A stretch of 63,460 nucleotides of DNA, the filler included, from Olpidium bornovanus S191 (lineage: Eukaryota > Fungi > Olpidiomycota): the NCBI GenBank assembly GCA_017911155.1. It is 30 parts of 30 records of this genome, joined end to end, with 100 filler letters (N's around TTAATTAATTAA, not from the genome) between each part and the next. Parts side by side here need not be neighbours in the genome. Positions count along the whole stretch, not along the records: positions 21,497 to 26,396 come from JAEFCI010006434.1; 29 more parts are not named here. The stretch is one strand, 5' to 3'. Every line of letters begins with the position of its first letter. The first letter of the stretch is position 1. The position numbers were made by a program, and so were the translations under genes. Positions 1-63,460 of the stretch are shown here, piece after piece. The notes beneath the pieces are model-generated. The model searched no databases, was not told the origin of the DNA, and saw only the letters and a list, made by a program, of their open reading frames with translations.

Positions 1-1140
1 CATGGTTTGGCTCTAAAGCGCAAACACGGACCCTCAAGTTAGACATAATAACGAAATGCTGCCCGCAAGAGCATCAGAAGAAAGTGTCATTTGAACACAA
101 CTGCGGGTACGGTCGACTACGTGTAGGTCAGCGGCGCAACTCACTTGGACACCGCTAACAGCGCACACCACAAGAATAGCGCCGTCCAGAACACGGAGAG
201 CACGCTCGACCTCGATGGTGAAATCGACATGTCCGGGGGTGTCAATAATGTTGAAGCTGTAGTCGCCCCAGTCGCAGTACGTCGCTGCGGACTGAATAGT
301 TATGCCCTTCTCCCGCTCCAGGTCCATCGAGTCCATTTTCGCGCCGACTCCGTCGCGCCCCTTCACGTCGTGGATCTCCTTAATGCGGCCGGTGTAGTAC
401 AAGACACGCTCTGTGAGCGTGGTTTTCCCGGAGTCGATGTGCGCTGAGATACCGATGTTGCGAAGCTTCGGGAGGCGGACCTACAGTTACCGCGCAGAGG
501 AGCAAACGCAGCGATCAGCGGCGGCCGTCAGCGCGCGGAGAGCGCCAGGCAACTTGGTACTGCTGCTGCACATGCCGCCCCGCCCCCCTCGCTTCTCCTT
601 GCGCTTGACCACTCGACGCCGCGTGGCCAAAGCCGTGTTTTGACGCCGCCACCCGCTGACAGACGGTACACCCACAGAGTCAGTAGGAAATGCGCCTTCC
701 GCGGCGGGAGCGGACGTCGTTTCCACATCAGCGGCCGCAACCGACGAATACGACCGGTGGCCTTGCGGGAACGCGGCAGGTGACAGGGCGTAAACCCGGA
801 GGGCGTCAGCGCTCTTCCTGCTGAAGTTCCGGCAGCCACATGGCAAGAGCGGAGAGGCGCATGCCGTCGAGCCGGCAAGTGGAGCGGCAGAGATACGCTT
901 TCCAAACAGCACCGTCGAACGTGGGTGAACGGCTGAAACGCGTCCGCCAGCGGCTACATCCAATGGCGCGTTGGCGGTGAGCGCAGCTCGTCTCGAAAAG
1001 GCGCCGGCGCTCGCCGTGTGCAGCGCGCCGACAGGCGAAGCGGCGGCTGCGGCAAGGGTTGCCCTCGCGGCGGGTAAGGGCAAGGGCGGCGGCGACGGCA
1101 GCACCGCGGAGGCGCGCGAGCAGCAGCGACGGACTGCCAT
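1..1140 (-). CDS. MEF1: Mitochondrial elongation factor G1, 5' part (3'-truncated by window/contig end)
   Basis: Exons approx. 1140-676 (Arg/Ala/Ser-rich presequence MAVRRCCSR...), 480-145 ([28 protein letters not shown]...[12 protein letters not shown]...IDTPGHVDF...[13 protein letters not shown], donor GTGAGT) and 12-1 (SQTM after TTTAG). These are G1-G3 motifs of EF-G. Confidence 0.95.
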
Positions 1141-2493
1141 TGTTTTCTGCGGCACTTGGGAGCCCCGCGAACCAAACGGGGGGGGGGTGGGGGGGGGCCG
1201 CTGGTCGCTGGAAGCCTCGTCTGGCCCCCAAAATAAGCCGGTCACCGGCAGTGGAGTCTGACCCACAAAACGACCTAGTGCAGTCAGCGTCTAGGCGCAG
1301 ACTTCGAGGGGCGTGCAGAGATGGCGCCAGGATTACACCCGGAAGCCCACAAACCTGAAAATACCGCGAGGGTTATTTTCTTTTTCTTCCTTATTCTGGT
1401 TGAAACGAGATTGGCCCGCGCCTTGTGGGAGCGGTGAGCTGACAGAGGACTTGCGTGAGAAACGGCACCGGCAATCGGGGACTGTTAGACGCTCCTGCGC
1501 GGTTTCAGATTTGCTGGACGTACCCGTGCTGTGATCCTGGCCGGCGGTAGCGGCATTGCGGCTGAGACGTGCTGCGTTGTTTTTACTTTGTTCTTTGCGA
1601 AGACAGCGGCTTCCCGTGCCGGCGGCGGAGCGACTGCAACTGGAAACGACCTCCAGAACGAACGAAGGGTCTTGGCGCAGGATGCGCCCAGTTTCATTGC
1701 AAAACAAAAAACGTGACTCCCGCGAGGCCCAATCACGAAACCTAGTGCTGGTGGCGCTTCCGCCAACGTCTATATTGATTTTCTTTTGGCTCAAGGGGGG
1801 GGACTGTCTGCGTTCGGCCGAGGTCTTGATCTCGCGGCATACCCGCCGGCGTAGCGCTCCGGCGAGCGTCGACCCCTTTTCCCCCAATTAGCGCTGTTGC
1901 CGCCGCCGCCGCCGCCGCCGCTTGCGCTGGGTTGCGCGGCTTGCTTCGTTCTGGACTCGTGCGCGTCGAACGCCCTCTGCAGCAGACCCATGACGTCGAC
2001 ACTGGAATCGTCTTTCTTTACGGAGAGGGGCGCGGCTCTCGACGGTGTCATCGCGCTAACGGGCAGCATTTGGTGCGCCTCGCGCGCCGAGTCCGAAACG
2101 AAGGTTGAGGGCGGCAAAGTCTGTGCCGCCGGAGGCGCCCAGGCTGACTGTGCTCGTAAACTGGGCCATGTTGGACAGGGAGGGGCGCTCAGAAATTGCG
2201 ACCGGCCACGGTACGCTATCTGGCAAGTCTCGCCAAAACGCCTCTCGACCACTCACTCCTCCAAATTCGACGACATGCGCTCCCGATCCCGCGGGTCGAA
2301 AACCCAGAGGCCAAATATTTGGTCTGCGTAGGTACAAGAATGCGTTCAGGAAACAAGCACAAAACACAACCTCTATTGTCGATTAGCAAAAAGNNNNNNN
2401 NNNNNNNNNNNNNNNNNNNNNNNNNNNNNNNNNNNNNTTAATTAATTAANNNNNNNNNNNNNNNNNNNNNNNNNNNNNNNNNNNNNNNNNNNN

Positions 2494-4047
2494 CATGGCA
2501 AGCTTCTGGAACACTGACGCCGTTATGCGATCGCGCCTCACGTTCTGCCGCAGAGTCGACTGCCATCGTTGGCCCCGGTGCATTCCCGTTCTCAAGAGGC
2601 TTCCTAAGCAAAAGCGACGGCCTCGCGGCAACGATCTCCTGCTTCTCCGACCCTGTCGTTCCGTTCGGATGGCCAGGGGTCAAGTAACTCCAAAGAGTTG
2701 GCCCGTCTCGGGACTCCGGAAATGTCGGGGAACCTGGGGCTGTCAGCAAATGCTGTTGCTCCGCGCAAGCGTGCTGTTTCCCACTGCGGCTACCTTCCCA
2801 CGTTCGAGGTTTCAATGGAGAGGGCGGTTCCTCGTGCACCTCGGAGGTTAAAACGATGTCACCAGCGGTGTCTGCCCCCCCGCTGTTCGCTGCGCGCCGA
2901 ACGTCTTCGATGCCGCTATGAGGATCTTGGTCTCCCGGCGCGCGGTGCGCCGGGAACTGGCGGCGCTCGATGGAATGCAGCATTGCAGAAGGATGCGCTG
3001 TGGGCACGATGTTGACAGTCCGGACCTCGTCCTCGTACTCTTCCACTTGCGGTCCGACCGGTGCAGCGCAATACCTTGTCTGCTTCACATCAGTTCGCCA
3101 TGCACGGGCCACGCCCGGGGCCGCGGCGATGGTTTTCGGCCGAAGCGCGGTCGGCCCCTGCCGCCTCGTCAAAGCAGCCTGCTCCTGCTTTTCCTTCAGC
3201 ACACCGTTCCTGTGCCCGAAGGCAGAGTTGCTGCGCGAGGAGGAGGGCGGGGTGGACGGCATCCGGTCTTCTTCGGGTTTTCCCCACGAAGCTCGTCGGG
3301 ACGGCGGTCCTGTCGACCCCAAACTTTGGGTGTCGGACTGGCGGCGGATCCGCCCTGCGCTTCCGGGGCGGGCGAGCCTCGCCAGCTCCGCGTGCTTCTT
3401 CCTGCACTCGGCGACAAAGTCCGTCGCAAACATTACCTTCCTCTCGACGTACTTCCCCGACTTTGAGAGCAAGTGTTCCTTTTTGATCGTAGGTCGATAC
3501 GCGAACTCGTCGCGACATATCCTCCAGACGGACTCGAGGAAGCGGGCGTCCGTCTTCGCATAGAGGTCGTATAGGCCGCGCTCAAAAAGGTGGTTGGCCA
3601 GCAGCGGCGAGTAGTCGAGAAGCGCGTGATGCAAGATCGGAAGGATCGTCTGCGGGCTCCCGCTGAGCAGGCTGCCGGAAGAAGACAAGGGTCCAGGTTG
3701 GCCCGGCTACTCTGGACGTTCGCCTCTGACCTCACAAGCAAACGAGACGCCGCGAGTCGGGTCCGTCGCGATGGAGGCGATGCGGCCCGTCGACTTCTCC
3801 GCACCGGCGGGCGAAAGAGCGCACGCGGGCCACCCTCAGATGCATATCCATATATATGTACATATATATGCCTCTCTCTCTCCCCTTACCCTTCCAGGAA
3901 CCTCCTCTCGGCGGCGTCGAAGAACGCGGGATGGTGGCCAATGGCGTCGGCGCCGCCGTGGGGAGGGCGGTAATTCACCAGAGCCAACTCCTTCCTCAGC
4001 TTGTTGATGTTGTTGCGGACGTCGCCGGTTACCGAGAGGGTGGACAT
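2494..4047 (-). CDS. CEP44: Centrosomal protein CEP44 homolog, 3'-truncated
   Basis: First exon MSTLSVTGDVRNNINKLRKELALVNYRPP (ATG 4047). Next exon GSPQTILPILHHALLDYSPLLANHLFERGLYDLYAKTDARFLESVWRICRDEFAYRPTIKKE...KYVERKVMFATDFVAECRKKHAEL parallels the CEP44 N-terminal domain (GDPAASLPII..SYSP...ELIAKNDLRFID.VYK.LRDQFNYKP), followed by a low-complexity tail. Confidence 0.88.
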
Positions 4048-4368
4048 CGGACGAGCGGAAGGTAAACGGCGCGACGCTTTCGGGCCGGGGCGTCCGGTCG
4101 CGGCGACTGGCGAAGGAAGACGCAGGGCGGGAAGAGAGAGAGAGAGAGAGAGGGCCGTGGGAGAGGGAGGGGAGGTGAGGCGGGGAGAGGGAGCGGAGAA
4201 AAGGGACGGTTGGGAGGGTTGGCGCCTGCGCGTGTTTCGGGGCGCGCCCTTTTTCTTTTCCGATTTGTTGAGGCTGTCCGTTGTTGTGTTTGGTGCTTAT
4301 TGTGCTTTGTGAGTAAACCGGAGGGGAAACGTAAAGAGGCTCTCGTTATATCCCTCGTGGGGCCTCCT

Positions 4369-4408
4369 TGGCTCCTTCCATGGCTCCCTCCATGGCTCCT
4401 TCCATGGC
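4369..4408. repeat. 12-bp tandem repeat (TGGCTCCYTCCA) x3.3
   Basis: tggctccttcca-tggctccctcca-tggctccttcca-tggc read directly. Confidence 0.9.
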
Positions 4409-4902
4409 ACCACGGCGGTGCGCCATGGCGGGGGGGGGGTCCTCGTGGAGGTCTCGTGTTTCACAACACTCCTCCTCACAGCCATGCCATGGTTCCGGGA
4501 TCGGCTGTGTCCAGAAAGATAGAATCCGCACGCGTCACGTCCTTGGCGGCGTTGCGGAAGAGAAACTACGTAAACCGTAACAGTACGGGGGATTGGCTAC
4601 ACATCGGCGAGCTCTGCTCCCTCAGAGATAGCGCCAGGGTTTTACCCCTGATACTTACCATGGAGGAGTAATATTTTCACTTTTTGGGGATCACGTTCGA
4701 TTGCTGCACTTTCCGAAATTTGTGATTGTATCTGGCTGATCTTTGGCTCGTTGGAAAGTTCTCATCAAGAGTAACAAGCNNNNNNNNNNNNNNNNNNNNN
4801 NNNNNNNNNNNNNNNNNNNNNNNTTAATTAATTAANNNNNNNNNNNNNNNNNNNNNNNNNNNNNNNNNNNNNNNNNNNNCATGGAAAGTCCTCCGTGCCG
4901 TA

Positions 4903-6305
4903 GCCGAGTGGAACGCTTCTGGCATCCGGTTCCTATGACGGTCAAGTCCGCATATGGGCAAGCGTAGGCAACGCAGATCCCTCATTAGGTAGGAGACCTA
5001 GTTAATAAACAAATCGATCTGTGTGAGCATTCCACCATCTTCCAGAATTGGCATATTATTTTTAATATAAGCATATCAGGCACCCCGCCAGGGGAGCTGC
5101 GGCGCCTTTTGACAGGACACCACGGCCCAATCTTTGTGCTTAAGTGGAACAAAAGAGGGAATCTCCTCCTCAGCGCCGGCGTCGATGGCAATACGTTCAT
5201 ATGGAACGCTGTGAGTGGGGAAGTAGTGCAGCAGTTCCGCGTACACGGGGGTAAGTTCCGAATTTTTACTCCTTAAGTGTGGGCACCCCTATCGCAGGCA
5301 GGGAAGGAGGTCACTAACGTGATGACTTCCCAACAGCAACCGCCGGAGTATTGGACGCTGATTGGCGGGACGACACCGTGTTTGCCACGGCTTCGAACGG
5401 TCGGGACATCGCCGTGTGTCAGGTTGGGACGGAGGGACCCTTGAAGTTTTTCAAGGGCCACACGGTGAGGGCCAATGAGCATAGTGGTGGATAAATGCCC
5501 TAATGAAAGCGCCGTCGGAATGCCCATTTTTAATGCTCTCTTTTCCTGGATAGGAGGAGGTAAATGCCGCACGGTGGGACCCGTCTGGGACATACTTGGC
5601 GTCCTGTTCAGACGACGGCACGGCAAAGGTAATCTTCTTTTCTTTAGAGATTGTATTTTACCTGGTCCGCTCGGTTCTGTGTCCTTGCGTTCGCTTACTC
5701 CCTGTCTAAATGCAGATCTGGAGTCTAGCCTATGACGACCCGGTCATAGGCCTGGCGCACCGCAAACAGATCTACACTTTGCGGTGGTCGCCGAAAACGA
5801 ACGGGGGCGGACAGCGGGTGCTGGCGACCGCGTCGTACGACCACACGGTCAAGCTCTGGGAAATTCCCGGCGGCACCTGCCTGCGGACGTTAATGGGCCA
5901 CACTGATTCAGTGATGGCCCTCGCGTTCAGCCCCTCGGGCAATCTGGTGGCCACAGGCGGCTTTGACAAGGACAAGGAGGTGCGCCTATGGAATGCAGAG
6001 ACGGGCAAGCTCGTCCGCCGGCACAACGTGCGCGCGGGCGTGTACGAGGTCGGCTGGAACTCGGCAGGGGATTGCGTGGCGGCGTCAGTATCCGATCAGA
6101 GGGTGCGTTGCTTGCTCCACGACGATGTCTCGCACGCTTTTTGTCGCGGAAATTTGCGGACGGCTTTTTGGTCCGTCGCCTGGTTCCTTTTTTCGTTTTT
6201 TTTTTTTTTTTTTTTTGGTTTTTCTCGACCCGGCAGCAAAAAACTGACGTATGGTTCGAGATCACGTTTGTTTTACAGGTGGTTGTGATCCGCGCGCCGT
6301 CATGA
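4903..6305 (+). CDS. TBL1: TBL1/Ebi/SIF2-family WD40 protein, C-terminal exons (5'-truncated)
   Basis: Spliced segments PSGTLLASGSYDGQVRIW; LTGHHGPIFVLKWNKRGNLLLSAGVDGNTFIWNA; GVLDADWRDDTVFATASNG...FKGHT; KQIYTLRWSP...VLATASYDHTVKLWE...GVYEVGWNSAGDCVAASVSD. These match TBL1XR1 repeats in order. Confidence 0.9.
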
Positions 6306-6483
6306 CTGACGTACGCCATCAATGACCAGCAGTGGGCCACGTCTCCCCCGTGCGAGCCACTTGTGCTCCGGTCCCGTGTCTACCTGAGAGTTCAAGCTGT
6401 CCAGTATCGTTTCAAGTTCTGCCTTTACTGTCCGTAGTCACTTTTAATCGTTCGACTTGATCCCTTTTTTATCGAGCCGGCTG

Positions 6484-6501
6484 CCCCCCCCCCCACCACC
6501 C

Positions 6502-6555
<54 letters not shown>
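6484..6555. repeat. Poly-C tract at contig end
   Basis: About 70 nt of almost pure C. Similar poly-G/C tracts end or start contigs at 45604-45656, 56850-56909 and 57020-57062. Confidence 0.9.
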
Positions 6556-7230
6556 NNNNNNNNNNNNNNNNNNNNNNNNNNNNNNNNNNNNNNNNNNNNT
6601 TAATTAATTAANNNNNNNNNNNNNNNNNNNNNNNNNNNNNNNNNNNNNNNNNNNNCATGGAAGGGAAGGGTGATTGGAAAAACGGGGTGGAGGGGAAAGT
6701 GGCAAAGATGGCAAGTCGAATGTTGTTGCTGACCTGCCACATTGCATTCCCTGCCTATTGATTCGTGCACTTCGTCCATTACGTCATTGACGCTTAATGA
6801 CTGCAATGTTGCGCTCGATGCGGGCACGCTACTCCGATCGTGGATGCTTGATAGCTGTTGCGGACCTCGTTGGGCACGTCGTCGCTCACGGTCGTCACCT
6901 ATGTCATTGCATATATGGTTGCATTTGCATTGCTTATGCTGCGTATGTCGCATATGTTGCGTACGCCAGGGTTACGCTGGTACTTTCCAAAAAAACCGTT
7001 CCGCCAACGTCCCATGAAAAGGAAATACGCCTGTTTTATTTCGCGTTGCAACTTTCATTCCGTTCCTCCCCTCCTCCCTCCCCCCCCAAAAAAATGGCCC
7101 CAAAAGCAAGCTCCCCGTGTTATCCCGACGATCGCGCCACTTTCTGCCAACGATTCGTTCGCGCTTTCCCCGACAGTCGCAACTTGACCAGACAATGCAA
7201 GTGGTTTTGCTGTATTACGTAGGTTACCTC

Positions 7231-7420
7231 CTGCCCCTGCCATATTTTTCCAAATACATCAGCGTGCCTCCTTCGCGCTTGTCACCGTGATATTTCGTTT
7301 GATCTCGTCGGTTGGCTTGGAATTGCCGAATCCCGTAGTTCACCCCCCGGTTTAGCAGTTTAGACGTATCTTTCCAAAATACATATCCGGTGTCAAAGGG
7401 ACTCAAAAGGTCTTTGATCG
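7231..7420 (-). CDS. Internal coding exon of an unidentified protein
   Basis: Open, high-complexity frame RSFLAALAIKDLLSPFDTGYVFWKDTSKLLNRGVNYGIRQFQANRRDQTKYHGDKREGGTLMYLEKYGRG ending at an AG|GTAACC donor. Family not recognised. Confidence 0.5.
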
Positions 7421-8146
7421 CCAATGCAGCCAGGAATGACCTGTTGCTGACATACGGGAATTGCAATCAGGCCGCCGACGCGTGGTTTGTTTGATTTGCG
7501 GATGCGCCCAGATGTTTTGGAATGCGGCGGTTGTTAGCATTTCATTGAGGCAAGTTGTAACGATAAGTGACCGGGAACACGGCCGCCCCCGCCTCCAACC
7601 TGGCCGGCGGAATTGCCTTGCTGCAGAGCGCGGAAAGGCACAGAATTCGGGACGTTGCGCGGTGAATGCCTGCCGCTGCGCCGCTCCGGGCGCGTCTCTG
7701 CCCTTCGACGTGCTGCGGTGGCGTCCCGGTAACCGGGAAGGGCCAGCGCCAAACCTTCGACCGGGGGGAAGGGGGTGGGGGGGGGGGGGGGGGGGGGGGG
7801 GGGGGAGGGGGGGGGTGGGGTAGAAAAAGGAAAATTTTTGTCGAAAGAAAGAATAAAACACCACCGAGTTTTTCCAACTTACTTTCTGCGGCGACACCCT
7901 TCCCCTTCTTCTCCGCATAGGCGCGCGATTGATTGTTTCGTTCGGAAGCAGAGGCGGTGTGCCGGGATAAAAAAAAGACGGCGGTTCTTCCCGCTTTGCG
8001 GGCGAGCCGGTGCTCACCGCTCAGAGACAGGTTTTTCAGGCTGGGANNNNNNNNNNNNNNNNNNNNNNNNNNNNNNNNNNNNNNNNNNNNTTAATTAATT
8101 AANNNNNNNNNNNNNNNNNNNNNNNNNNNNNNNNNNNNNNNNNNNN

Positions 8147-9783
8147 ATTGCTGAAGTAAGGTGACGACATTTGGCCCAGCGAGCGGGGATAGATACTGCA
8201 GCAAAGCTTGCTTCACATAAAGCAGGTAATTCAGAGGCTGTTGGACTTCAGAAGGAAGGACGCATGACATGCTCTTCGACGGCTTGTGGCTCACGGGGAG
8301 TATGTACGCTAAATCCTACAATTTTCTGTTAGCGAAATGCAAAGCCGAATGTCTGGCAGATGCGAAAATCGGGGCTTACCGTCATCGTGAGCTTGAGGGA
8401 AACATGTCTTGCTAGGAACGCCGAAATAACTGACAATGTCACGTTCGTCGTGAGCCTGCTCTCCAGGAGCGCAACCAGATCTTCTGTGATCTCCTTGTCG
8501 ACAGGATCCACGCCATACACTTCCATCACGAGCTCACGGCATTCAGCGCTGCATTTTGGTGTCGGAATGCACGCCAGGTACTTCTTTGGAGTGGGGTTTG
8601 TTTGAGTAGGTATGAAAACGGGTTGAGCGTCGTATGGGCCAACGGAGGGTGTGGACATGGCGCGGCCGGCGGCCGGAGTGCTTGACAATTCTCTCATTTC
8701 GTCTCTCATTTCGTCCCGATCCGCAGAATCTCTTCTTGACGCATGTTCTGTTGCGTCGCTTTCAGCAGGATTATTCAACATGCCGGGCCCGCTTTCGTAC
8801 AACTTCACGTAAAACACCGATTGACATTTCGCGATCACAAACAGATTCTTTCGATTCCCCACAAAGAACGGGTGCATTACTGTCGAGGCAATGCTGTTCA
8901 GCGCTTGGTTCGGTTTCAGGCGCCAATGGAGCGGACATGACTTGTGGAACACTAAAGGGCATGCGAATTGTCCGGGAGCAAATTTCTTCGCTGAGACCCG
9001 CATGGACGGTTTCCGCGGGTGGCGGACGTGCAAGACCTCGAGCGCGTTATCAGAGCTCTCAAGTTCAGACGTGTCATCCAAAGTCTCATTGGCGTCGCTG
9101 GTCTCGGCTTCGTCAGGCGTAACTAGGTATGCGCTGCGAGTAATCGGGCCGTCAGTGCCGACGATTTCACTCAAAGGTGCTGGATGGGGGCCCGCTCACC
9201 TGCAGATTCTCTTCTCGTTCAGCTCCCGGAGCAAGATGATCCTGTTGACCCGCTCAACAGTGCGGTTTACCGCTCGTGCCACGTGGTCGATGATCGCTGT
9301 CGCTTCTTCCGCGTGTATCACCTTCGAGAAAAAGCAGGTCCGCACGACCGGCGGCGCCGGGAGCAGGAGAAACCAGAATCGCTGCAGCCTGCAAGGTTTC
9401 GACGAAGGGGGTGCGTTATCGCCGCCGTTGCCGCGCGCGGGACCGCTCTTTTCGTTAGCCGGCGGAGAGGCGGGATCCCGCTTTTCGGACACGTAAAAAT
9501 AAGGCCCGGCGTGCCTCAGGTCCAAATGACCGAGGTCCACGCGTCGCAACTCCTCCAGAAACAGCTTCCGCCCGTGCGTGCGGACCAGATGAAGTGGGAT
9601 GTCCTGGACGTGCGCCGCGTGCGAAAAGGGGCTTCGAGAGCTAAGCTGTCCGTAAATAAACCTCAGCAAGGCTTTGGTGACCGGCTTCACGCCTAAAAGA
9701 TAATGAAGTGCTTGGTATTTTAAGAGGCCTTCAAGCCTCGCTTCGACCTCGGCAATCGCTTCCGTTGGACTGAGAGGGGCATG
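8147..9783 (-). CDS. SZT2: SZT2-like protein (KICSTOR subunit), internal fragment
   Basis: KKFAPGQFACPLVFHKSCPLHWRLKPNQALNSIASTVMHPFFVGNRKNLFV...VFYVKLYE...ELVMEVYGVDPVDKEITEDLVALLESRLTTNVTLSVISAFLARHVSLKLT recalls SZT2 (PPGHFAC.VV...H.RL...L.AFSVVNRKNMFV...VYYLRL...LV.VHGV..AG.EIT.ELV..L..RL..ATL.VI...L.RN.KLT). The upstream exon ends VNRIILLRELNEKRIC. Confidence 0.8.
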
Positions 9784-9883
9784 NNNNNNNNNNNNNNNNN
9801 NNNNNNNNNNNNNNNNNNNNNNNNNNNTTAATTAATTAANNNNNNNNNNNNNNNNNNNNNNNNNNNNNNNNNNNNNNNNNNNN

Positions 9884-12137
9884 CATGCCCACCGCGACTG
9901 ATGAGCGCGAAACAACAGTGCTCACCGGCCTTCCGACGGCAACAGTAACAAGGTACGCTGCCGGCGTTCGTCTCTGAATGCACGCAAGTCCATTTCGCGC
10001 TAACTGTCCCAACGTTTGCCAAGGTTTTTGCAAGCCACCCGATCATTGACCCTCCCGCTTACCATTACTGGCGGAGAAGTCGTTACGAGAACCACCGTCG
10101 TCGCCACCGAAACGGTTGTGGAGACGGTTACCGGCCACGTCGTCATCACCCATAGTCCGGCTGCATCGACCGTAACGACGACAGTTTACGCTACCGTCTA
10201 CGACATCGTCGGCGGCCCCAGCGAGACGAGCTTTGGAGACGTCACGGTGCGCACTGCCATGTCTTCCAGCTTCACGACATTCCTTGCTCCTGCATCCATC
10301 TCCTAACATCGTGTCCGGCTCCCATCTCAACAGCGAACTGCCACTTTGTTGGTCCCTCAAACGGAGGAAATCACCGTGTACGAGACGACAAAGCTTCCAC
10401 CTTCGACTGTCACGCTCGAAGTCACGTCTACTGCCTACGACACATTCATCGATGTCCGCACCTCCTACGCTTTCGCTGAGGAAACTCCGAGTCCGACGAC
10501 TGAGACATTGTACATAACACGTCTCGGCACGGTGATCACCCGCGGCGCAAAGACGTTCACACTTACCGCGTCCCACGTCCTGCCGACCGTCGAGCCCATA
10601 TCCACGTCGTCGTCGGAGTCGGCATCCGAGGCCGCCGCATCGGCGAGCTCGGTGTCCGCCAGCGAGGCGGCGGCGGAGCCGACTTTAGAGGGAACCATTT
10701 CGCCGGTTGGACAGACTGCGGCAACGTCGTTTTCAGAAGGGAGATCCGAGACCTCGCCGGTGGGACCGGCTTCTGAAACACGGGAAAGCGAATTCGCCTC
10801 CGAGTCGACCAGCGCGGAATCACCTGCCTCCGAAAGTGTACCTGCTTCCTCCTCATCGCCAGTGCCCGAGGCCTCCGCCACAGAGTCAGCGTCCGAGACG
10901 TCTCTGGGACCGTCCGTTGAACCGGAGTCTACGCCCGAGTTGTCCCTGTCGACGACAGGGCAACAGACGTCCGCAACCGAGGTGGTCGCCGAGAACACCT
11001 CTAGCGCGGAGACGTCGACGTCGACCTTTGTCAGCGTAGAGTCCAGCAATTCTGCGGAAGGCCTCACCACGGCCGCCCTAACGGTGACCGAAACCCCGCC
11101 CGCTGAAACGGTCACGGTTACCGAAGAGTGCAGCTCACCGGTGGTGCCCGCGTCCCGGTCGACCGACACGCTTCTCGTGTTCACGGACGGTCTGCGGCCT
11201 GTCTCTACCGTCACTCAAAGTGGGGCCCCGTCCGTTCTTTTCCGTTCGTCATGCGAACAAGAGATCTGTGAAGACCGCCCAAATCGAAACTTTGACCCGC
11301 TCTTTCCGTCGTGCACGTTCGTAGCCTCAACCGTCGCGATGATCACCAAAGCCGCCGCACCGAGCCGGGCGACGATATCGGCCAATTTGAGACCACAAGC
11401 TGCCGTAACGATCACCGCGAAAGTCCCGCGTCCGACCTTACCGCCTCGTTTAACGCTGACCCCGGTAAAGCCGAGTCCAACCATGTCACGCCCGCGCATG
11501 CGAGCAACCCGCTTCCGCAATCCGACGACGATCATTGTCACGCCACGACCCACGGTCAATCCCACGCCGCACGTTGTCGCGAGGCGGTTCCTCTCCTCGT
11601 GGTTCGACCGCATCTTTGGTGCACCAGCCAAGAACACCAAGCTGAGCCGCCGCCAAGACTCCGGGAACAGCCGAGTCGTCACCATCACGGCCCCCCCCCC
11701 GACCGTCACTGTCACGGAGTGCGCGACCACGTTCCCGCCAACAACCGCGGCGGAAGAATCATCCGGCGCCGTAACCGTAACGCTGACCGAGACCTCGTCC
11801 ATCGGAACGAGAGAGTCAATCTCGGAGGTTATTCCTGTGCCCACATCTAGCACCGCGGAGACGGCCACCGGAGAGGCGACGCCAACGTCCAGTGAGGCGA
11901 CGCCGTCCAGCGAGGTGCCGTCGACGTCCGGTGAGATAATGCCGACATTCGGCGAGGCGACACCAACGGCCGGACCTGTTTCGTCGGAAGAGATATTTAC
12001 ACCTACCACGGAGGAGCATGAATCCACGGCCGAGCCCACCGAGGAGTCCACCTCCGCCAAGGAGCAAACGTCCTCGGAGTTGCCCGAAGCTCCGTCGGCC
12101 ACGGAACTTACAACCCCGGAGGAGACGACTGCGGAGC
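9884..12137 (+). CDS. Ser/Thr/Glu/Pro-rich mucin/flocculin-like surface protein, both ends truncated
   Basis: Exons about 9884-9951, 10023-10245 and 10334-12137 (GTACGC/GTGCGC donors, CAAG/CAACAG acceptors). More than 600 aa open frame dominated by S, T, E, A, P, V, with repeated TVTVTE(E)C motifs. Confidence 0.75.
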
Positions 12138-12237
12138 NNNNNNNNNNNNNNNNNNNNNNNNNNNNNNNNNNNNNNNNNNNNTTAATTAATTAANNNNNNN
12201 NNNNNNNNNNNNNNNNNNNNNNNNNNNNNNNNNNNNN

Positions 12238-12692
12238 AAAAGGGGCACCTTATCACACACCAGAGCCCGATCAGCGACCGAAAGCTCATCATACTCCCGT
12301 TCGAATGTCGTCAGAATTTCCTCCAGCAGCTCCGTCTTCGACGGACGATGCACCCATGCTAAAAACGTATCGGCCGAAATGCGCGTCGAATCCCTAGCCC
12401 GAAAAACTGCTTTAATTTCCGCTTGGAAGCTTTTCCACGTCGCATGATTCTTTGCCAGGACGGCATTGACGCGGGGCTGCGTTTTGAGCTCTGTACAGTT
12501 TCGAAATTCGTTCATAAGGCCGGCGTCGAACAGCTGTAGTAGTTGAAGTGCGGCCTGGAACTTGCGCAAATATGCTGTCGCATTTTTGGCGTCGAAGAAC
12601 CCTTCTTTCTCAGTGAACCGCATGAGACACGAGATCCTCGGTCCTTCAAGCATCCATGTCGGTGGCGGGGTTATTTCTGCCCTTGCGCCCAT
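12238..12692 (-). mobile_element. LTR-retrotransposon Gag fragment (family A, copy 1)
   Basis: EGFFDAKNATAYLRKF...TWKSFQAEIKAVFRARDSTRISADTFLAWVHRP...ILTTFEREYDEL aligns by eye with the ORF at 40789-41517. Confidence 0.75.
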
Positions 12693-13049
12693 CGTTTCCA
12701 CTTCGACTGTTATGTGTCGAGGTTATGAGTCGTCGTTAAGCTGGTGTCCCGATGCCAGCACCGTCAATAGTGCTCTCCGGTGTCGAACACTCCGTTTCTT
12801 TAGACTTCTCGTCGTAACCACTGTTGCATTTCTCGCAGAGGCCACCAGATGAGGTGCGGAAAACGAGCACTCGATGGCCCGAGTTTCCTTTGAGAAGATT
12901 GCGAGTTCGTTGCTTTTATTGCGTTTGATTCTACGTTTGGTTTCGTTCGTTTGGTGCGTTCAAGCTCGAGGGGGGGGGGAAGAAAATCTTGCAGCCGTCG
13001 AACGCGTAAACTATCGCTACGCGTAGATCGAAATCGAAAAACAATAGAA

Positions 13050-13210
13050 AGCCGACTCGAAGGGGGCAGACTCAAATCAAAGGCTACAGAATCGAACTGG
13101 AATAGAATGAAATCGAATAGAATAAAGTACAATCAAAATCGAAACAAAATAAAGTCGAAATCGAAAAGGAATAAAATCGAAGTAATGAGGGAAGAATCAA
13201 AATCGAAGTG
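13050..13210 (+). repeat. Degenerate A-rich (AAATCG/AATAG)n repeat
   Basis: Recurrent aatcga/aataga/aaatcg units, e.g. aatcgaactggaatagaatgaaatcgaatagaataaag...aaatcgaaacaaaataaagtcgaaatcg. Confidence 0.65.
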
Positions 13211-13418
13211 AACAAAATTCACACCACCCCGTCCCGGCCCGCAGCCGACCCCTGCGCAGCCGATGCTCAACCGGACAACGCGGCTGGCCGTCGCGTCGAC
13301 GATGGAGACCCCAGACCGGCCTTACCTCCATTCGTCAGGACCCGGGGCCAAGGTCAATTCGATCTCGGCCAAACAAGCTCGTCGCGCCCTGCGGCAACCC
13401 GACTCTTAGGGGTTCATA

Positions 13419-13794
13419 TTGAACCCCCGGACCATTAAGCTCTCGGCTGTCGAGGCCGAGACAGACCCGACCGGTAACAAGGGGGAAACCCAAAACCCCC
13501 TCGTTTACTTCGATACTGACCGCGCCGCCACCGACACGGCGGCGTGTATAAAGGCCAAGCTTGGCGAGCTGCGGGGGCCCCTCCGCAAGCGCTTCGAAAA
13601 ACTTCTTCTGCGCTTCGCCCCCGTCATGCCGGACAAGCTGCCGCCCGTAGCGCAGCTGTCTTCGACCGCCGAGCATGAGATCAACTTGGAACACGGCGCC
13701 AGGGCTAAGTCTTTCCTGTTGTACCATCTCTCTGAGCTGGAACTCGGGGAGATGAAGCAACAACTGACCGAACTCCTGCGCGCCGGGCACATAC
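13419..13794 (+). mobile_element. Ty3/Gypsy Pol fragment (linker immediately before RT)
   Basis: FAPVMPDKLPP...EHEINLEHGARAKSFLLYHLSELELGEMKQQLTELLRAGHI matches the canonical pre-RT segment (F..VFP..LP....H.I.L.PG......YR.S..E..E.K.QL.ELL..G.I). Confidence 0.85.
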
Positions 13795-13894
13795 NNNNNN
13801 NNNNNNNNNNNNNNNNNNNNNNNNNNNNNNNNNNNNNNTTAATTAATTAANNNNNNNNNNNNNNNNNNNNNNNNNNNNNNNNNNNNNNNNNNNN

Positions 13895-14638
13895 CAAGAG
13901 CTCCGGGCGCGGGGAGAAATGGCTGCCGGGGCATCGTCTGCAAGCTCGGCGTCTGGCTGCGGCGGAGAGACCGGGTGCATGAGGACGCGAACCTGAATAT
14001 AACTGTCGTCAGCGATGGGAGCAGGGCGCAGATCGTAGTCGCGATCTTCAGGGCCGCCGGGGCCACAATACTGCGTGTCTGACGGCAAGAACAGGAATTC
14101 CAGACCGCGACGATCTGCGGGAAGCCAAAAGGAGGCTGGCCAATTCATGACCTGGAGGAAGGCGTCAATCATCGATCGGCGAAGTCTGCAAGTAGATGTG
14201 GAAGAGGTTATCTATCAAAGTGGAGTTACAGTACGAAGGAGAGACCGAAACTGACTGGAGGAGGGCGACGCAGGCTTCGGTACTTCCGTCCTCGTGGACG
14301 GTGCGAAACCTCCACGCGTAATGGATAAAACGGATCATCCGCCCGCCCGGAGTGCATTGACGTTCTGGTGTCGGCCGATCGGCAACGCACGCAGCTGCGG
14401 CCGCGAGCAAACTCCGGGAGTCTCGCAACCGGTGCGCCCAGAGGGCCGTGTATATCCGACGGGTGGCAGCGTCGAGACGCCTCTCGGTGAAGGCGGACGA
14501 GGTGGGCGCAGGGGCCGCGGACGCAGAGGTCGACATTGTGGCTGGGTGAATGGGTGGACGCGGCGGAGACTGATGTGCGGAGTAATGGTGCGAGGCAAGT
14601 GGCGTTGGTGGAGCCAAATCCGACTCGTTAAAAACCAA
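13895..14638 (-). pseudogene. Orphan ORF of about 245 aa split by one frameshift near 14168
   Basis: ORF 14165-14638 (...RMIRFIHYAWRFRTVHEDGSTEACVALLQ...YLQTSPIDD*) is overlapped by a second frame IDAFLQVMNWPASFWLPADRRGLEFLFLPSDTQYCGPGG... running to the contig end. No introns seen; family not recognised. Confidence 0.45.
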
Positions 14639-15502
14639 AAGAGCTGTCAGTCACGTGGCGGACCGTGACTTTCGAGACAAGCTCATCAGTCACGGGGGGG
14701 CGGCTGTAGCGAAGGGGAACGACGGGTACAAGGGGAAAACGGGAGAAGTCGTGAGGAAACCAAAAGCTGTACATTAAATTCCAAAAACTGAGCATAGAAT
14801 TCCAACTACTGCAGAAGAGTGAGAGGCTGGTTGTCACGGAGCAATTTCGTACTACGCGTAGGCCTTTTCTTCCCCTTCCCTAAAAAAACGCGTACGAACT
14901 CACACGACAGGCAACCGACTCTTCTTCCCCCCCCACTTACTCGCCCACTCTTGACGCGTAATCGCCCACTCTTAACATAAACCGTCCCACAAATAAGAGG
15001 CCCGGCGCCGCCTTGAAAACCTGTCTTCCTTGGTCTCAGTTATTCAATAACGCTTCGAAAGGACCGCAGAGGCCAGCCGGATTTGCTCGACTGATTTCAG
15101 AGTATTGATGGAGCTCACGATATGGCCACTCTGTGGAGATAACGCGGTGAGTTGTTGGGCCGTGGAGGCAGCGATCAACGAAGGCAACGGTAAAACAGGA
15201 CACGCTTGACGGCAGATGTTCCTGGACGGGTTCGAAAAAGAACACGATTGCGGCGTCGCGAGCGCATCGTCGAAAGCCAGATTTCCCACGGCATGGCGAT
15301 CAGCGGGACGATCACCGAAGGGTGCTGTGGAATCAAACCCAGCCGACGACCCTTCTTCTCAAACAGCCCTAATCCCCAGCGGGCTGGCGGTTGTGCGGAA
15401 GGNNNNNNNNNNNNNNNNNNNNNNNNNNNNNNNNNNNNNNNNNNNNTTAATTAATTAANNNNNNNNNNNNNNNNNNNNNNNNNNNNNNNNNNNNNNNNNN
15501 NN

Positions 15503-16628
15503 GACGGCGAGCAGATGTTCCACGTGCCGGCGGACGGGGCCGAGGTTAATCTCGCTCACCGATGAAGGGTTAAAAGAAGACCGCCGCCGAGTGTGGTGGA
15601 TGCGAATTGGCGGGCTGGCCATGAACCCCGTGGGGATTTGGTCCCACATGACGGGCGGGGAACCGCGCGCCTGCACGTGCGCGCAGATGGATTCGCCGTT
15701 GTGGGCCGACATCTCCGTCTGCACCCCGCACGCGGCGTTCCCTTGCGAGTCGATCCCGCGTTTGATGAACCGGGTTCCGGCCCGCCGTCGATTTACCCGC
15801 ATTATGAGCGACACCGTGCAAGACCGCAGCTCTCGAGTGCGCACTACCGTCGACGAGACGTGGCCGAATATGCAACCGACGCAGAAATCCGGTAACGCTC
15901 CTCGCAGCTTGCGGATGAGCGGATCCAGGAGAGAGCGGTTCCACCTGCAAACCTCATTTTGCAAGTTTTTCCCCCACGTCCGACAGCACGCCGTCAGCAA
16001 GCTCGCCCTTCTCTTTCGCGCGGGAACGCCGGCCAGGACTGGCTGCCTGCAGCGGCGGGGGCGGGATTTGCCTAACCTACAGAAATCTTTCGTCGGCGTC
16101 GTCTTCTACCACCGCCTGGTGCTTGGATCGGCCTTCGCTCGCCTTGCCGGAAATCTCGGTGTGCTCCGGGTCGGGAGCCAGCCGTCTGGCCAGGTTCGCG
16201 AGCGGATGCGCCCAATCCAACGAAGAGTTCTTTTGCACCGTCCTCGTCAGGTCGTAATCGTACGAAAAATACAATTGGCCAGACGACGCGACGGCCAGTA
16301 CCGCTTTGACGCTCTCCTTCTCGTATTCTACCTGCCGGGGTTACGTCCGCAGCCAAATTACGCTTTTTGGTTTTCTTTTTTTTGGTGCGGAAAAAAGCGT
16401 GCCGGTATGAAGTGGGCCGCCCACTCCAACATCCGCAGTCTGCGTACCTCACTCAGAGTGACGTAATGTTTCCGGTAGACGGGGACGACTCCAGCCTTGA
16501 CGACCTGCCATGCCTTGCCGTCGCCGGCGACCGGACCAAGCGTACCTACGAATCGTGCCTTGGTAACGTGCACGATATATCGCACGAAGTCCAGATCAAG
16601 CAGTCCGATGATACCGTACGTAGGTATC
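15503..16628 (-). CDS. SacI-homology phosphoinositide phosphatase, N-terminal/central exons
   Basis: RYIVHVTKARFVG; VLAVASSGQLYFSYDYDLTRTVQK; DADERF; CRWNRSLL; LIMRVNRRRAGTRFIKRGIDSQGNAACGVQTEM...HVQARGSPPVMWDQ are SAC-domain motifs in the expected order. Confidence 0.88.
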
Positions 16629-17152
16629 NNNNNNNNNNNNNNNNNNNNNNNNNNNNNNNNNNNNNNNNNNNNTTAATTAATTAANNNNNNNNNNNNNNNN
16701 NNNNNNNNNNNNNNNNNNNNNNNNNNNNCATGTTTTGCGTTCTTTTGGTAGCAATAACGTCTGGCGTTTGGGGTGAAAATTGTTGAGTCTAGGCGACCTG
16801 CACCATACAAACAGCATACCGTTTTTGGCCGAAATGCCACAACTTCCCCCCCACCCCGCCCCTTCGTTGTCCCCAGCGGAAAAACAAACCCTTACGCCCT
16901 CCCCGTCTTAAGAGATTTGTGGGCTGGGCGCGGCGGGGGAGGCGGTTTTTGAGCGAACGTCGCTGGACCGCCGCGGACGGTGCACTCGCTCCCGGCCCGT
17001 CTTGGCCGTTCCCGCTCCCCCTGCGCGGCGTGCGCTCATAAGGGGCCTGAGCGGCGAAAACTGAGCGCGTCACGACAGCGCGCGTTGACGGGCGGGTGGT
17101 CTGCTGATCATCCGCCCGCACGCCGGGCGGTCGGCGGGCGTCCAACTGCGAC

Positions 17153-18170
17153 ATGCAGCACGCTTGTCTCCGGCCAGTCGAGCAGCAGCAGCAGCAGCAG
17201 CAGCAGCACAACCCTTGGAGAGATTACCAGAAGATAAAAGTTGTGGGAAGGGGCGCTCACGGGTACGCGGGTTCGAGTTTGCCTTGGTGCGGCGACGGGG
17301 ACCGAGACCTGTCCTGCAAAGTTAACTTTCAACGGCGTTGTCGGTTCACGTTCTACGTCTCGCTCGCGTTTAAAGAGTGGCGATCCTATGTCGGCGACGT
17401 CGCGACTCGTCGCTCGTGGTAGTCAAGGAGGTGTACCAGGAGGATCTGCCCAACGACGACCGCCAGCTGTCGGACTCCATCAACGAGATCAGGCTGCTTT
17501 CCATGTTACGGCACGACAACATTCTTGCCTACTACGACAGCTTTCGCGCCTTGGCCAGCGCAGAGAGTGCTGCGGTCGGCGGCGACGACGGGGAGGGCGA
17601 CATGGGACGGAGCGAGCTCCGAAGGGACGGCGAGCGGACAGAAACGCCGTTCAGCAGCGGCGGGAAGGGGCGCGAGGGCCGGGAGGGGCAAAATCCCGGA
17701 CGGCCGCCGGCTGTTATGTTCGATGCCGTGAAGCAAGAAAAGGGGGCGATGCCGGAGGAGCAGCGGCCGGGAGCGACCCCGCCCGACGCCACGGCGATCA
17801 CAGATTCGGAGGCCGCCGGCAGTGGAGAATCGATTCGGCCCGTGGTCTACCCGACCGACACCGCCGATTCGGCGAATCTGAAAGTTTTGTCGGGAAACGA
17901 GGAACACAGGGACCGCCGCCGGAGCGGAGCAGCGAGCCAGGTGAAGAAAGAAACGGAGGGTAGGGAGCTCGCCCTTATGATCGTAATGGAGTACGCGGAC
18001 GGTAAGCGGAAGCGAACTTTCCCATTGCGGCATTCAAGGAAAGAAAACCGAAGCCTTTTGCAGAAGCGTCGGGCTGACCGTTCCCTGTCCCTAAACGTCC
18101 AGGCGGTACATTGCACGATTATTTACAACACCAAGCTTCTACTGGGACGTTGCTGGAAGAATCGGTGAGA
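17153..18170 (+). CDS. NIMA-related (NEK, NEK8-like) Ser/Thr kinase, N-terminal exons
   Basis: YQKIKVVGRGAHG|..LCRRRRDSSLVVVKEV...SINEIRLLSMLRHDNILAYYDSF...LMIVMEYADG|GTLHDYLQ. The motif order matches NEK8 (YERIRVVGRGAFGIVHLC.RK.D..LV.IKQI...NE..VLK.L.HPN.I.YYE.F...LMIAMEYA.GGTL). Confidence 0.88.
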
Positions 18171-18185
18171 GAAGTTTTTTTTTCT

Positions 18186-18222
<37 letters not shown>

Positions 18223-18384
18223 CTTCAACCCTACCCTCCCTGTCCCCGCTTTGAATAAGCAGAGTCATGCCCCCCCCCCTCCTCNNNNNNNNNNNNNNNN
18301 NNNNNNNNNNNNNNNNNNNNNNNNNNNNTTAATTAATTAANNNNNNNNNNNNNNNNNNNNNNNNNNNNNNNNNNNNNNNNNNNN

Positions 18385-19007
18385 ATCGATGATGAGGTTT
18401 ATGTCGAGCTTGTCCTGGGCGCAGGACCTTATGGCACTGATGAATGCACCGTACTTCTCGAGTGGTAGCCCATTAATGAAGGTGTCTACCAGGTCCTCCT
18501 CCTCAAGCTCCTTTCCAGTCACCATCATGTATTTGTCCGCTAGCCCCATGAGCCTTGTCCCGTAGTCATCGGGACGTTCTCCTTCCTTGATCCGGAAGGT
18601 TGCCCACTCCTTCTTCACCGCCCGTTGCTGATCCCTGTTGGTTTTGAAAAACCTCTCCTTCAACCTTCCCCAGGCTTCTCTGGCGGTCTTGCAGTGCTTG
18701 ATGTACACTGAGTACCCAGGCTTGAGAGTCAGGGCAATAGTGGCAAAAGCCTTCTGCTCCTTCTCAGCTGGAGTTCGTTTGGGCCTAGAGATTCCATCCA
18801 CTTCGTCCTCAGAGGACTCCGCTAATGGGCCCCTCTTGTCTCTCTCCCAGACACTGAGACTTTTGAGTCTTTCTGTGGATCAACATAATCCCACAGGCCT
18901 TGACTCTTTAAAAGTTGTTTGATGTTCCATGCCCAGGTGGCATAATTTCGTCCGTCGAATTTCTCTATTACACTGTGGTGTTCTTTATGCACCTTGACCG
19001 CGTCCAT
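18385..19007 (-). mobile_element. Ty1/Copia gag (DUF4219/UBN2-type), one 2-nt frameshift, 3'-truncated
   Basis: MDAVKVHKEHHSVIEKFDGRNYATWAWNIKQLLKSQGLWDYV, then a shift at a GAGAGA run (about 18840), then KAFATIALTLKPGYSVYIKHCKTAREAWGRLKERF...FRIKEGERPDDY...FINGLP..Y..F. Confidence 0.9.
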
Positions 19008-19020
19008 TGGGCCCGTAACC
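19008..19020 (-). promoter_or_regulatory. Copia primer-binding site (half-tRNAiMet type)
   Basis: Minus strand reads ...TTCTAAGA|GGTTACGGGCCCA-ATG: one mismatch to the copia PBS GGTTATGGGCCCA, directly before the gag ATG. Confidence 0.75.
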
Positions 19021-19360
19021 TCTTAGAAATTGAGGTATTGGGGTGATGGAATCAAGGATTCCGTATTGTCACCCTAGACAGCGGGTAGGTATATGCACAA
19101 GAAGACAGCCACACTTCTAAACACGCGGGGGCTTCCGGTTAACATGCGATCTAAGATCCAGTTCCATTCCAATTGCACAAGTGCAATCTAAAGGTCCCCT
19201 TCAGTCCGAAACGCTCGTCCGCTTAAAGCACATCCGCGACCTTTATTAAGGTGCTAGGTAGAACAGAATGTCGGTGTAGAGGGATGGGGTGGAGGAGATC
19301 GTGTGGAGGGGATGAGGTGCGAGGAATCTTGGATTCCTCGCTCTATTTATACCCGCGAGC
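19021..19360 (-). mobile_element. Probable LTR sequence upstream of Copia gag
   Basis: Sits 5' of the PBS. Minus strand contains TATAAATA (about 19330) and AATAAA (about 19245). Boundaries not resolved. Confidence 0.45.
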
Positions 19361-19368
19361 TCCCCCCT

Positions 19369-20890
19369 TTATTTCCCTACGTCAATATAGGAAAAGCTCG
19401 CCCGTCGGAGTCCGCCGGGATCCGTCGGAACTTTCTCAAACCTTCCTCCCTTTCCGGGTGCGCTCAGAGCTTGCCCCTTTCCCCCCTGCCCCCCCTTTTG
19501 GGGATCGGAGGTTTTCCCCCTTGCCCCGTGCCCCTTGCGCACGGGCCCCGGGGGTTCAGGGGTGTGCTCCGCCACCCCCTTAGAGGAAACCAGGATTCCG
19601 CAGCTGAGAAGCGACTCCCACAATTTGCATGCTCCCGTCCAGCATCCGCATTGCGCGGTTCTGTCTTCTGCGGCGCTGTTGCTTCGTTCGCCGTCGGTCA
19701 CTTCTTGGTGGCTTCGGGTCACGTGGGAAAATTTCAACAAGGACGACGCGTACAGATTAGCGAGCACATCGAGGCCTTCCTGGAGCGTCGAAAGGGGGCG
19801 ATGACGCTCCATGTCCCAGTTCAGGAAGCTGCACAACTCGAGGACGACGTTGTTGCGCAGTTCGGCAAGCTTCTGGGCCTCGGTAAAGGTCCCAGAGAGT
19901 TTGAGCTTAGAAAGGAAGCGCTGCTTCCACGCGATCCATCCGCCTCCACACTGGAGTGCGTTTTCCCACACGGGAGACATGCAGACTCGGCGGCCGTGAG
20001 GGACGACACGGGAAACGCCGGTCGACGCAGCACTGCCAGGGGGATGGCGGGAGATCGGGGACGGCGAGCGATCTTCCTCCGAATCGGAAGACGACAATTC
20101 GGACGAGCTTTCGGTCGACAAGAAGGACGATCGTCGGCGGCGGCGACGGCGGTTCGTTGAAGAACGACGACGAGACCGAGCGGGGGGCGAATGAGACGGA
20201 ATACGCGCGGTTGCGGTCGACGGGCGAACGGTCGTCAATGGGTCCGCGAGTCGAGCAGCCGTGCGGTCAAGGCTCGCCTGGAGAAGCGACAGGGAGCGGC
20301 TCGGCGCATGGTACAAGGCAGCCATCTCGATGAGGCGCTCGTCGAGCGTGGCGCAGGTAACGCTCAACTCCTGCAACGAAATTGACTGGTCGTCGACAAT
20401 GGCGGGAAGGGCGGCGTCAACGTCGGTTAAAAGCGCAGCCGCGGTAACAGCACCAACGCGGGCAACGATCGAAGCGCGCCACTCAGCGAGGCCAGCCAGC
20501 TTCTGCTGTCAAAGGAAAGCGTCAACGGCGGGGGCGGAAGCCGGGTTTTCGGCACGGGCAGACGAAGCGGCGGGCGCGGCGGGGGTGGCGGCGGGAGTGG
20601 CGTCGGGCGCGGCCTGTTCGGGTATGAACAGGGGAACGTGAAGCGGCAGTAGGTCCATCCGGGCGTTGAGGGACGGCGACGGCGAGATGGGGAGGGCGGC
20701 GGGGTCAACGGGCGCAGATGACGACGCGGCGACGGGCGCGGGGGACAACGCGGCTGAACGAGCTGAGGAGTTCGAAGGGTTTGACGGCGGCGGGAGAGCG
20801 GTGCGGGTCGCGGTGACGTGGGGCGACAGCGGCAGCGGCGTCGCGCCTTTACGGCGTCGACGACGCGGAGAGGGCATCGTCAACGGCTGT
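19369..20890 (-). mobile_element. Degenerate Gag-like ORF of an unclassified retroelement
   Basis: Intronless long frame with one internal stop. It has an Ala/Pro-rich and coiled-coil-like N-part, an Arg/Ser linker, then GGGWIAWKQRFLSKLKLSGTFTEAQKLAELRNNV...LQEGLDVLANLY, a capsid-like W..W...F / QK...LR / L...Y spacing. Confidence 0.5.
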
Positions 20891-21143
20891 CGTCGACGGC
20901 AAAAGCAATGGAGCAAACGAAGACGAAAGCGCAGGGTGCAAAAATAAGATCAGTGAGCAAAAATAAGCTCAAAAAACAAACGCGTGCTCAAAAACAAACG
21001 CGGCGCGGGCAGAGCGGCGCAGCGGGAGCGGCGCGGCGGGGCCGAGCAGCAGAAAGCGACGGGAAAGCAGCGTTTCAAAGACGACGCAAAAACGGGCGTC
21101 GTTTCGGCGACGAAAACAAACGAACGCAAGCGCGAGACGAGTG

Positions 21144-21281
21144 CTGCGGCGGAGGGCGAAGTGCGGGCGCGGCGGGGGGCGAAGTGCGGGCGCGGCGGGG
21201 GGCGAAGCGCGGACGCGGCGGAGGGCGAAGCGCGGGCGCGGCGGAGGGCAAAGCGCGGGCGCGGCGGAGGGCGAAGCGCGG
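21144..21281. repeat. GC-rich 23-bp minisatellite x6 (GCGGCGGAGGGCGAAGCGCGGGC consensus)
   Basis: Six consecutive 22-23 bp units read directly, with no spacers. Confidence 0.85.
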
Positions 21282-21396
21282 TGTCGGCGGTAAAGCCGAC
21301 GCCGCAAGCAGGTCGAGTTCGAGCGGCAGAGAAGGCAGAGTCGGCTTCGGGCCCGCAGGGAGCTCTGGACGAACCGGTTGATAGGCGGCTCGCGCG
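21276..21396 (+). repeat. Dispersed ~120-bp repeat, copy 1 (copy 2 at 22749-22870)
   Basis: gcgcggtgtcggc...aagccgacgccgcaagcag..cga..cgagcggcagagaaggcagagtcggcttcgggcccgcaggg.gctctgg.cga.ccggttg.tagg is shared between two different contigs. Confidence 0.9.
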
Positions 21397-21496
21397 NNNN
21401 NNNNNNNNNNNNNNNNNNNNNNNNNNNNNNNNNNNNNNNNTTAATTAATTAANNNNNNNNNNNNNNNNNNNNNNNNNNNNNNNNNNNNNNNNNNNN

Positions 21497-22740
21497 CATG
21501 CAGGCTTGGAGGAGCCGCGACCGCAACTTGAAGCGCTCTCTGCAAGATCACGAGGAGCGCTATGAGCGACTTGCGTCGTTGCTGGACCTGATTAGAGTTG
21601 CAAACCCAGGCACAACAAAGGAATTCGAAGTGAACGAGAGGAACCGGTTTTTCGGGGCATTTTTCTTTTTTTCCAGCATTTGTCTGTCTTTCCAGCATTT
21701 GTCTGTCTTTCCAGCATTTGTCTGTCTTACCAGCATTTGTCTGTCTTTCCGCCTGGAAGACCGCTGGTGCCAATTCTCGTCCAGTGTTTATGACGGACGC
21801 GTGTCACTTGAAGGCAACAGACAAAGGCGTCTATCTTAGCCTGTATGCAATTGACGGCGAGCGTCATCTGGTCCCAGTTGCAATTGCAGTCGTCCCAATC
21901 AAAAACAAAGATCATTGGACATGGTTTTTTCACCACCTTGTTACTGCTCTGCCGTTTCTGAACTCCCCGGAAATTTGGATCATTAGTGATGGTAAAAAAG
22001 TATGCCAACAGCAATATTTTGCCAGTTGATAATGCTCTTTCTCATGCTGACTTTCGATTGTCGTCCTTCACAACGTTTAAGACAAGGTTGGGCGGGAAGA
22101 TTTGGGCAGCGGCAAAGGCGCCTACTCGCGAACAATTTGCGGCAGTTATGACCGATGTGAGAAAGATGCACCCAGCCGCTTACGAGTACCTGGCTGCAAT
22201 CTCGCTGGCGGCATGGACATTCCCCCATGCCCCCCATCCGCGGTTCAGGGTTCTCACATCAAATACGTCAGAGGCCACAAACTCCTGGATGCTGGAAGCG
22301 CGGAACTTGGAGCCATTTGAGACGTCTTCCAGAAGTCAACAGGCCTTCTGTTTGAGCGGAAATGCAAATATTCAAAGCTTGAATCTCATCTTCCGCCTTC
22401 TACAGTGCAAGTCCTCCACCAACACACCACCAAAGCTCAACGACAGCAGACAACGTAGACCGACAATTTTGTGTTCTGTTTGACAAGCAGTGATCAAACT
22501 TTGTCTCGCATTGCCAAACCCACAGAACGTACATGTTCTTGCGGCGCTTACCAGCAAGAGCAGCTGCCTTGCGCGCACGCTTGCACCAGGGTTCTGCAGA
22601 CTGGTCGCGACATCAGCGAGTTTTCACACATCAGCTACTCCATTCAAGCTCTATGCAAGATTTATGAGGAATCTATTGTTCTTGAGGAATCTATTGTCCG
22701 GGGCTATGTGCGCCTTCTTCTATGGCGATCTCGTGGCTGA
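21497..22740 (+). mobile_element. Mutator-like (MULE/MuDR) transposase pseudogene with SWIM finger
   Basis: RPVFMTDACHLKATDKGVYLSLYAIDGERHLVPVAIAVVPIKNKDHWTWFFHHL...WIISDGKK (MULE domain); LTSNTSEATNS; RTCSCGAYQQEQLPCAHA (SWIM). Several frameshifts and stops. Confidence 0.92.
21671..21746. repeat. 19-bp tandem repeat x4 (TTCCAGCATTTGTCTGTCT) inside the MULE ORF
   Basis: Units at 21671, 21690, 21709 and 21728 (last has one T>A). Confidence 0.95.
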
Positions 22741-22748
22741 TGTCCTTG

Positions 22749-22870
22749 GCGCGGTGTCGGCGACGAAGCCGACGCCGCAAGCAGATCGAATCCGAGCGGC
22801 AGAGAAGGCAGAGTCGGCTTCGGGCCCGCAGGGGGCTCTGGGCGATCCGGTTGGTAGGTGGGCTCGCGTG
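22749..22870 (+). repeat. Dispersed ~120-bp repeat, copy 2
   Basis: Same sequence as 21276-21396 with scattered substitutions. It begins where MULE homology ends. Confidence 0.9.
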
Positions 22871-23339
22871 TCGCACTCAGACCGACATCAGTAGCGCTAC
22901 GACGTGGCCTCGAACTCCTCTGCAGCCGGCGCTGCACGCGAAAGGACGAGGAAGGAAGGAAAACAGAGAGCAGCCGACGCTGCTCGACCCGTAGCGGCGG
23001 CCGACGCCTCCGCTCGAACGGGACCAAAGGTGAATACGACGCTTGAACAAGTCCGACGGCTTTGTTTATTTCGAAGCGAGCGGATCGGCTATGGTAGGGT
23101 TTTGGGTGTTTTGCGTTGCGAAGAAAAAAAAGGGGTGGCGAAACCAAAACACTTCGAACAAGTGGACGGCGTCGCCGCACGTGACCCCGATAGGCAAAAG
23201 TAAAAGGCGGGCGCAAGGGAGCGAAAATAATGCAAGAGAGCAAAAAGTGCAAAGGGGCGAAACGATGCAAAAGGAGCGAAGCCGGAGGGAAATCGAGGGG
23301 AACGGGGTTCGAAGCTAGGGTAATCGAAGTCGGGGTCGA

Positions 23340-23870
23340 TGTCTGCCAAAGGCCATTTTGGGCGCTGACAGCGGGCTCGCAGGATGTTAACGGGAGGTGG
23401 AGTAGCTGGGAACATGTCCTGGTATTCTTTGACTACCTTCGTGAACCGTCCGTCGATATCTCGAGGACTTTCTAGGTCTTCGACGCGTCCTTCGACGATG
23501 GTTGTGACAGTTGCTACCTTGCCTTGTTGTACTGCATTTCCCGGCTGCTGTTTGGACATAACTGTGTGACGGTGCCAGCCGTCCAGTCTATGATGGGATT
23601 TTCGTGGCGCAGCCAGCGTAACTCCAATAGGATGTGGGATGTTACGGGTGCTACCAAGGATTCTAGAGTGCGCATGGTAGTCCCTGTGCTGACGTCTATA
23701 GTTGCGTATTGATCTGCTGTAGCGACTGATCCTTGTGCGTATTTTAGGAATTTGGTGGCCCCCCTTCGTAACGGCATGTCTATCTTTTTGGCGACGTCAT
23801 CGAAGACCAGGATTCCAGTACAGCTGCTATTGATGATAGTCACCGCTGGTATATCGTCTATAGCCACATC
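23340..23870 (-). pseudogene. Ty3/Gypsy aspartic protease and pre-RT linker remnant
   Basis: DVAIDDIPAVTIINSSCTGILV (catalytic D.G replaced by N.S)...ILLELRWLRHENPIIDWTAGTV (LG..WL...NP.IDW..G motif), then after a frameshift VVKEYQDMFP. Confidence 0.75.
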
Positions 23871-23886
23871 TGTTGCGCATCAAAAG

Positions 23887-23959
23887 TGGGCCGACCGAGG
23901 GTCGAACTCAAGATTATCCTTTCCCAGAGGGACGCTCTAACCAACTGAGCTATCTGCCC
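23887..23959 (-). tRNA. tRNA-like sequence (pseudo-tRNA, GGG at anticodon position) in TRIM 3' LTR
   Basis: GGGCAGA-TA-GCTC-AGTTGGTTA-GAGC-G-TCCCT-CTGGGAA-AGGAT-AATC-TTGAG-TTCGACC-CTCGG-TCGGCCC-A. A box TAGCTCAGTTGG and B box GAGTTCGACCC present; the anticodon stem is broken. Confidence 0.7.
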
Positions 23960-24122
23960 TATTCACCAGGTGTCTGGCTTGCCCTGCAAAGCTATTCCAA
24001 CACCCCCCCTCGAGCCAGGCATCTCAGGCACTGCTGTTAGTCAATGGGGCTCGGCCACCCGCGCAACCACAATCGGAGGAACAAAGTCACGATTGGGCTC
24101 ATAATCTGTTGCACATCAAAAG

Positions 24123-24196
24123 TGGGCCGACCGAGGGTCGAAACCGGGACCTTCCCTTTCCAGGAGGGACGCTCTAACCAACTGAGCTATCTGCCC
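24123..24196 (-). tRNA. tRNA-like sequence (pseudo-tRNA, TGG at anticodon position) in TRIM 5' LTR
   Basis: GGGCAGA-TA-GCTC-AGTTGGTTA-GAGC-G-TCCCT-CCTGGAA-AGGGA-AGGTC-CCGGT-TTCGACC-CTCGG-TCGGCCC-A: a 74-nt cloverleaf with a perfect anticodon stem, but C33, T53 and an A5.G68 mismatch. Confidence 0.75.
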
Positions 24197-24203
24197 TATT
24201 TAC

Positions 24204-26396
24204 TGTCGCTCTATGCCATATATATAGAATTTTACGAGCTCAAATACAAACAGCTACCGGGCGGAATTCCCAAACACAAGCAAAAGGGTATGAGCCTAAC
24301 GCGGACAGCGCCCTGCCCGTGAACGCTCCCGACGAGCGCACCTCCACCCCCGCTCCCGAAGAGCGAACCATCCTACCATCCTTCCCCCCTTCGGGAGCGC
24401 AGCAACCATCTTTCACGCGACCGCCACCGCGCCATCCTCTACGCCGCGCGAATTTCCTTCCACCATCCCTGCGCCGCCGCGCAGCCGCCATACCCTCTGC
24501 GCCGCCGCGCACTTCTCCGCCGCCGCTGCGCGCCCGCCGCCTCCACCGCTGCGCGCCCGCCGCCGCGCGCTCACCCCCGCCGCTGCGCGCCTGCTACCGC
24601 GCGCTCGCCCCCGCAGCTGCGCGCCCGCCGCCGCGCGCTCGCCCCGCTGTCGCCGCCGCGCGCTCGCCCCCGCCGCCGCGCGCCCGCCGCCGCGCAACCG
24701 CCATCTGCGCCGCGCTCACGAAGAGTGCGCAACCGCCATCTGCGCCGCCGCGCAACCACCAACCTCCTTCCGCTGCGCAGCCCGCGGCATCCTTTCGTCG
24801 CGCAGCCCGCGACAATGCCCTTACGGCAAAACAGAGGACAGCCCCGTCCTTCATCTCGTGACCACCATGACCCGAGACGAAGCTTCCGACGCCGCCGCTG
24901 CGGCACGCCGATCCCCGTCTACCGTCCGTTCTGGAGCGGAGGTGAGTGCCACTCCGTTGACTACACACCTCTTTGCTGAGGCCGGCAGCGCCGGAGAGAA
25001 CAAAAAACAAAACGCGCCAGAAGGCGCAGCAAGGAGAGGCACCGCCTCTGCAGTTGCCACAGAGAGTGACTGCGCTGCCATGCTCGAAGCACGACTAGAG
25101 GCGCTAACCAGAGAACGAGAGGAAGAGAAAAAGGAAGCACGCATGCAGCTTGAAGAGCAGTGCCTGCATATAAACCAGCTCATCTCCATGTTCCAGCGGT
25201 TTTTGTCAGCGCAACAGACACAGTAACAGGTACATTCGAGCAGACGAGAAAGCGAGAGGATCACAAGAAACAACCAGTCACTCTCCGACAAGGAGCACAC
25301 AGACGAAGTGGAATCCGTGGCGTCGTCGTCCGCTGCTCGGGAACCACGAGAAATACAATGCGAACAACGCGAACACCTATGAGCTCCGCGGGAACTACAC
25401 CCACGAGCATTCACAATACGGGACCCCGACGTGGACCTGCAACCTACAACGCAAGGTGCCATGCCAGCTGCGTGGCAAGTCAAACAGCTCCTTGCAGACG
25501 TGCCGAAGTACGATGGAGGTGGTGCCGATGCACTACAAACGTTCATTCCCAAGTTCGACACATACGACCGGAACAGTCATGGCCTTGTGACAGACGCCAT
25601 GAAACTTGACCTCGCTGTCCAGAAACTACAACGCCAAGCGCATAAATTGTGGCTCACACATGAGGCGAAGCACCTGATCGGCTCGCCTGAACGCTGGACA
25701 ACCTGGCCACAACTGCGAGAGGCTTTGCGTAAACGTTTCCTTCCGTCAAATTACCTGCGTGAACTGCGCGAGAAAACTAACCAAAATACATTTCTCGAAG
25801 TTCAATTCTGTTTCTGCATACATTGATGCGTTTAACACCATATACATGCAGCTCCCAAATGTCTGCGAAACTGACATTTGCCTCCTCACGCAATTCACCG
25901 TTGGTCTCCCATCATACATTCAGGAACGGTTTGAGTATTTGAAGGCCTCCGAAACAATTGACAAAGCACAGAATGCTGTGATGCGCCTCGCCAAACACGT
26001 CACTTGGCCCAACTTTACAAGTCACACGCATTATGCTGGCACAATGCCGACGAGTCCCACCAATACGACCCCGCCGACTGGCCGCCCTCTCCCGTGCACG
26101 GCGACCGCTCGCCTGATCTGGCCGACCCCGACGTTCCTCTTGACGCCGACAAGGATGACATCTACGTTGTCGACCGTATCACCGATCACCGCTATGATCC
26201 TGTGCAAGGCTACTCCTTCCCCATCAAGTGGAAAGGATACGCTCCTACAGACAATACTTGGGAACCACACGCAAATCTTTCCTGCACGGCCAAGCTCGAA
26301 CAGTATTTCCGACGCAAGCTTCTCCCGTTTCCCCCGGAACTGCAGCATGCGACAGACTCAGGCACAACCGACTTGGCCAACTCCTTCGCCTTGTCC
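24204..26396 (+). mobile_element. Internally deleted chromovirus (Ty3/Gypsy): probable LTR, gag, then integrase tail and chromodomain
   Basis: Gag frame from 24858 with stops at 25224 (TAA) and 25380 (TGA): VPKYDGGGADALQTF...WTTWPQLREALRKRFLPSNYLRELRE / LTKIHFSKFNSVSAYIDAF...QFTVGLP..IQ. Immediately after comes DPADWPPSPV...YVVDRITDHRY...FPIKWKGYAPTDNTWEPHANL (chromodomain). Candidate LTR 24204-24814 (TGTCGC...GCGACA) is tentative. Confidence 0.85.
24460..24720. repeat. Imperfect GC-rich minisatellite (GCCGCCGCGCGCTCGCCCCCGCCGCTGCGCGCCC-like units)
   Basis: Recurring gccgcgcgctcgccc and gctgcgcgccc blocks. Confidence 0.7.
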
Positions 26397-26633
26397 NNNN
26401 NNNNNNNNNNNNNNNNNNNNNNNNNNNNNNNNNNNNNNNNTTAATTAATTAANNNNNNNNNNNNNNNNNNNNNNNNNNNNNNNNNNNNNNNNNNNNCATG
26501 CTTTGAACGACGCCGAGGAAACTTGCGTGTCAAACTTAGCTAGTCCCCCCGAACGATTGTTGCCCAAGGAACACCACGTGGATGTTTACAGGTTCTTTTT
26601 TTTTCGCTGGAAAAAAAAAACCCCCTGGGGAGA

Positions 26634-26745
26634 GGGAAAATAGTGGGAGGAAACGCGGAATTGGCGTTGTTCGACAGGGGACTCTCAAAGGGAAAATAGT
26701 GGGAGGAAACGCGGAATTGGCGTTGTTCGACAGGGGACTCTCAAA
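26634..26745. repeat. Perfect 56-bp tandem duplication
   Basis: gggaaaatagtgggaggaaacgcggaattggcgttgttcgacaggggactctcaaa at 26634-26689 and 26690-26745. Confidence 0.95.
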
Positions 26746-27237
26746 CTTGTCTGGTACCCGGCGATTGATGTTCGGCGTGGACCCTTCTGGGGAAACTCGA
26801 ACACATTGGCGGCCAATGTGAGGTGTCCGCAACAACACAGTTTTTGAGGAGCCACCGGGAAGGGCTGGGCGCGATGGTTGATGGGCGGAAGACGCCGTCC
26901 ATTTGGACATTGAGCGTTATTATCCCTCCGGCGTCGGGGCAAAGCACAAAACCATCGCTTTATTATCCCTCCGGATGTGAAAACCCCATCGGCGAAATTC
27001 GGACGGTGCGGCCAAACCGGAGCGTGACCCATGTGCGGCCCTTCAGGAGAAATTTCCGGCATAAATTTCCTCAGCGAAACCCGGACAGAGCGGCCCAATT
27101 CCGAACGTGGCCCTTGTGGCGCTACAATAATTTCCGAAGTGAAATTCATCCATCCGAACGAGGGGTGGGAGCGCCGCGCGGAAAGCAAAGCGTTTTTGCT
27201 CCGGCGTCCTTTCCGCCCTCAGCGGAACTCGCAGTCG

Positions 27238-27244
27238 TATAAAA
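27238..27244 (+). promoter_or_regulatory. Putative TATA box
   Basis: TATAAAA about 110 nt upstream of the ATG at 27347, followed by a pyrimidine-rich leader. Confidence 0.5.
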
Positions 27245-27346
27245 CGCGTCCGTGGCTTTCTGGGGAGTTCTGCAATTCTACAAAACAAATTTTCCTCCCG
27301 CTTTTGTCTCTCCTATAATATTTTCCTGTTCTTTTTCTTGTCAATA

Positions 27347-27721
27347 ATGAAGTTGGCTGGACTTGCTTCTATCGCCGCCACGCTGGCCGTGGTTTTCACC
27401 TCGTCGGCAGTCGGTCTTGACAACGGGCAAGTGATCGAGATCTGCCAAGAAGGGCCCACTGAAGAATTGTGGCAGAGAGTCAGGGTCTTCGGAAACGACC
27501 CGACCGGCGCTCAGCAAAGCCAGGTCTTCCCTCTCTCTGGCGGATGCAACGTCCTCGGCGGATTCCTCTGGGTCGGAAGCGCTCAACTCTCGTTCCGTCA
27601 ACAATTGGGTGATCCTGATTTCGACTCCCCGATTACCGATGTTCAGACTTACGAGATTCCGAGGCAGCATAATGGTGCCACCTTCCGCTGTGACCCTGTA
27701 AGCAAGCCGAGTGAAAACTAA
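27347..27721 (+). CDS. Small secreted protein (124 aa), intronless, unknown family
   Basis: MKLAGLASIAATLAVVFTSSAVG-LDNGQVIEICQ... has a classic signal peptide (K2, hydrophobic core, small-residue cleavage site), 3 Cys and no TM segment. Complete ATG to TAA. Confidence 0.8.
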   Translation: MKLAGLASIAATLAVVFTSSAVGLDNGQVIEICQEGPTEELWQRVRVFGNDPTGAQQSQVFPLSGGCNVLGGFLWVGSAQLSFRQQLGDPDFDSPITDVQTYEIPRQHNGATFRCDPVSKPSEN

Positions 27722-27778
27722 GCCGACGAAGAAGAATCCGGCCGGGGGGGCGATAAGGTAAGCTGCGGAAAAGAGAAC

Positions 27779-27814
27779 CAACCGTTCAACCGTTCAACCG
27801 TTCAACCAACCGTT
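27779..27814. repeat. 8-bp tandem repeat (CAACCGTT) x~4
   Basis: caaccgtt caaccgtt caaccgtt caac caaccgtt, downstream of the secreted-protein stop. Confidence 0.85.
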
Positions 27815-29279
27815 GTGAGGATAACCAACCTTTCGTCGTCGTCGCTATTGTCGGGGCCGAGCTGCTGGCCTCTCGTCCGCGGCTTTCATTTCCTTTCATT
27901 TCATTTTTTTTATTCCCCATCCCAATCACTTTTTTTTTTCGGAAGGATCCAGCCGTGGGGTCCGTGATCCCGTGAGGCATAACGTCTGCCACCAACTCTC
28001 CGGACATTGAGGCGACAATGCATTTCGTTGCTGACCGCCCCGTCACAGGTCCAGAAGTCCTCATTGCGACGGTTTGGGCCCCTGAGGCATTTTGACAGCT
28101 GGATCGGGTTTTTATCGGGATTTTGCAAGGTGCGAAACGCGTCGATTAACACCTCTCCGGATACCACGAAAATCGCGACGGAGACCTCCAATCTCAACAA
28201 AAACCTCGCCCGCGTTCGGATATTATCGATGTCGACGTTCCGTACCGAAGTCCCCAGTGGCAACGCCCAACGGCCCTATGTGTTAAGTGGGACAATAAGG
28301 GAATGCCGCACCGGTCATTCATATTAAAGTTCGAGCCCTCCTAATATAACGCGTAACGGCAAAATCCGGAAACTCTCTGCACAAGGTCATTAGCCGACCG
28401 AACGGTTTCTGTACGTGTTGCCAGTTTTTGTGCACTTCTTCTGCTCGGGAACGCACTTCAGGTGACCGGTTGGAGGACGGAGCCCGCCACCCTTTTTTTT
28501 CTTCTTCCCCTGGCTTCTGGCTTCGGCGGAAATTGGCACGCGGCGCGTGTTTCGTTCCCCGCCATGNNNNNNNNNNNNNNNNNNNNNNNNNNNNNNNNNN
28601 NNNNNNNNNNTTAATTAATTAANNNNNNNNNNNNNNNNNNNNNNNNNNNNNNNNNNNNNNNNNNNNCCATGCGAGGCGACCGGTGGTAGCAATTGAGGAG
28701 AAGGGCGCGGCCTTCGTGTAGTGCTGTGAGATTTTTCTCGGTGTTTGTCGCTCCGAAGCCCTTCGCGGTACTCGCCCCGCACACATACAAGGATGAGCTT
28801 AGCATCATTGGGAAACTCTTGCTGCATAGTACACATTTCTTCAGTGACGTAAAGGCTAATTATCTGGGATTGGCGGCGGCAATATCAGCGTGGCAGAGTA
28901 TTATTTGCAGTTCTAATATGGGACTATTATCTGACGTCTCGTTCCGCTGAATACAAGCCCTTAACTGCATTTGCACCAGAGCAAGGCCGCCCGCCGCCAG
29001 CAATGTGCAACACACTACATCATTACAGTTCAAAGCTGGAACGACAGCGGTTTTTCGTTACTGCGTGTTTTCTGCGGGGGGTTTTTTTTTTTTTTTCGCC
29101 CCGGAGGGTCCTCGCCGGCTGGGCTGCGGGCCGCGCCAAGGGGTGTGTCTATGTGCATTTCCCCTCCGACGAACGCCCACAGCTCAGGGCGCAAGGGAGC
29201 GGCAGTCGTTGTCATCTTCTCTTTCTCTGAGCGCGCGTGGCATTTTACTGGTAGCAGCGCGTAGAGCAAACGCACGAAG

Positions 29280-29324
<45 letters not shown>

Positions 29325-29490
29325 CCCGAGGAGGAAACGGGGGCGGGGGGGGGGGGGAGGGGGAAAGCCCGCCTCTGCGGGGAAAAATCCCAGTAACCGA
29401 CGAAGAGGGAAGAGGGGAAGAAGGGGGGGGGGGGCTGAAGAATTTTTTTTCTTTTGCGGGGCTCCGAAGATAACGAGCTCCTCGCCACAA

Positions 29491-29866
29491 ATGTCGGCGG
29501 CTCGAAGTCGGCGACGCGCCGGCTTCGGCCAGCCACCGGCTCCGACGCTGCTGTCTCTAATGCTCGCCGCGGCCGTCCTTCTCGCGTGCGCTGTCGCCGC
29601 GGGGCCTGCCGCCGTCGGCGGTCGCGAGGAGGTGCGTTTCCGAAACGGCGGAGAACGTGAAACCTCTTCGTTTCACGTTCTTTCGACGCCCGGCGCCGCC
29701 GAACCCCTGGCGCCACGCGCGCTGCCGTTTCTGACAGATAGCATGCTGCAGGCCCAGATCCCGGTCGGCGGCCCTGACGAGGACGACCCGGCTCCCGGAA
29801 GCCCGGACTGGTGGTGGCGGTTCGCGACGGTCTGCGTGCTCATCTCTTTGGGAGGCATCTTTGCCG
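29491..29866 (+). CDS. MAM3: CNNM/DUF21 (MAM3-like) membrane protein, first two exons
   Basis: Signal-like LLSLMLAAAVLLACAVAA, an intron (GTGCGT...CTGCAG), then DEDDPAPGSPDWWWRFATVCVLISLGGIFAG|GTAAAT, the start of the DUF21 domain (LV..GG.FAGLT). Confidence 0.75.
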
Positions 29867-30004
29867 GTAAATCGGTTGGGCGAAGCGAAGGCGTGAACTG
29901 CTCCGGGTTGATCGCCGAAGGCGTAAACTGACTCCACTCGCCACGCCCGTTCCGTCGGCCACGCCCGTTCCGTCGGCCACGCCCACCGCCATCACGCGTG
30001 CGCC

Positions 30005-30035
<31 letters not shown>

Positions 30036-30651
30036 TCCATTTTGGCCTTTCTTTACTTCACGCAACCAAACCCCCCGCACCCGCTGCNNNNNNNNNNNNN
30101 NNNNNNNNNNNNNNNNNNNNNNNNNNNNNNNTTAATTAATTAANNNNNNNNNNNNNNNNNNNNNNNNNNNNNNNNNNNNNNNNNNNNCATGAACACCACA
30201 AAGATAGAAGACGAATAGACTCGGATATACTGTTGGGTGGCTGCGGTACTAAGGCGATTTTAGGCCAACAAGATATTCGCTTGGAAGTCCTGCGTAGACG
30301 ATCTGGCGCGACGTTCAGTTCCGCGGGTCTGGTGCACCCCGAGCCGTGTCTGCGCGCGGAGCGGCCCAAGTAAGCGTGATATCAGGTTTACCCCGGGGGT
30401 GTTTTTTTTTTCGGATCTTAGCCAGACCCCCGCCGCTGCTTTCCGGTCGATCTCATATGTTGGACTGTAACTGTGCGCACGACCACAGCAAATGTGCTTG
30501 CCGCACGTAAAAACGCTGTGCTCCGTGCAGAGGGCCTCCCAAAGATGTCTGTCCAACGCAAACGGACAAACCGAAATAACGAGCCACCCCGCGCACATTC
30601 GCGATCCCGCGTCGTCGAAGGCGAACGTCCCGTTCAGAGAAAACCCAGCGC

Positions 30652-31690
30652 TCACAGCTCCAGCGATCGCACAACGCCAGTTACGACCTCCTCAGCGACC
30701 TCGGCCTCCTCCGCCTTCGCCGTGACCTGGACCTCCCACCTCTCCCCGACCGCCCACTCCGACGGAAGCTGCACATGGAGCAAACAGTAGTCCGAAGAAT
30801 TAAGGACCCTGGCTGCCGCGATGATTTCCAGTTCTAAAAGCCAAGTAACAGGGGCGTCGCAGCGTGTCAGCAGCAAGGAAAGACCTCGTCGGTTCTTTTT
30901 GTCACCCCCCTTCACCCAACCTCTCCTCTCCCGCCGACTTCTCTGAGCGCTTTGAAAGCTCACCGACGGTTTGCACAATAAAGAAACCCCTTGCGTTGTT
31001 ACACCGGTCGTCCGCAACCGCCACCTTCCGCCCTATTTCCTTGATCCCGATGTGACGGCGGTCCTTGCTCGACGTCCGACCTTGCGCCTCGCTCGGCATA
31101 GTCTCCCACGCCTCCCCAAACGATTCAACGTCAAACTCGCCCGCGGGCCTCAGAAAATCTAGAGCAGTTAGCGTCGGCACGGCGACGACGAAGCTCGACG
31201 TCCGGTCGTCGGCGGTCCGGAAAGTTGCCTCCGTTTGAATGATCGGGACGAGGGCGCGGTACGGCGATGACGGCGTAACTTCCAGGGCCACCAGGACCTG
31301 CGAAGGCAGAGCGAATTCAGCGGCGTGGAACCGCGGGTTGCGATTTGGGGCCGAAAAGTCGAAGAAGCTTGTCGCGGGCTCGTACGCAGTTCGTCGGTGG
31401 TAGGCTCCCCATATTCACACAGATGCCGACCCCGGAAAGCGACGCTTCGCCACGTTGAGGCGTCGGCGGGTGGATGGTCCGCCACTTCAACTGCGTGGTT
31501 TAGGAATACGCTTTGTTTGGAAGAGGTTCCAAACGAAAAACGCCTCAAAACGTTCGGAGCAAGCAGAATCCAGACCTTGCAGTACGAAGGGGTGACGTTC
31601 CCGACCAGCTTAAGATCCACGATATCCCGCTCGGAAATGTTGGTGCACGAAAACGTGACGACGACGCAATCCGGCTGCGCGTTTTAGGCC
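30652..31690 (-). CDS. AP4E1: AP-4 complex epsilon subunit, C-terminal appendage exons
   Basis: LDFLRPAGEFDVESFGEAWETM...RGFFIVQTV|ELEIIAAARVLNSSDYCLLHVQL...VQVTA* parallels the AP4E1 platform (DFIRPLKISSDDFGKLW...LHIIEIIGNEGLLACQLL....CLLHCRV). GT-AG introns visible. Confidence 0.7.
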
Positions 31691-33132
31691 AAGGGCTTCG
31701 TCAGATTCAGGGTTGTGACGAAAGGAGTTCGTCGGAGTCGGCCGACTTAAGGAATTCACCAAAGTCGGGGGTAATCAAGCATACCCGCGCCAGCTTGTCC
31801 GTAATCACAGAAAGGCCGTGTTTTCTCTAGCCAACCGCAACCAACGTCAGCCGGTCGATCAGCCGTCCCCGCACACCCTGCCCGTATTTTCTACAGCATG
31901 ACGCCCTACATTCGCGGGAGACTTCTGCTGCAATGCTAGGTCACCTATTCCAAAACTTTCAAAAGAATCTCTGCCGTCGACGAAATAAAACGGGTGCCAA
32001 TTTTCTCTTTAATAAGNNNNNNNNNNNNNNNNNNNNNNNNNNNNNNNNNNNNNNNNNNNNTTAATTAATTAANNNNNNNNNNNNNNNNNNNNNNNNNNNN
32101 NNNNNNNNNNNNNNNNCTTCCCTCAACATAAGGAAGGGCTAAGATGTTAACTTCTCACTTGGTGGCAATTCCACTTTGAACAAACGGAACGAGCCGCAAA
32201 TTCTACTCCGTTCTGGTGATGAATCCGAGAAATCATGACCTGTCAGTGCCACTGCACGGTTCTCCGCTTCCATAGAAAGACAACCTATGAGGCAACTCTG
32301 GCGCTCGTCGTCCTGTCACCAAATTTAAGGCCGACTTTCTCGTGTAGAAGTACCGTGCTTTTCCCCTTCAGCACATGCTAGCGGCATTACTGAAGCCTCC
32401 GACTTTTGCTCCTCCTTTCAAACACATTCGCGCGTACAGCGCGCGTCTCCCGCTCCCTTTTTGCCTCTGAGATAGAAAAATCGAAAACATGCCGGCTGAT
32501 CTGATTTCCCGTTCCGCAACTTTCCAATAATTCAGACTCATGTGTTGGTACTAGCCGGGGGCCCAGGTTCCGGATGTGTGCGAAAGCGCCGCTTCTGAGT
32601 AATGAAAGGGACAAAGCGCGGGGTAAGGCTTCGGCGATTTTCCGTCCAGGCTAACAACTTTCCTTTAGAAGGGGGGAAGGGAGTTTCTGCTCGGAGAAGC
32701 CCTCCCAGCGCACTTCGCGGGTATCTGGGAACTCATGACCGTCCTGTTTTTGCCTGGGGGTTTTTTTTCCCCCTTTGTTTTCCGCCGGTCGCCGGTGTGC
32801 GGTGTCTGCAGAAAGTGTCGAAAGAAAACGGCTGTCGAACCCTTTCGCCAATTGCACGCCGAGTTTTCGCGGCCTCCGGCCGAGCCGAGCCGGTCTGACG
32901 GCTCAGATCGACGCGACGCGGGTCGCTTGCGGTCTCTCCGTGCAGCGCAACCGGGAAAAGCGGGAGGGGGGATGGAGAGGCGCGCGGGGGGGGGGGGGGA
33001 GCGCATGTAATTTTTTTTATTTATTGTTTATTTTTTTGTGCCCCCCAGCAGAATTGAAGACATCTTTTTTTTCAAGAAGAGGGAAATAAAAGGGGCGGTC
33101 AAGAAAACCAAACCGGTCGCCAGGCGGGCAGG

Positions 33133-33164
<32 letters not shown>

Positions 33165-33297
33165 CGGCGGCGGGAGCGAGCGAGTTGGCCCTGAGTTGGG
33201 CTAGGGGACCTCCCCTCGTCTCCCCTCCGTCGTCTTAGTACGCAAAACGGAAGCGAAACCGGGCAGGCGAAAAACGCACCGCGGCGCTCCGGATCGA

Positions 33298-34049
33298 ATG
33301 GCGCCGTCGCACGCACTGGGGGCCGGGCCGGCGGAAGGGGCAAGAACCCCGGCCGCCGCTTCGCCACACCCGAACCAGGCCGCTTTCGAGGAGGGCGCGC
33401 TGCTGGCCATGTCGGCGTGGACGGCGCTTCGCGCTGCGGTCGAGAACGAGTGGGGCGGGGTGGACAGCGCCGAGAAGTTCGCGTGGTTTGTCGGCGTGGT
33501 TGGAGACGAGTTTACCCGGAGTGAGTGAGTGGCGCCGAGAGAGCAAGAACCGGACGGCGACGCGCGCTGCCCCTCTTTGCAGCACAATCCCCCCCCGCCC
33601 CCTTCCCCGGCTCTTTCGCGCTCCGCTGGCCCAAAGCCCGGGAAGACCCCGTCTCGGTTTCTCTCAGGCGCCTATGTCTTGCTGACCCTCCTCTGTGACT
33701 TCGCAGGAGGAAGCCAGCTGGACGTTGACGAGGTGGAAGATATCCTGGAGCAGATAATGCTCGACGAATTCCACGCCGTCCTGGAGGACGACAGCGCACA
33801 CCTGGTAGGAGATTCACCACGTGCGCGCCTTTCGGCCGCAAGCTGGCGGACTGCCCCCCTCCGCCCACAAAAGGACTCTTTTTGACCGCGACGCCTATCC
33901 ATCACCGAAAGGTCGCGAAAACGCTTGTGCAACTTTACAGAGAATGCGTCCAAGGTCGGCGGGACGTCCTCGCCAGGCTGCGGCAGCAGGTCCCGCAGCA
34001 GCTGGCGCGTGCTGAGGCGGTGTGCGCGCGCGCGCCGGTCGGCGGCGAA

Positions 34050-34087
<38 letters not shown>

Positions 34088-34339
34088 ACCTGGAGACGCC
34101 CAGAGAGAAGTCGAGGCGGTGGACGGGCCTACCGCCATGGACGTCGACAGGTAACCTCCCTTGCGCATCCGCACGAAAAAATGCCCGCGTCTCTTGCTTT
34201 ACCGTTAATACGTGATCCTTGCACCTGCAGCTCAGATAAGGTGCGGCCGCCTGAGCAGCTGGCGAGACGCGTGGTAGATGAGGACGGCTTTGAACTCGTC
34301 ACGAGGCGTTGGCGGCGAGGAACTGGTGCGAGGCATTAG
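33298..34339 (+). CDS. TSR2: Pre-rRNA-processing protein TSR2 (4 exons, complete)
   Basis: FEEGALLAMSAWTALRAAVENEWGGVDSAEK (WGG motif)|DEVEDILEQIMLDEFHAVLEDDSAHL|VAKTLVQLYREC...acidic tract|VDEDGFELVTRR. Introns at about 33521-33706, 33805-33911 and 34152-34230. Confidence 0.95.
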
Positions 34340-35114
34340 AGGGGCTTAGTCGCGGTCGGAAACACGCAGAACCCCATTTGTACATATATCTGTCGAATGC
34401 CTCTGATGCGGCTGGTGACGTATTACTTATCCGACGGCTTGTTGGAATCTTGTCCATTGCTTACACATCTCGTGCTCTGGCTCCTGTCAGAGAAATGTAT
34501 ACCACGCCCGGAGAAAGAACTTGCTGTCATTTTTGGACATGTGANNNNNNNNNNNNNNNNNNNNNNNNNNNNNNNNNNNNNNNNNNNNTTAATTAATTAA
34601 NNNNNNNNNNNNNNNNNNNNNNNNNNNNNNNNNNNNNNNNNNNNAAAAATAAAAAATAAAAAGAAACAAAAAAAAAAAAAAAAAAAGAAAATCCGCCTCC
34701 GCAAAGCGATTAGGCGCACGAACGCAACCCGCGCACCACACGAACACACACGCACACACCCCGCACCGGCACCCCTCCCCTTTGCTGCACCTCGGCCGCG
34801 CCGCGCGTCCGACGGTACGAAAGCCCAGGCCCTCCCCTCCCCCGTCCCCGCCTCGCTTCTCCTCGCCTCGCCTCGCGCAGCGCGCCGACCGGGCGCTGCA
34901 TTGCCCCCGCTCCCGTCTTTTTGCTCTGGGCGCGAAGTTCCCGCCCAGCGCTTCCGGTGGCAGCGTCGTCCCTTTCCTCTATTTACCCCGCCACCCCAAA
35001 CCCCCTCCCCCTCTCTCTTTCTCGAATCGAGGCTTGACCTCCTTTTTGTTTTCGCCTTTTCACCCGCTCCCAGAAGCCCACCCGAAGAGAAAAGTCGCGC
35101 GACTCAAGTCCAAA

Positions 35115-35566
35115 ATGGGAGGTGGCGGCGGTGGAAAAAACCCGGACGTTTACCAGGGGCGTAAATTGGGGGGGGGGGGGGGGGAAACGGGCCTTTCGTC
35201 GCCGCTTTTATTTAACAGAATGAAGGAGCGGAGCCGTCGCTTTTTTCTGTCCGGTTACCTCACTTTGCCGTCTCCGCACCTTTCACCCCCACTTCCTTTT
35301 CTTTTTGTCAGGGTTGGTGGGGCAACATCGGAGGTCCCAAACAGAAGTACATCGCGACGTATATGATCTCGCCCTACGAGCAGCGCGTCTGCGCCGACGT
35401 TTTGCACCGCGCAGTCTTCAACACCTTCCGCCGCACCATGGCGCAGGTCCCTTTCATGCTCCCCGGCCTAACCTGGTTATTTGGCTCGATCGCCTACCTC
35501 GAGTATCGCAAAAAGAAAGATAACTCCAAGGCCGGCCGCGCGGCGGCCGGCGGCGGTCATCACTAG
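35115..35566 (+). CDS. QCR8: Cytochrome b-c1 complex subunit 8
   Basis: GWWGNIGGPKQKYIATYMISPYEQR...HRAVFNTFRRTMAQV...SKAGR matches yeast [25 protein letters not shown]...HNAVFNSFRR...SKAGR. The exon-1 donor position is ambiguous. Confidence 0.93.
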
Positions 35567-36142
35567 GCGGAAGAACACGAGGAAAGAGGGAGAACGGCGT
35601 CAGGAGGACTTTGGCAACAACTGAACTCCTTGCTCGGTCTTGGGACGTCCTCCGGCAAACAGTGCTGCCCCGCTCGTTTCGGGAAACGCGCCGGAAATGA
35701 CCCACCGGCGGGTCCAGTATTTCTAGTTCCCCCTCCCCCCCCTCCTTCCGTCATTCGAACGTTTTTCGCCTGTTAGAACGGAATTGAGGCCGATTAGTTC
35801 ACTTGACTGCGATTTATGCAACGACGTGGGGTTGGTGCTGGTTTGCGTATTTTGGGATTTTGATTGTACAGGAGGTTTTGAATATGGCCTGTGACTGCTG
35901 CTGGCACTGTAGTATATTGTGTTTCTGTCTGCCACGTCACTTTCTATCTACTCACCACGTATTTTTTTTTTGTTTTTTCTGTACACCCAAACGTATTCTT
36001 TTGGTATTGCTTTGTGTTTCTGCCACCACACCTTGCCCCTTGGATTCGGTGCCACAGGCTATCGCGTGCATTTCAATTCCGTTATAAAATGATTAATATC
36101 TTTATAGTGGTACGAGTCCATTTACTAGGCGCGAGCGCCCTC

Positions 36143-38025
36143 TCAAAACTGGCTGACCCTTTTCAGTCCGAGATCACCGAACACCTTTCTCGCTTTCCTT
36201 GCTCCATCGCCAGACTTGGCGAACATGTCCGCAACGTTACCCCCTCCGGCGGTCCCCCACTCCGCCGCTTTCTCGTAGTCCGACCAAGTGACCTTGACCG
36301 CGCTTTGTTCGAGCAGACGTTCGGCGGTCATCCACGAGAAACGAATGAGGCTTGGGTAGCCGAACACGGGGTCTACGTTCGACTTCAGCCACGCAACGGT
36401 GCTGGGATCTGTCGGAGTTGACCCCGTGTGATGACGTTTAGACCAGCGGCAAAAAAAAAGAAAAAGATAAGGAAAAAAAAATGAAAAGAAAAGGAAAGGT
36501 AAGGAAAGCAAAAAAAAAAAAAAAAAAAAAAAAAAGGAAAAACAACGGCCGTAGACGTGACCAAGGTGGGCCTCGGCATCCGACGCCTTCCCACGTACCG
36601 CTCGGATACCCCGACCCGAAACCCGTGGAGAACTTCTCCGGCGGCGGAGAGGCCTCCGCGCGGCCGGCCGCCGCGCCACCCGGACTTTCGGCGCCCCGCG
36701 GCGGTCGACGGTCTTCCTCGAAGATCCAGTTCCGAAGGACCTCGTCCCTGGTTACCTTGGCGGCGATGCTTGCGGCGGACACGACGGGGTACTTGGCGTC
36801 CGCCTTTTTCGCGACCGTGACCCGCACGCCGGGGAACGTCGCCGACAGTTTTGCTTGGTAGGACTCCGGCCCGCCGACGGTGTCCACGTATATCTGAGGG
36901 CGACAGTATCGTTTTAGGTTTCCCTGAAGGTTTTTCCCGTTCCCCCACCGGCCCCCCGGCCCCCCCCTCCCCTCTTCGGCCCTTCCATGGACCGGGGCGC
37001 CGCCGATGAAAATTCAGTAAACATCACCGAAAGTGACGCATACCTCGGCGACATTCAGTCCTGACACCAGCGCATCCCGGATGAGTTCGATGGTCGCGTT
37101 GTGCGCAATGAGGTTGAGATTGCACTTGCTCCGCCGCAGCATGGACTCGGATATGTCCTGAGGGACCAGCGCCCTCGTCGCGTACCCGATGTACGAGGCG
37201 GCGTGTTCTTTAATGACCCCGAATAGGGAACTCCGCTGTTCTTCCTTCAAAATCTTGGAGTCTGATTGGCGTGATCGGGCAAGTTCGGTCAGATCACCAC
37301 AGTCGAAGGTCCACCGGGATCCGACTTTTCCGCCTCAAAGCTCAGAGGGTTCCGCCGCTGACCGAGCGGCCACCGGACTTGCGCGGAGAATATTAAAACC
37401 ACGATAGTCAAATTCCCACACCTGCGAAACCCAGCCGAGCGAGGTCCTCCATGCGTGACACCGGACAATAGCACATGCCGTATACCATGGGCCCTGGGTC
37501 CGCCATCGCGAACGGAAACAACGTGAACCGGCGGTGGTCGTGATCAGGGGAAAAAAAAACACTCCCGCCGGCGCTCTGTTTTGGCGATCGAGCGTGTTTG
37601 ATCAAAAGAAGCGTAGCGGGCGCGCTCGCGCCATCCTCCTCCGCCCCGACGTTCAAACCGTCCCCCCCCCCCACCACCACCACCACAACCACCAAAACGC
37701 GAGCAGACGGCGAAAATGCCCGCGCACCCAAGACCGGGCCCCGCCCGGCCTCGTCGACGCCGACGGCGCACGGGACATTCCCCGAGCATTCTGGCGGTAT
37801 CCGCGACCGGCTCGTGAAAGAACGCTTCGGCGGCGACCCTGGGGGCGGCCCGTCGTAGAACGCGAGGGCCGCGGCAGCGATCGCCGCGGAGCCGCCGCCC
37901 GGAGCGGCCGCCGCCGGCGTCGTTTCGGTTCCTGGGCCGTCCGCGCGGCCGGCGCCGCCCTCGCCGCGCGCGGCGGTCGCGGTCGTCAGGCTCGGCCCGG
38001 CGGCGGTGGCGGCGGCGATCGGCAT
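36143..38025 (-). CDS. RNH201: Ribonuclease H2 catalytic subunit A (multi-exon, complete)
   Basis: [15 protein letters not shown]|PMVYG..Y...DSK.L...YVDTVG...[21 protein letters not shown]...GSGYPS|DP.T..WL....[15 protein letters not shown]. Confidence 0.97.
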
Positions 38026-38687
38026 GGCGGGAATTTTTTTTTTTTCCCTCTCTCTTTTGTATTTGCAGAAGCGAAAAAATGCAGGCGTGCGGGCAATTGT
38101 GCGTTCTTCTCTGGCACCGCGGGCTTTTTGCGCGCGCGGCACTCGGCGACCCATTTGCCGGGCGAGCGCAATTGTTGTTGCATTCTCCGCCGGTCACTCG
38201 GGATGTGTGTGCCTTGTGTCTTGTGCCCCTCGCGGGGGGTGGGAATCACGCGCGAAACGGTTCACTGTCGCCCCCCTTCTATATTTTGGTCTTTCCGCAC
38301 GCAATAATCTCCGCAGGCCGCGGGAAAAAAAAAAGAAACCGCCGAAATCGCAAAACCAACACCAGCGCGTCTGCCGTCTGGTGAATCTGCACTGCTGTAC
38401 GCTTCGACTTGCAAGGCTGCCCAAAGCTCCGATACCAATTCTTCAGGCAAACGGTGATTTTTTGACCATGTATGGTTTCGTGGCCGTGCGGGCTCACTTG
38501 CAATATGGAAGCTCGGACCGGTGTCTAACTGACCCGGCAGCGCAGGCGCTGATGTAGTGTTATTGAACTGTCCGTTCGTTGGCGTGCNNNNNNNNNNNNN
38601 NNNNNNNNNNNNNNNNNNNNNNNNNNNNNNNTTAATTAATTAANNNNNNNNNNNNNNNNNNNNNNNNNNNNNNNNNNNNNNNNNNNN

Positions 38688-39092
38688 CATGGAAAGCGCC
38701 ATTTTTGGTGATCCGCCGGAGATTCCAGTACAGCAGCGTCTACTCGTTCTGGTATCCATTCGCCACTAACTTCCTGAATACCTTGTTCTGTTTACTTTTT
38801 CCTTTCCTGATTTGCCCTTTAATGCCGGCTAGGTAGTCCACACATCCCGCAGTATAAGCCTGTTTCCGGCAAAATGCGGCTAACTCCGGGTGCTCCTATC
38901 CCGGATAAGCTGGAGTATAACCGGTACTCGCCCATACTGTGCGTCAGCGTTTGGGAGCAAGCGTATGTCCCAGATTATGGCGTAAACGGTCGCGAGCAGT
39001 ACCTCGACAATTTCTGGAAGGCCGTCGATTGGAGGAAGGTGGCAAGGAATCTCTCAACCGACTGCACAGTTACGGCGCAAGCAATGGCATAA
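38688..39092 (+). CDS. Fe/Mn-SOD-fold protein lacking metal ligands, probably mitoribosomal mS42/mS43; C-terminal fragment
   Basis: PILCVSVWEQAYVPDYGVNGREQYLDNFWKAVDW: SOD C-terminal fold, but DVWEHAY has become SVWEQAY. DYG..G..YL..W..I/VDW is typical of fungal Rsm26/Mrp1. Confidence 0.75.
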
Positions 39093-40569
39093 CAGAGGCG
39101 TTTACTTGGGTTGGTACGCCCAGTTTCTGCATCCGCAATTCACCAAAAAGTGGTGCTTCGGCTTCAATTGTTTGGGTTGGGGGTGGGGGGTGGGGAGGGG
39201 GCGGGGGTGGGGGGTGGGGAGGTTAATCAAATGCGGGTCCTTGCATGATAACTCTGGATCGAATCTGATAATGGAAGTCTGCTGGCGTACTTGGCAAAAC
39301 CGACCGCAACGCCGAACACAATGCCGAGAGCGGACTGTTATTTTCTAACCAGGTCCACGGATGAAAAAAAGAAAAACGTGTCATGCACGTGGACAAGGTG
39401 CTGTTATTGCGGCCGCACGTTGCCACAGATGGTCCGATTGCGACGCACTGGTGTAACTTATGACATGGTCGGCAAGGGCTGAATTTGTGTGGGGATGCGC
39501 TCACGCCGTTCGGGCGGAGCCAACCTTCAATGTGACGTGGCACAACGGCGTTATAGAGCCAGTTACAACTCTGGGAAAAGTCTTATGTGGCAAAGGGCGC
39601 CGGGACCATCTGCCGTGACCCTTTTGTTATTATCGGGTGGGTGCCAGGTGCAGATTAGATTGCTGAGGATCCGACGCTTAGTGGGCTCTATCTGGGAAAC
39701 GCGGCGCGAGATGGGTGACGGGGAGACCAGGATTCTGCCCGTTTTTCATACATCGACTCTATGTAAATGGTCTCGCCTGCGTCCGCCTTCCCTCCCTGGC
39801 AGCGCGGATGCCGTGCTCATTGCCCCCTTTTTCCCCCGGGGCCCCCTGCTCAGAGACCCAGGGCGAAAATCCTCCCCGTCCTTTTGGCAGAACCCAGGAT
39901 TCCGGATGCGATACCCGCAATGCGGATAGTTCCATTTTTCATCCGGATTCGTCTGATTCTGCCTTCCGCGATGCAACTTGCTGCAACCGCCTTTTCTCTT
40001 CCTGCCGCGGGTGACTGGGGGCGAACTCCCAACACTAAAGAGTCAAACCCAGCCAGACACCCCCCCTTCTTCTCATACGGCCCTGATCCCCAAGCGGGCT
40101 GGCGGTTGAGCGGAGAGGGCCCCCGCCGGCACCACCTGTGTACCGGAGTTTCAATAGCCGCCCTTGCTTTGATGAGAGTCCGCGGTTAGCAGCGCAATTT
40201 CTACTGCGTCACGCCGCAACCGTCCGACAGTTATGACCCGTCGAACCTCATTCCGAGGTCCCTGTTGCAGCCGGAGGAAGCAGCCAAAATTCCGATAGTA
40301 AAGTAGTATTTCCAGTGACGAGTAGATGCTTCCACTCAAAACAAAAGGTGCATTAGAACGTTTACAATCTCCGCGGACTGACCGAAAAAAAAAAAAAAAA
40401 AAAAAAAGGCTTCCCTCCTGTGGCGCCTCCGACCCCGGAGATTCGGGGCGCACCCGGCGTTTTCGAGGACCGCCCTTCGCCCAGTTTTGCGCCGCTGTGG
40501 TAGCCCCCAAACCTTCCAGAAGCTCGAATTGATTGTTTCTTAGATCTGCTGCAAATGCATTACAGCAAC

Positions 40570-40712
40570 GACAACGAGTCTATGGAAACATCCCGGAGAC
40601 TGCAAAGATTGCCGCAAACTGGTTCTGTCATGGAGTATACCGCCCAGTTCAACATATACAATTCCCTTCTTGAAGGTGCTTTGATCTTAAGGGCGTCAAC
40701 AACACAATACTT
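40570..40712 (+). pseudogene. Short Gypsy gag remnant
   Basis: RRLQRLPQTGSVMEYTAQFN matches the retrotransposon gag motif L..L.QTGSV.EY...F. Confidence 0.55.
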
Positions 40713-40714
40713 TG

Positions 40715-40742
40715 ATAACCTGGCAGATTGCTGCCAGGTTAT
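40715..40742. repeat. Perfect 12-bp inverted repeat (hairpin)
   Basis: ATAACCTGGCAG-ATTG-CTGCCAGGTTAT. The left arm, loop and part of the right arm recur at 41737-41759. Confidence 0.9.
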
Positions 40743-40788
40743 TGCAGCGATGAAATTGAGTGAAAGTCGCTCCAATCGGTCACATAAG

Positions 40789-41517
40789 TCACTTACTTCC
40801 CCTCGGCGAGGCCCAGTTGAGAACGCCGGCACGTCGCTGGACGGTCTCGCTACGTTCGCAGCGACTTTGAACCACGGACGGCCTGGGCGCTTCTTCGACC
40901 CGTCGGACGACCCGAGTTACTTTTGCCGTATTCCGGATCACCTCCGAGACCCATAGCCAGTCTGCTGTAAGGGCATCCCCCTCCCTCAAGGTCTTGGCTG
41001 CCTCGCGCCGGATCGCCGTCGGCATCGCGCGCAACAGCCACACCGTTTTCTCCACAAAATAGGCATGTTCAGTTGCGTCGAGGTCACCGTACCGCCGGTC
41101 GAACCCCCGCAAAATGTCATCAGGATCCTCTCGTTCCTTGGGCCCGTCGATCCACGCCACGAAGCGTTCGACTGTCACCCGCGTCTCGTCAAACCGCTGG
41201 AAGGCTTCGCGCAGCCTTTTCTTCGCCCGCACCCACGTCATCCCCATCGCTAATTCGCGGACCTGTTCGTCAAAATCTTTGTGTACCGTCAGTTTGAACT
41301 GCGGCACGACGTCCGCGTCCGCCCAGCGAAGCGGCTTCATAGCCACTTCGAACCGCCGCAGGTACTCTGTAATGTTACGTCGGTCGAAGCGCCCTTCCGT
41401 AGCAACAAATGCTTGTATCGCCCCCCGAATCTCCGAGGGGCGCATCTGGATAACCAGGTGACGCACCCCAACATCGCCCATCGCGTCGACCGTTTCGGCC
41501 CTCGGTCTCACCGTCAT
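40789..41517 (-). mobile_element. LTR-retrotransposon Gag (family A, copy 2), open ORF without adjacent pol
   Basis: EGRFDRRNITEYLRRF...TWVRAKKRLREAFQRFDETRVTVERFVAWIDGP...ILRGFDRRYGDL...LTADWLWVSEVI is homologous to 12238-12692. Confidence 0.8.
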
Positions 41518-42105
41518 CGATCGCCGCTCTCGGCGCAGACTACCCTTGTTACTTTTCGGTCTTACCCGCACTCCTGCCCGGGAGCGCCAGTTTGTCGAGA
41601 TCGGAACGCCTTGGTGGAGCCCTCTCGTCGTCGGGGAGAGTAGGGCGAAGGACGATCGATGGGACAGAGGATAGGATGGCAGGCTGCGGAACCGTACCCG
41701 CTGGGGGCTTGCGCGTAACAGGGAGGGGTCCCTCCCTGATAACCCTGGCAGATTGCTGCGGCCCCAGGGAATCTGGATGGCCTGGACGTTTGTCAACGCG
41801 CGGCACTACAGTTCGATGCCGCCACCCGCCAAAACTCGGTATGGTCACCAAGACTCGGTATCGATGCAGTAGAGGGCGGCATCAAAGGGAGGACGTGCGG
41901 TGTCGATATGGGAAGGTATCGATATCGATAAAGAGCGATCCACTGCAAATGAGGGCTCACTCTACAACCCAGTCAACTTCGGAGCTCAGGGTGAAAATAG
42001 TGGCGCCCACACGATAAAAGTTCTAGAGGTTCAACCACGCGGCCTGTGACTAGATCCCGCTAGATCCCTTCGCAATGGCACTTCTTCTGCAGCTGGAAAA
42101 AATTA

Positions 42106-42243
42106 TACGAGTTACTCTCGCTTGATTATTTTGCAACGAGAACAAGGCCAGAAATGCCATCACAGGCCCCTCGCTTCACGGCCAATCCATCCCCTGCGCA
42201 TTGAAATACGCACAAGCGAATTCTCCGCTATATCAGAGGGACT
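42106..42243 (+). pseudogene. Copia RT C-terminal remnant
   Basis: YELLSLDYFATRTRPEM...RFTANPSPAH*NTHKRILRYIRGT is a decayed version of the segment at 55709-55470. Confidence 0.75.
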
Positions 42244-42977
42244 GCAACACACCCGCCTTCGAATCTGGCCGCTGTTCCCGGAAACGGCAATCAGCTTGAC
42301 AACAAGCTGCAGGCTGACCAAGTCCCGGCCTCGCAAGTCGTTGCCTTCACTGGCAACGACGAGGCGTGCTCAATCTATGGTTGCCAAGTCAATTACAGGG
42401 TACCTACTTCAAGTCGGACACAGAACGACAGTTCGCCTAGTGCCGCTGCCACAACACGGCCCAGTTGACGTGAAAAATTGACGCTAAATATGTCACTAAA
42501 TGCCACATGGCCGCAAATTAGACCGAATACTTGGGAGTCCTTTGGCCGCTGCCACCGCGGAATACAAAGTCGTCCTCCTATTGTCCATCTTCTACTCGCA
42601 GCTCACGAGGTTTAAACAGCGCAAGGNNNNNNNNNNNNNNNNNNNNNNNNNNNNNNNNNNNNNNNNNNNNTTAATTAATTAANNNNNNNNNNNNNNNNNN
42701 NNNNNNNNNNNNNNNNNNNNNNNNNNCATGCGCCGGGAACCGCCCGAATGTGTTCCTCGAGTGCGCGAAAAAAACAAAACCGCCTGACCTAGGAATGGCC
42801 GACTGCCGGGGTTGCGATACAGCACGGGTGGAGCCAGGGAGGACGCAAAATTCCTGATCGAAGGAAACCGTGGCACAGGTTTCCACATCCGGACAGGTCG
42901 CCCGTGATACCTTATAACGTCTACGACTGCTTATATTTACCGTACGGCAACAGTGACGCACGGCTGCGCCGCCTTCG

Positions 42978-44393
42978 CTACAGGTGGCTGTTGCCGCCAT
43001 GCGTTTCGAGCACCTTCTTGACCAAAGGCCACAGCACCTTGCGGCTCGCGTCGTGGCAGCCTTGCCTATAGAACCAGGCGGTTCGGTCGTTCCCGGCCTG
43101 CACTGAGGATATCAAGGAGAGGCCGAGTTCGCGGGACCGGCACTCGAGGTCCCGCAGCAGGAAGGCGTAGTCCACAACGTCGGGCGGGTAGCAGACAACC
43201 AGCTCCCTGACGAAGCCCTCGGGCAGACCCCTGTCCTGGGCCAGCATGACAAGCAGGACGGTCAGGTTTCGCTCCAGCGAAAAGTCGGCGAGCGACTTGG
43301 CGGCAGACCGGAAACCGGCGTCGGCGCCGGCCGCGCTCGCGCCCTCGCCGCGGCGGCGCGCGGACGCCAGCGCCCAGTGGTCCAGCCGCCAGCCCACGCT
43401 GCTGATCCCGACGCGGTGGGCGACCTTGCCCGGCCCCGGCGCGGCGCCGCCGACCTCCACCGTCCACTCCTTGTAATCCTTGCGCAGAAGGTCGCGGTCG
43501 GACATGCCGCTTATGTCCCTGCGGGCCTCGCACATCTCGCGGTAGAACGCGGCGGTGTCGGACCCTTCGGGCAGCGCGCGCGCGAGGAACCGGTACGCCT
43601 CGAGGTCCTTCTCCGTCGTCCTCCCGAGGTGCGCCTGGAGGCTCACCGTGTCCAGGAGCACCGCGGCCAAAAGCAGCTCGGCCAGCTGCCCGGGCGGCGG
43701 GATGCTGGGCCCCGGCCGGGCCTTCCACTCCAGCGCGACCAGCGACGAAGCCGACCCCACGGGTTCCACGATCCGGGGCTTCGCCCGCGGGTGGTCGCCC
43801 TCGTCCTGGTGGTGGTCCACCAGGGCGGTGACCTTCTCGGCGAGGGAGCGCTGCGACGGCGCGAGGCGGTTGTGGTCGACGAGGACGACGGACGACGCCT
43901 CCGACGGGAGGTCCACCTCGTCGGCGAAGAGCAGGTTCTCCGGGGACACGCCGCAGCGGCGGAGAACGTGGAGCACCTCGGGCCGGAGCCGGAGGTCGGC
44001 GCGTGGGATGTTCACGACGGGGATCACCAGGAGGGCGGCGGGACCCTCGGCGGGAGCGGCGGCGGCGGCGGCGGCGGCGGCGTCCAGACTCAGAAGGTAC
44101 GCGTACCCGATCGCTCCCGCGACGCTGTCGACGTCTGGGCGCGGCGGTCGGGGGCGGAAGCGTCCCGTTCAAACCGGAGGCGCGCGTGGAGCACGCCGAG
44201 GCCCGCTCGCGCGATCTGGCCACCCACCGGCAGCTTCGTTCCCCAGTACCGCGACCGCGTCGGGCCTTCTCCGGGCCGTCCTTGCCTCCGAGAGCCGTGC
44301 TTTCGCGCGCGCGACGAACGAGTCCACGGGCCGTTCCATCGCCGGGGTTCCTTCCGCCTGGTGACGCGCTCGGGACGCGGGCGCCTCCGACAT
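42978..44393 (-). CDS. PPX1: Exopolyphosphatase (DHH/DHHA2, PRUNE family), complete
   Basis: LGNEAA|DVDSVAGAIGYAY...IPVVNIPRADLRLRPE...LVDHNRL...VDHHQDEG...IVEPVGSASSLV...LLDTVSL...DLLRKDYKEW...SRKVLWPLV. Confidence 0.95.
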
Positions 44394-44414
44394 AAGAGTC
44401 CGACGACAACTTGA

Positions 44415-44459
<45 letters not shown>

Positions 44460-44656
44460 GTTCCGGGGGAGGGGGGGGTGTCTCCTTGGTTCCCCCGGTG
44501 GGAGCGGAGGGAGGAGCACGAAGGGGGGGGCAGAGGGGGGTGCGGGCCGGCACGAANNNNNNNNNNNNNNNNNNNNNNNNNNNNNNNNNNNNNNNNNNNN
44601 TTAATTAATTAANNNNNNNNNNNNNNNNNNNNNNNNNNNNNNNNNNNNNNNNNNNN

Positions 44657-45392
44657 CAAAGTGACCAGCGACATCAAGCGTTTCGACCTTGGTCAGCAGT
44701 GCGAGCTGCCGGAACCCGCAGAACCGAAACCCTTGGACTACTGCGGGACATCACCGGGTTGTCGCGTCGGCGACATGTCTCCGGCGTCGTCACGGACCGT
44801 TGTCGCCCCGCCGTCCTGCGACGGCTGCGGCGCGTGTCGTCCGCCGGCGGCGTCGGCGGGCTTCCGGGCGCGAAGGCGCGCGCGGCGGTGCGAATCGCTG
44901 CCCGGCGCCGCCGACCCCGCCCAAATCTCGGCGAGCGACGCGCCGGAGCAGCTGCTGCTGGCCGAGCTGGCGATCTCGCAGAAGCGGGCGGCGGCCGGCG
45001 ACGACGACCTGATTTTCGAAATCGACTCGGAGGGGTCGCCGGTCTTCCGCCGGCGCGGCTCGGCGGGGTCCGACGCGCCGCGGGCGGTGCCGTCGGCGGA
45101 AACCGGCGGGTGCGGCGGCGGCCGCCGCGGGCCGGGACGCGGGACCGCCGAGTTCCGGAGGAGGCCGTCCGAGGACGTCCCCTCGGCGGGCTGGGACGCG
45201 CCGCACCAGTGCCTGCCGCGGTCCCACGAGCACCACGAGCACGAGGGCAACTCCGCGTACCTCGACGACACCACGATGCTCTTTTCCCGGCGCACGTCGG
45301 CGGCGCCGGACGCTTTCGCCGCGGAATCCGACGCGTTCGGCGACCTCGACGATTACTACACCGCCACCGTCGTCGCGCGCGTCGTTTGGTAG
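44657..45392 (+). CDS. Hypothetical protein, C-terminal exon
   Basis: 243-codon open frame with GC3-biased codons ending at TAG before a (GA)n tract; contains DDDLIFEIDSE. Family not recognised. Confidence 0.5.
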
Positions 45393-45603
45393 GGAGAGAG
45401 AGAGAGAGAGAGAGACGGGGCGAAAATAGCCGAGCCGCGCCGAATTTTCCCGGGAAGCAAATCGCGGGAATCCGCGCGAGGGGCACCGCCGGCATTTTTT
45501 TTTCTCTTTTTTTTTTTTTTTGTGTGTGTGCGTGTGTTTTCGACCTTCTCTCGCCTCCACGTGCTCGCGGCCCTTTTTTTTTGTGATATCGCGGTCTCTC
45601 GCC

Positions 45604-45638
<35 letters not shown>

Positions 45639-46202
45639 CGCGGCGGCGGGGGGGGGNNNNNNNNNNNNNNNNNNNNNNNNNNNNNNNNNNNNNNNNNNNN
45701 TTAATTAATTAANNNNNNNNNNNNNNNNNNNNNNNNNNNNNNNNNNNNNNNNNNNNGACACCTCCACGCTCGTTTAAAAGGCCTTTTTAAGGCCTTTCTA
45801 AGGACACCAAGACGACTCAGGTCCGGTCAGCCTTCGCTGAGATCCAACAGTCAGAGGTGATGTTCACTCGGAACATGCTTGGAAGAATTCTACGTGGCGT
45901 ACGTGACGAAGAGCGGTTGGTCAGAACCCCTGAATTTTTGACGCCTTGGAGGGAAGGGCGGAGGGAAGGAAGAACGTCCGGCGGATTTTTTTTTTTTTTT
46001 GCAGCCGCCGGAAGGAAGGGGTGGCGGAGGGAAGGTGTCGTTGTGCCGGGTCTGGGCGGTTTTGCCCTATGAAAAGGTATGGAGGACAGTGGGGGTGTGT
46101 GGCGGCTGATCGGGCGGTGCCACCACCTTTCTTTCCTTACTTCCTTCCTGCCATTCTTCCTTCATACCGTCCTTCGCTGACGGCATCCGCGCGGCCAACG
46201 TT

Positions 46203-46245
<43 letters not shown>

Positions 46246-46510
46246 GGTCGCCGCCGCACATGCCGTAAAACCCGCCTGCATTATTGTACTTGCGTGTAAT
46301 TCGCCGAACGCGTTCTGCGAGGCGACCGCTTGGCCACCCGCCTACGCCCGCGGCTTTCCTCGTCAAACCCAAAGTGGCCGCGGTGTTTTTCCTGACTCGT
46401 AAAAAAAAAAATTCCAATACGATGTAACATGGCGGAGGGGGTGATGGGGGGGAGGAAAGGCATTTACGTGCCGTCTATGCATTTTGTGTTACGAACGAAA
46501 TAAGGCTTGT

Positions 46511-46972
46511 TTATTCGCGCAAAGGCAGGAACGGGAAGGCCGTGCTCGGGTAGACGATGATGTACGGGACGAGCCAGCCGAGCACTCCAAAGACGGTCCC
46601 GGACAGCTTTTCTGAAAAAGGATGGAAGTGAAAGGCGGTGGCCAAGAGCATCACGGGTCCAAAGGGTGAACACAGCCAGAACTGCCACGACGCACAGGCG
46701 TCCCAGGACGCCGCGGTAAATCCAGAGCTTGGCCCCTAAGCCCAGACCGTCGAGTTCTGCCGCACCGCGCCTTTGGGGATCGGCGTCTTTCTTGGCCACG
46801 GCCGCCGCCGCCGTCGCAGCAGCAGCAGCGGACGAGGCCGACGAGCGGAGTAACACGTCGAACAGGCCGCCGGCGATGATCTCCTCCCAGAGGAACAGGC
46901 AGGCGTGGATCAGCATGAAGCAGTGGCCGGAAGAGTCGTAGCCGCCCTCCCACAGGCCGCCGGCGCGCTTGC
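46511..46972 (-). CDS. SCS3: FIT-family (Scs3/FIT2) acyl-CoA diphosphatase, C-terminal part with an apparent 1-nt frameshift
   Basis: GGLWEGGYDSSGHCFMLIHACLFLWEE (C2 motif SGH). After removing one C near 46656 the frame continues WTVMLLATAFHFHPFSEKLSG (C3 motif T..yFH...EK..G) to TAA. Confidence 0.88.
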
Positions 46973-48023
46973 NNNNNNNNNNNNNNNNNNNNNNNNNNNN
47001 NNNNNNNNNNNNNNNNTTAATTAATTAANNNNNNNNNNNNNNNNNNNNNNNNNNNNNNNNNNNNNNNNNNNNATTGTATTAGCCAGTGAGCTAGCGCCAT
47101 GCAGTAGCAGGGCGGACCCAGTGGGTCCCTCGGGGCTGTGTTGGCCCCGGGGCGGTGGCCTCCGCGGCTGTGTTGGCCTCGGGGGTGGTAAATGACCTAT
47201 GGTCCGGGTGGGACCCCGGCTCCGCCCGGATTCCGCCCAGGTCCCACACACCCCCAACAAATGGGTTTGCCCAAGCTTAAGTCAAAGCTGAGATCAGACA
47301 TGGGGTAGTGTTAGCTCTCGCAAGTGCCTACCTTTACCATTTCGTCGGCGGGGAGGTTGGCCAGGACAAATGCAATTTCTTGTTGTTGATTTCCCCAATT
47401 GGGACAGCCAGGAAGTTGAAAATCGACTTCCCACCCCCCCCTCCCCCCAACTCTCTTGCCTAGTCCATTCGCTACAGCCATTTTGTTTTTACCCTCGTCT
47501 CTCCCAGTGGTGAATAAAAAGAGAAGCTTGGCAGACACCTCCACGTGGTGCTTCCTGGGCAATCGTAATCCACGAGGCATCAAAGGTAAACGATTGATCT
47601 ATGCGAAGGGTGTGAAGAGGTGGTGTGGGAGCTGTGGCGGAATCGATCGGTGCGGTGGCCCCGGCGACAATAGCGGTAAGCCGTGCACGGAGGGCGGCCG
47701 CAGCGGATCTAAAGCGGCAGCGGTGCGGGCAGCGGGGCAGACGAAATTTTTTGACGGACGAGAGGCGGAGAACGAGGAAACGTGTTGGACGGTTGGATCT
47801 GCCGCGCTTTGCAAAACGGTAAGCGTGATGCGCAGCCGACCACGAAAGGCGCAATTGATGAAAAAAAGAGCCGGCGAAGCGCGCGAAGAACGGATATGGG
47901 GCGGTAGGACGACAGACGCGTTAAAGCTCTCAGGGAGGCCGAGCGACAGGGGCGGTGTCGGAAGCGGTCGCATTTTTTAGGACCGTCGACGAGAGGCCTG
48001 TTTTTTGAACAATCAGAAATTCG

Positions 48024-48340
48024 TCAGCGTAGCAGCCCGGAAGCAGGAATGGGCCGGTTGACGTGAGACGGCAATAATGGAGAACGGGGAGTGGTCAAAG
48101 CGGTGAGTGCAGAAACGGCAATTTTTATCATCAGCGGTTTGGTCACAGACGACATTGACGGGAACGCCACCTGGGGATCGAGGTCAACCAATTCCAACCA
48201 CATACGGGAATCAAGAGTCAGGCTTACCGGAATGATGACTCGAGGTCGTTTAGTAACCCAGAAGTAGCTGTCGAGCCAGTCGGGAATCATTGCCGTGTTA
48301 GATGCATACGTAATCAATTGGCAATGCGCACGAAAGGGCG
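48024..48340 (-). pseudogene. Possible decayed retroelement RNase H fragment
   Basis: PPFRAHCQLITYASNTA resembles the L.TDAS catalytic start of RNase H; the remainder is not clearly alignable. Confidence 0.3.
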
Positions 48341-49036
48341 GGAAAATGCACGGCCGCTACGTCATGNNNNNNNNNNNNNNNNNNNNNNNNNNNNNNNNNN
48401 NNNNNNNNNNTTAATTAATTAANNNNNNNNNNNNNNNNNNNNNNNNNNNNNNNNNNNNNNNNNNNNCGATCGAACGCAGACGTGGCCGGGCGGAATACAG
48501 GCCGGTTCCCCAAAGCCAGATACGGGAAAGTGCTTCCGCTTGGCGGCCGGCTCCGACAAACTGTTGCCCGCGTGTTCTGATTCATGCCCGCACGTTCAAC
48601 CTTGGCAACTCGGAACGCCCACGGCGCACCGCCACCTAGAGAGGGAAAGGGGTGGTTTGATTATACCACGGCCGTTACAACCAACGCCTTAAAAAGAGGG
48701 GCGGAGAGGGGGGCTCCGGCTGATTAAAAATATTTGGAATAAAAAAAGCGGTTCCGCTAAACATATTACCTTTCCGTTTTTCTCTCCGGTTTCGTGGATG
48801 AGCGGTAGCTGCGACCGGCAGGAAGATGCGAACACCGGTTGGCAAACACCGGTTGGCGAAACAAAAAAGAAATCTCGTGGAGGCAAGCGAAGGCGCTTGG
48901 GGCTTTCGTCCTTCGTGGGAGGCACCGTCGGATCGGGTGGGGTTTGTCACATTCCCGGACATCTTCGTCCGTTTTATTTTTTCTAGGACCCTTCGCCCGT
49001 CGACTGCCGCCTGTGCCTCAAGGGTATAGGATGGCT

Positions 49037-49957
49037 CTAGCGTGGAGAACAGGAGGGGTTCAGGCCGGCCCGCGGATCCCTGGAAGTCCGGAGGTGGTGA
49101 CGAGCGGCGGCAGCGGTGGCCGCCGGCGGGATCGTTGGCTTGGTGGCAGCCGAGGAAGGCGGTGCAGCGGCGGGCTCCCTAACTCCATCAGCAGCAGCCG
49201 AGGGCGGCGGCGCAGCGACGTTGGGGTTGGCCCCGGAACCCCTCGTCCCCTCCTCGTCCGCCGCGAGAGCGCCCGCGGTGGCCGAGGAGCCTTGCCGGCC
49301 CTCGTGCTGGTGGTGGTTGTGATCGGGGTGGTGTGACAGCAGCCCGGACTTGAACCTCCGGGACGCCAAGCCCCGGCGCACCACGTCCGCCAGCGGGTCC
49401 TGGTGCAGCCGCAGACACGCGTACTCGCGCGCCACTCGTTCTCCATCCTTAAGCAGCCGCAGCTTGTTCTTCGGGTGCAGCGGCGAGCTCTCGTCCTCGG
49501 TCTGGAAGTACTGGCGCTGCAGGAGGAGCTTTTGCTGCGTCCGCGAGAGCGGAGCTTGGTGATGGTGTTGGTGTTGCTGCTGCTGCTGGCGAACCGTGGC
49601 GGCTGCGGCGGCGGAGGCGGCGGATGCAGAGGTGGGCGGGTGCAACGGAGATGGAGGACAGTGGAGCTGCTGAAGAGAGGAAGGCGCGTGGTTGGCCGCC
49701 GCATGCGGGCCGATGGCGGCTGCACCGGGAGGCGAGAGCAGGCAGGCGGCGGGGTCGTGGTGGTGGTGCGCGGCGGCGCCCAGGCAGAGGTACTGGCGCG
49801 ACGACGTCGGGGGCGGGTTGACAAAAGTGGAAACGAAGCACTTCTTCGCGGGCCCCGTGGGCGACGTGGGCGGCGACGGGACCGGCGACCTCCTGTGCAG
49901 GGACGGCAGCTTCGAGCCGGAACAGCCGGCGACGCCGCCCACACCTGCCATGGGCAT
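49037..49957 (-). CDS. TCO89: TCO89-domain protein (TORC1 subunit-like), intronless 306 aa
   Basis: SRTQQKLLLQRQYF...LHPKNKLRLLKDGERVAREYACLRLHQDPLADVVRR matches the conserved TCO89 C-terminal pattern as I recall it (SRTQQKL.LQR...ER..REY..VR...DP). The flanks are low-complexity. Confidence 0.6.
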   Translation of the reverse strand: MPMAGVGGVAGCSGSKLPSLHRRSPVPSPPTSPTGPAKKCFVSTFVNPPPTSSRQYLCLGAAAHHHHDPAACLLSPPGAAAIGPHAAANHAPSSLQQLHCPPSPLHPPTSASAASAAAAATVRQQQQQHQHHHQAPLSRTQQKLLLQRQYFQTEDESSPLHPKNKLRLLKDGERVAREYACLRLHQDPLADVVRRGLASRRFKSGLLSHHPDHNHHQHEGRQGSSATAGALAADEEGTRGSGANPNVAAPPPSAAADGVREPAAAPPSSAATKPTIPPAATAAAARHHLRTSRDPRAGLNPSCSPR

Positions 49958-49987
49958 AAACTTCGCGCCGGGCGTTGAGTTTCGCGT

Positions 49988-50032
<45 letters not shown>

Positions 50033-51230
50033 TTTTTTTTCCCGCCTTCCTCCCCATGCTCCTCCTCCCCGTCCCCCTTTTCCCTCTTTCGCCCTTCGCC
50101 GCCGCGCTCGTCAAAAGCGCGCAGGCGTGACGTGAACGGGAGCGGAAAGGAACGAAAACAAAAAAAAAAAAATCTGAAGGTGCTGCGGCGGTTTTCACGA
50201 GCCTGCTCGCGCGAGCACCCCCACCCCCGCCCCCCTCAAGATTACCGCAGACGGGCCCAGACCGGCCCCGATGCGAAGGGCCGGCGTGCTGCGGACGACC
50301 GCCAGGTCAGGAAGTGAGGAGAAGGAGGTGGGAGGGGGCGGGGGGGAGGGGGTGGAAGGTGGGGGGTTGCGAACGTCCGGTCACAGTATCTGCAGATGTG
50401 CCGCCGCTCCCTGGGAATGCGCGTGACAGCCGCGGCTGACGTTTGGGTGCTTCAGTTTTGTTGCGATTCGCCGTCTCAATTTTTTTACCAACACCGAACA
50501 ACTACGATCAGCAAAAAAACAGTTTCCTAATGGAAAATTGTTGTTATTTCAGCTTATGGGAGCAGGTGACATTGGGGTGTTGACAAACGAGATGTACCCC
50601 TCGGTATGACTGGCGCCACTGAGAAGCATGCCATCCTCAACACCTCCTTACTGCTTTGCCGCGACTCAAATTGATTTCACGTTGCGCAGCAATGTTGGTG
50701 GCAAATTTCGTGATAATCACGCGACTTCTTGGTCTCAAAAGCATTCCACCAATCAATCACAAGGTGACATGTCTTGAGCCATTTAACAAAAAAATGCGGG
50801 CTAATTTTCCGGGAGATGGGCGAAGTGCCTGACGGCACTCTGATTCAGAACTAACTTCTCCTGAGCGAGACAATTGTCTGCGCATGCGGCTTTCTCCTGA
50901 GCTCATACGTGAAAAGTGGAAAGAAATACAAACCTTGACGCCAAGACCTGTGGCTCTGGTTGGTTGCGCAGTACGTGGGATGCGTTAAAAATGTGCCGCG
51001 CGTAGTGCCCTGGCCCGTAGTTTCCCGTCATGTAACCCCGTTGTCCACTCCCTCTGGCCCCTCCCTCGCGCAGCGAAATAGAGGCAGCATGTTCAAACAG
51101 TGCGCATTGTTGGCTTGTCCTCCCGTGACGGCACTCCGGAAGCCCGGATTTGCGCTCAACGAACGAGAACGCCAAAGGCGGGAACTCGCACGGAAGACCA
51201 AGGATAGCGGACTCCGCATTTGCTCCGGAC

Positions 51231-51610
51231 ATGGCACTCAGTAATAGTCATATTATTGGGAGATTCAACGGAAGGAACTATGTTACATGGGTTTGTAGTT
51301 TTGAACACTTCCTTAAAAGCCACGGACCATGGAGATGTGCCTGCCCCCAAGCTGGAAGTGATGACGAGACAGGGAGAAGAAGTCAAGCGCTCATGTTAGC
51401 TGTGCCTCCAAATGGGGCCTATGCGGACGACAGCACCCCGGACCCCCCTAGGTCAAAGCGCATTTCCCAGAGAAGGAGCAGAAGTCCTTTGCAACTATTG
51501 CATTTTCCCTAGGCCCTGGGTAATCTGTCTATATCAATCACTGCAAGACAGCCCGGGAGCCATGAGACAAGCTGTGAAGGAGATTTTTCAAAACAAATTG
51601 GGACCAGCTT
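51231..51610 (+). pseudogene. Copia gag remnant, same family as 18385-19007
   Basis: MALSNSHIIGRFNGRNYVTWVCSFEHFLKSHGPW...EKEQKSFATIAFSLGPG*SVYINHCKTAREP*DKL*RRFFKTN versus EKEQKAFATIALTLKPGYSVYIKHCKTAREAWGRLKERFFKTN. Confidence 0.88.
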
Positions 51611-52576
51611 TTTGGGGTGAGTATCAAGGGTAATCCTGACGCTTATACCTGAGGGAGAGAAGCTCGCCGAGATGTAGCAAATGCCCTCTTCAACGCCGGT
51701 GGGGGTCCTTCCGTAGCCAATCTGCGTAGAGGGAGGAAACCGAGACACGGTTAGCATGGTCGCATAGGCCACGCCGATAGGGATGTGTCCTGATGGTTTC
51801 AGCTTGGTCTGCCCCGGCTGTTCCGTCGGCAGGCAGGGAATGCCGTCGTTGTTCCGCGTTGTTTCGCGGTCGTCTCTCTTTTTTTCTCTTTCTTTTTTTT
51901 TTTTTTTTTTTTTTTTGCGACCACCCCCCACGTGCTCGTTTCCGACAACATTACCAAATAAGAAGGTGAACATGATGGTCAATCGAGTCGCGGATATCAT
52001 CGTAGCTTGCGTGGATTCCCTCCTGAAAAAAGAGATGCCGCAATGTCCGAAGCGAGACCACGGGGAGCGGGTTCACGCTATCAGGACCACCATTTCCCTC
52101 CGCCCATCCGCGTTGGACAGCAACGATGTGGGAGTTACATGCGATGTGCGACCTTTTTGCAGACGTCTGGAATGTAGCGCGCCATCAGTATCCTCCCTGC
52201 CCACCGACGTTGACGTCACCTGCGAGACGACCGAGGCGCTGGTCGCGTGCAAGGCACTTGGATCGAAAAACCATGTCGACACGATGGAACGGCACCTGCT
52301 CTGGTTCGAATCGGCGGCGATTCCGAAAGCAGCAAGGAAGGAGCCGGCACTGACGCCGGAAGCGGCGAGGACGGAGAAAGCGGCGGAAACGCNNNNNNNN
52401 NNNNNNNNNNNNNNNNNNNNNNNNNNNNNNNNNNNNTTAATTAATTAANNNNNNNNNNNNNNNNNNNNNNNNNNNNNNNNNNNNNNNNNNNNGAAAAAAA
52501 GAAAAAAAAAAATCACGCGCACCGTGACCCTCTCGATCCGTCTCCTCTCCGCTTTCCCCGCTTACACCCTCTCTTT

Positions 52577-52625
<49 letters not shown>

Positions 52626-52698
52626 TATTTCCCAACTGACCCGCACGCGCACAACGCGCACAACAAAAAAAAAAAAAAAAAAACTTCCTCTTCCCCAG

Positions 52699-54407
52699 TC
52701 GACTCCGCCGTCCGACCTCGACAACATCACCTGGGGCCACCCGAACAACAACACAACCCTTCACCTGGCCGCCTTCCTCGGCGAGCAGGAGGCCGTCCAG
52801 CTACTGCTTGACCGCGTCGCCAAGCCCACCGGCCGCAACGCCCTCAACTTCGCCCCGATCGATGTCGCCGCCGACGACGAGACACGCGCGATATTTCTCC
52901 GCCACGCCGAGGCCGAGGCGAGGTGCCGCCCCCGGAAATTCTTCCGCAAGCCGCCGCTGCCGCGCGCCGCCGGCGAGTCTTCTCCGGAGGGCGACGGCGA
53001 CGGCGCGGACCCTGGCGGAGACCGGCCGTCTCCCGCGCCGGTTTCCGGCAGCGCCGCCGCCGCCGCCGCCCCCGACGCCGCCTCTGAGCCGCGGACGGCG
53101 TCCGGTGTAGGCGCGAACGAGGGGGAACAGGACCAGGACGAGCGTGAGGAGGACAGCGACGGAAATGAAGACGAGGAGGAGGACGAGGAAGGAGGTCGCG
53201 CGACCCCTCGCCCGCCAGAGTCCGCCGCCGCCGGTGTTCCCCGCGGCAGACCCATTTCCACGAGCCCGGAGCGCGACGGCGACCAGACCCCGGTGCGCGC
53301 CTCCGGTCCCGAGTCGCCGAGCCAGAGTCCGCCGCTCAAGGCGGTGTTCTTCGGGCCGACGGAACTCCGGTCGCCATCCGCCCAGCGCGTCGTTCAGCCT
53401 CTTAGACTGAGAAGCAAGGACTCTCCCTGCACCCCGTCGACCGCCACGGCGGCGGCGGAGGGGCCCGTCCGGCGCGAGGCGCGCCCCCCCGTCGACCGGG
53501 CGACGGCGACAACGCTGCCTCCGGCGCGCGCGGACGAGCGGCCGGCGGGCGTTGCCGGGGCAGGCCGTCTCGTCGGAACCGCGGGGACCGGCGGCTCGCC
53601 GTCGACGACATCCGCGCCGCCCGCCGTCGCGAGCTCCTCTCCGCCTACTCCCGCGCCCGCCGTCGCGAGTCCTCCGCCGCCCGCCGCCGGCGTTCCGACA
53701 ACCGGCGAGTCGTGGTGCGTCGTGGAGCCGCTCACCGCGGTACGCGACAACCCGTTTTTCAAGAGGCTCAACGCGCCAGGAGCATCTCCGGCGTCCGTCC
53801 CTCGCCCCCAGTCGCTCATCGAGCAGTGGGAGAGCGCGCGGAAGCTCAAGAAAGAGCTGGCCCGCCGCGAACCCGCCCACCTGATGGCCGGGGGGGGGGT
53901 CACCAGCGAGAAGGCGTGGAAGGAAAAGCGGGAGTTCGGGAAAGCGGAGTCAACCGGGAAAGCGGAGTTGACGGAGGAGGGCGACGGATGCGACGGCGCC
54001 CGGACGCCCGGAACCCGCCACGAAACCGCGGACTCCGAAGGCGACAGAGGCCAGGGAACGGAGAAGAAGGAGGATATGGACGCCGGCCCCGCGTGCGCGG
54101 ACGCCGTTTTGAAGACGCTCCGCGAGGGAGACAAGCGCTCCGAGGTCGAAGGTTTGGCGGTCTGCGCTCCCGCCGCTGCAGACGGATCCGACGGGGAAAC
54201 GGACAGCGAGCGCGAGAGCGCGGCGGACGGAGCTGGATCCGGCGGAAGTACCGGAGGCTGCGGACCCGACTCTGAGGGCGTTCCAAGTGCCGACGACGAA
54301 GTCCCCGACCGCGACGTTTCAGATCCCGGCCCGTGCGCCGCGGGTATCGCGCAGCGGGCCACGCTTCCCGAAATGAACGAGGAGGACGTTTTTCTGGATA
54401 ATCATGC
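52699..54407 (+). CDS. Ankyrin-repeat protein with long low-complexity tail, internal exon
   Basis: After CCCCAG: ...NNNTTLHLAAFLGEQEAVQLLLDRVAKPTGRNALNFAPIDVA (ankyrin T.LH.AA..G....V.LLL). The frame stays open to the contig end (570 codons). Confidence 0.75.
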
Positions 54408-54825
54408 NNNNNNNNNNNNNNNNNNNNNNNNNNNNNNNNNNNNNNNNNNNNTTAATTAATTAANNNNNNNNNNNNNNNNNNNNNNNNNNNNNNNNNNNNN
54501 NNNNNNNCATGCTTCAGGAAAAGGGTCCGGGGGAAGCCCGTCGGGGACGCGTTCAAGGGCGTTTTTCGGGCCGCCGGGGCTGGTTCCTCTCCCTCCGTTT
54601 ACCTTGCCCGCTCGCACATTTGCATACTACGTAGTCTCCTTTTGCTAGTAACTGTTGCGCCTCCTCTCTCGCTTTTTCTTCTTTCTCCTCCTTGCTTTCG
54701 GCTTAGTTTCGTGGCATCCCCCTCTTCAGTAGGTTGGGAATGCCGCGAGGGGGCGGCTGTCGGGCGATTAATGCCCCGGTGAATTATGCGCTTGGCGCAT
54801 AAGGAGGCCCCCCCCCCTGGTTCTA

Positions 54826-55709
54826 TCCTCCCCCCATACGCGAACGACCCACCGAACAAAAAAAGCAAAATAAAGCAACGTAGCACCCTTCGAAAGCGCT
54901 TTAACGACCTCCCGTGGGGCTCCAAGCCGTCTAGTTTCGACCGCCTGCGACTGCGACGCCCCTCTGAGTGGGCGATTGGCTGCTCCTGTGGTTGGAGGGC
55001 GGGATCGGGGAGCAAGGGGAGCGCGCCAAAGCCCGCGTCGAAGAGAGCTGCGATAACAGCAAGAAGAGAACTTTGCTGTTCCGTGGCCACCCGTACTTGC
55101 GGCAATCAGCACGCGTAAAACAGCCCACTGCTGCCCGTCCCAGCCTGCCACAACCCTGTCAGAGTAAACAGTCTCCCGACACCGGAACCACGAGATTTCC
55201 CCTCTGACGCCGCGATCACCTCTGCTTCTGTGGAAGACTGCGCGATACACGACTGCTTGCCGCTGCGCCAAATGACAGCTGCGCAGGAGGATTTTGGGCG
55301 GTCGGGGTCTGTGTTGCGGGCGCCTAATTGGATGATGCATCTGGAAATTGATTTTCTGTCGTCGACAGCTGAGGCCCAGTCGCTGTCAACGTACGCGCGA
55401 ATGTGTGGTGCGATGTCGGTGGATTGCGCCCGCGGAAAACAGAGTCCGTATTCTGCCGTGCCGCAAAGGTAGCGCAGTATGCGCTTCAGCGCGTTCCAAT
55501 GCGCGGCGGACCGATTGGCGGTGAAGCGGCTTAGGAAGCTGACTGCGGGTGCAATGTCCGGACGGGTGCGTGTGGACAGGTAAATGAGGGAACCAATTAG
55601 TTCGGCATACCGTGCTTTTTCGGCTGCCGGGGCGACATCTGTCCGCTGTGTTAGGGTGGAGATGGCGGATGGATCGAGTGGAAGGGGATCGGCATGACAG
55701 CTGGTGTGG
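54826..55709 (-). mobile_element. Ty1/Copia RT C-terminus and RNase H, decayed 3' end with PPT-like tract
   Basis: YAELIGSLIYLSTRTRPDIAPAVSFLSRF...HWNALKRILRYLCGT...AYVDSDWASAVDDRKSIS...VIWRSGKQSCIAQSSTEAEVIAASE, then frameshifts, then ATGGGGGAGGA near 54826-54836. Confidence 0.93.
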
Positions 55710-55809
55710 NNNNNNNNNNNNNNNNNNNNNNNNNNNNNNNNNNNNNNNNNNNNTTAATTAATTAANNNNNNNNNNNNNNNNNNNNNNNNNNNNNNNNNNN
55801 NNNNNNNNN

Positions 55810-56300
55810 CATGGCGTCCGCGGCGTCCAAACCCTTCCCGGCTTACTTTCGATGCATCCTCCGTGACAAGTCGCTGGAACGCCTCACGATCCTCCGCGCA
55901 AAAGAACGTCAAACCGTTGACGGAGGTCCCGGACTCCAGTCGGAATTCGAACGCCACCGAAAGGTCCGTGCCTTTTTCCCGAGAAAAGCACGGTACCGGT
56001 GCCAGGCGCGACGGCGCCTGTGCCGAGGTCGAGCCCTCCTCAGTTCGAGCTTGGTCCACGCATAATAGCGCCAGGGGTTGCGTTCCCGCCACCGGGAACG
56101 CCGCGACGTGCGTCGGATAGATGTCGAACACACATTGAGGCGCGCTGCCAGCGCGCATGGTTGCCGAAGTGAGCACCACTTTTGACAGGGGGTTAGGATT
56201 TGGGAGTTTCCGTACGTGTGGAGAAATGTCACAGACGGCGTGCGGATCGTGGACGGCGGAGAGTCGTCGGACGCGTTGAGCACACCCCCACGACAACGGT
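55810..56300 (-). CDS. Hypothetical protein fragment, possibly PH-like
   Basis: Open frame ending FEFRLESGTSVNGLTFFCAEDREAFQRLV, reminiscent of the last strands and helix of a PH fold. Confidence 0.35.
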
Positions 56301-56853
56301 CACTGGACTGTGAAGATGCCGCTTCTGCTTCGCGTCTTGCTGGTTCCCCCGCGCCCTGCCACTCACCGTCATCGCGCCGTCTCGAGAGACATAGAGTTGG
56401 ATCTTCGGCCAAAGGAGCGCTTCCGACGTTTCCCATCTGTTGCGAGCACAGCAGCGGTTACGGGATCCGTGTCTGTTCTCGGGAAGAAACAGAACCGAGC
56501 GTGGGGCGCGCGTGGCGCGGCGAGATGTGCGAGGGCATCAGCGCTCGACGCAGCAGTGTATCGCGATTGGATCCTTCTGCGCCTCCGCCAGCGTCCACCC
56601 GATCAGAAGCAAGGACAGTACCGCTGGTCGTCGACCGGAGGCGAAAGTAGACGGGAAACAGTGCATTGCAGAAACGCGTCGAAGCAACGCCCGCCGGTAT
56701 AAGCAGCCACAGCCCGCGAGGCATCGCCCGTCCACCTGCCTAAAACAGAGCGGCCTTCGTCCTCGTAAGTGCGATGCTCCGCCGGATGATTCGCATGCGT
56801 CACGGAGAATGCCTGAGACGCTGGGTGTGGCGGGGCTGGGGTGGGGGGAGGGG

Positions 56854-56909
<56 letters not shown>

Positions 56910-57017
56910 NNNNNNNNNNNNNNNNNNNNNNNNNNNNNNNNNNNNNNNNNNNNTTAATTAATTAANNNNNNNNNNNNNNNNNNNNNNNNNNNNNNNNNNN
57001 NNNNNNNNNTCCCTCTG

Positions 57018-57061
<44 letters not shown>

Positions 57062-57149
57062 CGGAAAGGCAGAGTCAAAATTTTGCAGTCCCCACTCCGT
57101 CGCCGACGGAAGAGAAAAAAATAATAATCGCGCTTTCTTTTCTTATTTT

Positions 57150-58681
57150 TATTATTTTTCTTTTTCTTTTTTACCAGGACGTCTTCCTTGAACTTTCTCC
57201 CGCAAGAGGCGCACGGGAAGCGCACAAAATTCTCTCCGGGCCTCGCGTCGGTGTCCGTCGCCACCACCCTCTCGTAATACTCCGTCCCGGACCCGGCCGA
57301 GCTGACCGTCGCGTGCGGATCGAAGGGGCACGCCGGCGGCGGCGCCGGGGGAGGAGGAGGAGGAGGAGGAAGCGGGCCGCCGCCGCCGCCGCCGTGCTTC
57401 GAGGCGCGGAGGGCCGGTTCGCCTTCGGCGCGGGCGGCGTGGTCGTCCGCCTCCCGATACCGGCCGGACGACGACGCCGCCGCCGCCATAGAGTGCCGGC
57501 GCCTCGCGACGGCGGAACGGTTGTGGTCGAACATGTAGGCTTCTTCCTCTTCGGGCCCGGGGGCCGCAACCGCCGGCGCCGTCCGCAAAAGGCCCGACCT
57601 GGGTCTCGAGTATGGGGGGGACGACGGCGGCGGCGGCAGCGCCGTCGCACGTTCCTCCGCTTCGGACGCCGGGGTCGCGGCGGCCCGCACGCTCCGAGCG
57701 GCCGCGGCGACCTGGTACCCTCTGCCGTGCGCCGCCGCCGTCCCGCCTTTCGGGCCGAGGCGCTCGTCCGCGGCCGAGTCGCCGGACAGCCAGATCGGGC
57801 GGCCTTCCGGCCTGGCCCTCGCCGCGGGGCCCGCCGTCCGGGGGCCTACCGCGCCGCGCTGGAGCCCGCCGCCTTCGAGCGCCGCCGCCCCGGCCGCGGC
57901 AGGGTGCGCAAAATCGTCCTCCGCCACGTACGATTCCGGCAGGTAGTACGCCCCGTCGACGACCGGCCGCAGCGTCATCGGCTGGTCCAGCGGGCGGTGC
58001 GGCGCGCGAGACGCCGACGACCGCTCGGCGGACAGCGTCGGCGCTCGCGCGATGCCCTTGCAGAAGCGCAGGTGAGAAGCGAGCTTCTCGTGGGGGATGG
58101 TCCTCATGCCTCCGGATGAGGAGAGCGCGGGGGGTGGGTCAACCGAAAGAAATTATCGTTAACGGGCCTGGAGGAAGCGGACGGCGGCGGGGGCACCTCC
58201 TCTGTCGGAGCTGTGTTTTGCGAAGAAACAAGAAAGAAAAAAAAAGGGAAAGCTCACAGTTTGTGCAGGGGTGCCCTGTGCTGCCGCCGGCGCCCCCGGA
58301 CCTGTCGACGTCGCCGCCTCCTCCGAGGCTTCCCGCGAAGATCGACCGCTGCGACGTCGACAGCGCGCCGGCCGGGTCGCGCGCGCCGCCGCCGGCGGGG
58401 AGGCGGCGGCCGGCAGCGGCGGCTTCCCGCGGCCCGGCGGCGGCGGCGGCGATGTTGGCTCGGAGGCACTGCCTCTGGTGCGACGGCAAGAGGGCCTTGG
58501 AGACGATGGCCCCGCAGATGTGGCAAAGCCTGCTTTTCGCGGGCTGCGTCGTCGCCGGCGTCGGGCCCGCCGCCTCCGAGACGTGCCCCGCCGCCTGCTG
58601 CTTGTCGGCGCCGCCGCCCAGTTCGGGATTCAGGCGCCGGTCCGCCGCGGGCGGCGGCCGCTGCTGCTGCCCGGCGAGCAT
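57150..58681 (-). CDS. C2HC zinc-finger protein (ZC2HC1/FAM164-like), three fingers visible
   Basis: CHICGAIVSKALLPSHQRQC; CTN|CMRTIPHEKLASHLRFC (reconstituted across a GTGAGC...GAG intron); FPCASCGRKFKEDVL|GT. Confidence 0.75.
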
Positions 58682-60514
58682 GAATCACCTCCCGCCTGGC
58701 GGAGAGGAACCACGAACTCTGGCTCACCAACGCGGAACGCAGTTCTGCAGGGACGGCGGTTCCGAGGGAGGCTCACCGTACTGCTGAATGCAAAAAAAAN
58801 NNNNNNNNNNNNNNNNNNNNNNNNNNNNNNNNNNNNNNNNNNNTTAATTAATTAANNNNNNNNNNNNNNNNNNNNNNNNNNNNNNNNNNNNNNNNNNNNG
58901 AAAGCAAAAACGTCGACGGCCTGCGAGTCGGGCTGCTCGGGGATGAGAGGGAAGTCTTCGAGTTTCGAGTTTTATTTAGACCATTGCAAGCCGCAGCCGT
59001 TGCGGCCGCGATGAGCCATGTTTGCGGCGCTCCCCAACTGACCAACCGGAGCTGCTCCCGGGGGTCATCTGGACGCGGAAGGGTCCCCTCCGTCCGGTTC
59101 TCAGGGAGGAGAGCCTCCGGCTTAATATTTGAGAAGGCCGAGTCGGATTGCCGCCGACAAGCGGTGGGGTCCCACGCGTGGGAGTAGGGTGGGGGACGCC
59201 CCTGAGCGGACGCACCTTTGGTGTGCCTAGTAGAGGTCACGTGACCGGAGCCACAAACAGGAGACGCGCTCCACTTCCCGGCATCAAATGCATCGAGATC
59301 ACGTGCCGGCACGGGACGGGCTAACGTTTGAGCAGCCCAGGGGCAAAGTTTAATCCGGAAGGCGGACGGAAGCAACCGCCCTCCGCCCCTGGATAAAGTA
59401 AACCAAAAATGGAAAAAATTCGCGAGAAAAAAAAATTCTTTAATGGCGGCCACAACTTTGGACGGCGCTGTTGCCGGCGTACGTGAGTACTGGGACGCCA
59501 AGGACTTCTGGAAACAAGACAACACGCGCGGCGGACCGCGTCTCAAATTGGAGGTAGGTGACTGGGTCCACTGCGTCCCTCCTTCCGTCGCGCCCGCCCG
59601 CCCGTCCGCCAGGCTCAGGGCCAGTCCAGTGAACACGTGGTGGGGGATGCTTCCCTGTGGACAGAAACTTCGTACCGGTAGCGCTGCTATTCGTCTTGAC
59701 GCAAGCCGTCTTGACCGTCTTCATCTAGGTCCATCACGCGTTTGCGTTCTTTGTTCCGTGTTTCGACGCATTTATCAATGCGCTCTTCGAGGGGCTGATG
59801 TGCTTGCGGTGTGTTTTTGACAATGCGCTTTTTGATCGCCGAAGGGCGCTGTCGCCGGCGTCTCTCCCAGCGCGCTCGCCGATGCGTTCTCCGATGCGTT
59901 CCTCAATGTGCACTGTGACTCGCCATTACGTTCTTCTCTTTGACGACTTTATTCTTCTCTTTGATGACCCTTCCGCTAGGCTGTGAGGTCACCAGGATGC
60001 GATATCGACCCTCCTGCTGGTGCGCCCGCAGGTGAATTTGCGCTTCATCCTCGGCACCACAACAAACCTACATTCCGTTTCCCTCGATCCTGAACGGTGG
60101 ATGCGAGATATCCGGATTTTCGATCAGAAACAATGGCTGTTGTTGGGGGCTTTGTCTGGGGCTTTGCAACATCGATGATGATGAGTCTTTGCTTCCACAA
60201 GTACCGGGTCTTGATAGCCATCTAGCTAGGAGTAAACCGGAACACTGCGCACAAGCATCCTGCTGGGGCCAGCATCGTGGAACAAAAGTTAAAAAATGGG
60301 CAAAGCAACAGACATCGCGCGTGCTGTCCTGACGGAGGGCCCAACCACAGAGGGGCGGCTTTTGATGTTCACGGAGAGATTCGAAGCTCCAGCTGGTCGT
60401 GCCATAAATCATGCNNNNNNNNNNNNNNNNNNNNNNNNNNNNNNNNNNNNNNNNNNNNTTAATTAATTAANNNNNNNNNNNNNNNNNNNNNNNNNNNNNN
60501 NNNNNNNNNNNNNN

Positions 60515-61780
60515 CATGGCTGCAACGAGTAAACTGCCATTGTCCTGCTTATCCAGACCCTCTCGAGTATTGTTGAGAATTCTGAAGCAGCGACAACCGG
60601 GAGCTCCTGACCGTCATCGCCGGCTTTCTTCTTCCCTGCCTCGGACCGGGCTATCTCACTCCCTCATCCTCGATGATGTTCTCAACGTCGGGCGTGTAGG
60701 AAACAACCTGCTCCTCTGTGAAATTCAACAAGTGGTTGATATCCATCGGACTGCGGCAGTGAAACTGCCTAATATGGGATTCCAGATCCTGAACGACTTT
60801 ACGCTCACGCAGATTATCCTCACCAATGTCCCTCACTGGATGACAACCAGCTAAACAAGTTGCTTCACACAATCGGCAAATGCCGTTCGGCCTGGAGCTT
60901 AAGGCGTCGAATTTTCTGTGGATCAGCAAGGTTACCTTCAATGTGCTGCAGAAAACAGACAGTTGAGTTGACGACAATAATATGTATTCAAATTCTAATA
61001 ACCCTAGCGCCCCAGGTTCTGATCTTGTGCGTCATGTCTGGCGGGGGATTCCTCCGAAAGCTGTGCAGCAAGAATGTGCAAGCTGAAGATACCTATGAGC
61101 CGGAGAAATTTGCAATGCCCGCCCTCTGCGACCCATAGCATAAAGTTCCGAGGATTTGGCGACCTGCATTTGCCTCCCCTCGAACCCCCCCCCCCTCCCC
61201 CCTCGGGGGGGGTGGGAGGGGCGTGGGGGGGTTGGTTTGTTATTTTTAAGAGAAGGTTCGCCGGTGGTCGGAATAAAGAGAATATACTCCGACGCCCGCA
61301 AAAAAAAATCAAAGGTACGCCAGCGGCCGCAGCAAAGCAAAAAAAAAAAAAAAAACGCCGGCGGTCACCACATAAAATAATGGTACCTCTGCGGCCAAGG
61401 CACGCCGGCGGACCCCCCGTCCCACACCCGCCACAGAATAAATTACGCCGACGCCAAAAAATGTACGCCCGCGACCGCAAAAAAAAGAAAAAAACCGGCG
61501 ATCAGATGCCTGTCGCGATCACTCACGGACAGTTCGGCCCCCGCGTGCTTTTGTGTGGAAACGCCGTCTGGTGCTCTCCGATGCCCGCTGACGGTCCATT
61601 CGGCAGAAAGCGTTCCCGGCGGAACGCAACAACGGCGGCTCTGAGCCCCGACTCCGGCTCGAACCGGAGCACCAACTGGCGAGCAAAGGAAAGACCGGCA
61701 TGGTAACGGCGAGCAAAACGAAAGCCAAGAGACCGGCAGCGCGGCGTCTAAAAAGGAAAACGCGAGAGAAGCCCGGTAAA
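60515..61780 (-). CDS. Multi-exon fragment of an unidentified, apparently globular protein
   Basis: High-complexity exons YHAGLSFARQLVLRFEPESGLRAAVVAFRRERFLPNGPSAGIGEHQTAFPHKSTRGRT and KFDALSSRPNGICRLCEATCLAGCHPVRDIGEDNLRERKVVQDLESHIRQFHCRSPMDINHLLNFTEEQVVSYTPDVENIIEDEG, bounded by AG/GT signals. Confidence 0.5.
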
Positions 61781-63460
61781 AAGGCGGCGAGACATTTGCG
61801 CACAGATCAGACGCAGGCCNNNNNNNNNNNNNNNNNNNNNNNNNNNNNNNNNNNNNNNNNNNNTTAATTAATTAANNNNNNNNNNNNNNNNNNNNNNNNN
61901 NNNNNNNNNNNNNNNNNNNCTGGTAAGGTCCCCGCTGTCCGACGATTTTGCTGGTTTGAGGCGGAATTGCCGCCACTGTCCTAGCATAGGGACCGAGGTT
62001 TTGCCGAGTGTTTGACGGCCGCTAGAGGTGGGAACATGAAATTTTCGCGTCTCGCTTCGAAACGTTATATAAGACGCGGAAAAAAAAAATCCGGACGTTT
62101 GGGCCACGAACCCGGTTTTTCCCAACCCTTTTGTGACAGTAGGCCGCCGGTTCGCCTACCTGAACAACTTCTGAGCGGCAGACAAAGCCGGCCGTGGTCG
62201 GATTTCCGGCACGCCAATCGTGGCCACTATCGAACTGCTGCCCTTTACCTGGACTGACCGGCAGGGACATCCGATTGCTCCGTCTCGTCGTGAGAGGAGC
62301 GTGAATGGCCCCATTACGCGAGGTGCCTGCCGATTTCTCGTAGTGTTAATACGTCTGGACACATCCTGCTGTTTCCGTAAACCGAGCACTGGTGTGATAG
62401 CGGGTGCCAACCGTCCGCCGCTCCAGCGCTTGCTGCGGAATCCTCCACTTCGGGGGAGAGATTTCCTTTTTGCCACGGGCTTCCGCACGGCGAAACGCGC
62501 GGAGGGCACGGCACGCAGTTGCGCTCCGTCCTTGAACGGACGAACGGTGTCGGCCGAGTCTGCCTGTGACGCGCTCGCTGTTGCCCGACCCCGTTTTCCG
62601 CCTGGTCGTGCCGCACAGCCGGTCGGGCCCCGCGTCGTCGTGCCGCTCCCCGGCGACGGCGGCGCCGCGGCTTTTCCAAGCCCCGACGGGGCGCGCAGAA
62701 TGAATTTTCGCGCTGACCACAAAGCTGACGCGGAGGAGCGCTTCCAAGCCCCATAGACTTCCCGCTAAGGCCCAAATGGTAATGTCACAGGTTTGGAGCT
62801 GCTGTAGTGTTCCACCTGTGAGAATCGGAGGCGGACGACGAAACAACATCCGCGAGTCCGGATATTCCGGCCGGCGTTCGCGCGGGGTGACCCGACGGTT
62901 TTCTGCACCGGGCAAACGGGCCGGCTGAGTGGTGCTCACGATCAGCGACCGCTCGCGGCTTCCGGCGCAATTTCCGAACACGGTGTGCAGCACTTCGGCG
63001 GGAATCGCTTTTACGCGCGATGACGGAGATTCAGCCGCGGACTCGCAGGGCCGGAACGGAGGAGCTCGGTTGTGCCGGTACGTTCGTCCGTGAACAAGGC
63101 ATCGCAACAGGAGGGGGTGGGGGGGGGGACCGGTGGGGGGATCGGGCGCTGCTGCCGAGTCTGCGACCCAACAGCCGCAGGCGTGCCGAACCCCGAGCAA
63201 CCGGTCTCGTCTTCGCATATCCCCCGGCGACAAGTTTTACACCGTGCGCATCGAAAAATAACACGGGGAGGGCGATAAAGGAGCCGAACGCGGCGTAAGT
63301 AAACGGGCTCGCACGACCGCCGAAAGAACAACCTTCCAGCATGAGCCGCAGCAGGACGAAAGCCATTTAAATCGATAATATATAATAGTTCATATGTAGG
63401 TAGTGCTATCACTAATTTATGTATAAATTTATTTTATGATATTATGTTTAATTATCCCAC

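Follow-up and report, generated by a model that had tools for sequence, protein, structure and literature searches.

What kind of element carries two tRNA-like sequences in direct repeat at positions 23871-24203 of a 63,460-nt stretch of DNA (the window) from Olpidium bornovanus S191, assembly GCA_017911155.1? Olpidium bornovanus is a member of the Olpidiomycota, and our search for literature linking this fungus with retrotransposons found no paper. A preliminary description, made from the sequence, had proposed a miniature LTR retrotransposon (TRIM) whose LTRs are built around a tRNA. Our analysis indicates that the locus is very probably a Helenus-type TRIM (TRIMp3) damaged at its 5' end, and that it belongs to a non-coding family of about 365 bp residing in Olpidium bornovanus or a very close relative.

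Anatomy of the window copy

We recovered on the minus strand every sequence feature listed in the preliminary description, at the same coordinates. The parts of the element are as follows.

23871-24002, minus strand: complete 3' LTR, 132 bp, TGTTGG...GCAACA, read from the sequence
24002-23960, minus strand: U3-like part of the 3' LTR, 43 nt, read from the sequence
23887-23959, minus strand: tRNA-like unit B, a pseudo-tRNA called 'Pro-GGG' (ARAGORN, 23959-23886; Rfam)
23886-23871, minus strand: 16-nt tail of the 3' LTR, CTTTTGATGCGCAACA
24003-24106, minus strand: non-coding internal region (core), 104 bp, between both LTRs
24093-24106, minus strand: primer-binding site (PBS), GATTATGAGCCCAA; family consensus GGTTATGAGCCCAA
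24003-24011, minus strand: polypurine tract (PPT), GAGGGGGGG, adjoining the 3' LTR
24107-24203, minus strand: 5' LTR remnant, 97 bp; similarity to the family LTR is confined to 24107-24203/5
Within the 5' LTR remnant, minus strand: U3 residue of 7 nt, GTAAATA; the first ~36 U3 nt of the family are absent
24123-24196, minus strand: tRNA-like unit A, a pseudo-tRNA called 'Pro-TGG' (ARAGORN, 24196-24122; Rfam)
24122-24107, minus strand: tail of the 5' LTR remnant, CTTTTGATGTGCAACA

The direct repeat spans AATAGGGC to CAACAGAT (about 99 nt, 83-94% identity, offset 236/237 nt), and both tRNA-like units are followed by the same 16-nt tail, CTTTTGATG(T/C)GCAACA. The tRNA cloverleaf that had been described in each repeat was found both by ARAGORN and by the Rfam tRNA model (RF00005), which scored unit A at 50.2 bits and unit B at 45.8 bits with a gathering score of 29; non-standard pairs are present in both. 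The copy that had been called complete, 24002-23871, does measure 132 bp from a TGTTG start to a CAACA end, and the two LTRs of the window element are 88% identical to each other. The core between them opens with GA followed by TTATGAGCCC, the exact 10-mer standing at 24104-24095, 2 nt past CAACA. Its described layout of 104 non-coding bp, with the PBS flush against the 5' LTR and the PPT flush against the 3' LTR, is borne out by this sequence and by the other copies of the family. As for coding capacity, the window element contains short spurious ORFs only and no real ORFs.

Copies of the family elsewhere

We used the spurious plus-strand ORFs across the element as bait and searched them against protein collections. 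Ten window ORFs were looked up there for exact matches, and none was present. The 55-aa ORF at 23873-24040 had a single match in 5.8 billion proteins, BJ554DRAFT_1885, a hypothetical protein of Olpidium bornovanus, and the 92-aa ORF at 24044-24322 matched three more short proteins in an exhaustive HMMER search, all three encoded by contigs of GCA_017911155.1. A fifth match, also to the 92-aa ORF, was a 5434-aa protein with 18 stretches matching the part of that ORF derived from the tRNA. In the protein collections, the window ORFs are related to Olpidium bornovanus proteins only, which agrees with a zoosporic fungus as the host. BLASTN and direct reading of the contigs show the LTR-core-LTR unit on three others.

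L001, 681-317, minus strand: LTR 681-550, core 547-450, LTR 448-317 (365 bp); TSD CGACC/CGACC
L002, 2020-1662, minus strand: LTR 2020-1893, core 1890-1793, LTR 1792-1662 (359 bp); TSD CTGAC/CTGAC
L003, minus strand: tandem LTR-core-LTR-core-LTR-core that runs off the contig end

The copies in L001 and L002 are complete, each with two LTRs and one core, TGTTG/CAACA bounds and perfect 5-bp TSDs, and such duplications around two-LTR units are the hallmark of insertion by an integrase. The recurrence of the unit in three other contigs, twice with perfect 5-bp TSDs, makes the feature more than a chance arrangement. Further copies with 5-bp TSDs or in arrays, which the preliminary description had anticipated, were thus obtained by BLASTN of the O. 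bornovanus contigs, and the LTR-PBS-core-PPT-LTR layout, on whose presence in other copies it had made its reading depend, recurs. The family is multi-copy, has this layout, inserts with 5-bp TSDs and also forms tandem LTR-core arrays; its copies uphold the structural reading of a miniature non-autonomous LTR retrotransposon whose LTRs each carry a tRNA-like unit.

The 3' LTR (23871-24002) aligns end to end with seven O. bornovanus contig LTRs at 82-91% identity (BLAST), the window core shares 84-91% identity with the internal regions (100 bp) of L001, L002 and L003, and the window LTRs fall within the identity range of the copies of GCA_017911155.1 itself (82-96%). A 338-nt stretch of another repeat in the window is 88% identical in Olpidium bornovanus sequence. 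The TRIM identities, this stretch and the protein relatives together place the window in O. bornovanus or a close relative; among the contigs recovered, none matched that of the window at 100%. The family LTR is about 133 bp long, with 43 nt of U3-like sequence followed by a tRNA-derived unit of 74 nt and the 16-nt tail CTTTTGATGCGCAACA. At four of the five other LTR-core junctions CAACA is followed directly by GGTTATGAGCCC (L001 has TGTTATGAGCCC), the core start reads GGTTATGAGC(C/T)CAAT at four of the five, and a G-run closes the core in every family copy. Unlike the window copy, the other copies have a full-length 5' LTR.

A single public run (X1) shares sequence with the element and gives independent support. 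Two of its contigs lose similarity exactly at 23871, and contigs covering 23871-24121 and 23871-24157 take in LTR, core and next LTR. A loose end in X1 behind 24167, taken with a joint 24175>23940 that 'goes back 236', shows that the upstream LTR in the X1 contigs continues with the U3 of the 3' LTR of the window. Metagenome scans with LTR/PBS junction patterns gave no match.

Primer-binding site

The 10-mer TTATGAGCCC is the complement of GGGCUCAUAA in the anticodon stem-loop of the eukaryotic initiator tRNA-Met. Priming from the anticodon stem-loop, and not from the tRNA 3' end, is known for Copia and Ty5. The PBS of the window copy is complementary to the anticodon stem-loop of the initiator tRNA-Met (GGGCUCAUAACC) and belongs to this Copia/Ty5 type of half-tRNA priming. 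Among fungal Helenus elements, tRNA-iMet anticodon-loop priming is the dominant primer type, and in the published FASTA their internal regions start with ggttatgagccca and close with G-runs (PMC10886601). We counted TTATGAGCCC 49 times in the published Helenus FASTA (PMC10886601), and the first 13 nt of the PBS are identical to published fungal Helenus internal regions. Since the same string opens those internal regions, the window PBS is a specific and recognisable primer site.

State and age of the tRNA-like unit

For these comparisons nine LTRs were aligned, the two LTRs of the window and seven from O. bornovanus contigs. ARAGORN reports a tRNA-like unit in eight of the nine family LTRs, and the family consensus has an intact A box, TAGCTCAGTTGG, an intact B-box core, GTTCGA, and the anticodon loop CCGGGAT. 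C33 is found in five of the nine copies, and in none of the nine is 5:68 paired. In the window, unit B retains the A box TAGCTCAGTTGG and the B box GTTCGA, with two anticodon-stem pairs broken and 5:68 unpaired, and unit A has C33, a damaged B box (GTTTCGA) and likewise no pairing at 5:68. Over the nine LTRs, 90% of cells preserve the cloverleaf, with no excess over shuffles, and compensatory changes in the cloverleaf stems were not found among them. Because of C33 in 5/9 copies, the unpaired 5:68 in 9/9 and the lack of compensatory changes, the unit is not a working tRNA; the combination of an intact cloverleaf, U33 and a fully paired acceptor stem that marks a functional tRNA-Pro is not found in the family. 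The tRNA-like unit is an inherited relic, putatively of a promoter, that is non-functional as a tRNA, and in most Helenus families it was likewise judged not to be a working tRNA (PMC10886601).

Within single elements the paired LTRs show 85-91% identity and resemble each other no more than LTRs from different elements do. With LTR pairs about 90% identical, the copies are old, and no copy seen gives a sign of recent activity. Counted as substitutions per site per sequence, the tail and LTR end are the least variable part (0.016), followed by the core (0.064), U3 (0.067) and the tRNA-like unit (0.091). The low variability of the 16-nt tail agrees with a putative role as the U5/att end.

Damage and genomic setting of the window copy

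The upstream repeat had been described as incomplete. It does lack its full length, but the term is too mild, as its similarity to the family breaks off sharply at 24203|24204. No other member of the family matches the 49 nt upstream (24252-24204), and the missing U3, when sought within the window piece, is absent elsewhere in it. We also tried 24252-24204 as a divergent U3 with a TGTTTG start and rejected it on the lack of a family match and on the would-be TSD, GTAGC, which fails against GATGT, the 5 nt past the 3' LTR. As the intact 5' end has been lost, the window copy has no testable TSD. Two flanking features bear on the setting.

24204-24316, plus strand: sequence replacing the U3 of the TRIM; starts TGTCGC and runs for 92 nt, then GGGTATGAGCCTAACGCGGAC at 24296-24316
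23514-23867, minus strand: degenerate Ty3/Gypsy-like protease ORF with the motifs INSSCTG and LLELRWLRHENPIIDW; starts 4 nt past the 3' end of the TRIM

The string GGGTATGAGCCTAACGCGGAC reads as a degenerate PBS plus leader, like those that follow LTR-like units in L004 (GGTTATGAGCCCAACGGGAC, at 1068) and L002 (2440-2418). Downstream of it lie GC-rich repeats as in L004, a likeness of the leaders judged against a weak control, and then a weak gag match (PF03732, 20.7 bits, below the cut-off); the gag ORF at 25431-25826 has no relatives within the range of lengths searched. Another LTR element with the same primer has probably nested into the U3 of the 5' LTR of the TRIM. The similarity of 24204-24295 to the LTR-like units of L004 and L002 is no better than that of shuffles, so that these LTR-like stretches are not significantly alike. 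The protease-like ORF (23867-23514) has no Pfam match and was assigned by motif reading. Judged from such sequence traits, the TRIM lies inside an older retrotransposon, within a nest of transposons.

Predicted transcription and replication

From the layout of the element we infer Pol III transcription, T4 read-through and a Copia helper for the Olpidium family. Pol III would start at the +1 of the tRNA-like unit of the 5' LTR through the internal A and B boxes, and some transcripts would pass the weak T4 of the 5' LTR and end in the 3' LTR, so that the tRNA-like unit would represent the R region and the last ~11 nt, GATGCGCAACA, would represent U5. A 5' fragment of the initiator tRNA-Met, ending in the anticodon loop, would prime the minus strand at GGTTATGAGCCC, the G-run would prime the plus strand, and reverse transcriptase and integrase would be supplied in trans by an autonomous element with the same primer that most likely belongs to the Copia superfamily. 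Copia is compatible with the type of PBS and with the 5-bp TSD, the same PBS is present in the O. bornovanus LTR-like units of L004 and L002 described above, and a Copia-type integrase domain is present in the O. bornovanus genome (P0006). The gag match of the neighbouring element with a related PBS is to a family typical of Gypsy. An autonomous element with a matching LTR or leader was not recovered among the O. bornovanus sequences examined.

The same TRIM could instead be driven by Pol II from its U3, with the tRNA-like unit as a passenger relic of a captured tRNA-SINE or tRNA gene that has no promoter role, a possibility that we take seriously without favouring it. A T4 run stands immediately 3' of the tRNA-like unit in nine of nine LTRs and could halt Pol III before the PBS; if termination at T4 were efficient, no transcript made by Pol III would extend as far as the PBS. 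The higher variability of the tRNA-like part given above, which is conserved no better than U3 or the core, points the same way, and Pol III activity is unproven according to the Helenus paper itself (PMC10886601). Conservation among dead copies, however, is little informative on selection acting on a master copy, and the family consensus retains intact cores of both the A box and the B box. Moreover, the succession of tRNA-like unit, T4 and a further 8-26 nt before the LTR ends is repeated in unrelated published Helenus families, which suggests a functional design, and Pol III transcripts have been reported for Cassandra, the 5S analogue.

Explanations without a transposon

We also considered that the locus could be part of a tandem array or satellite, with a unit of ~233-236 bp made of a tRNA pseudogene and a spacer, amplified by unequal crossing-over with no transposon involved. 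The array in L003, with at least three head-to-tail units, the 1.4 units in the window and the X1 joint that goes back 236 would all agree with such an origin. However, in L001 and L002 exactly one core with its two LTRs stands between 5-bp duplications of unrelated target, for which the chance is about 1/1024 each, and the supposed spacer opens with a canonical half-tRNA-iMet PBS and closes with a PPT. Tandem arrays are in addition a known by-product of TRIMs (LTR-11_DR, PMC10886601). The TSD-flanked copies largely refute a satellite, and we consider it very improbable.

Still less credible are two ordinary neighbouring tRNA-Pro genes or pseudogenes, locally duplicated and targeted by retrotransposons, since the tRNA calls of two predictors, the TATA-like run ~25 nt upstream of copy A and the transposon fragments all around are outweighed by the C33 and unpaired 5:68 counts given above, by a repeat that reaches 16 nt past the tRNA to CAACA and in copy B also 43 nt upstream to TGTTG, by the fact that the TATA-like run belongs to the sequence that replaced the U3 of the family, and by the dispersal of the unit with its PBS, PPT and TSDs on other contigs, which refutes them.

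Significance of the Olpidium family

The Olpidium family is Helenus/TRIMp3 in a fungal phylum new for the type, and the copy in the window is an old and truncated one. Among fungi, it widens the range of Helenus/TRIMp3 from Basidiomycota to Olpidiomycota, which of the zoosporic lineages stands nearest to the non-flagellated terrestrial fungi, and indicates that the Helenus design either goes far back in fungi or is readily invented anew given Copia priming from the tRNA-iMet anticodon loop. The common LTR start TGTTGGAAT, the CAACA end, the PBS GGTTATGAGCCCA, the T4, the 5-bp TSD and the near-identical dimensions are what speaks for placing the Olpidium family in the same lineage as the Helenus elements of rusts and agarics, and not for an independent invention; we nevertheless think such a common lineage unlikely. 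If it were true, TRIMs with tRNA promoters and Copia helpers with half-tRNA-iMet priming would have existed before Olpidium and the terrestrial fungi diverged or, alternatively, there would have been a horizontal move between plant-infecting fungi.

There are also consequences for annotation. Every family LTR is called 'tRNA-Pro' by ARAGORN or Infernal, and the NCBI annotation overlays the element with 'hypothetical proteins', for example BJ554DRAFT_1885, so that the tRNA and gene counts of the fragmented assembly GCA_017911155.1 are inflated. The invariant T4 between the tRNA-like unit and the LTR end makes the family a compact test case for read-through of a first terminator followed by a stop at the second.

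Comparison with known systems

Helenus (TRIMp3) was described by Kojima (2024), with published elements of 311-1263 bp, and the fungal members have LTRs of 111-262 bp with a tgttg start and a 5-bp TSD (PMC10886601). The comparison with Helenus made in the preliminary description stands up, in that the internal-region start, the TGTTG LTR start and the 5-bp TSD agree with this source. Like Helenus, the Olpidium family is a short non-coding element with two short LTRs, each holding a tRNA-like unit with A and B boxes, and it has the PBS, PPT and 5-bp TSD that define the type. Its dimensions for LTR, internal region and total (132-133, 100-104 and ~365 bp) are close to those of Helenus-4_PTrit (130, 95 and 355 bp) and Helenus-6_PTrit (111, 99 and 321 bp). 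The LTR starts with TGTTGGAAT as in some rust families and ends in CAACA as in Helenus-2_PTrit, the internal region starts with GGTTATGAGCCCA, for tRNA-iMet anticodon-loop priming, and closes with a G-run, and the tRNA-like unit is followed by T4, after which 8-26 nt remain to the LTR end in rust Helenus. In both, the tRNA-like unit is not credible as a working tRNA, and tandem arrays occur.

The differences lie first in the host, which is of the zoosporic lineage Olpidiomycota, whereas all fungal hosts in the published survey are Basidiomycota (Pucciniales; Agaricus, Coprinopsis and Amylostereum; PMC10886601). Specific similarity goes no further than the PBS, the two ends of the LTR and generic tRNA motifs; cttttgatg, gagttcgaccc, gagcccaatc and gacacctgg were sought in the published Helenus FASTA (PMC10886601) and are absent from it. 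The Olpidium unit is moreover called Pro(GGG/TGG) with C33, and every copy seen is old, with its LTRs ~90% identical.

Cassandra shares with the Olpidium family the plan of a non-autonomous miniature LTR element in which each LTR houses a small-RNA gene (Pol III promoter) and which has a PBS and a PPT, but it carries 5S rRNA, measures 565-860 bp and is found in plants; an Rfam scan of the window piece for 5S rRNA found none and detected tRNA only. SINE2 elements likewise have a tRNA-derived Pol III promoter head and are short, non-coding and dispersed. SINEs, however, are without LTR, PBS and PPT, carry a tail that is LINE-related or rich in A and depend on LINE enzymes for their copying, whereas in the Olpidium family the LTRs have TG...CA ends, a PBS and a PPT are present and the TSDs are fixed at 5 bp. 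Finally, Copia and Ty5 have the same kind of PBS, complementary to the anticodon stem-loop of the initiator tRNA-Met, and differ from the Olpidium element, which is without coding capacity, in being autonomous and driven by Pol II.

Primer site in a second LTR-element type

Judged from its sequence, the primer binding site (PBS) complementary to the anticodon stem-loop of initiator tRNA-Met, here called the half-tRNA-iMet PBS, is used by a second LTR-element type besides the TRIM. Putative copies of this second type lie in the window and in two O. bornovanus contigs, L004 and L002, the latter also carrying a TRIM copy.

Second LTR-element type, with PBS
window 24204-24316, plus strand
L004 961-1090, plus strand
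L002 2560-2400, minus strand

In L004 a TGTCG...CGACA unit of 106-107 nt is followed by GGTTATGAGCCCAACGGGAC, while L002 reads ...ATCAAAAAA|TTATGAGCCCAACCCGGAC, downstream of a GAGGGG|TGTGTG... boundary, and the window holds a degenerate GGGTATGAGCCTAACGCGGAC located 92 nt away from the break point of the TRIM 5' LTR. The second type is a candidate helper family for the TRIM, or at the least a co-resident element that relies on the same primer. Past the PBS-like site, the plus strand carries extremely GC-rich, degenerate short tandem repeats (CGCCGCCGCGCGCT / CCGCTGCGCGCC, spaced 14-34 nt apart, GC up to 88%) that appear to be the leader of an LTR element.

GC-rich degenerate short tandem repeats
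window 24400-24800, plus strand
L004 1100-1534, plus strand

We compared the junction at window 26373|26374, ...CCGAC|TTGGCCAACTCC, with that at L004 961|962, ...CCGAC|TGTCGTAGAAT, where the TGTCGTAGAAT side comprises the LTR-like unit, the PBS and the GC-rich leader. Because the continuation after CCGAC differs, L004 seems to carry a nested insertion for which the window shows the unoccupied site.

Surroundings of the TRIM copies

One contig of the public run X1, which shares sequence with the window, has a joint 24002>24121 that fuses the LTR start to the point where tRNA-like unit A ends. It omits the tail and the entire core (118 nt; what lies between is recorded as not known) and may be a variant with the core divergent or deleted.

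Other remnants in the window
23867-23089, minus strand, degenerate Gypsy-like protease and a start resembling reverse transcriptase
21718-22740, plus strand, decayed Mutator-like transposase, broken across three frames
21657-21751, five head-to-tail copies of the 19-nt unit GCATTTGTCTGTCTTTCCA, just upstream of the degenerate MULE transposase

The Gypsy-like protease remnant has the TRIM 3' end 4 nt upstream. It reads INSSCTG where the D-S/T-G motif is expected, also contains LLELRWLRHENPIIDW and is followed by FTKVVKEYQDMFP, a start that resembles reverse transcriptase; Pfam gave no match over 23867-23089. The Mutator-like transposase scores 28.6 bits for a MULE domain and 26.3 bits for a SWIM zinc finger, and no X1 contigs cover 21718-22740.

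NCBI's gene models for O. bornovanus place 'hypothetical protein' genes over TRIM copies, on the other strand from the tRNA-like units.

Gene calls over TRIM copies
L003 (tandem LTR-core array) 3-626 and 1209-3046
L001 118-627
L002 1657-2078

A PBD-domain gene has the L003 array ~580 nt upstream of it. Imperfect ~30-nt repeats (…CAGATTTTGCATCAGAATCCCC…) run immediately upstream of the L002 copy (2260-2030, minus strand).

Chromodomain and integrase

window 26004-26396, plus strand, chromodomain (Pfam Chromo, 55 bits)

This chromodomain is 88% identical over 64 aa to its O. bornovanus homologue P0006 (L004 157-816), in which a single open frame runs from the C-terminal domain of a Copia-type integrase (SH3_retrovirus PF25597, 81 bits) directly into the chromodomain. 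A chromodomain behind a Copia-type integrase is worth attention because chromodomains are the hallmark of Gypsy chromoviruses.
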